Below are positions 1-64,000 of a DNA stretch of 64,000 bases, piece by piece. Origin of the DNA: Candidatus Kapaibacterium sp. GTDB taxonomy: Bacteria > Bacteroidota > Ignavibacteria > Kapaibacteriales > UBA2268. Where the stretch lies: positions 96,001-160,000 of the forward strand of contig OY762428.1 in the NCBI GenBank assembly GCA_963665665.1, given 5' to 3'. The stretch's first letter is position 1, and each line of letters begins with the position of its first letter. Made by a program: the position numbers and the translations under genes. A model generated the notes under the pieces. The model saw nothing but the letters and a program-made list of their open reading frames with translations. It was not told the origin of the DNA and did not search any database.

Positions 1-534
1 AACCAGGTCATCATTGCTGTTAACAGCAATGATGAGTATTCCCAAGCCTAAATTCTGCGTCCAGGTAAAATTACCATCTTTATCAATTTTCATAATTCTG
101 TTCTTACCCTCTAACCTGGCATAGATATTTCCCTCGCTGTCAGAAACGAGATAATTAAAAATTCGTTCGTTATCATAAGAAAAATTCCATATCAATTCTC
201 CGTCAGAAGAATATTTTTCAATATGTTCTGATGAACTTACGATAATATTATCATAAGGATCAATTGTTAATGCTATCAAACCTCTGTCCTCAAAATTTAT
301 TTCCCATATTAGTTTTGAGTCAGGGTCAAATTTAACTAACCTGTCGTAACTTACACCTGGCCCGTCAGCAATAAAATAGACATTATCTTTAGAGTCAAAA
401 TCAATATCAGATACAACAATTCCTGAATAATAAGCAGCCCAGTCTAAGTGAATTGGGATACTGTCTCTTGTCTGGGAATTGGTTGAAGATATTGATATTA
501 TAAAAACTAAAATAGATAGTATTAAAGCACGCAT
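1..534 (-). CDS. Secreted beta-propeller-like protein, 5' part only (runs off window)
   Basis: ATG at 534 (minus) reads MRALILSILVFIISISSTNSQ... (signal peptide), then repeats such as D-SEGNIY, K-D-DG--W; frame stays open to position 1. Confidence 0.7.
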   Translation of the reverse strand, partial: MRALILSILVFIISISSTNSQTRDSIPIHLDWAAYYSGIVVSDIDFDSKDNVYFIADGPGVSYDRLVKFDPDSKLIWEINFEDRGLIALTIDPYDNIIVSSSEHIEKYSSDGELIWNFSYDNERIFNYLVSDSEGNIYARLEGKNRIMKIDKDGNFTWTQNLGLGILIIAVNSNDDLV

Positions 535-564
535 AAAAACTCCGGGATAGTATGATTCTAAACT

Positions 565-670
565 TGGATTAATAGGATGTATAGGATTAATAGGATTAAT
601 AGGATGAACAGGATGAATTGGATTAATAGGATGTATAGGATGGACAGGATGAATAGGATTATTGGGATAA
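565..670. repeat. 9-bp tandem repeat (GGATTAATA / GGATGAACA variants), about 11-12 units
   Basis: Read directly from the sequence. Confidence 0.9.
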
Positions 671-814
671 TCAATCTTATTTTTTGTTGGATATGGCATA
701 TTTTCATCCTCTCCTTTTTTATTCTTGTGATTTAGCTAATATAACAAATTATCCGGTATAAAGTTGCAGGGGTTTTGAATTATTATTTTCGGCCCTGTCT
801 CAAACCCCTCAGAG

Positions 815-1190
815 CTGTCACTCTGAGCGCAGCGAAGAATCCATTCTTTATGATTTTCTGCTATTTTATATGGATTCTTCTGTCGCTTCGCTCCGTCAGA
901 ATGACAACATCACCTGTCCCCCGCTGGCGCCGACGAGTCGGGAAAGGGCGGGGGTGGATTTCCGGAAAAATTCCCCTCGTGGAGGGGTGGCGAGCGCAGC
1001 GAGTCGGGGTGGTTTCTTTTTCTTAGCCTCCCTTATCCACGCGCTAAAGCACGTGGCTATTGAATTTGACGATTATAAGGCTGGAATTTCATCCTGTACG
1101 CCAGCGAAGAATCCATTCTTAATGCATTATCTAACTAAAGAAGATGGTTTCTTCGGTCGCTTCGCTCCGTCAGAATGACAACATAATCGC
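815..1190. repeat. Composite REP-like palindromic repeat mosaic
   Basis: GTCACTCTGAGCGCAGCGAAGAATCC...GGATTCTT...CAGAATGAC pair, CCCCTC-GAGGGG hairpins, TTATCCACGCGCTAAAGCACGTGGCTATTG module; near-identical modules at 59690-60430. Confidence 0.85.
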
Positions 1191-1220
1191 CTCATTCTTT
1201 TGCTCAGTTTACCCGTTCTT

Positions 1221-2310
1221 CCACCCAAATGAACAGGCCGCCGGCCTTAATTCCCCAACCTGTGGTTTCAATGAACCGGATAATTTCCTTATTTCAATGC
1301 TGTTTTGAACCAGAATCCTGATGTTTGGGCTAAACGCTTTGTTGGCAGGGCTTTAAACTGCCTTTGCCGGTGGTATTGAACTACTGTTTGGCCTTAATGT
1401 AGTGAAATTTGGCCTTATTGAGGACTTGTTTAGCCTTATTGAGGACTTGGTTGATCTTACTGAACACTTGGTTGACCTTATTGAACACTTGGTTGATCTT
1501 ACTGAGGACTTGTTTGACCTTATTGAGGACTTGTTTGACCTTACTGAGGACTTGTTTGACCTTACTGAGGACTTGTTTGACTTTACTGAGGTCTTGTTTG
1601 GCCTTACTGAGGACTTGTTTAGCCTTACTGAGGACTTGTTTAGCCTTATTGAGGTCTTGTTTGGCCTTACTGAGGACTTGTTTGACCTTACTGAGGACTT
1701 GTTTGACCTTACTGAGGACTTGTTTGACTTTACTGAGGTCTTGTTTGGCCTTACTGAGGACTTGTTTAGCCTTACTGAGGACTTGTTTAGCCTTATTGAG
1801 GTCTTGTTTGGCCTTACTGAGGACTTGTTTGACCTTATTGAGGTTACTCATTATCTTCAAACAAGGCATCATTATCTTCAAACAAGGCAGCAATGACTCC
1901 GACCAAGGCGTCAATGCCTTCAAACAAGGCATCAATGACTCCGACCAAGGCAGCAATAAAGCAAAACATTGCTGCAATAGCTTCAACCAAGAGTTCATTA
2001 TCTTCAACCAAGACGTCAATAACTTCGAACAAGGCATCAATGACTTCGACCAAGGCATCAATTAAGCAAAACATTGCTGCAATAGTGTCGACCAAGGCGT
2101 CAATAACTCCGACCAAGGCATCAATGACTTCGACCAAGGCGTCAATAACTTCGACCAAGGCATCAATGACTTCGACCAAGGCGTCAATAACTTCAACCAA
2201 GGCATCAATAAAGCAAAACATTGCTGCAATAGTGTCGAACAAGAGTTCATTATCACTGAACATCGGTGCATTGCCTCTGACCCCTCCCAAACCCTCCCCG
2301 AAGGGAGTAT
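1221..2310. repeat. Bipartite 21-bp tandem-array element, copy A
   Basis: ~190-bp head shared with 60462-60650, then ~20 units of CTTACTGAGGACTTGTTTGAC type (1414-1843), then ~20 units of TCAATGACTTCGACCAAGGCA type (1848-2275), ending in CCCTCCCAAACCCTCCCCGAAGGGAG. Confidence 0.9.
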
Positions 2311-2517
2311 GTCTGGATAATTTAAATAATAGTGTATAATAGCTTAATATACTGGTATTATAAGGTATTATGTAATAATTTGTTTGTTTCAAAATCATGT
2401 TTTGGTTGTTAATAGTTGTTATAGTATACATCATTATGTTTAGATATATGTTTATATTAATTTGGATATATGGTTGGAATAATATATTTTTATCCAAACA
2501 GTTGTAATTTATTATCA

Positions 2518-3774
2518 ATGGAAAATATGAAAATTGCAGTAAAATTCAATCCTCAATATCCGAAAGCGGAGAAATCAAATATATTAGTTTCCGTTACCTG
2601 GGAGGGCAACAGGATACAGAAATCGATAGGGATTTCAGTAAAGAATAAGAATTGGGATAAAACAAGGGGTAAGGTTAAGTCCGGCGACAACAACGCGCTT
2701 GAATATAATATGTTCCTTGAGGGACTGAGCAGGGAAATTTCCAATTATTACTACAGATTGAAAAATGATAACATGATTGTCAGCCGGGAGATCATCAGGA
2801 ACAAAATTAAATCACTGCTGTCGCCGGAGATAACTGTTGATACTGAATTTAGTCTGAGCCTTGTCGAGACATTTAATTCATTCAAATTGGAAAGAGAGAA
2901 ATCCGGGAAATATTCGCAAAAAACTATTGAACATTATTCAAATTGCCAGAATTATCTGAGGAAATTTTCAGCTTATTTGGGACATACTTTATATTTCAGT
3001 ATGATCGATAAAAAATTTACTGATAAATTTATGGAATTTTTACTGAAGAAGCCGATGATGAGCAGCAGCGCAATTAAGATTCTTGTTGTTCTCAAGGTAT
3101 TTCTGAACGATTGTTATTCAAAAAAGATTGTTAAAAATATTGATTTCAGAGATTATATAAATCAAACAATCAAAGAAAACGGCGGGATAAAAGAAGCTCA
3201 AACCATCGTTATTGATGAAGAGGAATTACAAAAATTAGAGTATTTCAAATCTGAGGACAAGATCCTGATGGAAGTTAAACATCTCTTCCTGCTTCAGATC
3301 TATACAGGGCTTAGAGTATCAGACCTGATGCGCTTGAAGCCAGAAAACTTTAATCTGAAAGAAAAACTGATCTCAATAATGACAAAGAAAACAGCTGATT
3401 TTGTCACAATTCCATTGCACAGGAAAACAGAGTCAATATTGAGTAATTATCCAAATCTGCAATTGCCGAAAGTCAAACTAAAATGGTATAATGAAAAGAT
3501 ACGAGAAGTTTGCAAAATAGCAAAGATTGACAAACCGATTATTATAACAAAGTTTTACGGCAAGCGCCGAAAAGAAGAAACACATCCGAAATACGAGCTA
3601 ATCTCATCCCACACTGCCCGTAGGACATTTATCACTCTATCTCTGAAAAAAGGGCTGCTGCCGGAATACATCATGAAAATCACCGGCCATAGGAGCAGAG
3701 CGTCCTTTCAGAAATATGTACGAATAGTCCAGGAAGAGGCGATAAATGAAGTCCGCCGTGCCTGGGATGATTGA
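2518..3774 (+). CDS. Tyrosine recombinase/site-specific integrase (arm-binding + SAM-like + catalytic domains)
   Basis: YTGLRVSD, HTARRTF, TGH...YV catalytic motifs; N-terminal KSIGISV..KNWD arm domain; ORF track starts at 2470. Confidence 0.92.
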   Translation: MENMKIAVKFNPQYPKAEKSNILVSVTWEGNRIQKSIGISVKNKNWDKTRGKVKSGDNNALEYNMFLEGLSREISNYYYRLKNDNMIVSREIIRNKIKSLLSPEITVDTEFSLSLVETFNSFKLEREKSGKYSQKTIEHYSNCQNYLRKFSAYLGHTLYFSMIDKKFTDKFMEFLLKKPMMSSSAIKILVVLKVFLNDCYSKKIVKNIDFRDYINQTIKENGGIKEAQTIVIDEEELQKLEYFKSEDKILMEVKHLFLLQIYTGLRVSDLMRLKPENFNLKEKLISIMTKKTADFVTIPLHRKTESILSNYPNLQLPKVKLKWYNEKIREVCKIAKIDKPIIITKFYGKRRKEETHPKYELISSHTARRTFITLSLKKGLLPEYIMKITGHRSRASFQKYVRIVQEEAINEVRRAWDD

Positions 3775-3909
3775 AATATTTTGAAAGGGTAAATCATGAA
3801 AAAAGAAAAGAGAAAATAATTGGTCGGTTACCGAGGATAATCCGCCGATTCCGGGATACTATTCTGGGGCATTACTGGAAGAAATATCATTATATTTTTA
3901 TAATAGTAT

Positions 3910-3950
3910 AAAAAATCCGGGCGATGGTATTTACATTAGCCCGGATATTG
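3910..3950 (-). terminator. Probable intrinsic terminator between convergent genes
   Basis: ATCCGGGCGATG...CATTAGCCCGGAT hairpin preceded by an A-run. Confidence 0.55.
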
Positions 3951-3958
3951 ATATCAAT

Positions 3959-5080
3959 TTATTTTTTAATTACCAATGGCTTAACTTCGGTCTTTATCTT
4001 TTGAGTTGCAGAAATAATTGAGGAACGGACATAGTATAATCCGTTTGGAAAATCACTACTCTGTATTTTAATTTCTTCTCCGGGATTAATTTTTGAAGAA
4101 AATATCACCGAACCAAGCTGATTAACTATTTCAATTTTCCAAAAATCTGATAAAGATAAAATTGTCATGTTGGCTTTAATAAAAACATTCTCTTCGGCCG
4201 GATTGGGATAAAGAATAATTTCGGAATTGGAAATATTATCTCTAATTCCAGTATCCATTCCTGTAGAAAATTCAAATAATGCCGGCCAGTCGCTCTCCAT
4301 AATAGAATTTATTGCCTTCACACGCCAAAAGTATTGCTGCTCTTCTGCCATTCCGGAAAATGTAAAGATTGTACCGGAAAAATTTTCTTCAACAATTACA
4401 TTATTGAAATACGGATCTGTAGCAATTTGAATTTTGTAACTTTGTGCTTCAGGAACTTGTGTCCATTCAATAGCTGTTCCAGGCTCGATTTCAAAACTCA
4501 TATCAGCAGGAGCGATTAGTACAGGCGGAGTTAAGAACAAGGAATTAACAGCCATGCCGTAGGTATCCGAATAATTCCAGCAGGATGATGTTTCGCATAC
4601 TGCTTGCAATCTTTTTAATTCAGTATAAATAACTGTTTCCACTGCGTCAATTTTGATATTATCTTTCAAATCCTTGTTGATAATATCGAAATTAATAGTG
4701 CCAATAACAATCTTTTTATTAATATTCAGTTTGTTATCGGCAAGGAATATGTTAATTGCCGTCTTACCTGTTGAATATTTTGTCTGATTTACATAAACTC
4801 CGGCATCTGCTAACTCAGAGGAAATATTTGTTAATGATTTGAAGTTGAAGCTTTCTGGAGAAATTGCATCAACGTTGTACTGCAAAACTATTGTTGCCGC
4901 CGAAATATCCCAGTTGTTTTCATGATCGGTAATTTGCATTAACAAATCCGCTTTGAAAACATTATCTTCAACTCTCCTGTTCACAACCGATAGATATATC
5001 AGTTCGGATGAAAGAAGAGGCAGAGAATATAGGAAAACAATCAGAATTGTTAACAATTTAATAATATTTTTATTTTTCAT
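3959..5080 (-). CDS. Secreted protein, cohesin-like + FN3-like domain + T9SS C-terminal sorting domain
   Basis: Signal peptide; W--VP-A-SY-IQIA-D--F and YFWRVKA (FN3); LYPNPA...GLYYV CTD. Confidence 0.75.
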   Translation of the reverse strand: MKNKNIIKLLTILIVFLYSLPLLSSELIYLSVVNRRVEDNVFKADLLMQITDHENNWDISAATIVLQYNVDAISPESFNFKSLTNISSELADAGVYVNQTKYSTGKTAINIFLADNKLNINKKIVIGTINFDIINKDLKDNIKIDAVETVIYTELKRLQAVCETSSCWNYSDTYGMAVNSLFLTPPVLIAPADMSFEIEPGTAIEWTQVPEAQSYKIQIATDPYFNNVIVEENFSGTIFTFSGMAEEQQYFWRVKAINSIMESDWPALFEFSTGMDTGIRDNISNSEIILYPNPAEENVFIKANMTILSLSDFWKIEIVNQLGSVIFSSKINPGEEIKIQSSDFPNGLYYVRSSIISATQKIKTEVKPLVIKK

Positions 5081-5104
5081 TTTATTTCTTAATTATTTAA
5101 ACAT

Positions 5105-7636
5105 TTACGGTTCAGGTACAATTTCATTTAATGCTTTGCCGTTATTTCTGATAAAGATAATTCCATCGTCTGCATTGGTTTTCATATCCCAGTTGTAATC
5201 AGCAGCCCGCATAAACATTAATCCGTCCTGAATATGAACAGCATTTTCGCCACCGGCAGCCTTTGCAGGTGAATCCGTGAAATCGTAGGGTATAAGCCCG
5301 CGAGTCAGATGAATTCTGTCTGATGAAGCAAGTGCTAAATAACCGGCTGCTCTGACAACCAGCCAGTAATCGCCGTCTGGGATGTCGGTAAAATCAAAAA
5401 TCCTGATGCCGTCAGTTCCGCAGGTCGCAGTTTTCACAGAAGTAAGCGTGGAATTAATCAGTTCGTCCCCGCTACGGAGTTCGAGTGATATTGGAGCCGG
5501 AGCATGAGAATTATTTTTCCATAAGCCATCAAGGAGGACTTTCAGCTCGATAAGTTTTTCATCTCCGAGGTAAACGTCAGGCAGTTGTACTTTCATCAGA
5601 AATGCGTCGCCATTGCCTCCGCCATATTCAGTATCATTAGCACCATCGGTTGCTAGTTCTTTATTTTCAGTTTCTCCTGATACATAAACATTGTTATTGT
5701 TAATAACTGCGATTCTCTTTCCTTCGTCCCTCCAGTATCCGCCGTAATAAGAACCATAAAGAACATCGGTAGCGTCTGGATTAAGGCGTGCTATAAATAC
5801 ATCTTTTTTTGAACCTCTTTCTTGTTGAATTGCCTCTGCAGTTACCGGGAAGTCGTCGCCGTCTGCATATCCGGTAAGAAATATTGAACCATTCTCTCCA
5901 ATTTTCATATCAGTAGCTTCTCCCTCGGCAATAAAAGTTGAAAATATCAGGTCTGTGCCATCATTATTCATTTTTAGAACAAAGCTGGAATGCCCTGAAA
6001 ATTCTCTCTTAAAAGCACCTTCTGTTGTCGGGAAATCATCGGAATCAGTCCATCCTGCAGCATAAAGGCAACCTTCTTCGTCAATATGAATGGAGTATAT
6101 TGTTTCATTAGATCTTGTATCTTCATATCCGCCAATGAATGTTGAATATAACAACTGACTCAAATCCGGGTTTAATTTGCTGATGAAACAATCACCATAA
6201 GTACCGTCGTCCATAGTTTTCTTGAAAGCGTTTGCTGTTACCGGGTAATTGGATGACTCGGTGTCACCGGCAATATATATATTGCCGCTATTGTCAACTG
6301 TAATTGCTTCCGGGTGGTCTCTGTAAAAAGCATCTCCGCCTATCAATGTGGAATTGATTATTGCATTTCCTGCGGAATTCATTATAAGAATGAAAGCATC
6401 ACCATTTCCATTTATTTCTTTTTGAAAGGCATTGGCAGAAAGAGGGAAATCTTTCGAATTTGTTGAACCGGTTAAATAGATTTTGTCATTTTCATCAACG
6501 AAGATATCGAAACATCTGTCATAACCATTTGCTGCTATATAGGTTGAAAATAATAGAGACGATGCGTCATTAGTGAATTTTGTAAGGATAATATCATCAA
6601 CAGGTTCAGCTTCTGACTGATACGCACCATTAGTTATCGGATAATTGTCACTTTCAGTATGGCCTGAAATATAGATATTATCATCACTATCTATAGCTAT
6701 TCCTCTTGGATCCTCAGATTTATTACCTCCTATATAAGTGGAGAAAATTAACGATGCTCCGTCGGAAGCAAATTTTGTGATGCAGGCAGCCTTGCCGGTT
6801 TCTTCTGTCTGGTAAGGCCCGACTGTTACTGGATAATTTTCATAATTTGCCTGACAAAGAAGGACTGCTCGGTTATCGCTGTCGGTTGCCATATCAAACA
6901 GGTCATCATTTTTTTCAGTACCAAGGTATGTAAAGAAAATTAGCGGGTCAATTATCAACTGCCTTGATTTGTCGTAATCGGCGTTGAAACTAATTTCATT
7001 TGTCTCGTTAATAGAAATATCACATTTTACTTCTTCTATTTCACCGTTGATTTTCTGATAAGCAAATATATCTGAATGTTTGATTTCACCTATTGATGTT
7101 TTCAGAACAATTTGACCGTTTTCATCAATGTATTGTTCGTCTGCTCCGGTAAATTTAATATTTAATTCAGACAGATTGGCACCGGGGTTAACAATATAGT
7201 CATATCTCAGAGAATTATCCTGGAAATAATACCTGACATCAACGCCTTCGATAAAATCTTTCCTGACAATTTCTTTATATGCGGCAGCGTTTGAAACCCA
7301 TTTATCGGGGTTGTTACCGATAAAGAAATTGTAGCGGGAATTTGATTTCAATCTTTCATTGAAGTTGTTTGGAGTTGATTGGCCAAGAGCTTCCTGTTTG
7401 ATTACATTGCCCGAGATTTTACTATTTTCACCTTCGGATTTAATTTTGAAGTGATCATAAACAACTGCATTTTCCGTTAGCCAGGCACGTACACCTCCGG
7501 TCATGGCAAGGAATTTTACATTATCCGGCCATTGGCCTTTGTTTTCAATAAAAACAGCATTGTCAGCTGTTAATTGTATTCGGAACAAAAACAAAAACGA
7601 GAATATAACTAAAATTAACAGAGTGTAGCTTTTCAT
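5105..7636 (-). CDS. SBBP beta-propeller repeat secreted protein
   Basis: FIENKGQW N-terminus, IDPL linker, repeated STYIGG / G-T-S-DFP-T--A. Confidence 0.85.
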   Translation of the reverse strand: MKSYTLLILVIFSFLFLFRIQLTADNAVFIENKGQWPDNVKFLAMTGGVRAWLTENAVVYDHFKIKSEGENSKISGNVIKQEALGQSTPNNFNERLKSNSRYNFFIGNNPDKWVSNAAAYKEIVRKDFIEGVDVRYYFQDNSLRYDYIVNPGANLSELNIKFTGADEQYIDENGQIVLKTSIGEIKHSDIFAYQKINGEIEEVKCDISINETNEISFNADYDKSRQLIIDPLIFFTYLGTEKNDDLFDMATDSDNRAVLLCQANYENYPVTVGPYQTEETGKAACITKFASDGASLIFSTYIGGNKSEDPRGIAIDSDDNIYISGHTESDNYPITNGAYQSEAEPVDDIILTKFTNDASSLLFSTYIAANGYDRCFDIFVDENDKIYLTGSTNSKDFPLSANAFQKEINGNGDAFILIMNSAGNAIINSTLIGGDAFYRDHPEAITVDNSGNIYIAGDTESSNYPVTANAFKKTMDDGTYGDCFISKLNPDLSQLLYSTFIGGYEDTRSNETIYSIHIDEEGCLYAAGWTDSDDFPTTEGAFKREFSGHSSFVLKMNNDGTDLIFSTFIAEGEATDMKIGENGSIFLTGYADGDDFPVTAEAIQQERGSKKDVFIARLNPDATDVLYGSYYGGYWRDEGKRIAVINNNNVYVSGETENKELATDGANDTEYGGGNGDAFLMKVQLPDVYLGDEKLIELKVLLDGLWKNNSHAPAPISLELRSGDELINSTLTSVKTATCGTDGIRIFDFTDIPDGDYWLVVRAAGYLALASSDRIHLTRGLIPYDFTDSPAKAAGGENAVHIQDGLMFMRAADYNWDMKTNADDGIIFIRNNGKALNEIVPEP

Positions 7637-7870
7637 AGAATTAACCTTATTAATGAATATTATATTTACTATATGAATTTATTAATAAATCCAAATAGCA
7701 AAATATTGTTTAACTCAATATAATATAAATGAATATAATAAACAAGGAAACTATAATGGCTTAATAGTTTCCAAAAAAAAATATTATTTTTTTTCATCAT
7801 TTTTTTTTTTTTAAATATTTCAATATATTTGCTAATAAATAGTTATTGATAATTTACCCTTAGGATAATC

Positions 7871-9556
7871 ATGGGGAGTTTTCTCATAAAAAATATTTCA
7901 ATCTCAATATTATTATTATTGATATCAGCTGCTTTATTCTCATGTTCATCAATAACAAATGATAAAATTCAAAATACACTTCCGCAACCACCTTCTACTT
8001 CTGTTTCTGAAAATGTGGAAAAATTCAAACCCTGTATTTTGGAGTATCCCGGCAAGCCTGCCGGAAGCCCGGAGAGGGAAAATCTCGGGCCTGAAGTAAA
8101 TTCTAAGTGGGCAGAGTTGGTTCCGGTTATATCCGCTGATGGCAAAACTCTATATTTTGTTCGCGACGGCCATCCGTTGAACAAAGAGGGGGCAAGATAT
8201 TCCAAATCATCTCAGGATATATGGATATCAGAATTTAAAAACGGAATTTGGCAAAAAGCATACAATCCGGGATACCCATTGAATAATATATACCCCAACG
8301 GAGTCTACCACGTCAGCCCTGACGGGAACAGCTTGCTGCTAATGAATAAATATAATCGCGACGGTACTGCTGAAAATGGTGTTTCTAAATCTGTCAAGTT
8401 TTTCGAAAAGGATTATGACAAGTATTATTGGCTGTATCCAGAAGGGTTGGAAATTGATAATTTTTACAATTATTCTATATATGTTAGTGCAAATATATCT
8501 CAAGACGGAAAATTTTTGATAATGGCTCTGGAGCGAGGTGATAGCAGAGGAGAACTGGATATTTATATATCAAGGCATCTTAGTGGCAAAAAATGGAGCG
8601 AACCGGTAAATCTCGGAGATGTTGTGAATACTCCCGGTACTGAAGATACTCCACACCTCGCGGCTGATGGTAAAACCCTCTATTTCGCGAGCAACGGGCA
8701 TTGCACTTATGGAGAAAGCGACATATTTTTTACTAAAAGGCTTGATGATACCTGGAAGAACTGGAGCAAACCGGAAAACCTTGGCCCCGAAATTAACACT
8801 CCCTTAGTAGAAAGAGGATATTTCCTTGCTGCTAAAGGCGACTACGCTTATTTTAGTGCCGTACAGAAAAAATCTGATGGTAGTTCCGATATGGATATTT
8901 TTCGTGTTAAACTTCCGGAAAAAGTAAAACCCGAGCCTGTTTACCTTATTACCGGAATTGTTACCGACGCTGCTACAAAAAAGCCTATGGACGCGGCAAT
9001 AATATATGATGACCGCGAATCCGGAAAAGAACTCGGGGTTGCAACAACAAACCCTGCTACGGGTGAATACAAGATTGTATTGCCCGGAGGCAGGAAATAT
9101 GGAATCAGAGCCAGTGCGGAAGGATATCTTGCAATTAGTAAAAGCTTATCATCAGAAGGAATTAAGGAATACGAGGAAATAAATCTCGATCTGGCTTTGA
9201 ACCCGATTATTAAAAAGAAACCGGTTGTGCTTGAAAATATATATTTCGATACAGGAAAATTTATTCTCAGGCAGGAATCATATTATGAATTGAATAAACT
9301 GTTTGATTTTTTGCAGGAAAACCCGAAAGTTAAAGCCGAAATATCAGGGCATACCGATAACGTGGGCAGCGATCAGGATAATCTGGAATTATCGTCAAAC
9401 AGGGCTAAAGCCGTGGTAGAATACCTGTATTCGAAAGGAATTAACAGATCAAGGCTTCGCTATGCCGGTTACGGGGAATCGAGGCCGATAGCTGATAATA
9501 ACAGCGACGAGGGAAGGCAAAAGAACCGCAGGGTAGAATTGGAATTTATTGATTAA
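7871..9556 (+). CDS. OmpA-family lipoprotein with PD40/TolB-like repeats (PorE-like architecture)
   Basis: Lipobox LFSC; SADGKTLYF repeats; NIYFD, GHTD, NRRVE OmpA motifs. Confidence 0.88.
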   Translation: MGSFLIKNISISILLLLISAALFSCSSITNDKIQNTLPQPPSTSVSENVEKFKPCILEYPGKPAGSPERENLGPEVNSKWAELVPVISADGKTLYFVRDGHPLNKEGARYSKSSQDIWISEFKNGIWQKAYNPGYPLNNIYPNGVYHVSPDGNSLLLMNKYNRDGTAENGVSKSVKFFEKDYDKYYWLYPEGLEIDNFYNYSIYVSANISQDGKFLIMALERGDSRGELDIYISRHLSGKKWSEPVNLGDVVNTPGTEDTPHLAADGKTLYFASNGHCTYGESDIFFTKRLDDTWKNWSKPENLGPEINTPLVERGYFLAAKGDYAYFSAVQKKSDGSSDMDIFRVKLPEKVKPEPVYLITGIVTDAATKKPMDAAIIYDDRESGKELGVATTNPATGEYKIVLPGGRKYGIRASAEGYLAISKSLSSEGIKEYEEINLDLALNPIIKKKPVVLENIYFDTGKFILRQESYYELNKLFDFLQENPKVKAEISGHTDNVGSDQDNLELSSNRAKAVVEYLYSKGINRSRLRYAGYGESRPIADNNSDEGRQKNRRVELEFID

Positions 9557-9611
9557 ATAAGTGATTAGAATAATTATATTTAATATTTTTCAGAATATTT
9601 TGAGGTTATTT

Positions 9612-11747
9612 ATGAAACGTTTTACTTTAATTTTATGTTTGATATTCTTCGTTTCTATGGAACAGTCAATTTCTAAGGACTTTTTTTGGGTTAATCCTTT
9701 CCCAACATATCAGGATATTAAATCATCATTTTTTGTTGATGCTAACACAGGATATATTGGGGGTTCCAAGGGTTTTGTTATGAAAACAACGAATACCGGC
9801 GAGACATGGACTCAGCTTGCAACAAGTATTGGAGGAGATATTTTATCAATTTTCTTTGTTGATAGCAATACTGGTTTTTTTTCAGGAAGCATAGGAAAGT
9901 TATATAAAACAACCGACGGCGGAAATAGTTTTAGCAAACTAAATATTGATACAGAAAAAGATATTTGTGATATTTATTTTATCGACTCAAAAATTGGTTA
10001 TGTTGCTGGTTTTGACGGTGTTTTTAAGACTACTGATGGTGGAAACACCTGGGTTCTGATCAAAGATGCAAAGACATATAGAGTTTGGTTTATAAATGAA
10101 AGCGTTGGTTTCTATATAACTTCAAGTAATTTCCCATTAATTTATAAAACTACTGACGGTGGAGATACATGGGAAAAAAAAATAAAAGGCCGTTGGACTA
10201 TGTCAATGTATTTTACCGATGAAAATACCGGTTGGGTAGGTTCCTCTTACGGGAATTTTGCTTATACAACCGACCAGGGTGATACATGGGTTGAGAAGGA
10301 TGTAATTGACGGAGATATCAGGGATATTCATTTCTTTGACAAGGACAACGGAATTCTTAGTTGTGATGGCGGTAAGATTTATATGACAAAAAACGGGGGC
10401 GTCACTTGGACGGAAAAAACTTCTAATACTAATGCCGATCTCTGGGCTGTATGGTTTATTGATCAAAATAATGTTATAGCCGGTGGAAATTCAGGAGTTG
10501 TAACGATCAGCAACGATTGCGGTAAGAAATGGAAAGTAATTAATTCAGGCGTATCCGAAGAAATAATTAACGTAGAATTTTCAGGAAATAATACATGGGT
10601 ATTATTTAGTACCGGACTAAATCATGGTATTACCTCTATCAATCAGCTGAAAAGATCAACAGATAATGGCAAGAGTTGGGAAAATTTCAAAATTGGAAAT
10701 TCTATTTCAATATCATTCATTGACTTTATTGATGATAATCTTGGTTATGCCGTTGTTTATTGTGATAATGGAACTACTTTTCCTGATAAAAAAGTATTTG
10801 AAACAACAGACGGCGGAGCTAACTGGAAAGAATCGGAGACATTGTTGTTTCAGGAAAATTCAAATATATTTTTAATTAATAAATCTAAGGCACTGTCATT
10901 TTCAAATTATTCCGGTTATACCTATACAACTGACGGTGGAAATAACTGGAATAACATAACAGGGCTGGAAATTAGCTGGCAATATGATTTTCAGGATTTA
11001 TTCTTTCTGGATGATAACAACGGATGGATAATTAGCGACGAAGGAATATTTTTTACATCTGACGGCGGAGCTAATTGGGAAAACATTTCTTCCCGTGAAG
11101 GAGGAATGATAAGATTTTTTAATAAAGACGAAGGTATAGTTATTAACGGGGAATATTCCGGTGACGGGGAAATATTTTATACTGACGACGGCGGTTATAG
11201 CTGGGCAAAAGTTATTGATGATCTTTCCTACCTTACTTGTATTGAAATTATTGAAGGTAAAGCCTATGCAAGGGCAGGTTCTGGCATGCTAACAAGCCAG
11301 GATAACGGTATTACCTGGGTATTAGAATACAATCTGCATTGCAACAATAAGCTTGAAAAAATATACGGTGTTAAAAAAAGTAATATTTTTGTTAGTGGTA
11401 AAAAAGGCACTTTGTTGTCTAACAATCAATATGAAAGGCCCGGTAATGAGATACTGGTTGGGGTAAATGAAGAAAATATTCAATCACCAAAAAAGGAAAA
11501 TAATTTAAGTGTTTTTCCGAATCCTGCCGGAAATATTTTAAATATTTATTCTCTTTCTCAAAATTCAAATATTAGTCGTATTGAAATTTTTGATTGCAGG
11601 GGAAATCTTGTAAATACGGTATCTGATATTTCTATGGAAAAAGGTGTTATCACAATAGATATTGCCAATTTTAAAAATGGAAGTTATTATTTAAAAACTG
11701 TTTCCAAAAAAGGGAACGAATATATTAATTTTATTATTTATCACTAA
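9612..11747 (+). CDS. YCF48/BNR-repeat beta-propeller protein with T9SS CTD
   Basis: Repeated KTTDGG-TW Asp-boxes; VFPNPA...GSYYL. Confidence 0.85.
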   Translation: MKRFTLILCLIFFVSMEQSISKDFFWVNPFPTYQDIKSSFFVDANTGYIGGSKGFVMKTTNTGETWTQLATSIGGDILSIFFVDSNTGFFSGSIGKLYKTTDGGNSFSKLNIDTEKDICDIYFIDSKIGYVAGFDGVFKTTDGGNTWVLIKDAKTYRVWFINESVGFYITSSNFPLIYKTTDGGDTWEKKIKGRWTMSMYFTDENTGWVGSSYGNFAYTTDQGDTWVEKDVIDGDIRDIHFFDKDNGILSCDGGKIYMTKNGGVTWTEKTSNTNADLWAVWFIDQNNVIAGGNSGVVTISNDCGKKWKVINSGVSEEIINVEFSGNNTWVLFSTGLNHGITSINQLKRSTDNGKSWENFKIGNSISISFIDFIDDNLGYAVVYCDNGTTFPDKKVFETTDGGANWKESETLLFQENSNIFLINKSKALSFSNYSGYTYTTDGGNNWNNITGLEISWQYDFQDLFFLDDNNGWIISDEGIFFTSDGGANWENISSREGGMIRFFNKDEGIVINGEYSGDGEIFYTDDGGYSWAKVIDDLSYLTCIEIIEGKAYARAGSGMLTSQDNGITWVLEYNLHCNNKLEKIYGVKKSNIFVSGKKGTLLSNNQYERPGNEILVGVNEENIQSPKKENNLSVFPNPAGNILNIYSLSQNSNISRIEIFDCRGNLVNTVSDISMEKGVITIDIANFKNGSYYLKTVSKKGNEYINFIIYH

Positions 11748-11762
11748 TTTTTGGGGTTTATA

Positions 11763-12251
11763 ATGTTTAACAAATTTTTGTTATTCCTTGTACTTGCAGT
11801 TTCATTAACATTTATTTCATGTAGCGACGATGATGATAACGGAACCAACAGCTCATCCGGTTATTCAATGACGGCCAAAGTTGACGGTAGTAACTGGGAA
11901 TCAATATCTGCTGTAATGAGTGCAATTAACACACAGGCCGGCCTTGTTATTACAGGATCGACTAATACTTCCGGCAGTGATGTAATATCTCTTACTATTC
12001 CAAGTTATGACGGCAGCACTGGCGAATTCACTGTTGGCGGAATGACTAATCTGAATTATGCCACATACCTTGAATCTGGTTCGAATGCATACGTAACATT
12101 GATGAGAGCCGAGGCTTCAGGAGTAATAAATATTACAGAAGCATCGGATGGAACTATTAAAGGAACATTCAATTTCAATGCTTTTAATACAGGCGGGGAA
12201 GAAGTAAATGTAACTGACGGGAAATTTAATATGAAAATAATCTCCCAATAA
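11763..12251 (+). CDS. Lipoprotein (DUF6252-like)
   Basis: Lipobox FISC-SDDDD; MTAKVDG..W; G-I-GTF-F...VTDGKF. Confidence 0.7.
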   Translation: MFNKFLLFLVLAVSLTFISCSDDDDNGTNSSSGYSMTAKVDGSNWESISAVMSAINTQAGLVITGSTNTSGSDVISLTIPSYDGSTGEFTVGGMTNLNYATYLESGSNAYVTLMRAEASGVINITEASDGTIKGTFNFNAFNTGGEEVNVTDGKFNMKIISQ

Positions 12252-12262
12252 TATAATTATTA

Positions 12263-12291
12263 CGGCAGCCTGAAAATGGCTGCCGCTTTTC
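12263..12291 (+). terminator. Intrinsic terminator
   Basis: CGGCAGCC-N7-GGCTGCCG followed by CTTTT. Confidence 0.65.
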
Positions 12292-12313
12292 TAAAATTTA
12301 ATTTCGGGTTATT

Positions 12314-13564
12314 ATGAAAATTTCAACAAACATATTAAAACTATTCTTAGGCTTTTTAGTATTTTTCCAGGCAGGAAATTTATTTTCAAATATTGTAATC
12401 CCTGAACAACCAACACAATGCTGGGAATTTGCCAACCCTGCCGTAAGAATTATTGCCGGGGATATCGATACCGACGATGTTGATGATTTCACTCTGAAAA
12501 TATCCGGCAAGCCTGATATAACTATTACCGACCGGATTATCAATGATACTGAAAACGGCCAGAAAGAAATATTGCTGATATTATCCAAACTTCCTGCAGG
12601 CGTTTACAACTACGAACTGACTGCCGACGGCGACCAATATTCTGGCAAACTTGAAATATTTGCCCTTCCTGCTAAGTTTATGACTTTTGCAAAATCTATG
12701 CTGCAATTTACTGCCTTTTACGATACAAAAATATTTCTTGAATTCGACAATGCTTTAAAACCTTTCGACAGTCAGAGGAATTATCGAATAAAGCTAAACG
12801 CGGAAGGACTCGGACAGGCCGAATCTATAATAGGTTTAAACACAAGATATATTGATGATCTAACAATATCTCCGCTGGATAAGGATTTAAACCTAAAACT
12901 TGAATGGATGCAGCCATATACCGGAAAAACTTATGAGTTTTTCAGTATTTCGCAGCCTGTTCAGGCTCATGCTCCGGAAGTTAATTCAAGATTGATGTAT
13001 ACCAGCTTTACTCAGCGAGGAAATAAGACGATTATAAAAGTTGATAATATCAAAGTTAATTGGAAGTTCAATTCACCTGAAGATGATAATTTAACCGGAA
13101 GCAGTATACTTAACAATGCAGACCCGTTAATTGTAGATAAAATCCGGCAACTTATAAGATCCGGAGATAAGCAGTCGAAAATCTACAAGATTATCAGCGC
13201 CGAATTTGGAAGAATACCTGATAACCTGCCCGAGATTGTTGAGGAAATTTACAAAGAGGAGCGCGGCATTAAGAAGAAAGACAACGGGTATGATCTGAAA
13301 ATAAAAATTGCCAATATCTTCGTCAGAGAGGGCGAAGTTGAAATTAGTCCGGCAAATTACAGCATCTTTGAAACCGGTCCGGACGAATACGGAATAGATA
13401 TTGCTATTGACAATTCCTATATAAATGACAACGGCAAGATAAGAGCCGACCTTCAGATAGCTATCGAAGCTTCATGCGTCAAAAAAGACAACGGAGTAAA
13501 ATCTGCGGTAATCAAAAAAATACTGCCGATAATTGTAGTTTTCAATTTGAAGCCGGGCGAGTAA
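12314..13564 (+). CDS. Hypothetical secreted protein
   Basis: 416-aa ORF with signal peptide, no recognised domain. Confidence 0.7.
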   Translation: MKISTNILKLFLGFLVFFQAGNLFSNIVIPEQPTQCWEFANPAVRIIAGDIDTDDVDDFTLKISGKPDITITDRIINDTENGQKEILLILSKLPAGVYNYELTADGDQYSGKLEIFALPAKFMTFAKSMLQFTAFYDTKIFLEFDNALKPFDSQRNYRIKLNAEGLGQAESIIGLNTRYIDDLTISPLDKDLNLKLEWMQPYTGKTYEFFSISQPVQAHAPEVNSRLMYTSFTQRGNKTIIKVDNIKVNWKFNSPEDDNLTGSSILNNADPLIVDKIRQLIRSGDKQSKIYKIISAEFGRIPDNLPEIVEEIYKEERGIKKKDNGYDLKIKIANIFVREGEVEISPANYSIFETGPDEYGIDIAIDNSYINDNGKIRADLQIAIEASCVKKDNGVKSAVIKKILPIIVVFNLKPGE

Positions 13565-13603
13565 TTTTTTATCAAAAAATAATTATAAATATTTAGGTGA
13601 ACT

Positions 13604-14098
13604 ATGAAATATATAAAAATTCTATTTGTTTTAGTTGCATGTGTATTTGCTTCTTGTTCTTTCCCTGTTCATAAATACGAGTTAAGAACAAATTGTTCTG
13701 AGGATGCCTCCCGAATTTTCAAACTTGTCGAGCAGGATTTAACATTGAATGATTTTAAAATTGTTGAATCTGATCCAGCATCAGGATTTTTGAAAGCTGT
13801 TTTTACTAATGAAGGAAATCCTCTTGCTTCTGCGGATTTCTTAGGTATCACTAAAGCTGCCGGAATTAGCGTTGAGATAGAAATTTCCTGGATCATAAAT
13901 TATCGAAATGGTAAGATTTCGGCAATGTGTCACTTTATCAGATATAAAAAGGCTCTTGGAGAAAAGAATGTGTCAAAGGAAATTTATTGTGACGACGATA
14001 TTTCAACAAAATATTCCTGGTATTGGGATGTTAGAAATAAACTGGCTTCTCTGTGTGGAGGAAATATACAGATAGTAGAAATTGAAAACGGGAAATAA
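13604..14098 (+). CDS. Hypothetical lipoprotein
   Basis: Lipobox FASC; RBS AGGTG upstream. Confidence 0.7.
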   Translation: MKYIKILFVLVACVFASCSFPVHKYELRTNCSEDASRIFKLVEQDLTLNDFKIVESDPASGFLKAVFTNEGNPLASADFLGITKAAGISVEIEISWIINYRNGKISAMCHFIRYKKALGEKNVSKEIYCDDDISTKYSWYWDVRNKLASLCGGNIQIVEIENGK

Positions 14099-14100
14099 TT

Positions 14101-14961
14101 ATGAGAATATTAATTATCATTTTCACTTTCTTTACGTTTTCAGCAGCTTTTTCGCAGGATATGGTGCTGTATAGAGCAGAATTGAATTCTGATGGGCGAA
14201 TTATTGAAGTGCTTGACCAACCAAATGGCAGGGTATATTTTAAATTACCTGATGGGCAGGAAGTCTATGTAATTTTTGAAAAAGATAATTGGGCAAAGAT
14301 TGAAACCCGACGCCATACCAAAGGATGGATACCAAGGAGGTTTCTGAAAAGATTACCTGCTTCTTACCGTTTCACTGAAGAATTATTTGCTATGAAGGTT
14401 AAGAAAGTCGAATCATTGCCCAAAAGGCCAGCAGTTCAAATTGGTGGACGTGTATCGTATAACGCATCTTCTCTAAGAAATGACGACCATTTGCGAAACC
14501 GAACAACGATATCCGGAGGCTTAACCTTACAATTAAATTTCAATGATAAAACAGCTCTTCAACTTGAGGCTCTGTATAAGCCATTAGGAGCACACGGAAA
14601 AATGAAATCGGTTGATCTTGAAGATGCAAACTTTAAGCTTAATTATATTGCTATGCCATTAACTCTGAAAAATTCAGCCAAACTACTTGGTGGAAATGTT
14701 TATAGCGAATTAGGCGGAAGTGTTCTCTATCTGTTAGATAATGAAGTAACACTTAACAGGGAGCAGGTTGATGTTGACGAATCGGTTTTTAACAAAATTG
14801 ATTATGGTGTAATGTTGGGTATGGGAATTTGTAAAAAGCAATATCATTTCGGATTGAGATTCTATTACGGATTGAACAATGTGTTCGATAAATCGGATTT
14901 CCCCGAAACCAAAAACCTGTACATGACATTGAACTTTGGTTATTTTCTTTTAAACTTGTAG
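14101..14961 (+). CDS. SH3-like domain + outer-membrane beta-barrel (porin/PorT-like) protein
   Basis: WAKI...GWI SH3b motif; LQLEALY, LNYI-MPL, RFYYGL, terminal GYF. Confidence 0.72.
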   Translation: MRILIIIFTFFTFSAAFSQDMVLYRAELNSDGRIIEVLDQPNGRVYFKLPDGQEVYVIFEKDNWAKIETRRHTKGWIPRRFLKRLPASYRFTEELFAMKVKKVESLPKRPAVQIGGRVSYNASSLRNDDHLRNRTTISGGLTLQLNFNDKTALQLEALYKPLGAHGKMKSVDLEDANFKLNYIAMPLTLKNSAKLLGGNVYSELGGSVLYLLDNEVTLNREQVDVDESVFNKIDYGVMLGMGICKKQYHFGLRFYYGLNNVFDKSDFPETKNLYMTLNFGYFLLNL

Positions 14962-14969
14962 GATAGCAA

Positions 14970-15323
14970 ATGAAATATTCAAAATATTTTTTATTTTTAA
15001 TTCTTGCCCTAAGTTTTACTTCTTGCTTTAATTCTGCAAAAATCCAGCGGGACAACAAGGCATTCAAATTGTATATGGATTCATGGCTCGGAGCTCATAT
15101 TTCTGAGGTGCAATTAGCAGAAAACTGGGGCCCGCCCACATCTGTATATGATGATGGCAAAGGTGGAGAAATATATAGTTTCAGACGTTCAATTTCTGAT
15201 GTTTATGTCAGGGAAACCTGGCTTGGCAATTATAAATTAGTAGATAATAGCAGAACGGATTTCTGGGAGTTCTATACAAACGGCTACGGTATTATAATCG
15301 AATACCGTTATGGCAGCGAATAA
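14970..15323 (+). CDS. Small lipoprotein
   Basis: Lipobox FTSC; SWLG...WGPP motif. Confidence 0.7.
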   Translation: MKYSKYFLFLILALSFTSCFNSAKIQRDNKAFKLYMDSWLGAHISEVQLAENWGPPTSVYDDGKGGEIYSFRRSISDVYVRETWLGNYKLVDNSRTDFWEFYTNGYGIIIEYRYGSE

Positions 15324-15341
15324 ATATAATCTGCGTTGAAT

Positions 15342-15381
15342 ATCCTTCTGCTTTAATTCTCTATAGCGGAAGGATTTTTTA
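15342..15381 (+). terminator. Intrinsic terminator
   Basis: ATCCTTCTGCT...AGCGGAAGGAT followed by a T-run. Confidence 0.55.
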
Positions 15382-15488
15382 TAATAATCCTTTCTTTCCG
15401 GATTATCCATGAACTTTTATGCAATTATAGACGATAAATGATATTTAATTTTTAATCAATCATTATTGTATTCTGTAAAGGAACCAAT

Positions 15489-16810
15489 ATAAAACTCTTA
15501 ACAAAAATTAGTTCAATTATTGCCTGTCTTTTTGTATTACATGTCTATGTACGAGCGCAAAGCGCGGATGAAGAATGGAATAAACTGAATGAGGATGCTT
15601 ATGAACTTTACAGTGCAAAAAAGTATGACAGCGCTCTTGTATCGGCGCAGATAGTTCTTGATTTTGCCGAAGAGAATTTCGGGCCTGAGCATCCTAATGT
15701 GGCTGCCAGCCTGGATATATTTGCTCAGATTTACTTTGCACAGGGCGATTATCCCAAAGCTGAGTCCTTCTATAAGCGTTCACTGGCCGTCTTTGATAAG
15801 GCTCTTGGCCCGGAACATCCCGAGGTAGCCATAAGCCTGAATAATCTCGGGTATCTGTATTTTGTCCAGGGCAATTATATTGCTGCCGAACCACTCTACA
15901 AACGTTCGCTGGCCATTAATGAAAAGGCCAATGGCCCTGAGCATCCTAAAGTGGCAACAAGCCTTTTCAACCTTGCTTTGCTATACTACAAACAAAAAAA
16001 GTATGACATCGCAGAACCACTCTACAAACGTTCCATGAGAATCAGAGAGAAGGCTCTCGGCCCGGAACATCGGGATTTGGCGAGGAGCCTGAACAGCCTT
16101 GGATTGGTTTGCTTTCACCAGAAAAAATATAGCGATGGAGAGATATACTATCAACATTCATTGACAATTCTTGAAAAGATAGTCGGCCCGGAACATCCGG
16201 ATGTGGCAATGAGCCTTAATAATCTTGCAGAGCTTTACGCTGCCCAAAGCAACTATGCAAAATCTGAGGAATTTTACAAACGTGCTCTAAAAATCAGGGA
16301 AAAGATTCTCCGCCCGAACCACCCGGATATTGCAACAAGCCTGAATAACCTTGCTGTTCTTTACTATAACCAGGGCGATTACAAAAGTGCAACGCCTCTG
16401 TACCAGCGTTCTCTGATGATTATGGAACAGGTGCTTGGCCCTGAACATCCCGATCTGGCAACAAGTCATAACAATCTGGCTCAGCTCTACGCTGCTCAGG
16501 GTGATTACGAGAATGCGGAAAAGCTCTACAAACGTTCCTCGCTGTAAGAGAAAAAGTATTTGGACCTGATAATTATATCGTGTCCCTAAGCTTGAATAAT
16601 CTGGCGGGACTTTATTACTCGCAAAGCGATTTTGATAAAGCAGAGCCGCTTTTCAAGCGTTCACTCTCTATCAGGGAAAAGGTTCTCGGCCCCGACCATC
16701 CTGATGTAGCAAAAATTCTAAAGAATATTGCGGCTTTGTATAGGGCAACCGGCCGTGTTTCGGAGGCTGATGAATTGGAACAGCGGGCAGATAAAATTCT
16801 GGAGAAATGA
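15489..16810 (+). pseudogene. Kinesin-light-chain-type TPR protein, disrupted (ATA at start position, 1-bp deletion near 16540)
   Basis: LGPEHP-VA-SLNNLA repeats continue across ORFs 15699-16547 and 16580-16810; signal peptide in frame from ATA at 15489. Confidence 0.8.
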
Positions 16811-17173
16811 AATTTGATAAAAGTAGATAAACGCTTGCTTCTTCGGGCAGCAAAACTTATATTGTTAGGGGCAAGTATAATTATAAGGCTTAAAAAACCG
16901 TTCTTAATTATTTCCTACTTCTTCAAATGCTATACAAACCACATTTGAAAAGAATTAAATAATTGAATCTAAAGAATTTGGATTAGTGATTTCATTATAA
17001 AATTTACTATAGTTTTTCAAAAATTATAATTATCAAACACCTTGTTATCTTTTCATCCACCCAAAAATTTTTGTAAATTAGATTAAGTGGAATTTAATCC
17101 TTATGATATATCTTCCAAAGGATTTAGGTATTTTGGATGCGTTGTAAAATGAAACGAAGAACCAGAGGAACAG

Positions 17174-20100
17174 ATGAAAAAAGCAATCATTACATTATTA
17201 CTCCTGCTGCCAATTGCTGCGCAGGCACAATCATTTATAGTTTTTGATATTGACGACACAAACTTTCCTGTAATGCGTGCAAAGTTCTTTGCCTTTGATG
17301 ATTATGGCAAACAACTCAGCAACCTTACCACTTCCGATTTTGAAATTATGGAAAATGGCGAACTGAGGGATGTGATTAGCGTATCATGCCCGGAAACAAA
17401 AGAAGCCCTTGCTATTTCTTCCGTACTGACAATTGATGTATCAGGTTCCATGACTGAGGGAATGAAATTAAATATTGCTAAAGAAGCTGGAAAAGCCTGG
17501 ATTTATGGCCTGCCCCTCGGAAAATCAGAATGTGCAATTACCGCCTTTGACACAAAAAACTATATGCTTCAGGATTTTACAACAAACAGAACAAGACTTA
17601 TAGAAAAATTAAATTCCTTATCGGCAGATGGAGCCACCGATTTTGATGCAGGATTTATAAATCAAATGTCAGGTGCTTTAATTGTTTCAGAAAAGGGTAA
17701 ATATAAAAAGCTTGTAATACTTGTTACTGACGGTTTTGCTGATGGAAATGAAACTGCAATAATTCAAAAAGCTAATGAAATTGGTGCAGCCGTTTACTGT
17801 GTTACAATTGGATTTGAATGCCCTGATGTTTTGAAAAATATTGCCGAACAAACCGGCGGACAATGGTTTGAAAATATCACCTCGGTTGAACAAGCCAAAG
17901 AAACTTATTTGAAAATTCTACAAATCTCCCAGGAAATCGATCCCTGTGAAATTGAGTGGAAAAGCGGAGGTTGTGATTTTGATAAGGAATTTATTGTAAC
18001 GATTCCCGGACAGAGCTTACAAACACAACTTACTTACAAAGTAAATCCTACAGTTCTTCCTCATTTTGAATTTATTCCGTCATCGACCATTCGTTTTGGA
18101 GCTGTTGAACCGGAAACAGGTTTAACTAAGAATGTTAAAATAACTGCTATGGTTGACGATATAATTATTCACGAGGTAAAGACAAATAACAATGAATTTA
18201 AAGTTGTAGATTTTGGAGGCTCGAACCCGCCTTTTACTCTAAATATTGGACAATCCAGAGATTTGGCCATTGAGTTTACCCCATCTGACTCATCAATGCA
18301 ATTCGCAAAAATTGAGCTTGAAAGTAATGCATGTTCCGGCAGGTTCCTTTATTGCAGCGGAGGATACAGAGGAGTAGCTCTAACCAAACCTACACTGAAA
18401 TTAACACACCCAAACGGAGGTGAAGTATTTGTTGCCGGAAGCGATACTATAATAACTTGGGATGGAATTTTGCCTGAGGAAACAGTTCAGATTGAATTCA
18501 GTTCCGATAATGGATTAAACTGGGACACACTTTCCAATAACTCATATAGTCTAAAAGAAATCTGGAATAAAATTGATAAGGTCAGCAGTGATGAATGCCT
18601 GGTAAAAGTAAAACAATTTGGCGATACATCGTTAGCGGAATCGGAGACAATCACACTTGAAGGACATTTCGACCCTGTTTACAGCGTGTGTTACAGCCCG
18701 GACGGCAGTATGATTGCCAGTGGTAGCAGCGACGGAACAATAAAAATTTGGAACATGGAAACAGGTTCTGAAATAAGAACTATAGAAGCTCATTATTATG
18801 ATGTGAATAGTTTGTGTTACAGTACTGATGGCAGCAGGCTCGCCAGCGGCAGTGGAGACGGAAGGATCAAGATTTGGGATCCATATACGGGTACGATGAT
18901 AAAGATGTTTCCTTTACAATCAGGCGGTGTCAAAGCTATCTGTTACAGTCCGGACGGTAAACAAATAGCCAGTGGAAATGATGATAATGAAATCAAAATT
19001 CTTGATTCTGAAACAGGAGATGAAATCAGAGTAATTGAAGGAGAGAATTACAATTATGGAATATTTAGTATCTGTTATAGTCCTGATGGCAAAAGAATTT
19101 CCAGCGGTGGTGAGGATAAGAAGGTAAGAATATGGGATGTAAATACAAGTGAAGAAATTAATACTTTCCACGGACATAGCGGTTTTGTTAAAAGTGTAAG
19201 TTACAATCCTGACGGCAGCAGGATTGCCAGCAGCAGTAATGATAGAACAATTAATATTTACGATGCCAATACGGGAGTAATATTAAAAACACTATCGGGA
19301 CATAGCTCATATGTACAAAGTGTAAGTTACAGTCCGGATGGCAGCAGGATTGCCAGTGGAGGGTATGATGACCTTATCAGGTTATGGGAATCCAACTCCG
19401 GAGAGGAAATTAAAACTCTTTCCGGCCATTCAGATTACATTCGCTGCCTATGCTACAGTCCGGATGGCAGGAGTATTGCCAGTGGAAGCGGGGACGGAAC
19501 AATTAAGATTTGGGATGTTTCAAAATCAATTTTACAGGAAGATCAATCTGATGCCGTTTTTTCTATAGTCATCCCACAGGCTGAAGCACGAAGCATAGAT
19601 ATGGGTAGGGAAATTGTGGGCGAGATGAAGGATTCTCTTTTCGTAGATTTTGTTGTTAATACCGGATCGTATAAGGTAAGGATAGATTCAATATATTTCA
19701 CCGGGGCTGAAGCTGGGGCATTTACGCAGGTTTCAGCATTTCCCGTTTACGAAATTGATGTGGATAAGGCGCAATCCACAGAGTTCAGGTTTATACCAAA
19801 CCGTGTAGGTCTTCATACTGCAAAGCTGAATATAATAACACAGGCTGAAACCCTGGAATATGATATTACTGGCATTGGCGAGGATAGGAAATTGCAGCTT
19901 GCCTGCGAAATCCTTGATTTCGGAGAAGTAGAAATGAGCAATGAAAAAGTAATCTCTGATACTGTCCTTATCAGAAATGTGACCAACCAGCAAATTGATA
20001 TTACAGGTATCAGCCAGCTTGGGCCGGATATGGAGCAGTTCCATATTATCAGCGGCGGCGAGCCTTTTACTCTTGCCCCGAGCGGCGACCACAAAATGAC

Positions 20101-20887
20101 ATTGCAGTTCCTGCCTCAATATGCAGGCAGAACTTCCGGCCAAATTGGATTTGAATACGACGGCGCAGGTAGTCCCGCAAGAGTACAATTATTTGGCACT
20201 GGCAAGGGGGGCCTTGTCTATGCAGCAGACGATTCAGCCTATGCCGGAGACCAGTTCAATATAAAACTAATGCTCGGCAACGTAAAACCGGAAGGCATTG
20301 CCAAACTTGCCACAGATTATGAAGCAACTATCCGTTTCCAGAGAACCCTGCTGGCTCCCTCGGGAAGCATCGACTGGCAAAGCACAGTTGATTCCATTTA
20401 CATAACCATAAAAGGAAAAATCGGCAATACTGTTGAATTATCAGAAATACCGGTCATCGCCTGTCTTGGCAGTACAGAAGAAACTTCAATCGACGTGGTT
20501 GAAATGAACCTGCTTGATGCTTCCGGCAAACCGATAGAATACGAATTTGAAAAACAGAGCGGAATATTCACCCTGCTCGGCGTATGCCGTGAGGGTGGAA
20601 CGAGGCTGATAAACCCTGATGAAGAGGCAGGTATCATCAATATTTCACCCAACCCGGCGGAAAAGAGCCTGAATATTGAAATATCATTGATAGAAGAAGG
20701 ACAAACGGAGCTGTCAATATTCAATTCATTCGGGGAATCAGTTCAAAGCGTATTTTCAGCAAACAACGAAACCACTGGAACAAACAAATTCAAGGCTGAC
20801 ATCAGCAAGCTTGCCAACGGCGTTTATTATGTAATCCTGAAAACACCTAACCAGCATTTTATCGAGAAGGTGTTGGTGATAAGGTAA
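17174..20887 (+). CDS. vWA + Ig-like (choice-of-anchor D type) + WD40 repeat protein with T9SS CTD
   Basis: DVSGSM MIDAS, VTDG; seven GH...YSPDG..IASGS.D-type repeats; ISPNPA...GVYYV. Confidence 0.88.
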   Translation: MKKAIITLLLLLPIAAQAQSFIVFDIDDTNFPVMRAKFFAFDDYGKQLSNLTTSDFEIMENGELRDVISVSCPETKEALAISSVLTIDVSGSMTEGMKLNIAKEAGKAWIYGLPLGKSECAITAFDTKNYMLQDFTTNRTRLIEKLNSLSADGATDFDAGFINQMSGALIVSEKGKYKKLVILVTDGFADGNETAIIQKANEIGAAVYCVTIGFECPDVLKNIAEQTGGQWFENITSVEQAKETYLKILQISQEIDPCEIEWKSGGCDFDKEFIVTIPGQSLQTQLTYKVNPTVLPHFEFIPSSTIRFGAVEPETGLTKNVKITAMVDDIIIHEVKTNNNEFKVVDFGGSNPPFTLNIGQSRDLAIEFTPSDSSMQFAKIELESNACSGRFLYCSGGYRGVALTKPTLKLTHPNGGEVFVAGSDTIITWDGILPEETVQIEFSSDNGLNWDTLSNNSYSLKEIWNKIDKVSSDECLVKVKQFGDTSLAESETITLEGHFDPVYSVCYSPDGSMIASGSSDGTIKIWNMETGSEIRTIEAHYYDVNSLCYSTDGSRLASGSGDGRIKIWDPYTGTMIKMFPLQSGGVKAICYSPDGKQIASGNDDNEIKILDSETGDEIRVIEGENYNYGIFSICYSPDGKRISSGGEDKKVRIWDVNTSEEINTFHGHSGFVKSVSYNPDGSRIASSSNDRTINIYDANTGVILKTLSGHSSYVQSVSYSPDGSRIASGGYDDLIRLWESNSGEEIKTLSGHSDYIRCLCYSPDGRSIASGSGDGTIKIWDVSKSILQEDQSDAVFSIVIPQAEARSIDMGREIVGEMKDSLFVDFVVNTGSYKVRIDSIYFTGAEAGAFTQVSAFPVYEIDVDKAQSTEFRFIPNRVGLHTAKLNIITQAETLEYDITGIGEDRKLQLACEILDFGEVEMSNEKVISDTVLIRNVTNQQIDITGISQLGPDMEQFHIISGGEPFTLAPSGDHKMTLQFLPQYAGRTSGQIGFEYDGAGSPARVQLFGTGKGGLVYAADDSAYAGDQFNIKLMLGNVKPEGIAKLATDYEATIRFQRTLLAPSGSIDWQSTVDSIYITIKGKIGNTVELSEIPVIACLGSTEETSIDVVEMNLLDASGKPIEYEFEKQSGIFTLLGVCREGGTRLINPDEEAGIINISPNPAEKSLNIEISLIEEGQTELSIFNSFGESVQSVFSANNETTGTNKFKADISKLANGVYYVILKTPNQHFIEKVLVIR

Positions 20888-21288
20888 GGAAAATTAATTG
20901 AGAAAGTGTTATTTAGGATTTTTTTTCTAAAAACACAATTTTTCCGGCAAATAAGCAGAAGAAATAAAGTTTAATCCAGCTTTTTCCACCAAAACTATCC
21001 CCAAACCATCAATTTTCTTCTTTTTTTGGTTGGAAAACTTAGAATTTTGGTGTCGTCAACTTGATTTTTGAACTTTTTCAAACATTTCTGACACTGTGAG
21101 GCATTCATTTCGTTTGACCTCGTAAAATTTCGTAAATTTTCGTAACTATACATTACTGTACAAATATATAAAGTATCATCTGAAAGCAGTCGTAAAAATT
21201 AAGCTTACAGGTAATTTTATGGCGGGAAAAATCAGCCATATTATTATGTTTTGGGACATTTACCTGGCCGGGAAGTGATATTTCGCAC

Positions 21289-22131
21289 TCAATCCGTCCC
21301 AAGAAGCCTGTTTATTTCACTTTTATCTATCAAAACCTTTCTGCCAACTTTAGTTGCCTGTAATTCCCCTTTTTTTCGCCTGGCATATATGGTTTGCGGG
21401 GTGACTTTCAGCAATTGGGCGGCTTCGGCAACGGTAAGGAATTCTGTCGGGGTTGCCTCTTTGGGGTTCTGATCTGGTTCGGGAGTTTCCCGGTTGGCTT
21501 CCATCAGGGATTTTTTAATCTCAGACATTGAGATTGATCCGGATTCCTGTTGCAACATATTTACGTAACTTAATTCTTCAATTAAAAGTTGCAGATTCGA
21601 TTTTCCGTTTAAGGGAATAACAATGTTTTTAAGGTTGGGTTGTTCCTGCACTAATCTATACATTCCGCGGAGAACCTCAATTATTATATTGGGATTGCTC
21701 TTCATAATCCGGTTCATTTGTTGATCAAAGCTGTCCCGAGCCATGTTCTCATAATTCTGGTATTCACGAACAATATAAATTAGATAATACCTCCTATGTT
21801 GAATATTATCGATTCTCCTGCAATAATCCAAAATATCAGGTACATTCCAGTCGAAAACCTGAAAATCGTAATTTGATTGGGATACTTTTGACCTGATCTG
21901 TCTTCTAAAAGAAGTAATAAAATCAGTAAATTTTTCCATTGACTCTTCATAGGATAAAGTATCCTGATTTTCATCAGGCTCCATCATATCGGCAACATAG
22001 TTAGCTGCTTTAACAAAATCTCCGAATATTCCGAAATTTTTATAAAATTCTCTTATAAATGAAAATGAAAACAGGAAATCGAAATTATCCTGTATCTGCT
22101 TATCAGACATATATTTTCCTCTATTTGTCAT
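21289..22131 (-). CDS. Unknown N-terminal domain + C-terminal excisionase-type HTH (HTH_17-like)
   Basis: FLTVAEAAQLLKVTPQTIY...G-L-A-KVGRKVLI-KSEI. Confidence 0.8.
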   Translation of the reverse strand: MTNRGKYMSDKQIQDNFDFLFSFSFIREFYKNFGIFGDFVKAANYVADMMEPDENQDTLSYEESMEKFTDFITSFRRQIRSKVSQSNYDFQVFDWNVPDILDYCRRIDNIQHRRYYLIYIVREYQNYENMARDSFDQQMNRIMKSNPNIIIEVLRGMYRLVQEQPNLKNIVIPLNGKSNLQLLIEELSYVNMLQQESGSISMSEIKKSLMEANRETPEPDQNPKEATPTEFLTVAEAAQLLKVTPQTIYARRKKGELQATKVGRKVLIDKSEINRLLGTD

Positions 22132-22605
22132 TTTGCAATATTTATTCCTACTAATTTAAGTTTCCCGGCAATTCCGGAAAAGGAAAAAGTGATGTTTTTG
22201 GTGCATAGCAGATTGTTATCTGATATTCAACATTGATTTTGCCTGCTGATTTTTGATTGTTTATAGCTTCTTACATACTTTTGCACTGCCTGTTTTCTGA
22301 TATGCAATACGGATTGCAGTAATTGTTGATTGATAGTTACATACCATTTACATACCAGAGAACCAACAGTACACCTTAAGTTCATAACCAGTGCAATACG
22401 TGTTAAATATGTTTTACATACCATTACATAACCAGTATTTTTCATTTCAACACCAGAACATAGCTATTACATAGCCAAAAACAAGCCAGCTAAAAGCCGA
22501 GGCAATGCTAATTACACACCAGAATAATTGAACGGCTTCCTTTAAAAAAAACAGCGATTTAAGGTGAAATAATCTTAACTTGCAAAAAATCAAAAGGAGC
22601 ATCAA

Positions 22606-22893
22606 ATGGCAAACAAACGAAGAAATTACAGTTCAAAATTCAAAATGCAGGTAGCCCTGGAGGCAGTCCAAGAGAGAAAAACAATAACCGAGCTGGCATC
22701 GGAGTACGGGGTTCATCCAAACCAGATAAGCATGTGGAAAAAGCATTTAAAAGAAAGTGAAAAGGAAGTATTTGAAAACAAGCGTGGGCCAGGGAAGAAT
22801 AAAAAAGAAAAAGACGAATCAGTATTATATGAAGAAATAGGCCGGCTAAAAATTGAATTAGACTGGTTAAAAAAAAAATTGGGACGTGAGTAA
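22606..22893 (+). CDS. IS3 transposase OrfA
   Basis: RRNYS-KFK-QVALEA...LYEEIGRLK-ELDWLKKK. Confidence 0.92.
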   Translation: MANKRRNYSSKFKMQVALEAVQERKTITELASEYGVHPNQISMWKKHLKESEKEVFENKRGPGKNKKEKDESVLYEEIGRLKIELDWLKKKLGRE

Positions 22894-23731
22894 AAAAGAG
22901 CGTAGAAATATGGTAGATGCTGATAATAAAGAAATTAGCATAAGCCGGCAGTGCGAGCTTTTGGGTATTAGCAGGAGCTGTTATTATTACAAACCCAAGG
23001 GTGAAAGTGAAGCAAATATTCTATATATGAAGCTGATCAAAGAACAATTCGCGATTACTCCATTTTATGGAGCCAGAAAAATGACAGCACACTTACGTTC
23101 TTTGGGATACCATGTTAACTATAAACGAATCAGGCGATTAATGAAATTATTGGGACTTCGGGCAATATATCCCCAACCGGACACGAGCAAACCGAACAAG
23201 GAGCACAAAATTTATCCATACCTGTTGAGGGATATGAAAATAAGTCGTCCGGATCAGGTTTGGAGCCTGGATATAACATATATTCCGATGCGTAAAGGAT
23301 TTATGTATCTTATAGCAATTATAGATGTTTATAGCAGGTATATCGTCGACTGGGAATTATCGAATAACCTTGAGAAGGAGTTCTGCATAGATACAATAAA
23401 AAGGTCTTTGAAAACCAGGAAACCGGAAATAACAAACACGGATCAGGGCAGTCAGTTCACGAGCAATGATTTTGTGAAAACGATTCTGGATGCTGATGTT
23501 AAGGTAAGCATGGACGGCAAGGGCCGCGCCTTGGACAATGTTTACATAGAACGCTTCTGGCGGAGCTTTAAATACGAAGACCTGTATCTGAAGTCTTACG
23601 AAGACGGAAAAGAGCTCTATGGCGGTATAAAGGCTTATGTCGATTGGTATAACAACACGAGGCCGCACGCAGGAATTGAATACCAGATTCCGGCTGAAAA
23701 ATATATGAACGAACAGCGGTTCGTTAATTGA
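22886..23731 (+). CDS. IS3 transposase OrfB (DDE integrase core)
   Basis: W--DITYI, NTDQGSQFTS, DN-YIERFWRS-KYE. Confidence 0.93.
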   Translation: MSKKERRNMVDADNKEISISRQCELLGISRSCYYYKPKGESEANILYMKLIKEQFAITPFYGARKMTAHLRSLGYHVNYKRIRRLMKLLGLRAIYPQPDTSKPNKEHKIYPYLLRDMKISRPDQVWSLDITYIPMRKGFMYLIAIIDVYSRYIVDWELSNNLEKEFCIDTIKRSLKTRKPEITNTDQGSQFTSNDFVKTILDADVKVSMDGKGRALDNVYIERFWRSFKYEDLYLKSYEDGKELYGGIKAYVDWYNNTRPHAGIEYQIPAEKYMNEQRFVN

Positions 23732-24019
23732 AAACTTTGTTGGAAAAGTGAAAAAATGCAATCCGGTAAGCAATTGATAAAAAAAGAAATAGAAAGGAGA
23801 GTGAAAGTTATCCACAATTTCCAGGTTGTTAACAAAAAGAAAAAAAAGTAGCAAAAAAAAGAAAAATTAATATTATTACATATTTTTTTCTTATTTTATT
23901 AGAGAAGAAGTATAGATTAATAAACACCATAAACTATACTTTTATTTGTCTAAGCAATAGGGAGCATTTCAAATTGATACTGAGCCAAACTTAGTATTGT
24001 ACTTATTCCGTATTAGCTA

Positions 24020-27000
24020 TAAACCTTATCTATATGGTTCGATTAAAGGAGTTGTTAAAGTCTCTTTGTATGGTGTTACTGACGGATTTCAATTCCTATA
24101 TGGTTCGATTAAAGGCCACCAATGCCGGCAATTATAACCCCCGCCGAATAAATTTCAATTCCTATATGGTTCGATTAAAGGTGTACTTGTAGCCGTTAAT
24201 CTCTTTCCTGATTTCCTCATTTCAATTCCTATATGGTTCGATTAAAGGATAATACAGTTTTGTATTGAACGTGGTTTTCCAAGTGTATTTCAATTCCTAT
24301 ATGGTTCGATTAAAGGCAATAGTGTAGAGCTTGATTTGGAAATTAAGCTGATGAGAATTTCAATTCCTATATGGTTCGATTAAAGGTGTTTGGCCACGAA
24401 ATCAATTGTTCCTCCACAGCTATTTCAATTCCTATATGGTTCGATTAAAGGCTGCCACGGCCAATTGTCCAGGCGTTCAACACTCCCATTTCAATTCCTA
24501 TATGGTTCGATTAAAGGTAAATCGTAGTTAGTTCGAAATATAATCAATCAGGGTAATTTCAATTCCTATATGGTTCGATTAAAGGCGATAATACATTCGT
24601 GCTCCGGTATCATGCCTGTAGTGATTTCAATTCCTATATGGTTCGATTAAAGGAAAACCCTGCTATCGGAAATATGATAGGCAGTATCGGATTTCAATTC
24701 CTATATGGTTCGATTAAAGGCCTGCACCATTGCCGGGCTTACCTGTGGCTGTGCCATATTTCAATTCCTATATGGTTCGATTAAAGGTTTCTGGGCTTTA
24801 AGCTTTCCGAGAGTTTCTTTCTGATTTCAATTCCTATATGGTTCGATTAAAGGTCCGCTGTAGATGGGTGAAGTATCATCGATGATGAGATTTCAATTCC
24901 TATATGGTTCGATTAAAGGAAAAAGGCAAGGGATTGTCAGAACGATATGCTATTATATTTCAATTCCTATATGGTTCGATTAAAGGTGTTTTGAGGTCTG
25001 ATATTAAACCCGAGAACGAGATCATTTCAATTCCTATATGGTTCGATTAAAGGAGCGGCTGCGCATACGCAGGAAGTCCCGTAATTTTTATTTCAATTCC
25101 TATATGGTTCGATTAAAGGCCATAACCGGCGCGACGGACGGAGCACGAACCGGACCAATTTCAATTCCTATATGGTTCGATTAAAGGCTTTTTCCAAATC
25201 CTTAGCCCTTTTCCATCCGTGAAGATTTCAATTCCTATATGGTTCGATTAAAGGGGGTTAAGATTCTCAATGTCATCAGAGCCGCCTGATATTTATTTCA
25301 ATTCCTATATGGTTCGATTAAAGGTATTATTTGAATGATGAAATAGCAAATGAACGACAATTATTTCAATTCCTATATGGTTCGATTAAAGGTTGGGATA
25401 GAATATTTTAATGATATTTATCTTCGCCATTTCAATTCCTATATGGTTCGATTAAAGGACGGTTTACGGCCTTGATTTTGGTTATAACAACCCCATTTCA
25501 ATTCCTATATGGTTCGATTAAAGGCATTTAGTGTCAGCCACAGGACTTCCGCTGTCATCATTTCAATTCCTATATGGTTCGATTAAAGGCCTGCATAGGA
25601 GTTACAGACAATGCACCCTGTGAGTATTTCAATTCCTATATGGTTCGATTAAAGGGTGGGAAAGTCGTTTGCCAAGTGAATATTTCTCAGATTTCAATTC
25701 CTATATGGTTCGATTAAAGGCATGTCGGGCGGGGCGGACTGGTTTCATAATCTGTTATTTCAATTCCTATATGGTTCGATTAAAGGCCTACCACAGATAT
25801 GGCAGCAATTAATTAAAAGAGAATTTCAATTCCTATATGGTTCGATTAAAGGGCTTTCTTGGGGATTTTATTACGGGATACATCCATGATTTCAATTCCT
25901 ATATGGTTCGATTAAAGGTCGGAATCAATATCATTATAAATCTCAGCATAAGCCCTATTTCAATTCCTATATGGTTCGATTAAAGGTTTATTTACCCTAA
26001 ACCCATATTCCCCTTTTTTCAAATTTCAATTCCTATATGGTTCGATTAAAGGAAATCAGTATCATTAATATAAACATGCCTCAGAAGCATTTCAATTCCT
26101 ATATGGTTCGATTAAAGGATGTTGGGAACTGTTGTTTCGGTTGATGAATTTCCGATTTCAATTCCTATATGGTTCGATTAAAGGATTGATAAAACGCCAA
26201 AAGGAAAAATCCTTTTTTGGTAATTTCAATTCCTATATGGTTCGATTAAAGGTTAGAAGTTTATCTTCATTAACCACATAAGTTGTGCTATTTCAATTCC
26301 TATATGGTTCGATTAAAGGAATGCTGTCATATATTTGCGCGTTAGTTCAGAAGACCATTTCAATTCCTATATGGTTCGATTAAAGGGTGAGTTTCAACCG
26401 GGGTGTCCTTGGTTTCTACAAATTTCAATTCCTATATGGTTCGATTAAAGGAACACGAGAACAGAACACTATCTCTATGATTTCAAGATTTCAATTCCTA
26501 TATGGTTCGATTAAAGGTCTCTCCTACATCGTGAAGATAACATCTATTGATACATTTCAATTCCTATATGGTTCGATGAATATCCTCACATTATCAGAGA
26601 AGTAATTTCAATTCCTATATGGTTCGATTAAAGGCCTGAGTATAAGTAGCCATTTTTGTCTTTCAAAATCATTTCAATTCCTATATGGTTCGATTAAAGG
26701 AATCTTGTATCCGTCACTATTGGTAACCTGGCAAACATTTCAATTCCTATATGGTTCGATTAAAGGAACAGATGGATTTGTTTCTGAATTATAATTTGCC
26801 GTATTTCAATTCCTATATGGTTCGATTAAAGGAAGGCTATATCACGACGGAGACGACAGCATCCGGAATAATTTCAATTCCTATATGGTTCGATTAAAGG
26901 TGTACCTTCAGCTACCCATACGGTGTTACCTTCCGCATTTCAATTCCTATATGGTTCGATTAAAGGCTGAAACAAAATCAGATATTGTCTCCGCTAACTG

Positions 27001-30000
27001 ATTCCATTTCAATTCCTATATGGTTCGATTAAAGGTCAGCAGAGCAATGTCTTTATCGTGTTGGCTGCACATATTTCAATTCCTATATGGTTCGATTAAA
27101 GGATTAAAACAGAACCGCCACCACCGCCATTTTTTTCGATTTCAATTCCTATATGGTTCGATTAAAGGAAATGAGAAAAGCACAATTTACATGAATGCTT
27201 TAACATTTCAATTCCTATATGGTTCGATTAAAGGTCAGATACGAAATAATCTATACTCCCTTTGTAATTTATTTCAATTCCTATATGGTTCGATTAAAGG
27301 TTAGTAGTTTTGATATAATCGCGATCAAGACAGTAATATTTCAATTCCTATATGGTTCGATTAAAGGCCGATGGGGGCTGCACCGCTTGACACCAAACAC
27401 GAAATTTCAATTCCTATATGGTTCGATTAAAGGCTGATCCTGAAAAGTACAAAAAATATGACAGTCCGAAATTTCAATTCCTATATGGTTCGATTAAAGG
27501 TAGCCGAAGCTGTTGAATTTTCTTTTCTCGAATCAATATTTCAATTCCTATATGGTTCGATTAAAGGGGCTGTTTGGTGTCCTGATGCTGACTTGTATTT
27601 AAATTTCAATTCCTATATGGTTCGATTAAAGGATATGCAATTAAAAAGTTTCTTGATCTTTCAAACCGATTTCAATTCCTATATGGTTCGATTAAAGGAA
27701 GATTAATAGCTGAAGATTTAAACTTTAACGACCAATTTCAATTCCTATATGGTTCGATTAAAGGAAAATAATGAAATTGGATTTATCACAGGGCAATTAA
27801 ATTTCAATTCCTATATGGTTCGATTAAAGGAGCGAGGGTGCAGGGGTTGTTTATGAAAGTGATTTTTATTTCAATTCCTATATGGTTCGATTAAAGGTAT
27901 TATTGGCGAATCTGCAACAAATGCTTTAAATGAATTTCAATTCCTATATGGTTCGATTAAAGGCAGGGTGGAAACTTTATGGTGCTTTGTGCTGAAAATC
28001 ATTTCAATTCCTATATGGTTCGATTAAAGGTAAGCGACGGAGTTAATATTGAAGAAATTAGTGAATAATTTCAATTCCTATATGGTTCGATTAAAGGGCT
28101 TTGTGTCTCGTTGCTATCACTTATCATACTTGCATTTCAATTCCTATATGGTTCGATTAAAGGCCTGGATAATCTTCCTCTCATTTGCCGACAGCTTACA
28201 TTTCAATTCCTATATGGTTCGATTAAAGGTCGTGCCTTGTTATCATTATTATACCTTTTTTATAATTTCAATTCCTATATGGTTCGATTAAAGGTTTTCA
28301 AAAAGATCGCTTCTGGTTCTTATAAAGCAAAATTTCAATTCCTATATGGTTCGATTAAAGGTGTAATCCGTTTTGTTGGAGATCATTTCGATTACGAATT
28401 TCAATTCCTATATGGTTCGATTAAAGGTTTGAAGTTTTCTTTCAGCTTCTGGGGCGGTACTTTGATTTCAATTCCTATATGGTTCGATTAAAGGTCAATA
28501 CAAATAAAAACGCCTTACAGAGTTTTAAAAATTTCAATTCCTATATGGTTCGATTAAAGGTTAATATTGAAATAACAACAAATGTAATATAAATGTATTT
28601 CAATTCCTATATGGTTCGATTAAAGGATATATTTACACTTGTATATGTCGTGCCTACAAAAACATTTCAATTCCTATATGGTTCGATTAAAGGGCTGAAA
28701 AAAGAATCAGATTATAATGAAGCACTCCAAATTTCAATTCCTATATGGTTCGATTAAAGGCAAAAGTCTTTATAAATATCGTATATTGTGTAGTTTATAT
28801 TTCAATTCCTATATGGTTCGATTAAAGGGGATAAAGCTGTTATTAATCAGTATAAAGATTGTACATTTCAATTCCTATATGGTTCGATTAAAGGTTGAAT
28901 TTTTCGGAGAAATAACTATAAATGTTTTCTCATTTCAATTCCTATATGGTTCGATTAAAGGTCTCTTGAATTAAACTTCCCAACACCCTGCATTAACATT
29001 TCAATTCCTATATGGTTCGATTAAAGGAATGCAAGAAGTATAGGTGCTGATAACATAATGATAATTTCAATTCCTATATGGTTCGATTAAAGGTAATTCT
29101 CATTAGCTATGCTATGTGCAATTTGTTCAATTTCAATTCCTATATGGTTCGATTAAAGGGAATGGATCACCACCATTGAAAACCATGTTAAATTCATTTC
29201 AATTCCTATATGGTTCGATTAAAGGTTTTATGTAGTCATTATCAAATTCACCGTAAACTAAATTTCAATTCCTATATGGTTCGATTAAAGGCAGTAAGCA
29301 TTGATGAAGATGACGGCGCATATATAGCCGAATTTCAATTCCTATATGGTTCGATTAAAGGCTATCATAAGTTATTCTAAGCCAATAAGCTCCGAGATTT
29401 CAATTCCTATATGGTTCGATTAAAGGCTGTGCAGCATCAACCCTATCTTGCTCAGGCTCAGGCATTTCAATTCCTATATGGTTCGATTAAAGGGCTGCAA
29501 ATTCAGCATCGTCAATGTTATTTATTATCCATTTCAATTCCTATATGGTTCGATTAAAGGGGTATTATGTTTGTAGAATCATCGTATAGAGTGTTTATTT
29601 CAATTCCTATATGGTTCGATTAAAGGGCAATCCCAGAGCCATAACCGAAAGCTCCATAACCTAATTTCAATTCCTATATGGTTCGATTAAAGGATGACAG
29701 GCAATGATACATTGGCAACCGGATTTTGCATTTCAATTCCTATATGGTTCGATTAAAGGAAAGGACAAGAATATTTACGACAATGAGGAAACAAAATTTC
29801 AATTCCTATATGGTTCGATTAAAGGGGGAATAGTTTAACACGAGACGAACGAGAATAATAAATTTCAATTCCTATATGGTTCGATTAAAGGGGATTATCA
29901 GCCACATAACAGCCCCGCCGTCAGGCGATTTCAATTCCTATATGGTTCGATTAAAGGAAACGGCGCCCGTCACTAATATTATACATTCGGCAATATTTCA

Positions 30001-30959
30001 ATTCCTATATGGTTCGATTAAAGGCTGAGAGAACCTTGAATTTTAAGGAGGCTTAACCAATTTCAATTCCTATATGGTTCGATTAAAGGTGATAATTCAT
30101 CAATCACAATAGGTGCATTAACTAAATTTCAATTCCTATATGGTTCGATTAAAGGGCAAATTTATTTTTCACAGCAAAAGAGGAAAAATTGATTTCAATT
30201 CCTATATGGTTCGATTAAAGGCTTTTTCAAGGTCTTTTGCTCTTTTCCACCCATGTAAATTTCAATTCCTATATGGTTCGATTAAAGGTTGCGCTTGAGT
30301 ATCTGGATTAACTGGTTTGCGATACTGAATTTCAATTCCTATATGGTTCGATTAAAGGTTCTATTTCTTCATTTAATTCTTTAGTTGAATCTGATTTCAA
30401 TTCCTATATGGTTCGATTAAAGGCCGGCTCAAGGACGGTTTTTATCTGATAAAAAATAATTATTTCAATTCCTATATGGTTCGATTAAAGGTATCATCGT
30501 TCCGATCATTGAAAAACTCATAATTGCATTTCAATTCCTATATGGTTCGATTAAAGGCATCTTCGTAAAGGATTCGCTCGCGGCGTTGCCTAATTTCAAT
30601 TCCTATATGGTTCGATTAAAGGCAGCATCCAGATCAGGAAGGGTAACAGCCGTCATACCGTTATTTCAATTCCTATATGGTTCGATTAAAGGAGCGGTCA
30701 AACCGGAATTAATAACCCGACCGGCTCAAATTTCAATTCCTATATGGTTCGATTAAAGGTAAACTGTCCGGAACTAATTCCGTGCCGGGGATTAAATTTC
30801 AATTCCTATATGGTTCGATTAAAGGGGTTTTGAAGCCTATTCGTGTGATATTTTACCATGTTCATTTCAATTCCTATATGGTTCGATTAAAGGCCTGAAA
30901 AGTACAAAAAATATGATAGTCCGAACTGTATTTCAATTCCTATATGGTTCGATTAAAGG
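24020..30959 (-). CRISPR. CRISPR array, 30-bp repeat CCTTTAATCGAACCATATAGGAATTGAAAT (minus sense), about 105 repeats / 104 spacers of 35-40 bp
   Basis: Invariant repeat ATTTCAATTCCTATATGGTTCGATTAAAGG on plus (manual count); degenerate terminal repeat 24020-24049; one truncated repeat at 26554; ATTGAAA(N) 3' end and cas2-side leader set the orientation. Confidence 0.98.
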
Positions 30960-31182
30960 CCCATACGGCCACCAAAAAAATATAAGGTTTTATGCGGTCT
31001 TTTCCAAATTTTTCAAGCGGAAAATCATTGATTTTGTCGTCAACCCCGGATTGTGTAAAAATTCCGGGGCCGCGACGACTCCGCCAAAATCCCCGCCTCA
31101 GCTTAGTTTTCAAAGAACGCTGCCCCGGAGTTCTTAGCACCTGGACTATTTATGGGGGCTTTTTCACCGACCCCGACGACGC
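30960..31182 (-). promoter_or_regulatory. CRISPR leader
   Basis: Between cas2 stop and first repeat; contains GTCGTCAACCCCGGA...TCCGGGGCCGCGACGAC inverted repeat resembling type I-B leaders. Confidence 0.8.
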
Positions 31183-31449
31183 TTAAATAAAGTTCGAAGT
31201 CATATCGGACTTGTCCTTGCCCAGGATTTCCTTCTTCAGGTATCTGTCCGTTGTCATCGAAAAAATTATCAGCGAGTCCTCCTCTGGTTTCATCAATTTT
31301 CCGGCACGAGCTTTCAGCTCGGCAAGCGCCGATTTGGTCAGTTCGCCTTCGAAAGTGGAGTTCTGAATCCAGTGCAGGTATTGGCGCATCAGTTTCAGCA
31401 TTTTACCTACTCGTTTTTCGTTAACATCATAAACTGCAATATGATACAT
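31183..31449 (-). CDS. cas2: CRISPR-associated endonuclease Cas2
   Basis: MY-IAVYDV, YL-WIQNS-FEG, EDSLIIF. Confidence 0.95.
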   Translation of the reverse strand: MYHIAVYDVNEKRVGKMLKLMRQYLHWIQNSTFEGELTKSALAELKARAGKLMKPEEDSLIIFSMTTDRYLKKEILGKDKSDMTSNFI

Positions 31450-31451
31450 AA

Positions 31452-32525
31452 TCACCACCATATTCTGAACGGTACATATTCCTTTTCACCTGTCAGGTGC
31501 TTAATCAGCTTGTAGCATTCCAGCCGCACCAGCCGCCGGTAAGATATTTTGCGATTCAGCGTCCTGTGCTTTATTGTTGTTTGAAGCCTCTCGTCGTAAA
31601 GCCGGGCAATTTCCTTTCTTCCTTTTTCCTTCAAATAGCAATAACCCAGGTCTTTTTCGAAATCATCAATCTTAACCCGGCCGGAATTAACAGCCTTGAA
31701 AATCAGCCTTTCGGCAAGGATGGGCTTGAATATTTCCGCGACGTCCAGGGCCAGCGAGAACCTTCTTTCGCCGGGTTCGTGCAGGAATGATACCGCCGGG
31801 TCGAGCTGGGTGAAATAAATTTCGGACAGGGCAGTGGTATAAACCAGCGAGTTGCAATAGGAAATCAGCGCGTTAACAGGGTTTGTAGGCGGGTTGTACT
31901 CCCTTTTGCTAAACTCAAAGGCGTCGGCCAGTATCTCGTTGTAAGCCGTGTAATAAATTTTACGAACCCGTCCCTCGACGCTCATCAGTTCCGGTATATC
32001 GGGCGCAAGGTCAATTTCTCCGATCAGGTTTTCAATCTGCATAATCTGCTCCTCGATCTCCCTGCCGCGTTTGCTGTAATATTTCAGGTTCCTGAGCAGG
32101 TTGTCCGAAGCGCCGAGAACAATTTTTTTTGCCAGTTCCATCCGTTTTTTCTTGTTTTTATAATGCAACACCTGGCGCACCAGCAGGTATCCGCTGATAA
32201 GTTTCTTCTTACATACGTAGCTGCCGTGGTAAAAGCCGTAGCGGTTAAAAAAATGGATATTAATATCGTTCGCGGAGCAGAACTCCAGGAAGCGGGTATT
32301 GAACGAGGCCTCGGCCATGATATAGAAATTGGAAATATCATGTACCGGAACAACCTTTTTCCGGACGCTGTCGGCAAAGGGCTGGTCGCTGTCAATCGAT
32401 AGCAGAATTTCTTCCTGAAGCTGAAAATCTTCTTCGGGCGGAACTTCGGCGAAGGGATGAAAAAAGACTGTATTGTCCTTTCGCATCAGTTTTCCGGGCG
32501 TAAAAATATAGAGATTTTTCTTCAT
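31452..32525 (-). CDS. cas1: Type I-B Cas1
   Basis: RKDNT, LMSVEG, NALISY-NS, SFLHEP, LALDVAEIFKP, C-terminal WW. Confidence 0.96.
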   Translation of the reverse strand: MKKNLYIFTPGKLMRKDNTVFFHPFAEVPPEEDFQLQEEILLSIDSDQPFADSVRKKVVPVHDISNFYIMAEASFNTRFLEFCSANDINIHFFNRYGFYHGSYVCKKKLISGYLLVRQVLHYKNKKKRMELAKKIVLGASDNLLRNLKYYSKRGREIEEQIMQIENLIGEIDLAPDIPELMSVEGRVRKIYYTAYNEILADAFEFSKREYNPPTNPVNALISYCNSLVYTTALSEIYFTQLDPAVSFLHEPGERRFSLALDVAEIFKPILAERLIFKAVNSGRVKIDDFEKDLGYCYLKEKGRKEIARLYDERLQTTIKHRTLNRKISYRRLVRLECYKLIKHLTGEKEYVPFRIWW

Positions 32526-32537
32526 AAGCGCAATAAG

Positions 32538-33053
32538 TTAAATGAAACATAGCTCGTAGTAGGCGCATTTTTTGCAAACGCCGGTATTCTTTGGCAGCGC
32601 GTCGGGCAGCCCGGCATTTTTCACATCCTCAACGCCTTTCAGAATATTCATCAGTTCGGGAATATCCTCGTCGGCAAGCGTGATTTTATTTTTTTTCTTC
32701 AATTCAGGATAGTTCAATTCGCCGGTAAAATCACCAATGCCCTTAGTTTTGAAATACCAGATATAATACCTGAGCTGCCAGCCGTGGGCATCTTCCATGC
32801 GGTCGGATTTTTTCACCTCGTGGATAATTTTTTTATCTAAGTCCAACCAGTCAACTTTGACTTTGTCAATCAGGAATTCTTTCTTTTTCCGCATATAATG
32901 CGAGCTGTGCAAAAGGTTGCCAAGCGCGACGTTGTCGTGTTCGGCCTCGCAGTTGATATACTTTGCTGAATACCAAAGCTTCCGCTTACAGACAAAGAAA
33001 TAATTAATTTCAGTGCCTGTAGCGGAAAGCTGTAAATATAGTTCTTCGTTCAT
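32538..33053 (-). CDS. cas4: Cas4 nuclease
   Basis: TGTEINY-FVCKRKLW, HEVKKS, QLRYY, CKKCAYYELC. Confidence 0.95.
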   Translation of the reverse strand: MNEELYLQLSATGTEINYFFVCKRKLWYSAKYINCEAEHDNVALGNLLHSSHYMRKKKEFLIDKVKVDWLDLDKKIIHEVKKSDRMEDAHGWQLRYYIWYFKTKGIGDFTGELNYPELKKKNKITLADEDIPELMNILKGVEDVKNAGLPDALPKNTGVCKKCAYYELCFI

Positions 33054-35353
33054 AAGCTACTAAATTTGTTTTTCGTAATCGAAAGAGGCATATTAATGCC
33101 AATTTCATATTGATAAATATCATTATTCAAAATCAATATTGGTTCAACTTCACTACCAATTTGAATTTTTTGCAGATGGCATAAGCCATTTTTTAAAAGT
33201 TTTTCAATTTGATATAGAGGCAACTCGATTGAATGCTCAATTTTCCATGAGTTAAAATCATTGTAAGAATAGAAGAAATAATTATCTGGTTTGCATATAT
33301 AAATTGATTCTTGAGGCGGAATATCCCTGCTTTTCCAATCAAGATTTTCAAATCCTTCTTTATCAATTTGATTTACAGGATTAATTAGCCAATTATTTTT
33401 AAACATTTCTTTAAGAGTTCTGGCATTTTCTATTGATTTAACATTCTTCTCCTTATTGGTGTTATAAATAGTATTCAATAATTCGACAAGTTTATCAGGA
33501 TTGTATTTTTGCAATTTCAAAAGTTCTTTAGTTTTAGTTAATTCAATAACTGGTTCCCAATTTTTCTCTTTTCTTTGATAAGTTCCATAGGGAGCCGGGT
33601 ATATTTTGTTATCTTTTAAAGGAATTAAAACAAATAAATCACCGATTTTATCATTCTCAAACCTGCATAACCTTCCAGCCCTTTGTGTTAATCTGTCAAT
33701 TGGACATATTTCACTTATCATTATTTCAGCGCTGATATTAATACTCATTTCTCCGATCTGAGTCATAATAGCAATTCCTTGGGCATCATTTCTTTTCCAT
33801 GCTTCTTTACCGAGTTTTGAAATTAATTCATCTTCTTTTTTCTTCTTGTCCGGCTCGGTAAAACGGCTGTGGTATAGAATTGGTTTTACGCCCCTTGCTT
33901 CAAAATAGTCGTAATATTTACGAGCTGAATCAACTGTATTCGCATAAATTATTGCCACTCCTTTTTCAATACACTTGTCCAAAATATCTGAGATTTCGTC
34001 AATATAAGTATATTCGACAATTGATTTGACTTCGAACCGATCTCTATCCGAATCAGATTTATCCTCGTAAATCTGTGGTACATCGTATCCGATTTTTCTG
34101 TATTCTTCAATAACACATTCAGGAAGTGAGGCGCTCATAAGTAAAACGGGGACATTCCAAACTTTTAAAGCTCTGAGCAAGACCAATATATTTTCCTGTA
34201 CAAATTCATCATAGAAATCAGCTTCGTCAATAACAAGACAGGAATTAGCCATATTGAACGTAATATGGTGATGATCCTCTCGGCTCAATGTCAGAGCAGT
34301 AAGCAGATGATCTATTGTGCAAACAGTTGTAGTTGTTTCCAATAATCTTGCAAACTCATGGATAGACTTTGCATCTTCCTTGCGAATTTTATTGTTTTCA
34401 ATATCATCTTGAAATTTATTAAACCATGCGCTTGAATGATACAGTCCCGTTTCCGATAAAGATTCAGTTACGCTGATTGATAATGCTGTTGAAGTAAATC
34501 GGGTAGGCATAGCAATTATTAACCTGTCTGCCCGGCCATTTTGAATTTGTTTCTTTGCCCAAAGAAGTGAAGCGTCTGTTTTTCCTGCTCCTGTTGGTGC
34601 TCTTATAAGCAATAAATCAGAGTCCCATTTTTCATTAACCAGCGTTTGGACTCCTCTTTTATTTTCGAAAGGAAATTCATATACAAATTTTTTAAAATCA
34701 GGAAGCAAACAACCCTCTTCTTTCGCACTGGCTCTTCTGTCTGAAAGTTGCAACAAACTTCGTAAAGCAGCGGTTTCATATTGAACCTTTACTATCCGAT
34801 CAAAAGCATCCAAATCAAAGCATTCCGAATTTTTATTACTTTTAAGATCAAAATATTTCCAGTATTTTATTGCATCTTCATCTATCCACCGGTGTTGATG
34901 TTTTCTGCTTAGTTTTGAATGATGTGCAGCAATAGCAACAAGAACCGATAGTGGCAATTTTTCAATTTGTAATCTTTTAAGGCTTGCAATTTCATGCCTG
35001 ACTTTAGCATTACGAATATTCTTGCCAGCATCATCGCCAACATCTTTTTTAAAATTATCAAAATTCCCTTCATTACATTTCTTCCAAATTTTGTAATGTT
35101 GGTAATCTTTCTGACAGGCTGTTTGCCACTTGGGAGTTTTCTTTCCTTCATCATGATACTTACAAACGAATTCTAATCTTTTTTCAAGTGATTCCCCAGT
35201 TCTTTTATTATACTTACTGAAAGTATTTTGCCTGATTTTCTGAATAATTTTGGCCTCAGATATTACATTGGCAACATGTTCTTCCAATGTAATACCCGAG
35301 GGTTTTGCCAAAAATATTTTTTCTTTTTTAATCACGGCCAAAAGCTTCGGCAA
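33050..35353 (-). CDS. cas3: Cas3 HD nuclease-helicase
   Basis: LAKP...EH, HDEGK, AAHH, APTGAGKT, IDEAD, QRAGR; true start may be GTG at 35335. Confidence 0.95.
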   Translation of the reverse strand: MPKLLAVIKKEKIFLAKPSGITLEEHVANVISEAKIIQKIRQNTFSKYNKRTGESLEKRLEFVCKYHDEGKKTPKWQTACQKDYQHYKIWKKCNEGNFDNFKKDVGDDAGKNIRNAKVRHEIASLKRLQIEKLPLSVLVAIAAHHSKLSRKHQHRWIDEDAIKYWKYFDLKSNKNSECFDLDAFDRIVKVQYETAALRSLLQLSDRRASAKEEGCLLPDFKKFVYEFPFENKRGVQTLVNEKWDSDLLLIRAPTGAGKTDASLLWAKKQIQNGRADRLIIAMPTRFTSTALSISVTESLSETGLYHSSAWFNKFQDDIENNKIRKEDAKSIHEFARLLETTTTVCTIDHLLTALTLSREDHHHITFNMANSCLVIDEADFYDEFVQENILVLLRALKVWNVPVLLMSASLPECVIEEYRKIGYDVPQIYEDKSDSDRDRFEVKSIVEYTYIDEISDILDKCIEKGVAIIYANTVDSARKYYDYFEARGVKPILYHSRFTEPDKKKKEDELISKLGKEAWKRNDAQGIAIMTQIGEMSINISAEIMISEICPIDRLTQRAGRLCRFENDKIGDLFVLIPLKDNKIYPAPYGTYQRKEKNWEPVIELTKTKELLKLQKYNPDKLVELLNTIYNTNKEKNVKSIENARTLKEMFKNNWLINPVNQIDKEGFENLDWKSRDIPPQESIYICKPDNYFFYSYNDFNSWKIEHSIELPLYQIEKLLKNGLCHLQKIQIGSEVEPILILNNDIYQYEIGINMPLSITKNKFSSL

Positions 35354-36245
35354 ATGTTTTTACTTCATCACCCTCCGAAGGATCAAATAAGATATTATCT
35401 TCTAAGAATTTCATTGCTTCATCGTAAGCTTTTTGGACACTATTTTCAGTTTTATCATTTCCAATAAAATATTTTGCTCCTTGAGCATTAAGTTCAGCAA
35501 TAATATTTTGTTTTTCCTGATCGTCGGCAATAAAATATCGACTTGCTTTTCTGCCAAGTTTTTCATCAAACACAATTAATACTTCCTGTGGTTCCCCGCT
35601 TACGGCATTTCGTGCCTGGCTTGCGTAGTCATTCATATAACGGGTTGCTTCAAGATAAAGTTTTGCCCTTCGCTTTCTTTCGGAATCTTTGGCATGTTTG
35701 AAATATTTTGTACCGATATTGAAGCCTCCTTCATACTTAAATGCTTTGGAAATACTCAGTCCGGAAATATCCAGAAAGAAGTTCATGTGCATTAAATCAT
35801 ACTCCGAAAATTCCTTTGTCGCTAAGGATTGTTTTTTAGCATCTTCAGTTTCATCGAAACGAATTCTTACTAATAAATCGCGTCCTACATCGCTTGGTTT
35901 TATAGCAACAGCGGGTGTAACAGAAAGCGGCGCAGTTCTCCTTCCGGAATAATCGCCTTTAGACGGATGCATGAATCCGCCCATATCGGAGCGTAAATCC
36001 TTTTCAATTAAATTACTGACCCCATCCCCGTTTGAAACAAAAGTTTCGCCTCTATTTTCATCGAATTCATTCAGTCGGTCAATCGCTGAAAACAGAACAT
36101 GTCGTTGCATCTGACCCGATACATAAACTTTCCCGTCTGGTCTTCTTTTTATTGATGAAGCGTTGCCTAATAATTTTTCACCACCGTTAGCTATGTGGTT
36201 TTCGAAAGGTGCTAATATCGATACTAAGATTCCTTTGATTTTCAT
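35328..36245 (-). CDS. cas7: Cas7 backbone subunit (DevR-like)
   Basis: NGGEK-LGN-SSIK, YVSGQMQRH, D-GGFM, RR-AP; operon position. Confidence 0.8.
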   Translation of the reverse strand: MKIKGILVSILAPFENHIANGGEKLLGNASSIKRRPDGKVYVSGQMQRHVLFSAIDRLNEFDENRGETFVSNGDGVSNLIEKDLRSDMGGFMHPSKGDYSGRRTAPLSVTPAVAIKPSDVGRDLLVRIRFDETEDAKKQSLATKEFSEYDLMHMNFFLDISGLSISKAFKYEGGFNIGTKYFKHAKDSERKRRAKLYLEATRYMNDYASQARNAVSGEPQEVLIVFDEKLGRKASRYFIADDQEKQNIIAELNAQGAKYFIGNDKTENSVQKAYDEAMKFLEDNILFDPSEGDEVKTFAEAFGRD

Positions 36246-36264
36246 TTTTATACTCCAATTTTTA

Positions 36265-37737
36265 TTAATTTACAGTTTCAAAAATAATGTCATCTTCTTT
36301 AATTTCTTCTTCTTTAACTTCTTTTTCTGGCAGATTCTTTAGCCTTGAAAAAGCTATTATCAAATTTTTTGACTGTTCTAACGACAATTCTTCGCTTGCT
36401 GTTTTCTCGAAAAATAGTTCGGCTTCTTTTGGCGCCTCGCTATAAGAAAGCCTTCCTGCTCTGGTAACCGTTTGGGCAATAAGCGCAGTTCCGTCTTTTG
36501 CCGAAAAAGCGGCGCTTTCCAGTTCAATTAATGCCTTAGCTTTAGCCTCTCTGATTTTTTCAGGAGTAGCTCCATCTCCAATTTCATTCTTTGCGGCAAT
36601 ATATGCCACTCGATTAAGCCATCTGCCATAAGCCTTTGCAGATTCGATGATTTCAGGTTTGATTTTTTCCATTTTCTTAAAAAATATGTTGAACAAAATT
36701 TCTGTTTTTTCAGGATATTCGGCTCTAAAGGAAAGAAAATCTTTAAACGCCGGTCGGTTAAATAATTGCAAAAAGCGGCTTGTCATTAGGTCAAATTTTT
36801 GATACTCTGTATTATTATAGGTTCTTCTGTCCTGATTATATAACTTCGAATAATACAGACCGTCAATAATTGTTTTTAATACGCTATCCTTAGCAAGATC
36901 AATAATATAGTGATGAACGCTAAAAGGCTGCGCATCTCCATATTTAATTATATATAAGGTTGAATTCTTCAAACTTTCCAATACTGACTTTGCTAATTCA
37001 GAAGTTTCTTCTAATTTGGCAAATTCACCTATAGCGGCAATTAACCCAATACCACCAAGAATTGAACTTTTAGGAGCATTGGGAAAATTTCCATGATAAA
37101 TACTTGGTCTTTTAGGATAATATTTTTTATCTTTTTCTTCAACCTTCCCAAAATACAACTCTTTTGTGTTTTCCATGATTGTCATTTTTTTAAACAAACG
37201 AACAAAACTTATCATTTCATCAACATTTAAGTCAGGAATTATACAAAAATTATTATAATTGGGAAACGAACTCAAACATGGTTTTATAGGCGTTAGGGTT
37301 GTGACAGTTAACAAACCTCTTGTTTCGAGAGAAGCTTTACTTAATCCTCGAAAATCACTTTTTACAAAAGATAAATACTCACCAGCAATTGGCAACATAC
37401 CTTGTAATACATCTCTTTTACTATCTTTTTTTTGCTCATGAAATATTTTAATTAATTCATTAGCTTTATTCCAAATATTTACAGATTTTTTCGCAGAAGT
37501 AATGACATTGTATGCTAAAAAAATAAAATTTGGAGCATTATTTTTCTTTCGCGTGTATCTATACTGTATCTTATCCTTATTATTATAAGAATCTTTCGGT
37601 TCCATGCTAAAAAATTCCAAACAATATTCCAACTCTTTACAAATATGTTTTTTTGTAATCGCTGAAATATTTTCTAAATGATATTTGTCGCAAAGTATTG
37701 CTTGTGAATATCTACTATATACATTCTCATTCTCCAT
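36265..37737 (-). CDS. cas8: Cas8 large subunit (Csp2/PGING-like)
   Basis: ~490 aa between cas5 and cas7; RPSIY-GNFPNAP; helical C-terminus resembling a Cas11-like segment; subtype assignment from recall only. Confidence 0.7.
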   Translation of the reverse strand: MENENVYSRYSQAILCDKYHLENISAITKKHICKELEYCLEFFSMEPKDSYNNKDKIQYRYTRKKNNAPNFIFLAYNVITSAKKSVNIWNKANELIKIFHEQKKDSKRDVLQGMLPIAGEYLSFVKSDFRGLSKASLETRGLLTVTTLTPIKPCLSSFPNYNNFCIIPDLNVDEMISFVRLFKKMTIMENTKELYFGKVEEKDKKYYPKRPSIYHGNFPNAPKSSILGGIGLIAAIGEFAKLEETSELAKSVLESLKNSTLYIIKYGDAQPFSVHHYIIDLAKDSVLKTIIDGLYYSKLYNQDRRTYNNTEYQKFDLMTSRFLQLFNRPAFKDFLSFRAEYPEKTEILFNIFFKKMEKIKPEIIESAKAYGRWLNRVAYIAAKNEIGDGATPEKIREAKAKALIELESAAFSAKDGTALIAQTVTRAGRLSYSEAPKEAELFFEKTASEELSLEQSKNLIIAFSRLKNLPEKEVKEEEIKEDDIIFETVN

Positions 37738-38428
37738 ATTCAATCCTAGTATTAATCCAACCTTCACTGTTTCCTAAATATGTTATATTGTATTCGAATA
37801 AATGATTTTCAACTAATTCGAACAAATCAAAATCAAACCATAGTCTAAAAACAAAACTATGGTTATAATAATAATATTCTCTGTTTGTAGGTTTAGTATA
37901 ACAGAATGGATAATTTCGATGATTTTGATTAAAATATAATCCGAAATTAAAATCCTTATTTTTTTCTAATCTTCTTAGGTTCGGTATAAGTCGATAATCG
38001 AGATTTGGAGTTCCCTTAGGATGTGTATCAGAAATTTCATTATCTCCGGCTCTTCTTAAACATCTGCTCCACAGATCAATAAAAGAAAAATATTCGGGAA
38101 TTTCAACAGATTCAATTTCAAAATAATCCATAAGCAAGGGAATATAAGTTGAGCCGTGTTGATATTTTATATATGGAACTTTTTGCTTTTTTCGCAATTT
38201 TACTAAATCTTTTACAATTGCCATTCTATCTGCAATATCAATATGCCACCCTAAGATATTTTCAAACAAGCCACAAAGCATTTTTTTTGACGGGCTTTTC
38301 AAGGACTTGTAGAAAGATCCCGGTAAGTCGTTAACCATTGATAATGGAGCTAAGGGATCGATTATCAATTTCACTTTCTTTTCAGGTTTTGGTATTTTTT
38401 CCAATATAGATAAATTTATTTCTTGCAT
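37727..38428 (-). CDS. cas5: Cas5 (Cas5p/PGING-like)
   Basis: I-PLAPLSMV..PGSFY, P-KKMLCGLFENILG, PT-REY, YLGNSEGW; RBS AGGAG. Confidence 0.82.
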   Translation of the reverse strand: MQEINLSILEKIPKPEKKVKLIIDPLAPLSMVNDLPGSFYKSLKSPSKKMLCGLFENILGWHIDIADRMAIVKDLVKLRKKQKVPYIKYQHGSTYIPLLMDYFEIESVEIPEYFSFIDLWSRCLRRAGDNEISDTHPKGTPNLDYRLIPNLRRLEKNKDFNFGLYFNQNHRNYPFCYTKPTNREYYYYNHSFVFRLWFDFDLFELVENHLFEYNITYLGNSEGWINTRIEYGE

Positions 38429-38436
38429 AATAACTC

Positions 38437-39093
38437 CTATAATCTTACAGCCCCGAAACCTGCCCCGGCACTCTCGCCAACGCCTACGTTGTAGGCAAAG
38501 CGGATCAGTTCGGGAGCGCCCTCGAGTATCACGGGGCACAGGTTGGCTTTGTTTTGAATATTATTGAAATTGACAATTTTTGTTTTCGCGCGCTGGTAGT
38601 CACGGTCGAATCGTATTCTAATATCGCCGCTCAGCCCGGCCAGCTTCATTTTGCTCTGCATTACTTCGGTCATTCGTTCGTCGGCTGCAGGATTATTCCA
38701 CTCCAGGTGCTCGCATCCCTTATCGGTTTTCCGGCGCACCAGGGCAGGGGAAGCCAGGTGCAGGTATTCCCTTTCCGAGAACTCGGGCCTGCTGCCGATA
38801 ATTATCTCCTGCGCGCGCATCCCGTTGAACATCGTCGGATCATCTCTTACCCCGGTGATAATGCGCTCCAATAAATCTCCCTCGTGCGCCGATATAAAGA
38901 AATTTGCGCCCTCAGGGAAGTTTAGCCCCTTCTTTGCCGGACGTGCTCCGCTCAGCCAGCTTATTGAGTAGAGCGATATGCCGTCGTGCTCTATATTCTC
39001 GCCAAGCCATTTGTGCAGCGCCCCGACCATTTTCTGTTGGTAATCGTAATGTACAAGCTCAGTGTTCCGGCTTGTTTGGAAATATAATCTCAA
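38437..39093 (-). CDS. cas6: Cas6 endoribonuclease
   Basis: LHKWLG-N--HD--SLYS-SWL and C-terminal G-rich loop GVGESAGAGFG; TTG start after GGAGG. Confidence 0.93.
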   Translation of the reverse strand: MRLYFQTSRNTELVHYDYQQKMVGALHKWLGENIEHDGISLYSISWLSGARPAKKGLNFPEGANFFISAHEGDLLERIITGVRDDPTMFNGMRAQEIIIGSRPEFSEREYLHLASPALVRRKTDKGCEHLEWNNPAADERMTEVMQSKMKLAGLSGDIRIRFDRDYQRAKTKIVNFNNIQNKANLCPVILEGAPELIRFAYNVGVGESAGAGFGAVRL

Positions 39094-39805
39094 TTGCGCC
39101 TCCAAAATTATAAATATTAGATGACTTGATATCAAAACCATGTATATCAAGGTTAGTTCAAGCCTCTGATTGCGACTTGATAATATTATATAAATAGTCA
39201 GTTAACTGATGACATCTGAATGTGATATCAATCCGGTAGCTGGATCAATTTCATCGAAAAATATTAAAATACAAGCATAAGAAAATCTCCCACAAATAAT
39301 ACCCCTCTTAAAATAAGATTTCTGCCCGATAAGCAGGAAATAAGACTATTTTTTTTCTTTTCACTGATTTTATTATTATATTATACAAAAAATAAATTAT
39401 AATTCCAATTATTTTGATATTTTTTGAAGTTAGTATTTTCTTCTGAATAAGTTTTTTTCCTGATCTTTATAAATTGAAGATTTTAAGCTAATAAATTTGA
39501 GAAATTGTCAGATAATGATAAAATATGAAATACAAAAGGAATCCAGACTGATTTTATTATTTTATTATTATTCTGAGAATTTTGAAATTCAATAGCATGA
39601 AAAAATTGTATTTTGCCATCTTAAAAACTGGGGTAAGAACTCTTGATCATTATCGATAATATTGAAGAGAATTGTCTTATATTGGATTTATGATAATGTT
39701 TACAATTATTGAATATAAAAAATATTGTTTAGAATAATGTTATATATAATTTATAATTATTTTATAAGTATATATAATATATAGAGTAATGATATTATTA
39801 CTACA

Positions 39806-40467
39806 GTCCCGAAGGGAGGGCTTTGAAGAAGAATAAGGCAACAACAGAATAAAACATCAGTACTTTGCTTCCGGACAAGGCAGCAATGAAGCAAAACATT
39901 GCTGCAATAGTGTCGACCAAGAGTTCATTATCTTCAAACATCGGTGCATCGATTTGGAACAATGCGTCATTATCTTCAACCAGGGCGGCAATGACTTTGA
40001 CCAAGGCGTCATTGACTTCGACCAAGGCGGCAATAGGTTAAACCTTTGGTACTTTGCTTCTGAACATCGGTGCATTATTCCTGACCCCTCCCAAACCCTC
40101 CCCAAAGGGGAGGGCTTTGAAGAAGAATAAGGCGGCAATGAAGCAAAACATTGCTGCAATAGTGTCGAACAAGACCTCAATACCTCTGACCCCTCCCAAA
40201 CCCTCCCCGAAGGAGAGGGCTTTGAAGAAGAATAAGGCGGCAATGGATTCGAACAAGAGTTCATTATCATCAAACATCAGTACATTGATTTGGAACAATG
40301 CGACAATAAAGCAAAACATTGCTGCAATAGCTTCAACCAAGAGTTCATTATCTTCAAACAAGGCGGCAATGACTCCGACCAAGGTAGCAATGACTCCGAC
40401 CAAGGCATCAATGGAATCAACCATTGGTGCATCGGCTTCGACCCCTCCCAAACCCTCCCCGAAGGGG
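39806..40467. repeat. 21-bp array element, copy C (second-family units plus CCCTCCCC-N3-GGGGAGGG hairpins); continues at 41824-41960 beyond the IS
   Basis: Units AAGCAAAACATTGCTGCAATAG, TCGACCAAGAGTTCATTATCT etc. shared with 1848-2275 and 60930-61370. Confidence 0.88.
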
Positions 40468-41823
40468 CATATGCGCTAACTTAGTGAAAATAAGTAATTC
40501 ATACTACTTTGCCTTTTTCGATGTCCTTCTTTTAGGCAATTAGAAACATCATCCCAGTTGTTAATACATTGATACAAAGTAATACCGGGACTGATGATTT
40601 TCAATAAAATATCTTTAACAAATACATTTTCACGCCATTGTGATGTACTCCTTTTATCATTCTCTTTTATTAAACCTGTAGCCCCAGGGGGAAAAACGCT
40701 CACCTTCATCGATAATAGCCTGAGTAAGGAGAGCTGTGATCATCTTAGCATAAAGCCACGCTCGTGCAGAGTTTTTATCTTTTTTTGGTAAATGCCCCAA
40801 GCCAAATTGACTTTTTAGTTTTTTAAATGAAATTTCAACCTGCCATCTCATTCTATATAATTCTAAGATATTATTAGAAGATATATCATTAATCAAAGAA
40901 GTCACCAAAACAATATAATCATTAAGTCCTAAAGCTGTAGAACTGATTGTCTGTTGTTTTCTAGCAAAATTCTTTTTTGCTTTCTTTCTGGATAACTCAG
41001 CTTGCTCCTTGCTTTTTTTGATAGCACATATACGTACAGGAATCTTTTTATTTTTTGAGGAGGAGGAGGAAATATAAAATATTTTGTCAAATATTTGATC
41101 TAACTTTAAACTTTTTAATTCTTTAATAATATCAACTTTATCATTTTTACTATTATATAGTGTAAAACCTTTATGCTTATATCTGACAACAAAATTTGCT
41201 TTCTTTCCGAGAATTTCTGAAATACCCTTATAACTGCAATATGCTCTGTCAATTAAAAAAAGATCAGAAGAGTTAATTTTGAAATTAGATATAGACTCAC
41301 CGACTTTTGGGCTGGTAATAATAAATTCGTCACACTTGAGGTTGAACAGATTATGGCTGTAATGAAGTCTCCAGTCAGTACCTGTTGACCCCGGCTCAGT
41401 AACAACAGACGCATCGATACATCTTACATTGAAATCCGACAGCCATTCTGGGGAATCTAATGATATCCCCCTATTATGAATCAATCCTAATGCAATCCAG
41501 CGAAGCCAATCAGCAGACGTCCTCATTTTTTTTAATAACGCAACATCTGATATATCTATATTTCTTTCATATTTAAGCTTAGTAGCAACCACCCTCATAG
41601 AATGCCCCGTTGCTACATGCATAAGTATTGCTCGAAGTTGCTCAGAAGGTGAATCAAATGCCCTGCGACGTTGGAAAGCCTGGAGTTCTTTAGCCTTTAA
41701 TTCCCATCCCAAAGGAAGTAAGGTTGTAACTACATCCCATTCTTCTATATGCTTGTTGTACTTTTCCATTTACAAATATAAAAAAATTATATATAAAAAT
41801 CAAACACTAAGTTAGCGCTTATG
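40468..41823 (-). mobile_element. IS4-family, IS186/IS421-like insertion sequence (1356 bp)
   Basis: IRs CATA(T/A)GCGCTAACTTAGTG; 11-bp direct repeat CCCCGAAGGGG on both flanks. Confidence 0.92.
40657..41769 (-). CDS. IS4-family DDE transposase
   Basis: IDAS, PGSTGTDWRLH, IDRAY, YRMRWQVEISFK-LKS (YREK motif). Confidence 0.93.
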   Translation of the reverse strand: MEKYNKHIEEWDVVTTLLPLGWELKAKELQAFQRRRAFDSPSEQLRAILMHVATGHSMRVVATKLKYERNIDISDVALLKKMRTSADWLRWIALGLIHNRGISLDSPEWLSDFNVRCIDASVVTEPGSTGTDWRLHYSHNLFNLKCDEFIITSPKVGESISNFKINSSDLFLIDRAYCSYKGISEILGKKANFVVRYKHKGFTLYNSKNDKVDIIKELKSLKLDQIFDKIFYISSSSSKNKKIPVRICAIKKSKEQAELSRKKAKKNFARKQQTISSTALGLNDYIVLVTSLINDISSNNILELYRMRWQVEISFKKLKSQFGLGHLPKKDKNSARAWLYAKMITALLTQAIIDEGERFSPWGYRFNKRE

Positions 41824-41929
41824 CCCCGAAGGGGAGGGCTTTGAAGTAAAACAAGGCGGCAATAAAGCAAAATATTGCTGCAATAGTGTCGACCATCGGT
41901 GCATTGCCTTCGACTCATCCTACCTCCCC

Positions 41930-42340
41930 CCGACCACCTCCTTCGGAAGGAGGGAAAAAGCTCCGTAGGATCGGAATTTTTGTAGATAATATTTACATAA
42001 CGAATATTAAAAGCTCCGCAGGAGCGACACAATCTTTTGCCAATGTCGCCCCTAAGGGGCTGTTGTTCATCCCGGGATCGATTTTCTACAAAAATGTCGC
42101 GGCTACGCCGCTTTCGGGATGGCTGATTTTATACTCCTTCCCAAGCCCCGCTTGGGAAGGCAAATACCACTGGGAAAAAAAGAAAACATCACATCTAAGC
42201 AGGGGCTTAGATGCGAGTATAAGGGCGGGGTGGATTCTTCGGTCGCAAGCTCCGGAAGCCTGCCCCTGCCTGCACCGATTTATCGGTGACGTGTCGGGGA
42301 AAGACAACATTAACTGTCCTCCGAAGGACGGGGAATGAAA
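41930..42340. repeat. REP-like palindromic mosaic
   Basis: AGCTCCGTAGGA.CG units, ATGTCGCCCCT..GGGGCT, TCCTTCCCAAGCCCCGCTTGGGAAGG, GGATTCTTCGGTCGCAAGCTCC; shared with 45780-46140 and 59480-60430. Confidence 0.8.
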
Positions 42341-42515
42341 ATTCTGCAATTATTCTTTTCAAAACAGAATAATATCATTTTATCATAGGGATACAAAATA
42401 TTAATTTCCTGCAAAACAAGTTTGAAAAATGATTTATATTTTGATTATGCGGATGATTTTATTATTTTGTTGATAAATGCTTTTGGGATTTAATACATTT
42501 TTCCAGGGAGGAATA

Positions 42516-43835
42516 ATGGCTCGTTCAATCTTATTTTTTGTTTTATTTTCAATATTTTTTAATCCTGTATTTGCCGAAAAGATCTGCCGCAAACATAACG
42601 TAATTACTGATGGATTCATTGAAATGGGTGAAAATTTTGGTAATAAATTGCAAGTGGTAAGTACCTCGTTCAACACCAAAGACGATGAAAGAAACCCTCA
42701 GCCATTCAAATACGGCGCTGCTATGTACTTCATTTCAGACCGCGTAGGCTCTCATGCAAGAAATAATAATGATGAAAGATATGAAGAAGCCTGGTATTCT
42801 GAAATATCATATACTGAAGATTCTCTGATATTTAATCCCGTTCTTTCCGGCCCCGGCAACATTGGTTCGCTGGTAAAGGGGCATGAAGGGCCATTTGGTA
42901 TTTCTCAGGACGGATCGGTTTGCTACTTAATCAGGTATACAAGGGGACGTACAAAAAAATCGTATGATATTTTTAAAAGTTCTTATGATACAAAAAAAGA
43001 TAAATGGTGTAAACCATCACATCTTGGAATTATTATTAATTCGGATATGTATGAATTAACTCCGGGGATAAATAGTGATAAAACCCGACTGTATTTTAGT
43101 TCCAACCGAAGAGGGCCAAACAGCCGCGGAGTTCATTATTTCGGAGAAAATTATGATATCTGGTATTCAGATTATTACCCGCAGACGCGTACATGGGGGG
43201 AAGCAGTTAATATAACAGATATTAATTCTGACGATGAAGATAGTTGTCCAAATATTTCTTTTGACGGAAAAACAATTGTTTTTGCATCTAAGGGCCTTGA
43301 ACCCAATTATGGCGGTTCGGATATTTATATAAGCAGGTTCGATGATTCAACAGGCAAATGGTGCAAACCAATTAATTTAGGCCCAAAAATAAACTCAGGA
43401 TCGGACGAAAACTTTCCATCACTGCTATATAACGGTGATATAATAATGTTCACCTCCAATGATGACGACAGGGACGGAGCAAAAGGAAAAACAGATATTT
43501 ATTATGCATTCCTTCCCCGCGATTGCGAGCTGTGCGGCGATAAAAACTTTTCCGAAGTTACTCCGGTTTCATTTACGAAATCGACAAAAATCCAGGTGGA
43601 AGTGCCGGATGCTTGTTTCGGAGAGTTGAATATTATTGATGAATCAGGCGAAGTCGTTAACAGGATTCACGCCGGTGAATTTAAAAAGGGCATGAATGAA
43701 TTTGAATGGAAGGGAAACACAACAAAGAAGAAATACCTTAGGAACGGAATCTATAAATCTGTTCTTACCGTTGAAATCAATAACGAATTTTATACCGAAG
43801 AAAGAATTGCCATTATCAGCGGCAGAAGAAGATAA
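42516..43835 (+). CDS. PD40/TolB-like beta-propeller protein with FlgD-Ig-like C-terminal domain
   Basis: LYFSSNR, P-IS-DGKT--FAS, NLG-KINS; G--EFEWKG...NGIY. Confidence 0.8.
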   Translation: MARSILFFVLFSIFFNPVFAEKICRKHNVITDGFIEMGENFGNKLQVVSTSFNTKDDERNPQPFKYGAAMYFISDRVGSHARNNNDERYEEAWYSEISYTEDSLIFNPVLSGPGNIGSLVKGHEGPFGISQDGSVCYLIRYTRGRTKKSYDIFKSSYDTKKDKWCKPSHLGIIINSDMYELTPGINSDKTRLYFSSNRRGPNSRGVHYFGENYDIWYSDYYPQTRTWGEAVNITDINSDDEDSCPNISFDGKTIVFASKGLEPNYGGSDIYISRFDDSTGKWCKPINLGPKINSGSDENFPSLLYNGDIIMFTSNDDDRDGAKGKTDIYYAFLPRDCELCGDKNFSEVTPVSFTKSTKIQVEVPDACFGELNIIDESGEVVNRIHAGEFKKGMNEFEWKGNTTKKKYLRNGIYKSVLTVEINNEFYTEERIAIISGRRR

Positions 43836-43859
43836 ATTATATTTTCAAGGAGCAGTGAT

Positions 43860-45176
43860 ATGCGTATTTCAATTTTCTTAGTTTTGACATTTTCCATATT
43901 ATCAGCAGAATTATCTGCGAGCGACAATATACCCGACACAATTAATATTTTAGATGGATTTGCAAAATACGGGGAAGAATTCGGAGAGAAATTCATTGTC
44001 AGGAATTTTACATTTATAAACACCTCCGGAATTGAATATGCCCCGACAATAACGGGCGGCGGAGATATTATTATTTTTATATCGAACAGGCCCGGAAGTA
44101 TTAATTCCGACGAGAAACATGGTTCTATACCTACTCATGATTTCTGGAGCGCTCCTGTTGTTTTTGATCCGGACAGAGTTTTCGACCCGGAAAAGGATAA
44201 GGTTTACACCTTCGAAAATATCAACACAAATATTAACGAAGGCGCTCCTTCTTTGAGTCCTGACGGAAAACATTTGTATTTCACGTCATGTAACAAACCA
44301 GATGGCTATGGAGCTTGTGATATTTATGTATCCGATCTGGACAGGGGTATATGGAGTGCAGGCTATCCACTTTGCTGTGATATTAATACCGAATTCTGGG
44401 AATCTGCACCCGGTGTTAGCCCTGATGCTGACCGGATTTATTTTACCAGTACCAGAAAAGGCCCAAACAGCGATGGCAAATTCGATGGAAATTATGCTGA
44501 TAAAATGGATATATGGTACTCCGACAGAACTCCCGGATCAGATTCCTGGGAAGCTGCAATAAATATGAGTGAAATAAATACCGAAGGAATGGAAGCCTAC
44601 CCGTTTATTGCTCCTGACGGAAAAACCATATTTTTTTCATCTAATGAACTTTCCCCAAATTACGGTGGATTAGACCTCTATTTCAGCAGGTTTGACGATA
44701 AGACCGGCAAATGGTCCGAACCAGTGAATCTTGGAGAACCAATTAATTCGGAGGGTAATGAATCATTTGTTACAATACCGGAAAATGGAAATATTCTTTT
44801 CTTTTCTTCAGACAGAAAAGATATCGAGGGACATAAAGGCAATCTGGATATTTATTATGCCACTTTAAATGATAATTTTGTTCAACAACACGGCAAAGTC
44901 CATCCAATATGTTTTAAAAGAAAAACTACGCTCTTTTTGGAACTTGAGAAAAAATCCGTAGTATCTGTTCTGATCAGAAATGAGCAGGACGAAACAATCA
45001 GCGAATTATTCAATGGTGATTTGGAAGCCGGCAAACATGAAATTGAATGGAAAGGTACCGACATTAAAGGAAAATACCTGAGAAATGGCGCTTACTTTTT
45101 TACCATCATGATAGACGACGGAGAAAAATCATATACCGAAAAAAGAACCGCTGTTATAGTCGGCAGGAAACGCTAA
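43860..45176 (+). CDS. PD40/TolB-like protein, tandem paralog of the previous gene
   Basis: Same repeats and near-identical C-terminus (KYLRNG-Y...YTE-R-A-I-GR-R). Confidence 0.82.
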   Translation: MRISIFLVLTFSILSAELSASDNIPDTINILDGFAKYGEEFGEKFIVRNFTFINTSGIEYAPTITGGGDIIIFISNRPGSINSDEKHGSIPTHDFWSAPVVFDPDRVFDPEKDKVYTFENINTNINEGAPSLSPDGKHLYFTSCNKPDGYGACDIYVSDLDRGIWSAGYPLCCDINTEFWESAPGVSPDADRIYFTSTRKGPNSDGKFDGNYADKMDIWYSDRTPGSDSWEAAINMSEINTEGMEAYPFIAPDGKTIFFSSNELSPNYGGLDLYFSRFDDKTGKWSEPVNLGEPINSEGNESFVTIPENGNILFFSSDRKDIEGHKGNLDIYYATLNDNFVQQHGKVHPICFKRKTTLFLELEKKSVVSVLIRNEQDETISELFNGDLEAGKHEIEWKGTDIKGKYLRNGAYFFTIMIDDGEKSYTEKRTAVIVGRKR

Positions 45177-45282
45177 TAGCATTATCAGTTGGAATTCAAC
45201 AAATAATATATTTCAAATTCCTGACTTTTTATTAAATTAACGACGGAAATATTGGAATTGTGAAATTTATCATTGTAAGAAA

Positions 45283-45741
45283 ATGAAAAGAAGAGATTTT
45301 ATTAAGGCTGGCTCCCTTGCTACAGCTTGTGTATGCATGGGAGGCATAAACTCCTGCTCGATGATTTCCGGCACATCAGATGTACAGTCTGCTCCTGCAA
45401 ATGCTTTGAGTTTTAACGATGATAGTATAATTATCGACTGCTCGAAACTGCCAAATCTGGAACATGCCGGTTTTGCTACAAAATTTCATGATGAAGAAAG
45501 GGATATCAAATACATTCTAATTTGTCCTGAAAATGGAAAGCACCTGGCATTTCTTGATAAATGCACTCATTTCGGCAGAGAGCTGAATTATGATTATCCG
45601 GGTAAAAGGCTTGAGTGTTCAAGTTTCGGGCATTCAAAATTCACACTCGAAGGAGAAAGGATAGAAGGGCCGGCCGATGGGCCACTAACTTCTGTTCCAA
45701 TAAAGAAAGAAGGAAATAGATTGATTTTAAGCAGGGTATAA
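45283..45741 (+). CDS. Tat-exported Rieske [2Fe-2S]-like (lipo)protein
   Basis: KRRDFIK Tat motif; CTHFG; ECSSFGHSKF; GPA-GPL. Confidence 0.8.
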   Translation: MKRRDFIKAGSLATACVCMGGINSCSMISGTSDVQSAPANALSFNDDSIIIDCSKLPNLEHAGFATKFHDEERDIKYILICPENGKHLAFLDKCTHFGRELNYDYPGKRLECSSFGHSKFTLEGERIEGPADGPLTSVPIKKEGNRLILSRV

Positions 45742-45777
45742 TAATTATTCAACTTCCCGACAAGCCCTGTACCAAAA

Positions 45778-46145
45778 ATGTCATTCCCCGATACTTCGGG
45801 GCAGGCTTCCTGAGCTTGCGACTGAAGAATCCATATTCCTTTGCAGGATAATAGATAAAGAATGGATACTTAGCTGCGATCAGTATGACAATCCATCCAG
45901 AGCATCGACAAATTCAATAACCAGGTGCTCTATCTCGTGGATTAAGGGTGCAACGTCCCAAAGCAAAGAGATAAAACCACCCCTTTAATCCCCTCCACCG
46001 GAGGGGAATTAACTCCATGATATGCATAAAATAAGAAAGGCGAATCCGGAAAGAACAACAGCCCCGTCGGTGAGACATTGACAAAAGATTTTGTCGCTTC
46101 TACGGAGCTTTTTCCCTCCTTCCCAAGCCCCGCTTGGTAAGGAAT
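45778..46145. repeat. REP-like palindromic mosaic
   Basis: TGTCATT...GAAGAATCC...ATGACA pair, AAACCACCCCTTTAATCCCCTCC, GTCGCTTCTACGGAGCT. Confidence 0.75.
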
Positions 46146-46327
46146 ATTTCATACAAAGTTCTACTTTGAAACTATTTTGCCTTGGCTCTTTCGGATATCT
46201 TATCCGAAAGTAATAAGGATTGGGAAATACTTTCCATATTCTGTGTCGGGATACGGATATCCCGACAAGCAGTTTTAGCCCCCATCCCAAACATTGAAAC
46301 TAAAGAAATTATTATTCAGTAAAAATA

Positions 46328-46356
46328 ATGGCTCCCGGAAAACCCTGGAGCCAATT
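46328..46356. terminator. Probable terminator downstream of porX
   Basis: TGGCTCC-N-GGAGCCA hairpin flanked by A/T runs. Confidence 0.55.
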
Positions 46357-46385
46357 TATTCATTTTAAATTTTTATTAAAAAGAA

Positions 46386-47960
46386 CTATCTCGGAGTAAG
46401 TTTTATCACCGGCAGGATCATTTCCTCAAGCGAAATACCGCCGTGCTGGAAACTGTCGCGATATTTCTGAAGGTAATGATGGTAATCAGTCGGGTAAACA
46501 AAGTAGTAATCTTCTTTGGCAACAATATTGTTTACAGTTATTCCGTGTTTTGGCAGACGGAAATCTCTCGGGTCGGATACCTGCATGGCATACCTCTTAT
46601 CTGCCTTTACGTTCTTGCCGAACTTATAGCGCAGGTTTGTAGATGTATCTCTGTCACCCAGAACTTTTACGCCTCTCATGCAGCGTATTGAACCGTGGTC
46701 GGTTGTGATCAGAACTTTTGCTCCTTTAATACCTGCAATAGTTTTAAGCATACCATGCAGGCTGGAATGTTTGAACCACGACTTTGTAAGCGAGCGATAG
46801 GCAGCCTCGTCGGGAGCAATTTCTTTTAATATGGCATAGTCAGACCTTGAATGTGCAATCATATCAACAGCATTTACAACGATCGCCGTTACTTTCGAAT
46901 TTGCATATTCCAGAATTTCTCGTTCAATTTTTTTACCGAACTCGGTTTCGAATATTTTAATAAAGTTTGATTTTCCTTCAAGATTTGTTCTTTTTCTTTT
47001 CAGCCATGTATTGAAAAGGTCTTTCTCGTAAGCGTTCAGCTTGTGTTCTTCTGTATTAATCTCGTTTTGCCAGTATTGGGGGTAATGCTTGTTAATATCA
47101 TCCGGCATCAGGCCCGCGAAAATGGCATTCCTGGCGTAAGGTGTGGCAGTAGGAAGTATTGAAGAGTAGTAGTCGATATTGAATGAATAGTAAGGGCTTA
47201 GAATTTCCTGCATAACCAGCCACTGGTCAAGCCTCATACAGTCAACAACTATAAAAAATACCGGCCCGTCGTCGTCTTTCAGCATTGGCAGCAGGTGTTT
47301 GGATGTTACCTGGTGCGAAAGCATGGGGCCATTATCGCCTTCATCGTGAATCCAGTCAATATAATTTCTTTCTACAAATTTCGAGAACTCTGAATTTCCA
47401 TTTCTCCATTGGTCCTGAAGTGTTTGTGAAAGTCCGGGTTCCTGAATATCATCAAGTTCAAGCGACCAGTTAACCAACTTAACATATATATCTTTCCACT
47501 CGTCCCAATCCATGGGCTGAAGCATTTGCCGTGAAACCTCATTAAATCCCATCAGGTAATCCTGGGTAAACTTTTCTGTTTCAATCCTTTTTGCTTCAAG
47601 GAATTTCTTGCATGCCATTAAAATCTGGGCCGGGTTAACCGGTTTGGTCAGGTAATCATCAATCTTCTGGCCTATTGCTTCTTCCATCAGGCTCTCTGCT
47701 TCATTTTTTGTAACCATAACAACCGGAGTTGCAGGGTCGGCTTCTTTTAAAAGCGGAAGGGTTTCCAGGCCACTGATGCCAACCATCATTTCATCAAGAA
47801 ATATCAGGTCGAAATGTTCATTCTTTACCATTTCCACGGCATCTTCACCATTCGAGGCTGTTGAAACATCGTAACCTCGCTGGCTCAATAAAATAGTGTG
47901 GGGCTTTAGCAGCTCAATTTCGTCATCGATCCAGAGTATTTTTCCTTTTGAATTTTCCAT
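46386..47960 (-). CDS. porX: Response regulator with PglZ/alkaline-phosphatase domain (PorX family)
   Basis: ILWIDDEI, FLDEMM, DYLTKPVNP-QI, LPTATPYARNAIF, TTDHG, FQHGGISLEEM. Confidence 0.88.
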   Translation of the reverse strand: MENSKGKILWIDDEIELLKPHTILLSQRGYDVSTASNGEDAVEMVKNEHFDLIFLDEMMVGISGLETLPLLKEADPATPVVMVTKNEAESLMEEAIGQKIDDYLTKPVNPAQILMACKKFLEAKRIETEKFTQDYLMGFNEVSRQMLQPMDWDEWKDIYVKLVNWSLELDDIQEPGLSQTLQDQWRNGNSEFSKFVERNYIDWIHDEGDNGPMLSHQVTSKHLLPMLKDDDGPVFFIVVDCMRLDQWLVMQEILSPYYSFNIDYYSSILPTATPYARNAIFAGLMPDDINKHYPQYWQNEINTEEHKLNAYEKDLFNTWLKRKRTNLEGKSNFIKIFETEFGKKIEREILEYANSKVTAIVVNAVDMIAHSRSDYAILKEIAPDEAAYRSLTKSWFKHSSLHGMLKTIAGIKGAKVLITTDHGSIRCMRGVKVLGDRDTSTNLRYKFGKNVKADKRYAMQVSDPRDFRLPKHGITVNNIVAKEDYYFVYPTDYHHYLQKYRDSFQHGGISLEEMILPVIKLTPR

Positions 47961-48360
47961 ACCGTCACCACAATTTATAACTAAATATTTTCTAATCTTT
48001 TTCCTGAACAAATATAAGCAAAAAGCCCGTAACCGGCCTGCATCTATTCAGGCATTAACCGTTTAATTGTAAATGGGTATAAAAAATTTTCAGATGCAAC
48101 AATAAAAGTCAAACATATCTATGAAAAAAAGACTGATAAGAAGTAAAATTATTTCATTTTTTATATTTGCTTCCTGTAAGCAGGTTTTTTCCCTTGTTTG
48201 GCCAAATAAAAATTTAGCTTATGAATAATTGATAAAATAATGACATTTCTATTTTTGAATTTTACATTTTTCTATTTTGTCGGATAAGTGTAATTTTGAG
48301 AGATATTATATCAAATAGTTTGAAATAAAGAATTTATTGCAATTATATCTGGAAAAATTT

Positions 48361-48807
48361 ATGATAATCGACAAAATGGAAAGAGCTGCAAAATATTACT
48401 ACCTGAATGAAAATTTTAAAACCGCATTTGAATATATAGAATCCAATGACCTTACAAAACTGGATGCCGGTGAGTACAAAATTGACGGCGATAAGGCTAT
48501 TTTGATAATTGCAGAAGACGATGCTCGTGAACATCCGGGCAACAAACTGGAAGCGCATATTAAATATATTGATATCCAGATGGTTATAGAAGGTTTCTTT
48601 GGATTGACCTGGAAAGCTCTTGAAGAATGTGAAAATATTATTTCTGAATACGATCCGGAAATTGACGCTGCTCTTTATTCTGACGAAGCTGATTTTGAAA
48701 TAGAAATACGTCCCGGCACATTTGTTGTCCTTATGCCCGAAGATGCACACTTCCCCCAACCGCCAAAATCCAAGATCAAAAAAGCAATTTTAAAGATAAT
48801 GATGTGA
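48361..48807 (+). CDS. YhcH/YjgK/YiaL (DUF386) family protein
   Basis: MIID, G-Y-IDGD, EAH-KYIDIQ, P-DAH-P. Confidence 0.88.
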   Translation: MIIDKMERAAKYYYLNENFKTAFEYIESNDLTKLDAGEYKIDGDKAILIIAEDDAREHPGNKLEAHIKYIDIQMVIEGFFGLTWKALEECENIISEYDPEIDAALYSDEADFEIEIRPGTFVVLMPEDAHFPQPPKSKIKKAILKIMM

Positions 48808-48917
48808 AATCAGGATCAGTAAACTGATATATGGTAATTAATTAAACATTTTGATTTAATTATGGTTTAGCTTATATTATCGTAATATAGGCTTTAATAA
48901 TACCTTTGGAGTTAGCC

Positions 48918-50237
48918 ATGAAAAACCTCTCAGTCTCTGTCTTCCTTATGTTCGCATATTGTTTTTTCCACACACAGGCACAGGTTATTACTGTTACCAG
49001 CTCAGGAGATTCCGGGCACGGTACTTTCCGCAATGCTATTGCATCCGCAAACCCCGGCGATGAAATTCAGTTTTCTTTGCCAACAGGTTCAACAATTAAC
49101 CTTAGTTCCGGCCCCCTTTCTATTTCAAAGTCGATAAAAATTACAGGCTCGGGAAGTAATGAATTAACTATTGATGCAAATAATTCTTCAGGAATATTTG
49201 AAATAAATAATACAAACTCGGTTGAAATATCCGGTTTAACCATTCAAAATGGTTCCGGTAGTGATGGCGGAGGAATATTACTGAACAACGCCGGAGCTTC
49301 TATTGCCGACCTTGTAATTCAGGCTTGCAGCAGTATCATTTCCGGTGGCGGGATTTTTGCAAGCAACAGTAATCTGGAGATAAGTAATTCAGAGATTTCA
49401 AATAATTCCGCCGGGCAGAATGGTGGGGGTATTATGGCTGCAAACAGCTCGTCGGTTACAATATCTGATACCAGGCTTGAAAACAACACTGCCGGTAATT
49501 CAGGCGGCGGAATTTGCTCCGGAAATAGCAGCAGCTATAGTTTGAGCGTTATGACATTCGGTTCCAACGAGGCCGGATTGGAATGCCCCACTATTTGTGT
49601 TTTAGATCCCGGAATGAGTAGCACAAAGTCGGATTCGCCGGTTTTTATTAGTTCGGGCTCTTTTGACCTTGCCGACCTTGATGATGTGGATTGTGACTGT
49701 GAGGGGCATGGCCCGCATGTTGCAACATCAAGATTCTCAACAGTCAGGTTCGAGACTAAAAGTCCGGTGGAAGTACCTTTGTATCTTGTTGGATACGGTC
49801 CAAGGCCATTGTCGGTAAATGCCCCTGCCGGAAATGTATTTACTGTAAGGCTAACCCGCTTTGATGCCCTGCCTTCCAGAGCTTACTGGGAAATTGAACA
49901 CCTCAGCGGCTCACTCGGATCCGGAGCAACCTTAGAACTTGTCTATGCCAAAGAAGATGTTCCCTCCTATTCCGGCAATATGGAGAGCGAATCCTATATA
50001 TTCAAACTCAGCAGAGGGCAGTGGTCCAATATCACTCCTTCCGGAGCAACTACAACCGACTGGTATGGCTCTTCCAGCTATTGGTCAACATCGGTAACCG
50101 GCATATCATCATTTTCAGGATTTGCACCCGTTGGTTTAAACATGGCTATTCCTGTATTGCCGGGTATAATGATATGGTTATTAATCAGCGCTTTAAGTAT
50201 CAGCGCTTTGATTATTTTATTTAAAAATTTCTCATAA
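48918..50237 (+). CDS. Secreted parallel beta-helix (pectin-lyase-fold) protein with C-terminal IPTL-like membrane anchor
   Basis: VTS-GDSG-GT-R-AI, GGGI / NNSA repeats; AIPVLP + TM + K. Confidence 0.75.
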   Translation: MKNLSVSVFLMFAYCFFHTQAQVITVTSSGDSGHGTFRNAIASANPGDEIQFSLPTGSTINLSSGPLSISKSIKITGSGSNELTIDANNSSGIFEINNTNSVEISGLTIQNGSGSDGGGILLNNAGASIADLVIQACSSIISGGGIFASNSNLEISNSEISNNSAGQNGGGIMAANSSSVTISDTRLENNTAGNSGGGICSGNSSSYSLSVMTFGSNEAGLECPTICVLDPGMSSTKSDSPVFISSGSFDLADLDDVDCDCEGHGPHVATSRFSTVRFETKSPVEVPLYLVGYGPRPLSVNAPAGNVFTVRLTRFDALPSRAYWEIEHLSGSLGSGATLELVYAKEDVPSYSGNMESESYIFKLSRGQWSNITPSGATTTDWYGSSSYWSTSVTGISSFSGFAPVGLNMAIPVLPGIMIWLLISALSISALIILFKNFS

Positions 50238-50299
50238 ATATTTGCTAATAATTCAGCTTTGGTGATATTATTCTGTTTAGAAAAATACTAATTGCAAAA

Positions 50300-50410
50300 T
50301 TGTCATTCCCCGATATATCGAGGCAGACTTTCGGAGCTTGCGACTACCGAATCCACTTGTTTTTGTATAAAACCATGAAAAATTGGCTTTTCACTTCGTT
50401 CAGAGCAACA
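50300..50410. repeat. Degenerate REP-like pair
   Basis: TGTCATTCCCCGATATATCGAGGCAGAC...GAGCTTGCGAC...GAATCC. Confidence 0.6.
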
Positions 50411-50537
50411 TTTCCCGTTTTATTTGAAGACATCTAACATATTACTATTTTACATTGTATAATAACAATATGTCAATATCTGATATTTTTCGTAGTGTTG
50501 AAATTTTGCAGCTCATTTACCGGGAAAATTAATCCGT

Positions 50538-51842
50538 TCACTCTTTGAACCTTTCCTTCCAGAGTATTTTCATTCTTCGCTGGAAACTTTCCTCCTTACC
50601 AAAATTCCCGGGCCTATAGTATGAAACAGGCCCGAAATTCTCGGGAAAATAGTTTTCTTTAATCCAGTGCCCCTCGTAATCGTGCGGATATTTATATCCT
50701 TTGCCATAGCCTTCATTCTTCATAAGTTTGGTCGGGGCATTTCGCAGGTGCATTGGCACAGTTCGCGGCACACCTCTTTTAATATCAGTTTCAGCCTGCT
50801 TAATAGCCATGTAGGATGCATTTGATTTCGCGGCGCAAGCCAGGTAGCTAACTCCCTGCGCCAGGTTAATCCTGCATTCCGGCATCCCAATACGTTCAAC
50901 CGCATCAAAAACCGAAACAGCCAGGGTAATTGCATAAGTATCTGCATTACCAATATCCTCGCTGGCAAAAATCAGCATACGCCTGGCAATAAACTTTGCG
51001 TCCTCGCCTGCGTCGAGCATTTTGGCAAGCCAGAATAGCGCAGCGTCAGGATCTGATCCCCGCAATGATTTAATAAAAGCTGAAATTGTATCATAATGGG
51101 CTTCCCCGTCTTTATCATATCTTGCAGTTTTCTGCTGCAGAGCCATTTCCAGAATATCACGATTTATCGTGGTAATACCTGAATTATCCTTTTTCGCTAT
51201 TTTTAACGAAAGGTCTATAGCATTCAGGGCCGTCCTGGCGTCCCCTCCTGAAATCTGAAGAAGAAATTCCCAGTCGTCAATTCGGACATTCTTTTCCTTT
51301 ATAATATCGTCTTCGCTTAAAGCTCTTTCAATCAACTCCCTTACATCTTCATCCGACAGAGGCCGCAGCCTGTACACCTGGCAGCGGCTAAGAAGTGCGG
51401 AATTCACTTCGAAAGACGGATTTTCCGTTGTTGCTCCTACAAGAGTGATAATTCCCCTTTCCACCGCGTGAAGTAGGGCATCCTGCTGCGATTTGTTGAA
51501 CCTGTGGATTTCATCAATAAACAGCAGAGTTTTCAATCCGAATGTAAGGTTTTCACTGGCAGTAGCAATAATCTTCCTTACTTCCCTAACTCCGGATTCC
51601 ACTGCCGAAATCCTAATAAATTCATAGTCTGACTGATTTGAGATCATAAGCGCCAGGGTTGTCTTGCCCACGCCCGGAGGCCCCCAGAAGATAATCGACG
51701 GGAAATTGCCGGATTCAAAAAAAAGCCTTAACGGAGCGCCATCGCCAACAAGGTGTTTCTGCCCTACCAGGTCGTCAATAGTAGCGGGCCTTATCCTGTC
51801 CGCCAGTGGGGGTGTTATATTCAATTTCGTATCTCTTGCCAT
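50538..51842 (-). CDS. rarA: Replication-associated recombination protein A (RarA/MgsA)
   Basis: [56 protein letters not shown]. Confidence 0.95.
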
Positions 51843-51947
51843 AATCATTGCTAAAAATCATGCAATATAACACTGCCCTGATAAATTGAAAAGGTATTAA
51901 AATATTTTTATTACACTGAAAATTCAAATCACCAATCAACCTTTCAC

Positions 51948-51988
51948 AAACTAAAAAAACGGAGCCTTTGCCCCGTTTTTTTAGTTTC
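51948..51988. terminator. Probable terminator
   Basis: AAACTAAAAAAACGG-N-CCGTTTTTTAGTTT inverted repeat. Confidence 0.6.
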
Positions 51989-52005
51989 ATTGTTTGTTGA
52001 TGTTT

Positions 52006-54369
52006 CTATTCCTTCATCACCTTGCAGGTTGAGACAATTTTTCCGCCGGAACTTATTTTTAGTACATAAGCGCCGGAAGGGATTTCAGGAACTTTGAACG
52101 GCAGGCTGAATGTTCCGGGAGTCAGGTTGGTATAAGTCGTTCTGGCGGTTTCTATGCCCTGGATATTATAAAGAACTGCCTGTATTTCTGTTTCGGAGTT
52201 GTTTTCAAGGACGAATGTAAACCTGTCCCGGAAGGGATTTGGGTATGTAGATATATTCTGAGATTGTGGCATTTCTTCGATGATTACATTTGGGTCTGTA
52301 AAGTCAAATACTGTTATGAAGGCATTTTGAGTACATGATAAAGAATCTATTTGAGCATCTTCACTTAAATAAAAGTCAGAAGCCTTAGTAAAGCCTCCAA
52401 CATAGACTTTATAATTATCACAATAAACACTTCTGGCGCTTACTCTTCCGGAGCCTCCGATAAATGTTGAATATAGCAATGTATCGCCGGATGGATCTAC
52501 TTTCATAAAGGTAGCGTCGAAGTTCATATACTCATCAAACGGCGGTTGTTTTTCCTTCATTATAGCATCTTCGCTTACTTCAAGTTCCCTTCCCGAAGAA
52601 TAGCCCCCCATGTATATATATCCGGATGGGTCGGAATCAATAAACACCCCGTAATCATCACCGTCGTTTGTACCATATATAGCTGTAAATTCATTATCAT
52701 AGTTGCCGTCAAATCTTACAAGCATGTAATCGCTATCCGGACCATCATCAATAATATTTCCTTTCATATTCGGCAGATCTTTAGATCTGGTGTAACCTCC
52801 GAGATAAAAATTATTATCGTCAATATATAACAGTTTTGCTACCGAATCCATAAGAGTACCACCGAAATAGCTTAGATATTCCAGATTTTTGAAGTCAGAA
52901 CTTATCTCCATGAAAAATATATCAGTGTGCTTACTGTCCGCAAAACCTGTATCATTAGCTATTGTATCTCGGGCATTTACCGTTAGAGGCAATCCGGTAC
53001 AATATGTATTACCAGCAAATACCAAATTACCGTTACTCTTTCGGAAACCGTCCTTGATTTCAAAAAGGCCTGATCCATCACCTCCAACCCTTGCTGCGGA
53101 CAATAACGTTTTCATTCCGTGGTCAAATTTACAAATGAATTCATTTCCGACTATAAGAGTTGTTTTATCAAGGTCGCATTCGGGAAACTTTGTAGAACCA
53201 TGTTTACCAGCAATAATTATCCCATCATCATACACATCCATCCAATGGCAATATTCTCTATCAAAAACGCCAAAATAACTTGACATCAACAAACTATCCA
53301 AAGTGGAATTAAAACAGGAAACAAAAACATTTATCGTACCTTCATCATTTGTTGGCCCATCTTTTATTACCCCCTCTGTAACAGGAAAATTGTTTGAGGA
53401 TGTTTCTCCGGCAATATATAGCTTCCCATTGTATGTTTTGAAAGATTTTAACCTGTCCTTTTCAAATCCACCAATGTATGCTAATAAATTAACATGATTA
53501 TTTTTATTAAGCCTTGCAACAATGACTCCCATGTTGCCCCAAATTCTTGAACTGTAAGCTCCTTCTGTATAAGGTAATTTCCTGGAATAAGTATATCCAG
53601 CAACATAATTTGTATCACCAAGAGCAGCAAATTTTTCGAAAGAATCACCGATATCACCTCCAAAATATGATGAATACACAAGCGGGTCTATCACAAGTGG
53701 CAGATCCGGATCGTAATTGCCGGGGGAAAGCCCCACGCTGCCGTCGCTATTAAGTATGAATCGGCAGGGAACAGCGCTAAGGCGGCTGTCGCCGGGCTTG
53801 CCGCTCTCCTGGTAGGCAAATATCTGTCCGTGCTTTATTTCGCCGAGGCTTGTACCGAGTACAAGGCTGCCTTCCGCATCAATATCAATATAATCCTGGC
53901 CGGTGAATTTCATCATGATATTCTCCGGATCGGCTCCGGGATGAAGTATGAAGTCATATCTCATACCCGTGGCATCGAAATAATACCTGATATCAGTACC
54001 AGGATAAATATCTTTTGCAGTTACGGAAGAAAATGAAGCAACATGCTTTGCCCATTTTGTGGGGTCGTTCCCGGTGAAGTAGTTGCGAACAATTTTATTC
54101 CTGCCGGATGGAGCAAACTCAGGAACGGCTGAAGTGCCAGCAAGGCTGCACTTAATAACATGCCCCGCAAGGCTTGTATCCCGCCCGTTTACTTCCATTT
54201 TTGAATAATCATAAATCACGCTGCCGGGCATAATCCATGCCGTCATCCCGGCGCTTTCAGTCTTGTAGCGTACATCCGCATCCCACTGGCCACGGTTCTC
54301 GATGAATTCGGAGGCGAAGAGAGGGGATGAGAGGAAGAGTAACAATATTAAGTATTTTTTCTTTTTCAT
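52006..54369 (-). CDS. SBBP-type beta-propeller protein with T9SS CTD (paralog of 5105-7636)
   Basis: FIENRGQW, LVIDPLVYSSYFGG, YPNPF...SGAY. Confidence 0.85.
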   Translation of the reverse strand: MKKKKYLILLLFLSSPLFASEFIENRGQWDADVRYKTESAGMTAWIMPGSVIYDYSKMEVNGRDTSLAGHVIKCSLAGTSAVPEFAPSGRNKIVRNYFTGNDPTKWAKHVASFSSVTAKDIYPGTDIRYYFDATGMRYDFILHPGADPENIMMKFTGQDYIDIDAEGSLVLGTSLGEIKHGQIFAYQESGKPGDSRLSAVPCRFILNSDGSVGLSPGNYDPDLPLVIDPLVYSSYFGGDIGDSFEKFAALGDTNYVAGYTYSRKLPYTEGAYSSRIWGNMGVIVARLNKNNHVNLLAYIGGFEKDRLKSFKTYNGKLYIAGETSSNNFPVTEGVIKDGPTNDEGTINVFVSCFNSTLDSLLMSSYFGVFDREYCHWMDVYDDGIIIAGKHGSTKFPECDLDKTTLIVGNEFICKFDHGMKTLLSAARVGGDGSGLFEIKDGFRKSNGNLVFAGNTYCTGLPLTVNARDTIANDTGFADSKHTDIFFMEISSDFKNLEYLSYFGGTLMDSVAKLLYIDDNNFYLGGYTRSKDLPNMKGNIIDDGPDSDYMLVRFDGNYDNEFTAIYGTNDGDDYGVFIDSDPSGYIYMGGYSSGRELEVSEDAIMKEKQPPFDEYMNFDATFMKVDPSGDTLLYSTFIGGSGRVSARSVYCDNYKVYVGGFTKASDFYLSEDAQIDSLSCTQNAFITVFDFTDPNVIIEEMPQSQNISTYPNPFRDRFTFVLENNSETEIQAVLYNIQGIETARTTYTNLTPGTFSLPFKVPEIPSGAYVLKISSGGKIVSTCKVMKE

Positions 54370-55142
54370 TGTTTGATTTCCTTTAACGCTTTTTGTTTGT
54401 AGCAATCGTTGATATAAATCAGGGCTTCATCCTCGAGAATAATTTCTTTGGTTACCAACTGCAAATCCAAATTATATATGTATTTGGTAATTGTTTTGCC
54501 ATAAACATATTCCCCTTGAGACCAACGGCTTGCTATCATAGTATTCAACTCACTCAGGTTAGCCATGTCGATCTCTAAATTTACTGTGATTACAACGAAA
54601 TTATTTTTATCCTCTCCTGTATAAATAATTTCCTCATTTATAAACTCGAAATTCCCGGGTTTATCAGGGTATTTTCTGTTAAATAATATAATGCCGTCAA
54701 TATAGGGTTTGACCGGTTTTTTATATATACTTTTACCTCCAATATCATATTGAATACAATCATAGTTTTCTGATCTTCTAAGACTTGACCAAAATCCTGA
54801 AAAGTATATTTCATCAGTTGTACAAAATTTCTTTGTATTATTATTCAATATCTTAAAAGAATGATCCGGATGTTTCTTTTGACCAAAATCTGTGGTCCAA
54901 AAAATCCAATATTGTACAGAGGAATCGCTGCTTATCCAATAACTATATGGTGTAAAATTTGGAAATTTGTCAATTTCCTTCGGACAATTATTCAGACAAA
55001 AAGAATCTCTAACAAAAATCCCCTTATAACATTTAGGAACAGAAGAATATCCTCTGCTGCTGCAAGAATATAATAATATTGATAGAAAGATTAATACAAT
55101 GGTTTGATTATAAAATAATATCATTCGATTAATTTGTTTCAT
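54366..55142 (-). CDS. Lipoprotein, candidate immunity protein for the upstream RHS toxin
   Basis: Lipobox LYSC; directly follows the toxin stop; start uncertain (55124/55142/55172). Confidence 0.6.
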   Translation of the reverse strand: MKQINRMILFYNQTIVLIFLSILLYSCSSRGYSSVPKCYKGIFVRDSFCLNNCPKEIDKFPNFTPYSYWISSDSSVQYWIFWTTDFGQKKHPDHSFKILNNNTKKFCTTDEIYFSGFWSSLRRSENYDCIQYDIGGKSIYKKPVKPYIDGIILFNRKYPDKPGNFEFINEEIIYTGEDKNNFVVITVNLEIDMANLSELNTMIASRWSQGEYVYGKTITKYIYNLDLQLVTKEIILEDEALIYINDCYKQKALKEIKQ

Positions 55143-55844
55143 TTTGCTTTTCATTATTAGTGTCACCTCCATTGGATGATCTTTCGGTATTCGTCAAAAA
55201 TTCTTTTCTCTTCTTTAGTGCATACATGATGTATTTTCTAGTTTTTATTTTAGACTTGCGTTCCGCAGCAGCCCCGTTTTCAGTTGCAGTTGGTAAATCG
55301 CCGAGTGTATGGACAACAGTATTTACAATATTTTTTCCAGAGGTCGCATCTCCACTAGGCCACACCTGCCAGCCTTCATGAGATGGACAGTCCTGATCCT
55401 GAACAGTATGTAGCGCTGCGCCGAGCTTTTTAAAATCTCCGGTTTCAATAAAATCGTTAATATTTGTTTCGATAAAATTTTTCATTTTTTTATCTGCTTT
55501 TTCAATTGCTGCTTCCCTATCGCCATCCACCGCCTCAAGATCATCTTGACTTAACATTGCATGCTTATATTGATTTTTCTGATCTTCATCAACTTCCACA
55601 TTACCTTCTACCATCTGCTCTATCTCGTTATCTGTTAAACCTAAATCTGCAGCAGCATCTTCTGTAATACTTTTGTGAACGTTTACTGGCCATACCGCTG
55701 CCCATCCTCCAGTATTATCTAAAAGATTTACAGGATTATTCATACAATAATGATATGGAGTCCATTCATAATACATTTCCCACAGCGGGTCAATGCTGGT
55801 AAAGCGGCCCAGGGCGTAGCTGTACTTGCGCACGCCAAAGTCGC

Positions 55845-55894
55845 TCCCGATTGACTTTTGGAATCAAATGCGCTCGGGATTTCGCTACGCTCAA
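55845..55894 (-). mobile_element. 50-bp hairpin micro-insertion (frameshifting)
   Basis: TTGAGCGTAGCGAAATCCCGA...TCGGGA inserted within a Gly codon (G|GC). Confidence 0.75.
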
Positions 55895-55924
55895 CCAGCC
55901 CGGTTTCAGCGTCTTTTTCCTTGC

Positions 55925-55954
55925 TCCCGACAAGTCGGGATTTCGCAAGCTCAA
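55925..55954 (-). mobile_element. 30-bp hairpin micro-insertion (in-frame)
   Basis: TTGAGCTTGCGAAATCCCGACTTGTCGGGA inserted within a Gly codon (G|GC). Confidence 0.75.
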
Positions 55955-56781
55955 CAATGAACGAGGATTGAAACCACACAATTTCAAAGAACTGATTGTT
56001 TACCCTTTAATTTAATCATATTTATTATTATTTCAAAGGGGTAATCTAATAATATTTCAGTATCGTAGCCCGGGCATTTTTGTAGTTTAATGATTACGAA
56101 CGAGAACTAACAGCCCCGTAGCTGTGGCATATCTATCTTCTGTCGCTCCTACGGAACTTTTTTTATATAATTCCGATACTCTATCGTCTGTCCTATCCGA
56201 AAGAAAAGAGGACTTCCCTCATGGGGCCTTCTAAAAGGTTAGAAACCCGGTCATTCTGGAGGAGCGAATCGACCGAAGAATCCATCTTTGTTCGCAGATA
56301 ATGTAATAAGAATGCATCCTTCGCTTTGCTCAGGACTTTCATAATTTTTGAAAAAATAATATATCTGAATAGGCATAAATTTTAAATCGTGGAAATTGTT
56401 TTGCAAATAATAATCAGAAATGTTTTGTATACCCGGAAACTGATTTGGGATTATTTAATATTTTGATATTACAAAAATACCTTGATGCCGTAGTTCTGAT
56501 GCTTCCTAAAAATCAATAACCCGGATATTTTTTTAATCAATTGTTAAGAAGAAAAAAAATTAGTGAAGCGTATGTATGAATTTTTATAAGGCCACTGGTA
56601 TTGAATATTAGTTTTTCATAAAATGATAAACCGTGGTTTATTGCATCACAATCCACTCTGATTTTACTCAATTTTTTTGTAATTTTGAAATTCCGTATTG
56701 TGGCATTATGATATATATCTGTTTGTCGTATTTGCGGAATCTCGGAACATATTGGTTTATAAATCTATCAGAGACAGGGGC

Positions 56782-57663
56782 ATGACATTACAAATCGACT
56801 TCGGTACTCAGACCTTTACCAACCAACAACGCTCTCCTGAAGAGTTCGCTGAAATAGCAAACACTATCAGGAAGGACATAATTAAAAGCCTCGTGCTGGC
56901 CAAATCCGGGCACAGCGGCGGGCCTCTCGGTGTTTCGGACATCATGGCCGTTCTTTTCTTTGGCGGATACATGAGATATAAAAATGATGATCCGAAATGG
57001 GACGGGCGCGACCGCTTCGTTCTTAGCGCAGGACACATGGCGCCGGTTCATTACTCGGTTCTGGCACGCGCCGGTTTTTTCCCGGTTGAAGAACTGGCAA
57101 CACTCAGAAAATTCGGAACAAGGCTTCAGGGCCATCCGGCACTTGATGTGGGGCTTCCCGGTATTGAAACTGCCTCCGGATCACTTGGGCAGGGCATTTC
57201 AATTGCAGTAGGTATGGCAATGAGCGATAAACTTGTTGATAAAAACGATAAACTTGTTTATTGTATCAGCGGCGACGGCGAGCTCCAGGAGGGAGCAGTC
57301 TGGGAAGCTGCTATGGCTGCGGCAAATTATAAGCTGGATAATCTTTGCTGGATAGTCGATAACAATGACTGCCAGATTGACGGCAGGGTAAAGGACGTTA
57401 TGAGTGTTTATCCCCTGAAAGAAAAGTTCGAGGCATTTAACTGCAACGTGATTGAAATTGACGGGCATGACTATTCACAGATAATTTCAGCCTTCGATAA
57501 ATTTAAAGAAAATGTCGGCTCCGGCAGGCCTGCTGTAATTATCGCTAACACATTCATGGGCAAAGGTGTTTCCTTTATGCATGATAAATACCAGTGGCAC
57601 GGCAACCCGCCTAAAGAAGACCAGGCAATTGAAGCACTGGCCGAACTTGGAGAAAAATTGTAA
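56782..57663 (+). CDS. Transketolase, N-terminal (TPP-binding) subunit
   Basis: SGH-GG-L, RDRFVLS-GH, LQGHP, GSLGQG, GDGELQEG, T--GKGVSFM...WHG. Confidence 0.93.
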   Translation: MTLQIDFGTQTFTNQQRSPEEFAEIANTIRKDIIKSLVLAKSGHSGGPLGVSDIMAVLFFGGYMRYKNDDPKWDGRDRFVLSAGHMAPVHYSVLARAGFFPVEELATLRKFGTRLQGHPALDVGLPGIETASGSLGQGISIAVGMAMSDKLVDKNDKLVYCISGDGELQEGAVWEAAMAAANYKLDNLCWIVDNNDCQIDGRVKDVMSVYPLKEKFEAFNCNVIEIDGHDYSQIISAFDKFKENVGSGRPAVIIANTFMGKGVSFMHDKYQWHGNPPKEDQAIEALAELGEKL

Positions 57664-57685
57664 GTATATAATAATCATTATTATA

Positions 57686-58303
57686 ATGAAAAGACTACAA
57701 TATTCTATATTATTTTTAACCCTGATAATTTTATCAATTTCGGGACTTGTTTCCTGCAACGAAAAAGATAAATTCGATGTACAGGAAAACTATTCAAGGG
57801 AAAAGGCAATTAAAGAAGCGCCTAAAACAGATCCCAAAGTACTGCTTGAACCTGAACTGATGGAAGCTTTCCTGCCTAAGCAATTGACCAACTCGGAAAA
57901 ATATCCCTGGAGCGGAGGCTTCTCGTCGGATGATTTCCAAACCTGGTCTACTGTTGCCACGGATTATGTGTTCGACAACAGGGGATTTGCCCACGCGGCA
58001 ATTTTTGATTACGGCCCGGGCGGATATAATGACGATGAAGAAATGATCCACCAGATGCCTGAAATTCCTGGCCACATCGTTACAAGGATTAAAAATTCCT
58101 ACGGGCCCGGTTACCTGGCATGGATTCCTGACCTGAGAAAAGGAAGAATTGCTTTTCTTGCTGCTGACAGGTATGTAATAAAGATTGAAATTGATAAGCT
58201 ACCGGATTATATTAAAAACCCGGAAGAAATATTTAATAAATATGACCTGGCCGGACTTGTAAGAGCGGGAGATAACAGGGTTAATGAACTAAACAAGAAA
58301 TAA
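57686..58303 (+). CDS. Hypothetical lipoprotein
   Basis: MKRLQY...LVSC lipobox. Confidence 0.72.
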   Translation: MKRLQYSILFLTLIILSISGLVSCNEKDKFDVQENYSREKAIKEAPKTDPKVLLEPELMEAFLPKQLTNSEKYPWSGGFSSDDFQTWSTVATDYVFDNRGFAHAAIFDYGPGGYNDDEEMIHQMPEIPGHIVTRIKNSYGPGYLAWIPDLRKGRIAFLAADRYVIKIEIDKLPDYIKNPEEIFNKYDLAGLVRAGDNRVNELNKK

Positions 58304-58329
58304 ATATCAAAAAACAATACAGAATTACT

Positions 58330-59346
58330 ATGAAAAAATTTGAACTTCTCGGAAAAAAACCAACGCGCCACGGATTTGGCGAAGCTCTGGCCGAACTTGG
58401 CGAAAAGCATGACAACGTGGTTGTTCTTGGCGGTGATATCACCGGTTCTGTAATGACTTCATACTTCAAAGAGAAATTCCCCGAAAGATTCTTTTCCTGC
58501 GGTATAGCCGAGCAGAATGCAACAACTATAGCAACTGGCCTGGCTTTATCAGGGAAGATAGCTTTCTTTTCCAGCTACAGCGCTTTCGCGGCGTTCAGGA
58601 ACTCCGATCAGCTCCGCATTTCTGTTTGCTATAATAATGCAAATGTAAAAATCGGAGGGGGGCATTCAGGTATTACAGTCGGACCTGACGGCGCTACCCA
58701 CCAATCGCTTGAAGAAATTTCATTTCTCAGGGCATTACCAAACATGACTCTTGTTGTTCCCTGCGACTTCCAGGAAGCCAAGAAAGCAACATGGGCGACA
58801 GGAGAGATGAACGGCCCTGCATACATCCGTTTCGGACGTTCGGCAATCCCCATGTTTACAACCGGGGAAACGCCATTTGAAATAGGTAAAGCAGAAGTTT
58901 TCCGCGAAGGAAATGACCTTGCTATCGTAGCCTGCGGCCTGATGGTTTGGGAAGCACTTATGGCAGCCGAAGAACTTGAAAAGAAACACGGCATACAGGC
59001 AAGAGTAATTAATAACCACACTATCAAGCCTATCGACGTGGAAACAATTACCACAGCCGCGAGGGAATGCGGCGCTATCGTTACTGCCGAGGAACACCAG
59101 GTTCACGGCGGGCTTGGTGCGGCTGTTTCAGAAGTTGTTGTTAAAAATCAGCCTGTTCCGATGGAATTTATCGGAGTTCCTGATCGCTTCGGCGAGAGTG
59201 GCGAACCCGACGAACTTCAGCAGGCATTCGGCCTGAACTGGAAATCTGTTTATGCCGCAGCCCTGAAAGCCATCGACAGGAAGAAAAACGGAAGCAGCGG
59301 TTTCCGTAAACTCACCGAAATGGAAGAGTATTCCGAAGGAATGTAA
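58330..59346 (+). CDS. Transketolase, C-terminal subunit
   Basis: GIAEQN, G-TVG-DGATHQ, GP-YIR-GR, TIKPID, AEEH...GGLG. Confidence 0.93.
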   Translation: MKKFELLGKKPTRHGFGEALAELGEKHDNVVVLGGDITGSVMTSYFKEKFPERFFSCGIAEQNATTIATGLALSGKIAFFSSYSAFAAFRNSDQLRISVCYNNANVKIGGGHSGITVGPDGATHQSLEEISFLRALPNMTLVVPCDFQEAKKATWATGEMNGPAYIRFGRSAIPMFTTGETPFEIGKAEVFREGNDLAIVACGLMVWEALMAAEELEKKHGIQARVINNHTIKPIDVETITTAARECGAIVTAEEHQVHGGLGAAVSEVVVKNQPVPMEFIGVPDRFGESGEPDELQQAFGLNWKSVYAAALKAIDRKKNGSSGFRKLTEMEEYSEGM

Positions 59347-59372
59347 TCCATATAGAGATATTTTATATATAT

Positions 59373-59402
59373 AATCCCTGCCATTCCGGCGGGGATTTTT
59401 GT
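59373..59402 (+). terminator. Intrinsic terminator
   Basis: ATCCCTGCC-ATTCC-GGCGGGGAT followed by TTTT. Confidence 0.65.
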
Positions 59403-59484
59403 TATTCAAACCTCCGGAAGGTTTGTGTTTTATATCGCCGGTAATATTATTGGCAAAGTTCTTGAACAGGATACTTCCGAAGGT

Positions 59485-60430
59485 TTTGGCATTCAGCTCC
59501 GTAGGAGCGGAATTTTTGTAGATAATGTTTACATTGTGATTATTAAAAGCTCCGTAGGAGCGACAGAGTCTTTTGGCCATGTCGCCCCGAAAAAATTCCC
59601 CTCGTTGAGGGGTGGCGAGCGCAGCGAGTTCCCGACACGTCGGGACAGGCTGGGGTGGTTTCTTTTTCTTAGTCTTCGGGACGTTGCGTCTTTATCCACG
59701 AGCTAAAGCACGTGGCTATTGATTTTGACGATTATAAGGCTGGAAGGTCATTCTGAGCGCCAGCGAAGGATCCATTCTTCATAAATTATCCGCAAGGAAG
59801 ATGGATTCTTCGGTCTCAAGCTCCGTCAGAATGACGGATGGGAATGTCCCCCGCTGGCGGGGGTGTCCGAAGGACGGGGGTGGACTTCCGGAAAATTCCC
59901 CTCCCTTGGAGGGGATTAAAGGGGTGGTTTCTTTTTCTTAGCCTCCGCACCTTGCACATTTATCCACGAGCTAAAGCACGTGGCTATTGAACTTGACGAT
60001 GGTAAAACTGCATGTCATTCTGAGCGCCAGCGAAGAATCCATTCTTAATGCATTCCCTGCAAACGAAAATGGATTCTTCGGTCGCAAGCTCCTTCAGAAT
60101 GACGGATGGGAATGTCCCCCGCTGTCGCCGACGTGTCGGGAAAGGACGGGGGTGGACTTCCGGAAAAATTCCCCTCCTAATGTAGGAGGGAATTACAGGG
60201 GTGGTTTGCTTTCTTTGCCTTCGCACCTTGCACATTTATCCACGAGCTAAAGCACGTGGCTATTGAATTTGACGATTATAAAGCTGGGATGTCATTCTGA
60301 GCGCCAGCGAAGAATCCATTCTTATTACACTATCTGCAAACAAAGATGGATTCTTCGGTCGCAAGCTCCGGAAGCCTGCACCTGCCTGCACCGATTTATC
60401 GGTGACGTGTCGGGGAATGACAACATAATA
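59485..60430. repeat. REP-like mosaic with ~270-bp composite unit repeated about three times
   Basis: TTATCCACGAGCTAAAGCACGTGGCTATTG at ~59692, ~59960, ~60236, each followed by GTCATTCTGAGCGCCAGCGAAG...GAATGAC. Confidence 0.88.
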
Positions 60431-60461
60431 CCTCCTTCTCCGGCTCTTACTCCCCGTTATT

Positions 60462-61655
60462 CCACCCCAATGAACAGGCCGCCGGCCTTAATTCCCCAAC
60501 CTGTGGTCTCAATGAATCGAATAATTTCCTTAATTCAACGCTGTTTTGAACCAGAATCCTGATGTTTGGGCTAATTGCTTGGATTGCAGGGCTTTAAACT
60601 GCCTTGGCCGGAGGTATTGAACTACTGTTTGGCCTTAATGTAGTGAAATTTGGCCTCATTGAACACTTGGTTGGCTTTACTGAACACTTGGTTGATCTTA
60701 CTGAACACTTGGTTAATCTTACTGAACACTTGGTTGATCTTACTGAACACTTGGTTGATCTTACTGAACACTTGGTTGACCTTACTGAACACTTGGTTGA
60801 TCTTACTGAACACTTGGTTGACCTTACTGAACACTTGGTTGGCTTTACTGAACACTTGGTTGACCTTACTGAACACTTGGTTGATCTTACTGAACACTTG
60901 GTTGATCTTACTGAACATGTTCTTTGCCTCCGACCAAGAGTTCAATGACTTCGACCAAGGCAGCAATAACTTCGAACAAGGCATCAATAACTTCGAACAA
61001 GGCAGCAATATCATCAAACATCGGTGCAATAGCTTCAAACAAGAGTTCATTATCATCAAACATCGGTGCATCGATTTGGAACAAGACAGCAATGAAGCAA
61101 AACATTGCTGCAATAGCTTAGAACATCGGTGCAATGACTCCGACCAAGGCATCAATAATTCCGACCAAGGCGTCAATGAAGCAAAACATTGGTTCAATAG
61201 CTTCAACCAAGAGTTCATTATCTTCAAACAAGGCGGCAATGACTCCGACCAAGGCGTCAATAAAGCAAAACATTGCTGCAATAGTGTCGAACAAGGCATC
61301 ATTAAAATCAAACATCAGTGCAATGGCGTCGACCATTGTTACATTGATTTCAAACATCGGTGCATTGCCGCTGCCCCTTCCTACCTCCCCCCGGCCACCT
61401 CCTTCGGAAGAAGGAGGAGTTAATTCTATGATATTTAATTTCTTATCCCCTCCTAAAGTAGGAGGGGAATACAGGGGTGGTTTGCTTTCTTTGCTTCTGG
61501 TCAGTGCGCCATTATCTTCAAACATCGGTGCATTGCCTCTGCCCCTTCCTACCTCCCCCCGGCCACCTCCTTCGGAAGAAGGAGGAGTTAATTCTATGAT
61601 ATTTAATTTCTTATCCCCTCCTAAAGTAGGAGGGGAATACAGGGGTGGTTTTTTT
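60462..61655. repeat. Bipartite 21-bp tandem-array element, copy B
   Basis: Same head as copy A; ~12 units CTTACTGAACACTTGGTTGAT; ~20 second-family units; 168-bp tandem duplication at tail. Confidence 0.9.
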
Positions 61656-61757
61656 ATTCGCAAGAAAATAGAAAGAATTTTATGCATGGAAAAATTATCG
61701 ACAATTATCGCATTTTTTAACGATAAGTAATAATACTTTTATAATACAGATGGAATA

Positions 61758-62174
61758 TCAAATATCCAGAATAATATTAACTTCAAAATTTCCATTATCA
61801 TTTCTGATAATTTCCGCACCATGATAAGTTACGGCTTTCACATCATCATCGAAACCATCCACAGGAATTCCGGATAATTTGAAAATACAGTTTTTATCAT
61901 TTGGAAAGTTTATCCCGTCAGGAATTGCTATAACATTATAAGAGTGCATGAATGACAATGCGTCAGAAAGGAAATCGACAATCAACGCTGAACAGTCTAT
62001 TGACTTGATGTTAAATTCCTCGCTTACATGGCTTACAACATTTTCGGGCAGATCATTATGAAACATAACTTTGCAAAGCCCATCAAGTGCCGAGGCAAAA
62101 AGCCCTGCAAGTGAATCAGATTCAGAATGGATTATAAGATCTGCTGTGTGCGAAAGAAGTTTATATTTCTGCAT
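61758..62174 (-). CDS. Archease
   Basis: Y--L-HTAD...DFLS...VKAVTYH...ILDI. Confidence 0.9.
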   Translation of the reverse strand: MQKYKLLSHTADLIIHSESDSLAGLFASALDGLCKVMFHNDLPENVVSHVSEEFNIKSIDCSALIVDFLSDALSFMHSYNVIAIPDGINFPNDKNCIFKLSGIPVDGFDDDVKAVTYHGAEIIRNDNGNFEVNIILDI

Positions 62175-62585
62175 TATCTGAAAATCCCTGAATATAATTG
62201 AATCAATATAACAGTATATCCAAAAATAATTAAAAAAATCAACAACATATTATTATACAGATATTTTTTTTACAATTTACGGTTTTTATTTTTCCCTGAA
62301 ATAATTATATTCCCATGTAGTGGAATGCATTGAGCAGAGCAGTTTTTGACTTATTATTATTACGGGAATATTGATCAATAATTTTTTAAACATGATTGTA
62401 ATTTTTCATTTTCGTTGCTTAATGAAAATTTCTTTCGTATTTTAAAACTGCTGTGCTTTTTAACAACGGAACGTGTTTTTGACGAATAGCTTGCAGAAAA
62501 GAATATAACCGAACAGGAAAAAGACCATAAGACTTTATTATTGTTGAAATTAAGATTAATAGTATAAAATCAGACGAGAATCAAT

Positions 62586-64000
62586 ATGTATGAATTGATT
62601 AAATTTGTTCCTGCTTTGCCATTAATTGGTTTCCTGATCATTGGGCTAACCGGAAAATACCTTAAAAATGAAGGACTGATTGGAACGATTGCCAGCGCCG
62701 CAGTTGGGGGCGCATTTTTGATTACTGCTTCCATATTCTTCACAATGCTCGGCAATATGCCTGAAAAGGCCGTGATAGTTCCTGTTTACGAGTGGATTGC
62801 TGCCGGTGATTTTTCTGTTAACATCTCCTACCAGGTAGACCAGCTCTCTATCCTATTTTCAATGTTTATTACTCTTGTAGGTTTTCTTATTCATGTATAT
62901 TCCATTGGTTATATGCACGGAGACAGAAGTTACTACAGGTTTTTTGCATACCTGAACCTATTCGTGTTCATGATGCTGAACCTGGTCCTTTCAAGCAACC
63001 TGTTGCTTACATTCCTTGGCTGGGAAGGCGTTGGGCTGTGTTCCTACCTTCTTATCGGCTTTTGGTATGATAAAAAATTCGATGGTGTAAGAATTACATG
63101 GAATGGTGATGCCGGAAACAAAGCATTTATCGTCAACAGAATCGGCGACTTTGGTTTCCTTATCGCTATGTTCCTGATATTTGTAACCTTTGGAACTTTG
63201 GAATATACTCAGGTTAATGAGCTTGCAATCAGCGGAGCGTCAATTTATGCCGGCGGCGGCTTAATAACAGCTATCACATTATTAATGTTCCTTGGCTGTA
63301 CCGGTAAATCGGCTCAATTGCCTCTTGCAGTCTGGCTACCGGACGCAATGGCAGGCCCGACTCCGGTTTCGGCGCTTATTCATGCCGCTACAATGGTAAC
63401 AGCAGGGGTTTATCTTGTTGCAAGGAACTCAGTGCTTTACGCTCTTGCACCTGATTCGATGGCTGTAGTGGCTGTTGTAGGTGTGGCCACGGCATTTCTT
63501 GCCGCAAGCGTCGGCCTTGTTCAAAATGATATTAAAAAGGTACTTGCATATTCAACTGTCAGCCAGCTGGGCTTTATGTTCATTGCCCTTGGCGTAGGAG
63601 CATTCACAGCAGGTATCTTCCATGTTATGACCCATGCTTTCTTCAAGGGACTGCTCTTCCTCGGAGCCGGTTCGGTTATCCACGGAATGCATGAAATACA
63701 GAACATCAAGAAGATGGGCGGCCTAAAAAAATATATGCCGATCACTTATGGTACTTTTCTTGTGGCCACACTCGCCATTGCAGGTGTTCCGCCATTTGCA
63801 GGATTTTTCTCGAAAGATGAAATATTGTGGAAAGCCTTCGATCAGGGAAATATCTTCTTATGGCTGTTCGGTACAATAGCCGCTTTATTTACTGCATTCT
63901 ATATGTATCGCCTGATAATGCTCGTATTCCGCGGCGAGGAACGTTTTGACCATCATCATGTTCATCCCCACGAATCACCTAAAACAATGACTGTACCGCT
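62586..64000 (+). CDS. nuoL: NADH-quinone oxidoreductase subunit L (partial, runs off window)
   Basis: [79 protein letters not shown]. Confidence 0.96.
   Translation, partial: [471 protein letters not shown]

Follow-up and report, generated by a model that had tools for sequence, protein, structure and literature searches.

Short palindromic repeats located inside genes or inside other palindromes are among the closest described counterparts of the elements presented here. As reported in the sections of PMC3733652 and PMC3116915 that treat their location, REPs are sometimes found within genes and sometimes within other palindromes, and both in-frame intragenic insertions of REP type and insertion into palindromic targets have been documented in other families (parts of PMC3733652 and PMC10969869). 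SDR repeats are also named in the corresponding part of PMC3116915. For REPs of the CGTC class, no dedicated transposase is known according to the passages of PMC3733652 devoted to them. In IS91, as described in the relevant part of PMC13181058, the target tetranucleotide, 5'-CTTG or GTTC, is essential and lies adjacent to one end of the element, and a palindrome is located beside the other cleavage site. The micro-hairpin elements that are the subject of this work represent a new, tag-less branch of the known REP-like miniature palindromic repeats, for which intragenic in-frame precedents already exist.

Two such elements interrupt the remnant of an RHS-associated core in the 64,000-nt stretch of Candidatus Kapaibacterium sp. 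DNA that was analysed (contig OY762428.1, referred to below as the window), which is part of the 5.46-Mb genome under study, G000 (Table 1). An earlier note on this DNA had reported two related inserts here, and their coordinates, strand and letters were all reproduced, including the common 5' module (TTGAGC, 2-3 nt, GCGAAATCCCGA) and the 3' arm TCGGGA with which both inserts end. In both cases the insertion point lies directly behind the first G of a GGC codon, 30 nt (55895-55924) separate the two inserts, and their boundaries are unambiguous and free of target duplication; the precise insertion that had been claimed is thus confirmed, but the codon at the empty paralogous site is GGA and not GGC. 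When both inserts are skipped, a 35-residue RHS core peptide can be read by eye, in agreement with the claim that their deletion restores an uninterrupted core. It is also correct that one insert, the 30-bp element at site A, is in frame (it adds 10 codons) and that the other, the 50-bp element at site B, causes a frameshift; the latter is 1 nt shorter than three 51-bp copies found elsewhere in the genome. The hairpin ascribed to both insert ends is clear in the 30-bp copy (fold -5.5 kcal/mol, z -2.46), but the 50-bp copy is thermodynamically unremarkable (z -0.96) even though its 6-bp closing stem is identical, and the same applies to the 51-bp copies. The similarity of the inserts is more than chance, because the exact 5' module has 6 matches in the 5.46-Mb genome and 0 in the reversed-pattern control, and the 12-mer core has 3 matches in the window at no more than 1 mismatch when 0.34 are expected.

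Table 1. Positions of the micro-hairpin elements, their host cassette and related features; coordinates in the upper seven rows are those of the window, in the lower five those of the genome
Feature	Position	Strand	Remarks
30-bp micro-hairpin element, site A	55925..55954	-	5' module TTGAGC-TT-GCGAAA, 6-bp stem TCCCGA/TCGGGA, loop CTTG
50-bp micro-hairpin element, site B	55845..55894	-	5' module with spacer GTA, same closing stem, 24-nt loop
Orphan RHS C-terminal cassette	55129..55964	-	RHS-associated core remnant from about 10 nt before site A, then variable tip
Tip open frame, 234 aa	55129-55833	-	3' of the frameshifting insert; no Pfam family
Downstream 268-aa ORF overlapping the tip end	54366..55172	-	No Pfam family
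AT-rich repeat unit, 5' boundary of the orphan	55965..56085		Similarity to other units judged by eye
Sister module GCGAGC-GCA-GCGAGT	59615..59645	+	Stem TCCCGA/TCGGGA, loop CACG; within a composite repeat, outside RHS genes
Site A	Window and paralogous orphan 2612576-2612605		30-bp copy in both
Site B	Window only		50-bp copy; paralog at 2.6124 Mb empty
Site C	631.9 kb and paralog 2.6146 Mb		51-bp copy in both
Site D	943.8 kb		51-bp copy
Site E, DHLGN motif of RHS core	949.29 kb		19-nt partial hairpin of the sister subfamily, after CTTG

The assignment of the host to the RHS-associated core family, also made in the earlier note, is supported by a TIGR03696 match at window positions 55708-55842, which at 40.9 bits exceeds the curated cut-off of 32.5; the match extends over model positions 32-75 only, as the inserts separate the remainder of the core from it. 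No full-length RHS gene or RHS body was found upstream of the cassette, where a transketolase operon, on the opposite strand, and the AT-rich repeat are located; the cassette thus stands alone as a 5'-truncated orphan, devoid of its 5' part and of a start. It is degenerate: two inserts divide its conserved autoprotease region, and one of them shifts the frame. In the characterised Rhs proteins covered by the pertinent part of PMC8765631, the region that is interrupted here corresponds to the aspartyl autoprotease by which the cocoon is sealed, and given this role, inserts would be expected to persist only in silent cassettes. The 268-aa ORF downstream is possibly a cognate immunity or lipoprotein gene, judging from its position only. 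By eye, an AT-rich unit of about 100 nt similar to that at the 5' boundary of the cassette precedes both site-A RHS orphans and also a RAYT-like gene, which is considered below.

Six exact-module copies are present in G000, at four sites (A-D) that all lie within RHS cores. Their lengths are 30, 30, 51, 51, 51 and 50 bp, so that five of the six are multiples of 3 and are open in the frame used, and at all four sites the elements have one orientation and one codon phase. Paralogs in which the site is empty are known for three of the four sites (B, C and D), and the insertion at site B is independently proven because the paralog at 2.6124 Mb has this site empty. The empty-site alleles for which the earlier note had suggested a search are represented by this paralog and by the empty-site-B joint in contigs of two sequencing runs (X1 and X7); a third run, X4, contains a contig with a 50-base skip at the same place. 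Filled site B occurs in contigs of X4 and X7 and is present in two related organisms, B and C, and at site A organism B carries a variant that is about 18 nt longer and has a GAA spacer. Since site B is filled and site A occupied in organisms B and C, the insertions predate the split of these organisms. Among the contigs compared, no excision allele other than the empty paralog was found, in a comparison of contigs rather than reads, to which rare alleles (rare excision included) and present-day mobility are invisible.

Several further irregularities of the RHS loci and their surroundings deserve mention. The only candidate for a copy of the exact-module subfamily outside RHS cores is a diverged intergenic long-form copy at 4160104-4160155 (plus strand) of G000, which has 4 mismatches in the 5' module, the same closing stem, and follows TTG. 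At about 941.8-942.0 kb, an RHS core is cut after DHLGNVRATVS by an AT-rich sequence of about 120 nt that replaces the stretch up to FMEEG, an interruption that differs in kind from the hairpin inserts. T-rich heptamer tracts (such as TCAATTG, TTCATTG and TTAATTG) lie upstream of the RHS orphans at 943.8, 947.3, 2614.5 and 3376.8 kb; by eye, they are similar to low-complexity tracts found beside the element in other phyla, and they may bear on why elements landed near orphans.

The element is not confined to RHS loci or to this species. Its anatomy throughout the family is TTGAGC, 2-4 nt, GCGAAATCCCG and a loop, followed by CGGGA or CGGGG as the end, in most cases within 28-33 nt and with neither a GTAG nor a CGTC tag. 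The 5' module is oriented, conserved and unpaired, the stem has 5-6 bp of the form (T)CCCG.N/N'.CGGG(A/G), and the loop is free to vary from 3 to about 45 nt. In a panel of 101 genomes of the same family, the element is multi-copy in three, each of another genus: a degenerate pattern finds 33 copies in G000, 22 in G009 and 18 in G054, the latter two being element-rich relatives, and two singletons occur besides. A cross-species pattern scan, in which each species was represented by one genome, returned at least 120 loci against a chance expectation, from uniform-composition arithmetic, of about 280 matches, i.e., a few hundred; even so, most of the loci listed close into a hairpin, and their phyla include Bacteroidota, Ignavibacteriota, Desulfobacterota, Zixibacteria, Poribacteria, Planctomycetota and other phyla. 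The modal length is 30-31 nt in the 108 complete elements with distinct flanks that are found among the matches listed. The fifth stem pair covaries, with C-G in 33 cases and A-T in 27; it is paired in 66 of 84 elements when 37.9 are expected, and none of 1000 shuffles reaches 66. This covariation, which was scored by a script (MAFFT left-aligned 59 of 66 short copies, with the 3' arms unaligned), demonstrates that the hairpin is under selection. No recurrent protein family was found within 1.5 kb of the element across 120 loci, the largest cluster comprising 3 loci, which indicates that the elements are non-autonomous. The earlier proposal of a family of non-autonomous micro-elements is thereby upheld, with further copies in G000 and in other genomes, precise and duplication-free insertion, and paralogs with empty sites.

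The preservation of the reading frame in most of the G000 copies could be explained if the inserts were removed after transcription, in an intron-like manner or through translational bypass, so that the gene remained functionally intact. Besides the five copies that are multiples of 3 and open in frame, the single phase and orientation would fit such a scenario. However, the 50-bp copy of the window frameshifts a cassette that has neither a 5' part nor a start, and the same element resides in non-coding repeats of other genomes. The Rfam scan of window positions 55600-56200 matched no family (the best hit, CRISPR-DR9, reached 16.2 bits against a gathering threshold of 45, E 1.3), nor are there any evident pairs of matching codons for take-off and landing. 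We find this explanation scarcely credible.

The sequence G/GC, which had been put forward as the target on the basis of the two sites in the window, does not describe the family. Among the 108 elements, C-W-W-G is favoured as the left flank, with a G at position -1 in 91 of them; the commonest left flanks are CAAG (17), CTTG (14), AATG (9) and ATTG (7). At the RHS sites of G000 the left flanks are ATTG, CTGG (site B), ATTG and TTTG, three of which fit W-W-G. Insertion beside a specific tetranucleotide and without target duplication is shared with IS91 and IS200/IS605 as these are described in the part of PMC13181058 concerned with them, and the two commonest left flanks are the CTTG of IS91 and its complement CAAG; unlike in IS91, GTTC is not among the common flanks, and the G000 RHS sites have the four tetranucleotides just listed. 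The element differs further from all of these transposons in its size (28-51 nt), in having one hairpin flush with the 3' end, and in the lack of cognate Y1 ends.

Where hairpins are available, their loops are entered. Nine of the 108 elements lie inside host-hairpin loops, as opposed to 0.585 in shuffles, five of the nine coming from one G009 repeat family. The genome of G009 contains about 96 NTS-like host hairpins, of which 35 with the loop CTTGA are empty and 22 are filled, all with the identical junction CTTG-element-A and no duplication; the 22 filled hairpins could in part stem from amplification of one filled host and not from independent insertions. In G054 the element is found within a larger repeat, and in both genomes it nests in GTCAT-tagged, NTS-like hairpins. 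For the RHS sites of G000, hairpin-loop targeting was considered and rejected: no stable hairpin was found at the empty sites, whose sequences fold no better than shuffles (z from -0.64 to +1.40). No replication-linked orientation bias was detected with replichores defined by GC skew (p 0.70).

The junctions hold one further regularity. Of the 6 positions that lie exactly 2 nt from a junction in three filled/empty pairs, 4 differ (binomial 0.00018 at a 6% rate), and there is no difference at the positions 1 nt away; most of the changes convert the flanks towards those of site A (TTG-element-GC). A +2 change is also present in 4 of the 22 filled hairpins of G009 and in 0 of the 35 empty ones (Fisher p 0.0185), though the four variants may be a single lineage. 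Possibly, the target requirement was satisfied only by mutated alleles, or the flanks of the donor were co-converted, or the ends of the element are fuzzy. Such changes would not be expected from simple cut-and-paste into an unchanged target, and in this respect they count against the reading that we favour, namely old insertions of a mobile hairpin. They would be natural if there were no transposase at all and the hairpins were copied by template switching or by short-patch gene conversion that carried 1-2 flanking bases along, and RHS cores do recombine among paralogs. Nevertheless, the 22 insertions of G009 and the copies in other phyla lie in unrelated flanks that have only the tetranucleotide in common, and aligned gene conversion cannot produce four different positions within the RHS core. 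We therefore regard copying of this kind as very unlikely, and insertion of a mobile hairpin remains our preferred account of the inserts.

How the elements came to be in RHS genes is a separate matter. RHS cores, in which all six exact-module copies lie, span about 0.06-0.1% of the G000 genome. Within this genome, the elements are restricted to orphans: six of the 9 short orphans carry them, but none of the 6 long or full-length cores does (Fisher p 0.028). A confinement to RHS cores, as proposed in the earlier note, is seen for the exact-module copies of G000, but targeting of RHS cores as a trait of the whole family is not supported. Among 144 loci from other genomes that were checked for neighbouring RHS cores and enzyme genes, one has an RHS core in its vicinity, 2.2 kb away, and none has the element inside a core; all three RHS cores of G009 and G054 are uninterrupted. 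The in-frame insert, for which the earlier note had suggested a protein search (VERSEIP/VELAKS), was found in the protein collection searched only in the two proteins of G000 itself, and longer proteins with the insert were not found by a search that relies on shared words and is therefore weak. No report of small-repeat insertions in Rhs cores was found in the titles and abstracts of the papers listed, 10 of 37 matching ones. The link to RHS genes is local to this lineage and is a rule neither for the element family nor for RHS genes.

Tolerance of inserts by orphans alone fails to account for the location of all six copies, because the cores make up such a small part of the genome and intergenic DNA is far larger. 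In addition, the shared orientation and codon phase, together with the five of six lengths that are multiples of 3, hint at more than neutral decay. The earlier note had proposed micro-elements mobilised by HUH enzymes of the IS200/IS605 or RAYT type, directed to RHS cores at G/GC, that could regulate the recombination of orphan tips. Duplication-free insertion beside a preferred tetranucleotide and the hairpin at one end are compatible with HUH chemistry, the six of six copies in RHS cores are far above chance, a Y1_Tnp match is found at least once in each of the three element-rich genomes, and IS91-family elements, in the portion of PMC13181058 that deals with them, are duplication-free and need flanking CTTG or GTTC. 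The chemistry is nonetheless unproven. A RAYT-like Y1 gene exists in G000 in a single copy (1821805-1822266), but it is flanked on both sides by GTAG-type REPs that differ from the element and occur 29 times in G000 at no more than 2 mismatches; its homologs are found in 50 of the 101 family genomes, with none in G009 and with G054 not among the 50, and at 0 of the 144 element loci. No Y1 gene with the element's ends was found. No match to the Y2 transposase family (PF04986) was found in G000, G009 or G054, nor in any of the 14 control genomes. There is one hairpin flush with the 3' end where HUH transposons have subterminal hairpins at both ends, the family target is C-W-W-G and not G/GC, the RHS cores elsewhere are intact, and inserts common to related organisms are not dynamic on that timescale. 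As a whole, this model of HUH-mobilised elements that target RHS cores and regulate tip recombination appears quite unlikely to us. A 1399-aa frame at 2725.2-2725.8 kb of G000, which combines MmeI/Eco57I-type methyltransferase domains with a Y1_Tnp-matching segment (38.6 bits), was rejected as a specific partner: the large methyltransferase with the Y1-like segment occurs in all three element-rich genomes but is not confined to them, being found in 34 of the 101 family genomes.

A different candidate is suggested by the architecture of the element, in which an oriented upstream sequence, a specific stem and a dispensable, extendable loop are combined as they are in NTS/SsnA (described in this form in the part of PMC11893778 that treats them). 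The element could be a divergent Ssn-related motif for a small GIY-YIG single-strand nuclease and could modulate the recombination of single-stranded intermediates in RHS orphans, as has been proposed for NTS in Neisseria. In favour of this proposal, hairpins with the TCCCGA/TCGGGA stem lie on both sides of the two identical 84-aa GIY-YIG genes of G000, the element nests in the NTS-like hairpins of G009 and G054, and its 5' module resembles, by eye, an arm of the GTCATTCTGAGCG... repeat of G000. On the other hand, the hairpins beside the GIY-YIG genes are without the 5' module, and homologs of these genes occur in 34 of the 101 family genomes, with none in G009 and with G054 not among the 34, and at 1 of the 144 loci, 2.8 kb away. 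The published pattern for Ssn-related motifs (SRM) is no commoner in G000 (13 matches) than in the reversed genome (16), and it is found neither in the element, whichever strand is searched, nor at the RHS and GIY-YIG loci. The known activity of Ssn is that of a nuclease, and we know of none in integration. An Ssn-type role of the element appears unlikely to us. What the earlier note had suggested looking for, a co-occurring HUH or GIY-YIG enzyme flanked by the same hairpin, was encountered only as far as the stem is concerned: hairpins with the same stem bracket the GIY-YIG genes, but they are without the 5' module and these genes do not track the element. Overall, no RAYT, Y2 or small GIY-YIG gene that tracks the element was found.

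At 1891300-1892400 of G000 the GIY-YIG genes are arranged in tandem, each abutting the 3' part of a tRNA-Ser(GCT) in which a TCCCGA...TCGGGA hairpin takes the place of the anticodon arm. Upstream there are three tandem copies of the tRNA 5' half, again with this hairpin, and a single intact tRNA-Ser is located in between. Tandem pairs of the homologous GIY-YIG gene are also found in two other genomes, G011 and G023.

The reading that we consider likely is that the inserts are genuine and old insertions of a tiny, non-autonomous, REP-like hairpin, which colonised tolerant RHS orphans and then persisted in them. The hairpin family is spread patchily over many bacterial phyla and integrates precisely 3' of C-W-W-G without duplication, and in a hairpin loop where one is available. 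The target and loop preferences point to a candidate trans-acting enzyme, a sequence- and structure-specific single-strand DNA nuclease or transposase. In this lineage, the GC-rich RHS-associated cores of 5'-truncated, presumably silent orphans would have been colonised at four distinct sites, two of which would then have been copied by paralog duplication, and the copies would have persisted because orphans tolerate inserts. A bolder reading, which we consider very improbable, holds that these cross-phylum hairpins of about 30 nt are among the smallest mobile elements, that a candidate single-strand enzyme moves them into C-W-W-G loops with the +/-2 signature, and that in RHS cores they have been recruited, phase-locked and frame-preserving, as recombination or expression switches of silent cassettes, in parallel to NTS repeats and Ssn in Neisseria, by which incoming single-stranded DNA is restricted.

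The element resembles REP/REPIN-RAYT in being a short, multi-copy, imperfect palindrome with a conserved unpaired head, non-autonomous and, like them, patchily distributed, but it has no GTAG tag, no RAYT is flanked by it or co-occurs with it, and its copies are singlets and not inverted doublets. Cyanobacterial SDR, described by Elhai et al. in 2008, are reportedly hairpin-forming elements of 21-27 nt, without an encoded enzyme, that lie within other repeats and within tracts of tandem heptamers. For the present element, nesting in repeats and contexts of heptamer or octamer tracts were observed; its sequence family and its phyla differ from those of SDR. Like the CGTC-REPs, NTS, dRS3 and SRM, it combines an oriented sequence upstream with a stem of specific sequence and a loop that is free to vary (as set out in the relevant part of PMC11893778); from SRM/Ssn it is set apart by its failure to fit the published SRM pattern and by the lack of tracking by the G000-type GIY-YIG gene. 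As in Rickettsia palindromic elements (RPE), in the accounts given of them in parts of PMC10969869 and PMC3733652, a palindromic repeat lies in frame within coding sequence and adds residues without stops. Unlike RPE, which measure about 100-150 bp and occur in many unrelated functional genes, the G000 elements are 30-51 bp long and occur only in truncated orphan RHS cores.

These observations imply that orphan toxin cassettes can gather precise and mostly frame-preserving micro-insertions in the conserved autoprotease region. RHS cores with such inserts are truncated or missed by family models, which is of relevance for annotation, and the inserts bear on judging which orphans could still recombine into a working gene. 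If the element is still mobile, it may offer a clean system in which to approach the enzyme behind tag-less REP-like repeats: the element measures 28 nt, its target tetranucleotide is defined, and a single genome contains tens of identical hairpin sites, both filled and empty.

The window contains two more repeat-rich regions. The sister subfamily, whose module is listed in Table 1, has 27 copies in G000; in the window, the module is part of an array of units of about 240 bp (59480-60600), which are built from small hairpin modules (GTCATTCTGAGCG... arms, CCCCTC..GAGGGG and TCCCGA..TCGGGA). Single hairpin modules are present in some units of this array and absent from adjacent ones, units 2 and 3 being without the sister module, and about 30-60 such composites exist genome-wide. 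The array is followed, at 60600-61450, by long tandem repeats with a 21-nt period that are open on both strands, as judged from ORF translations only (e.g., LVDLTEH and NQVFSKI).
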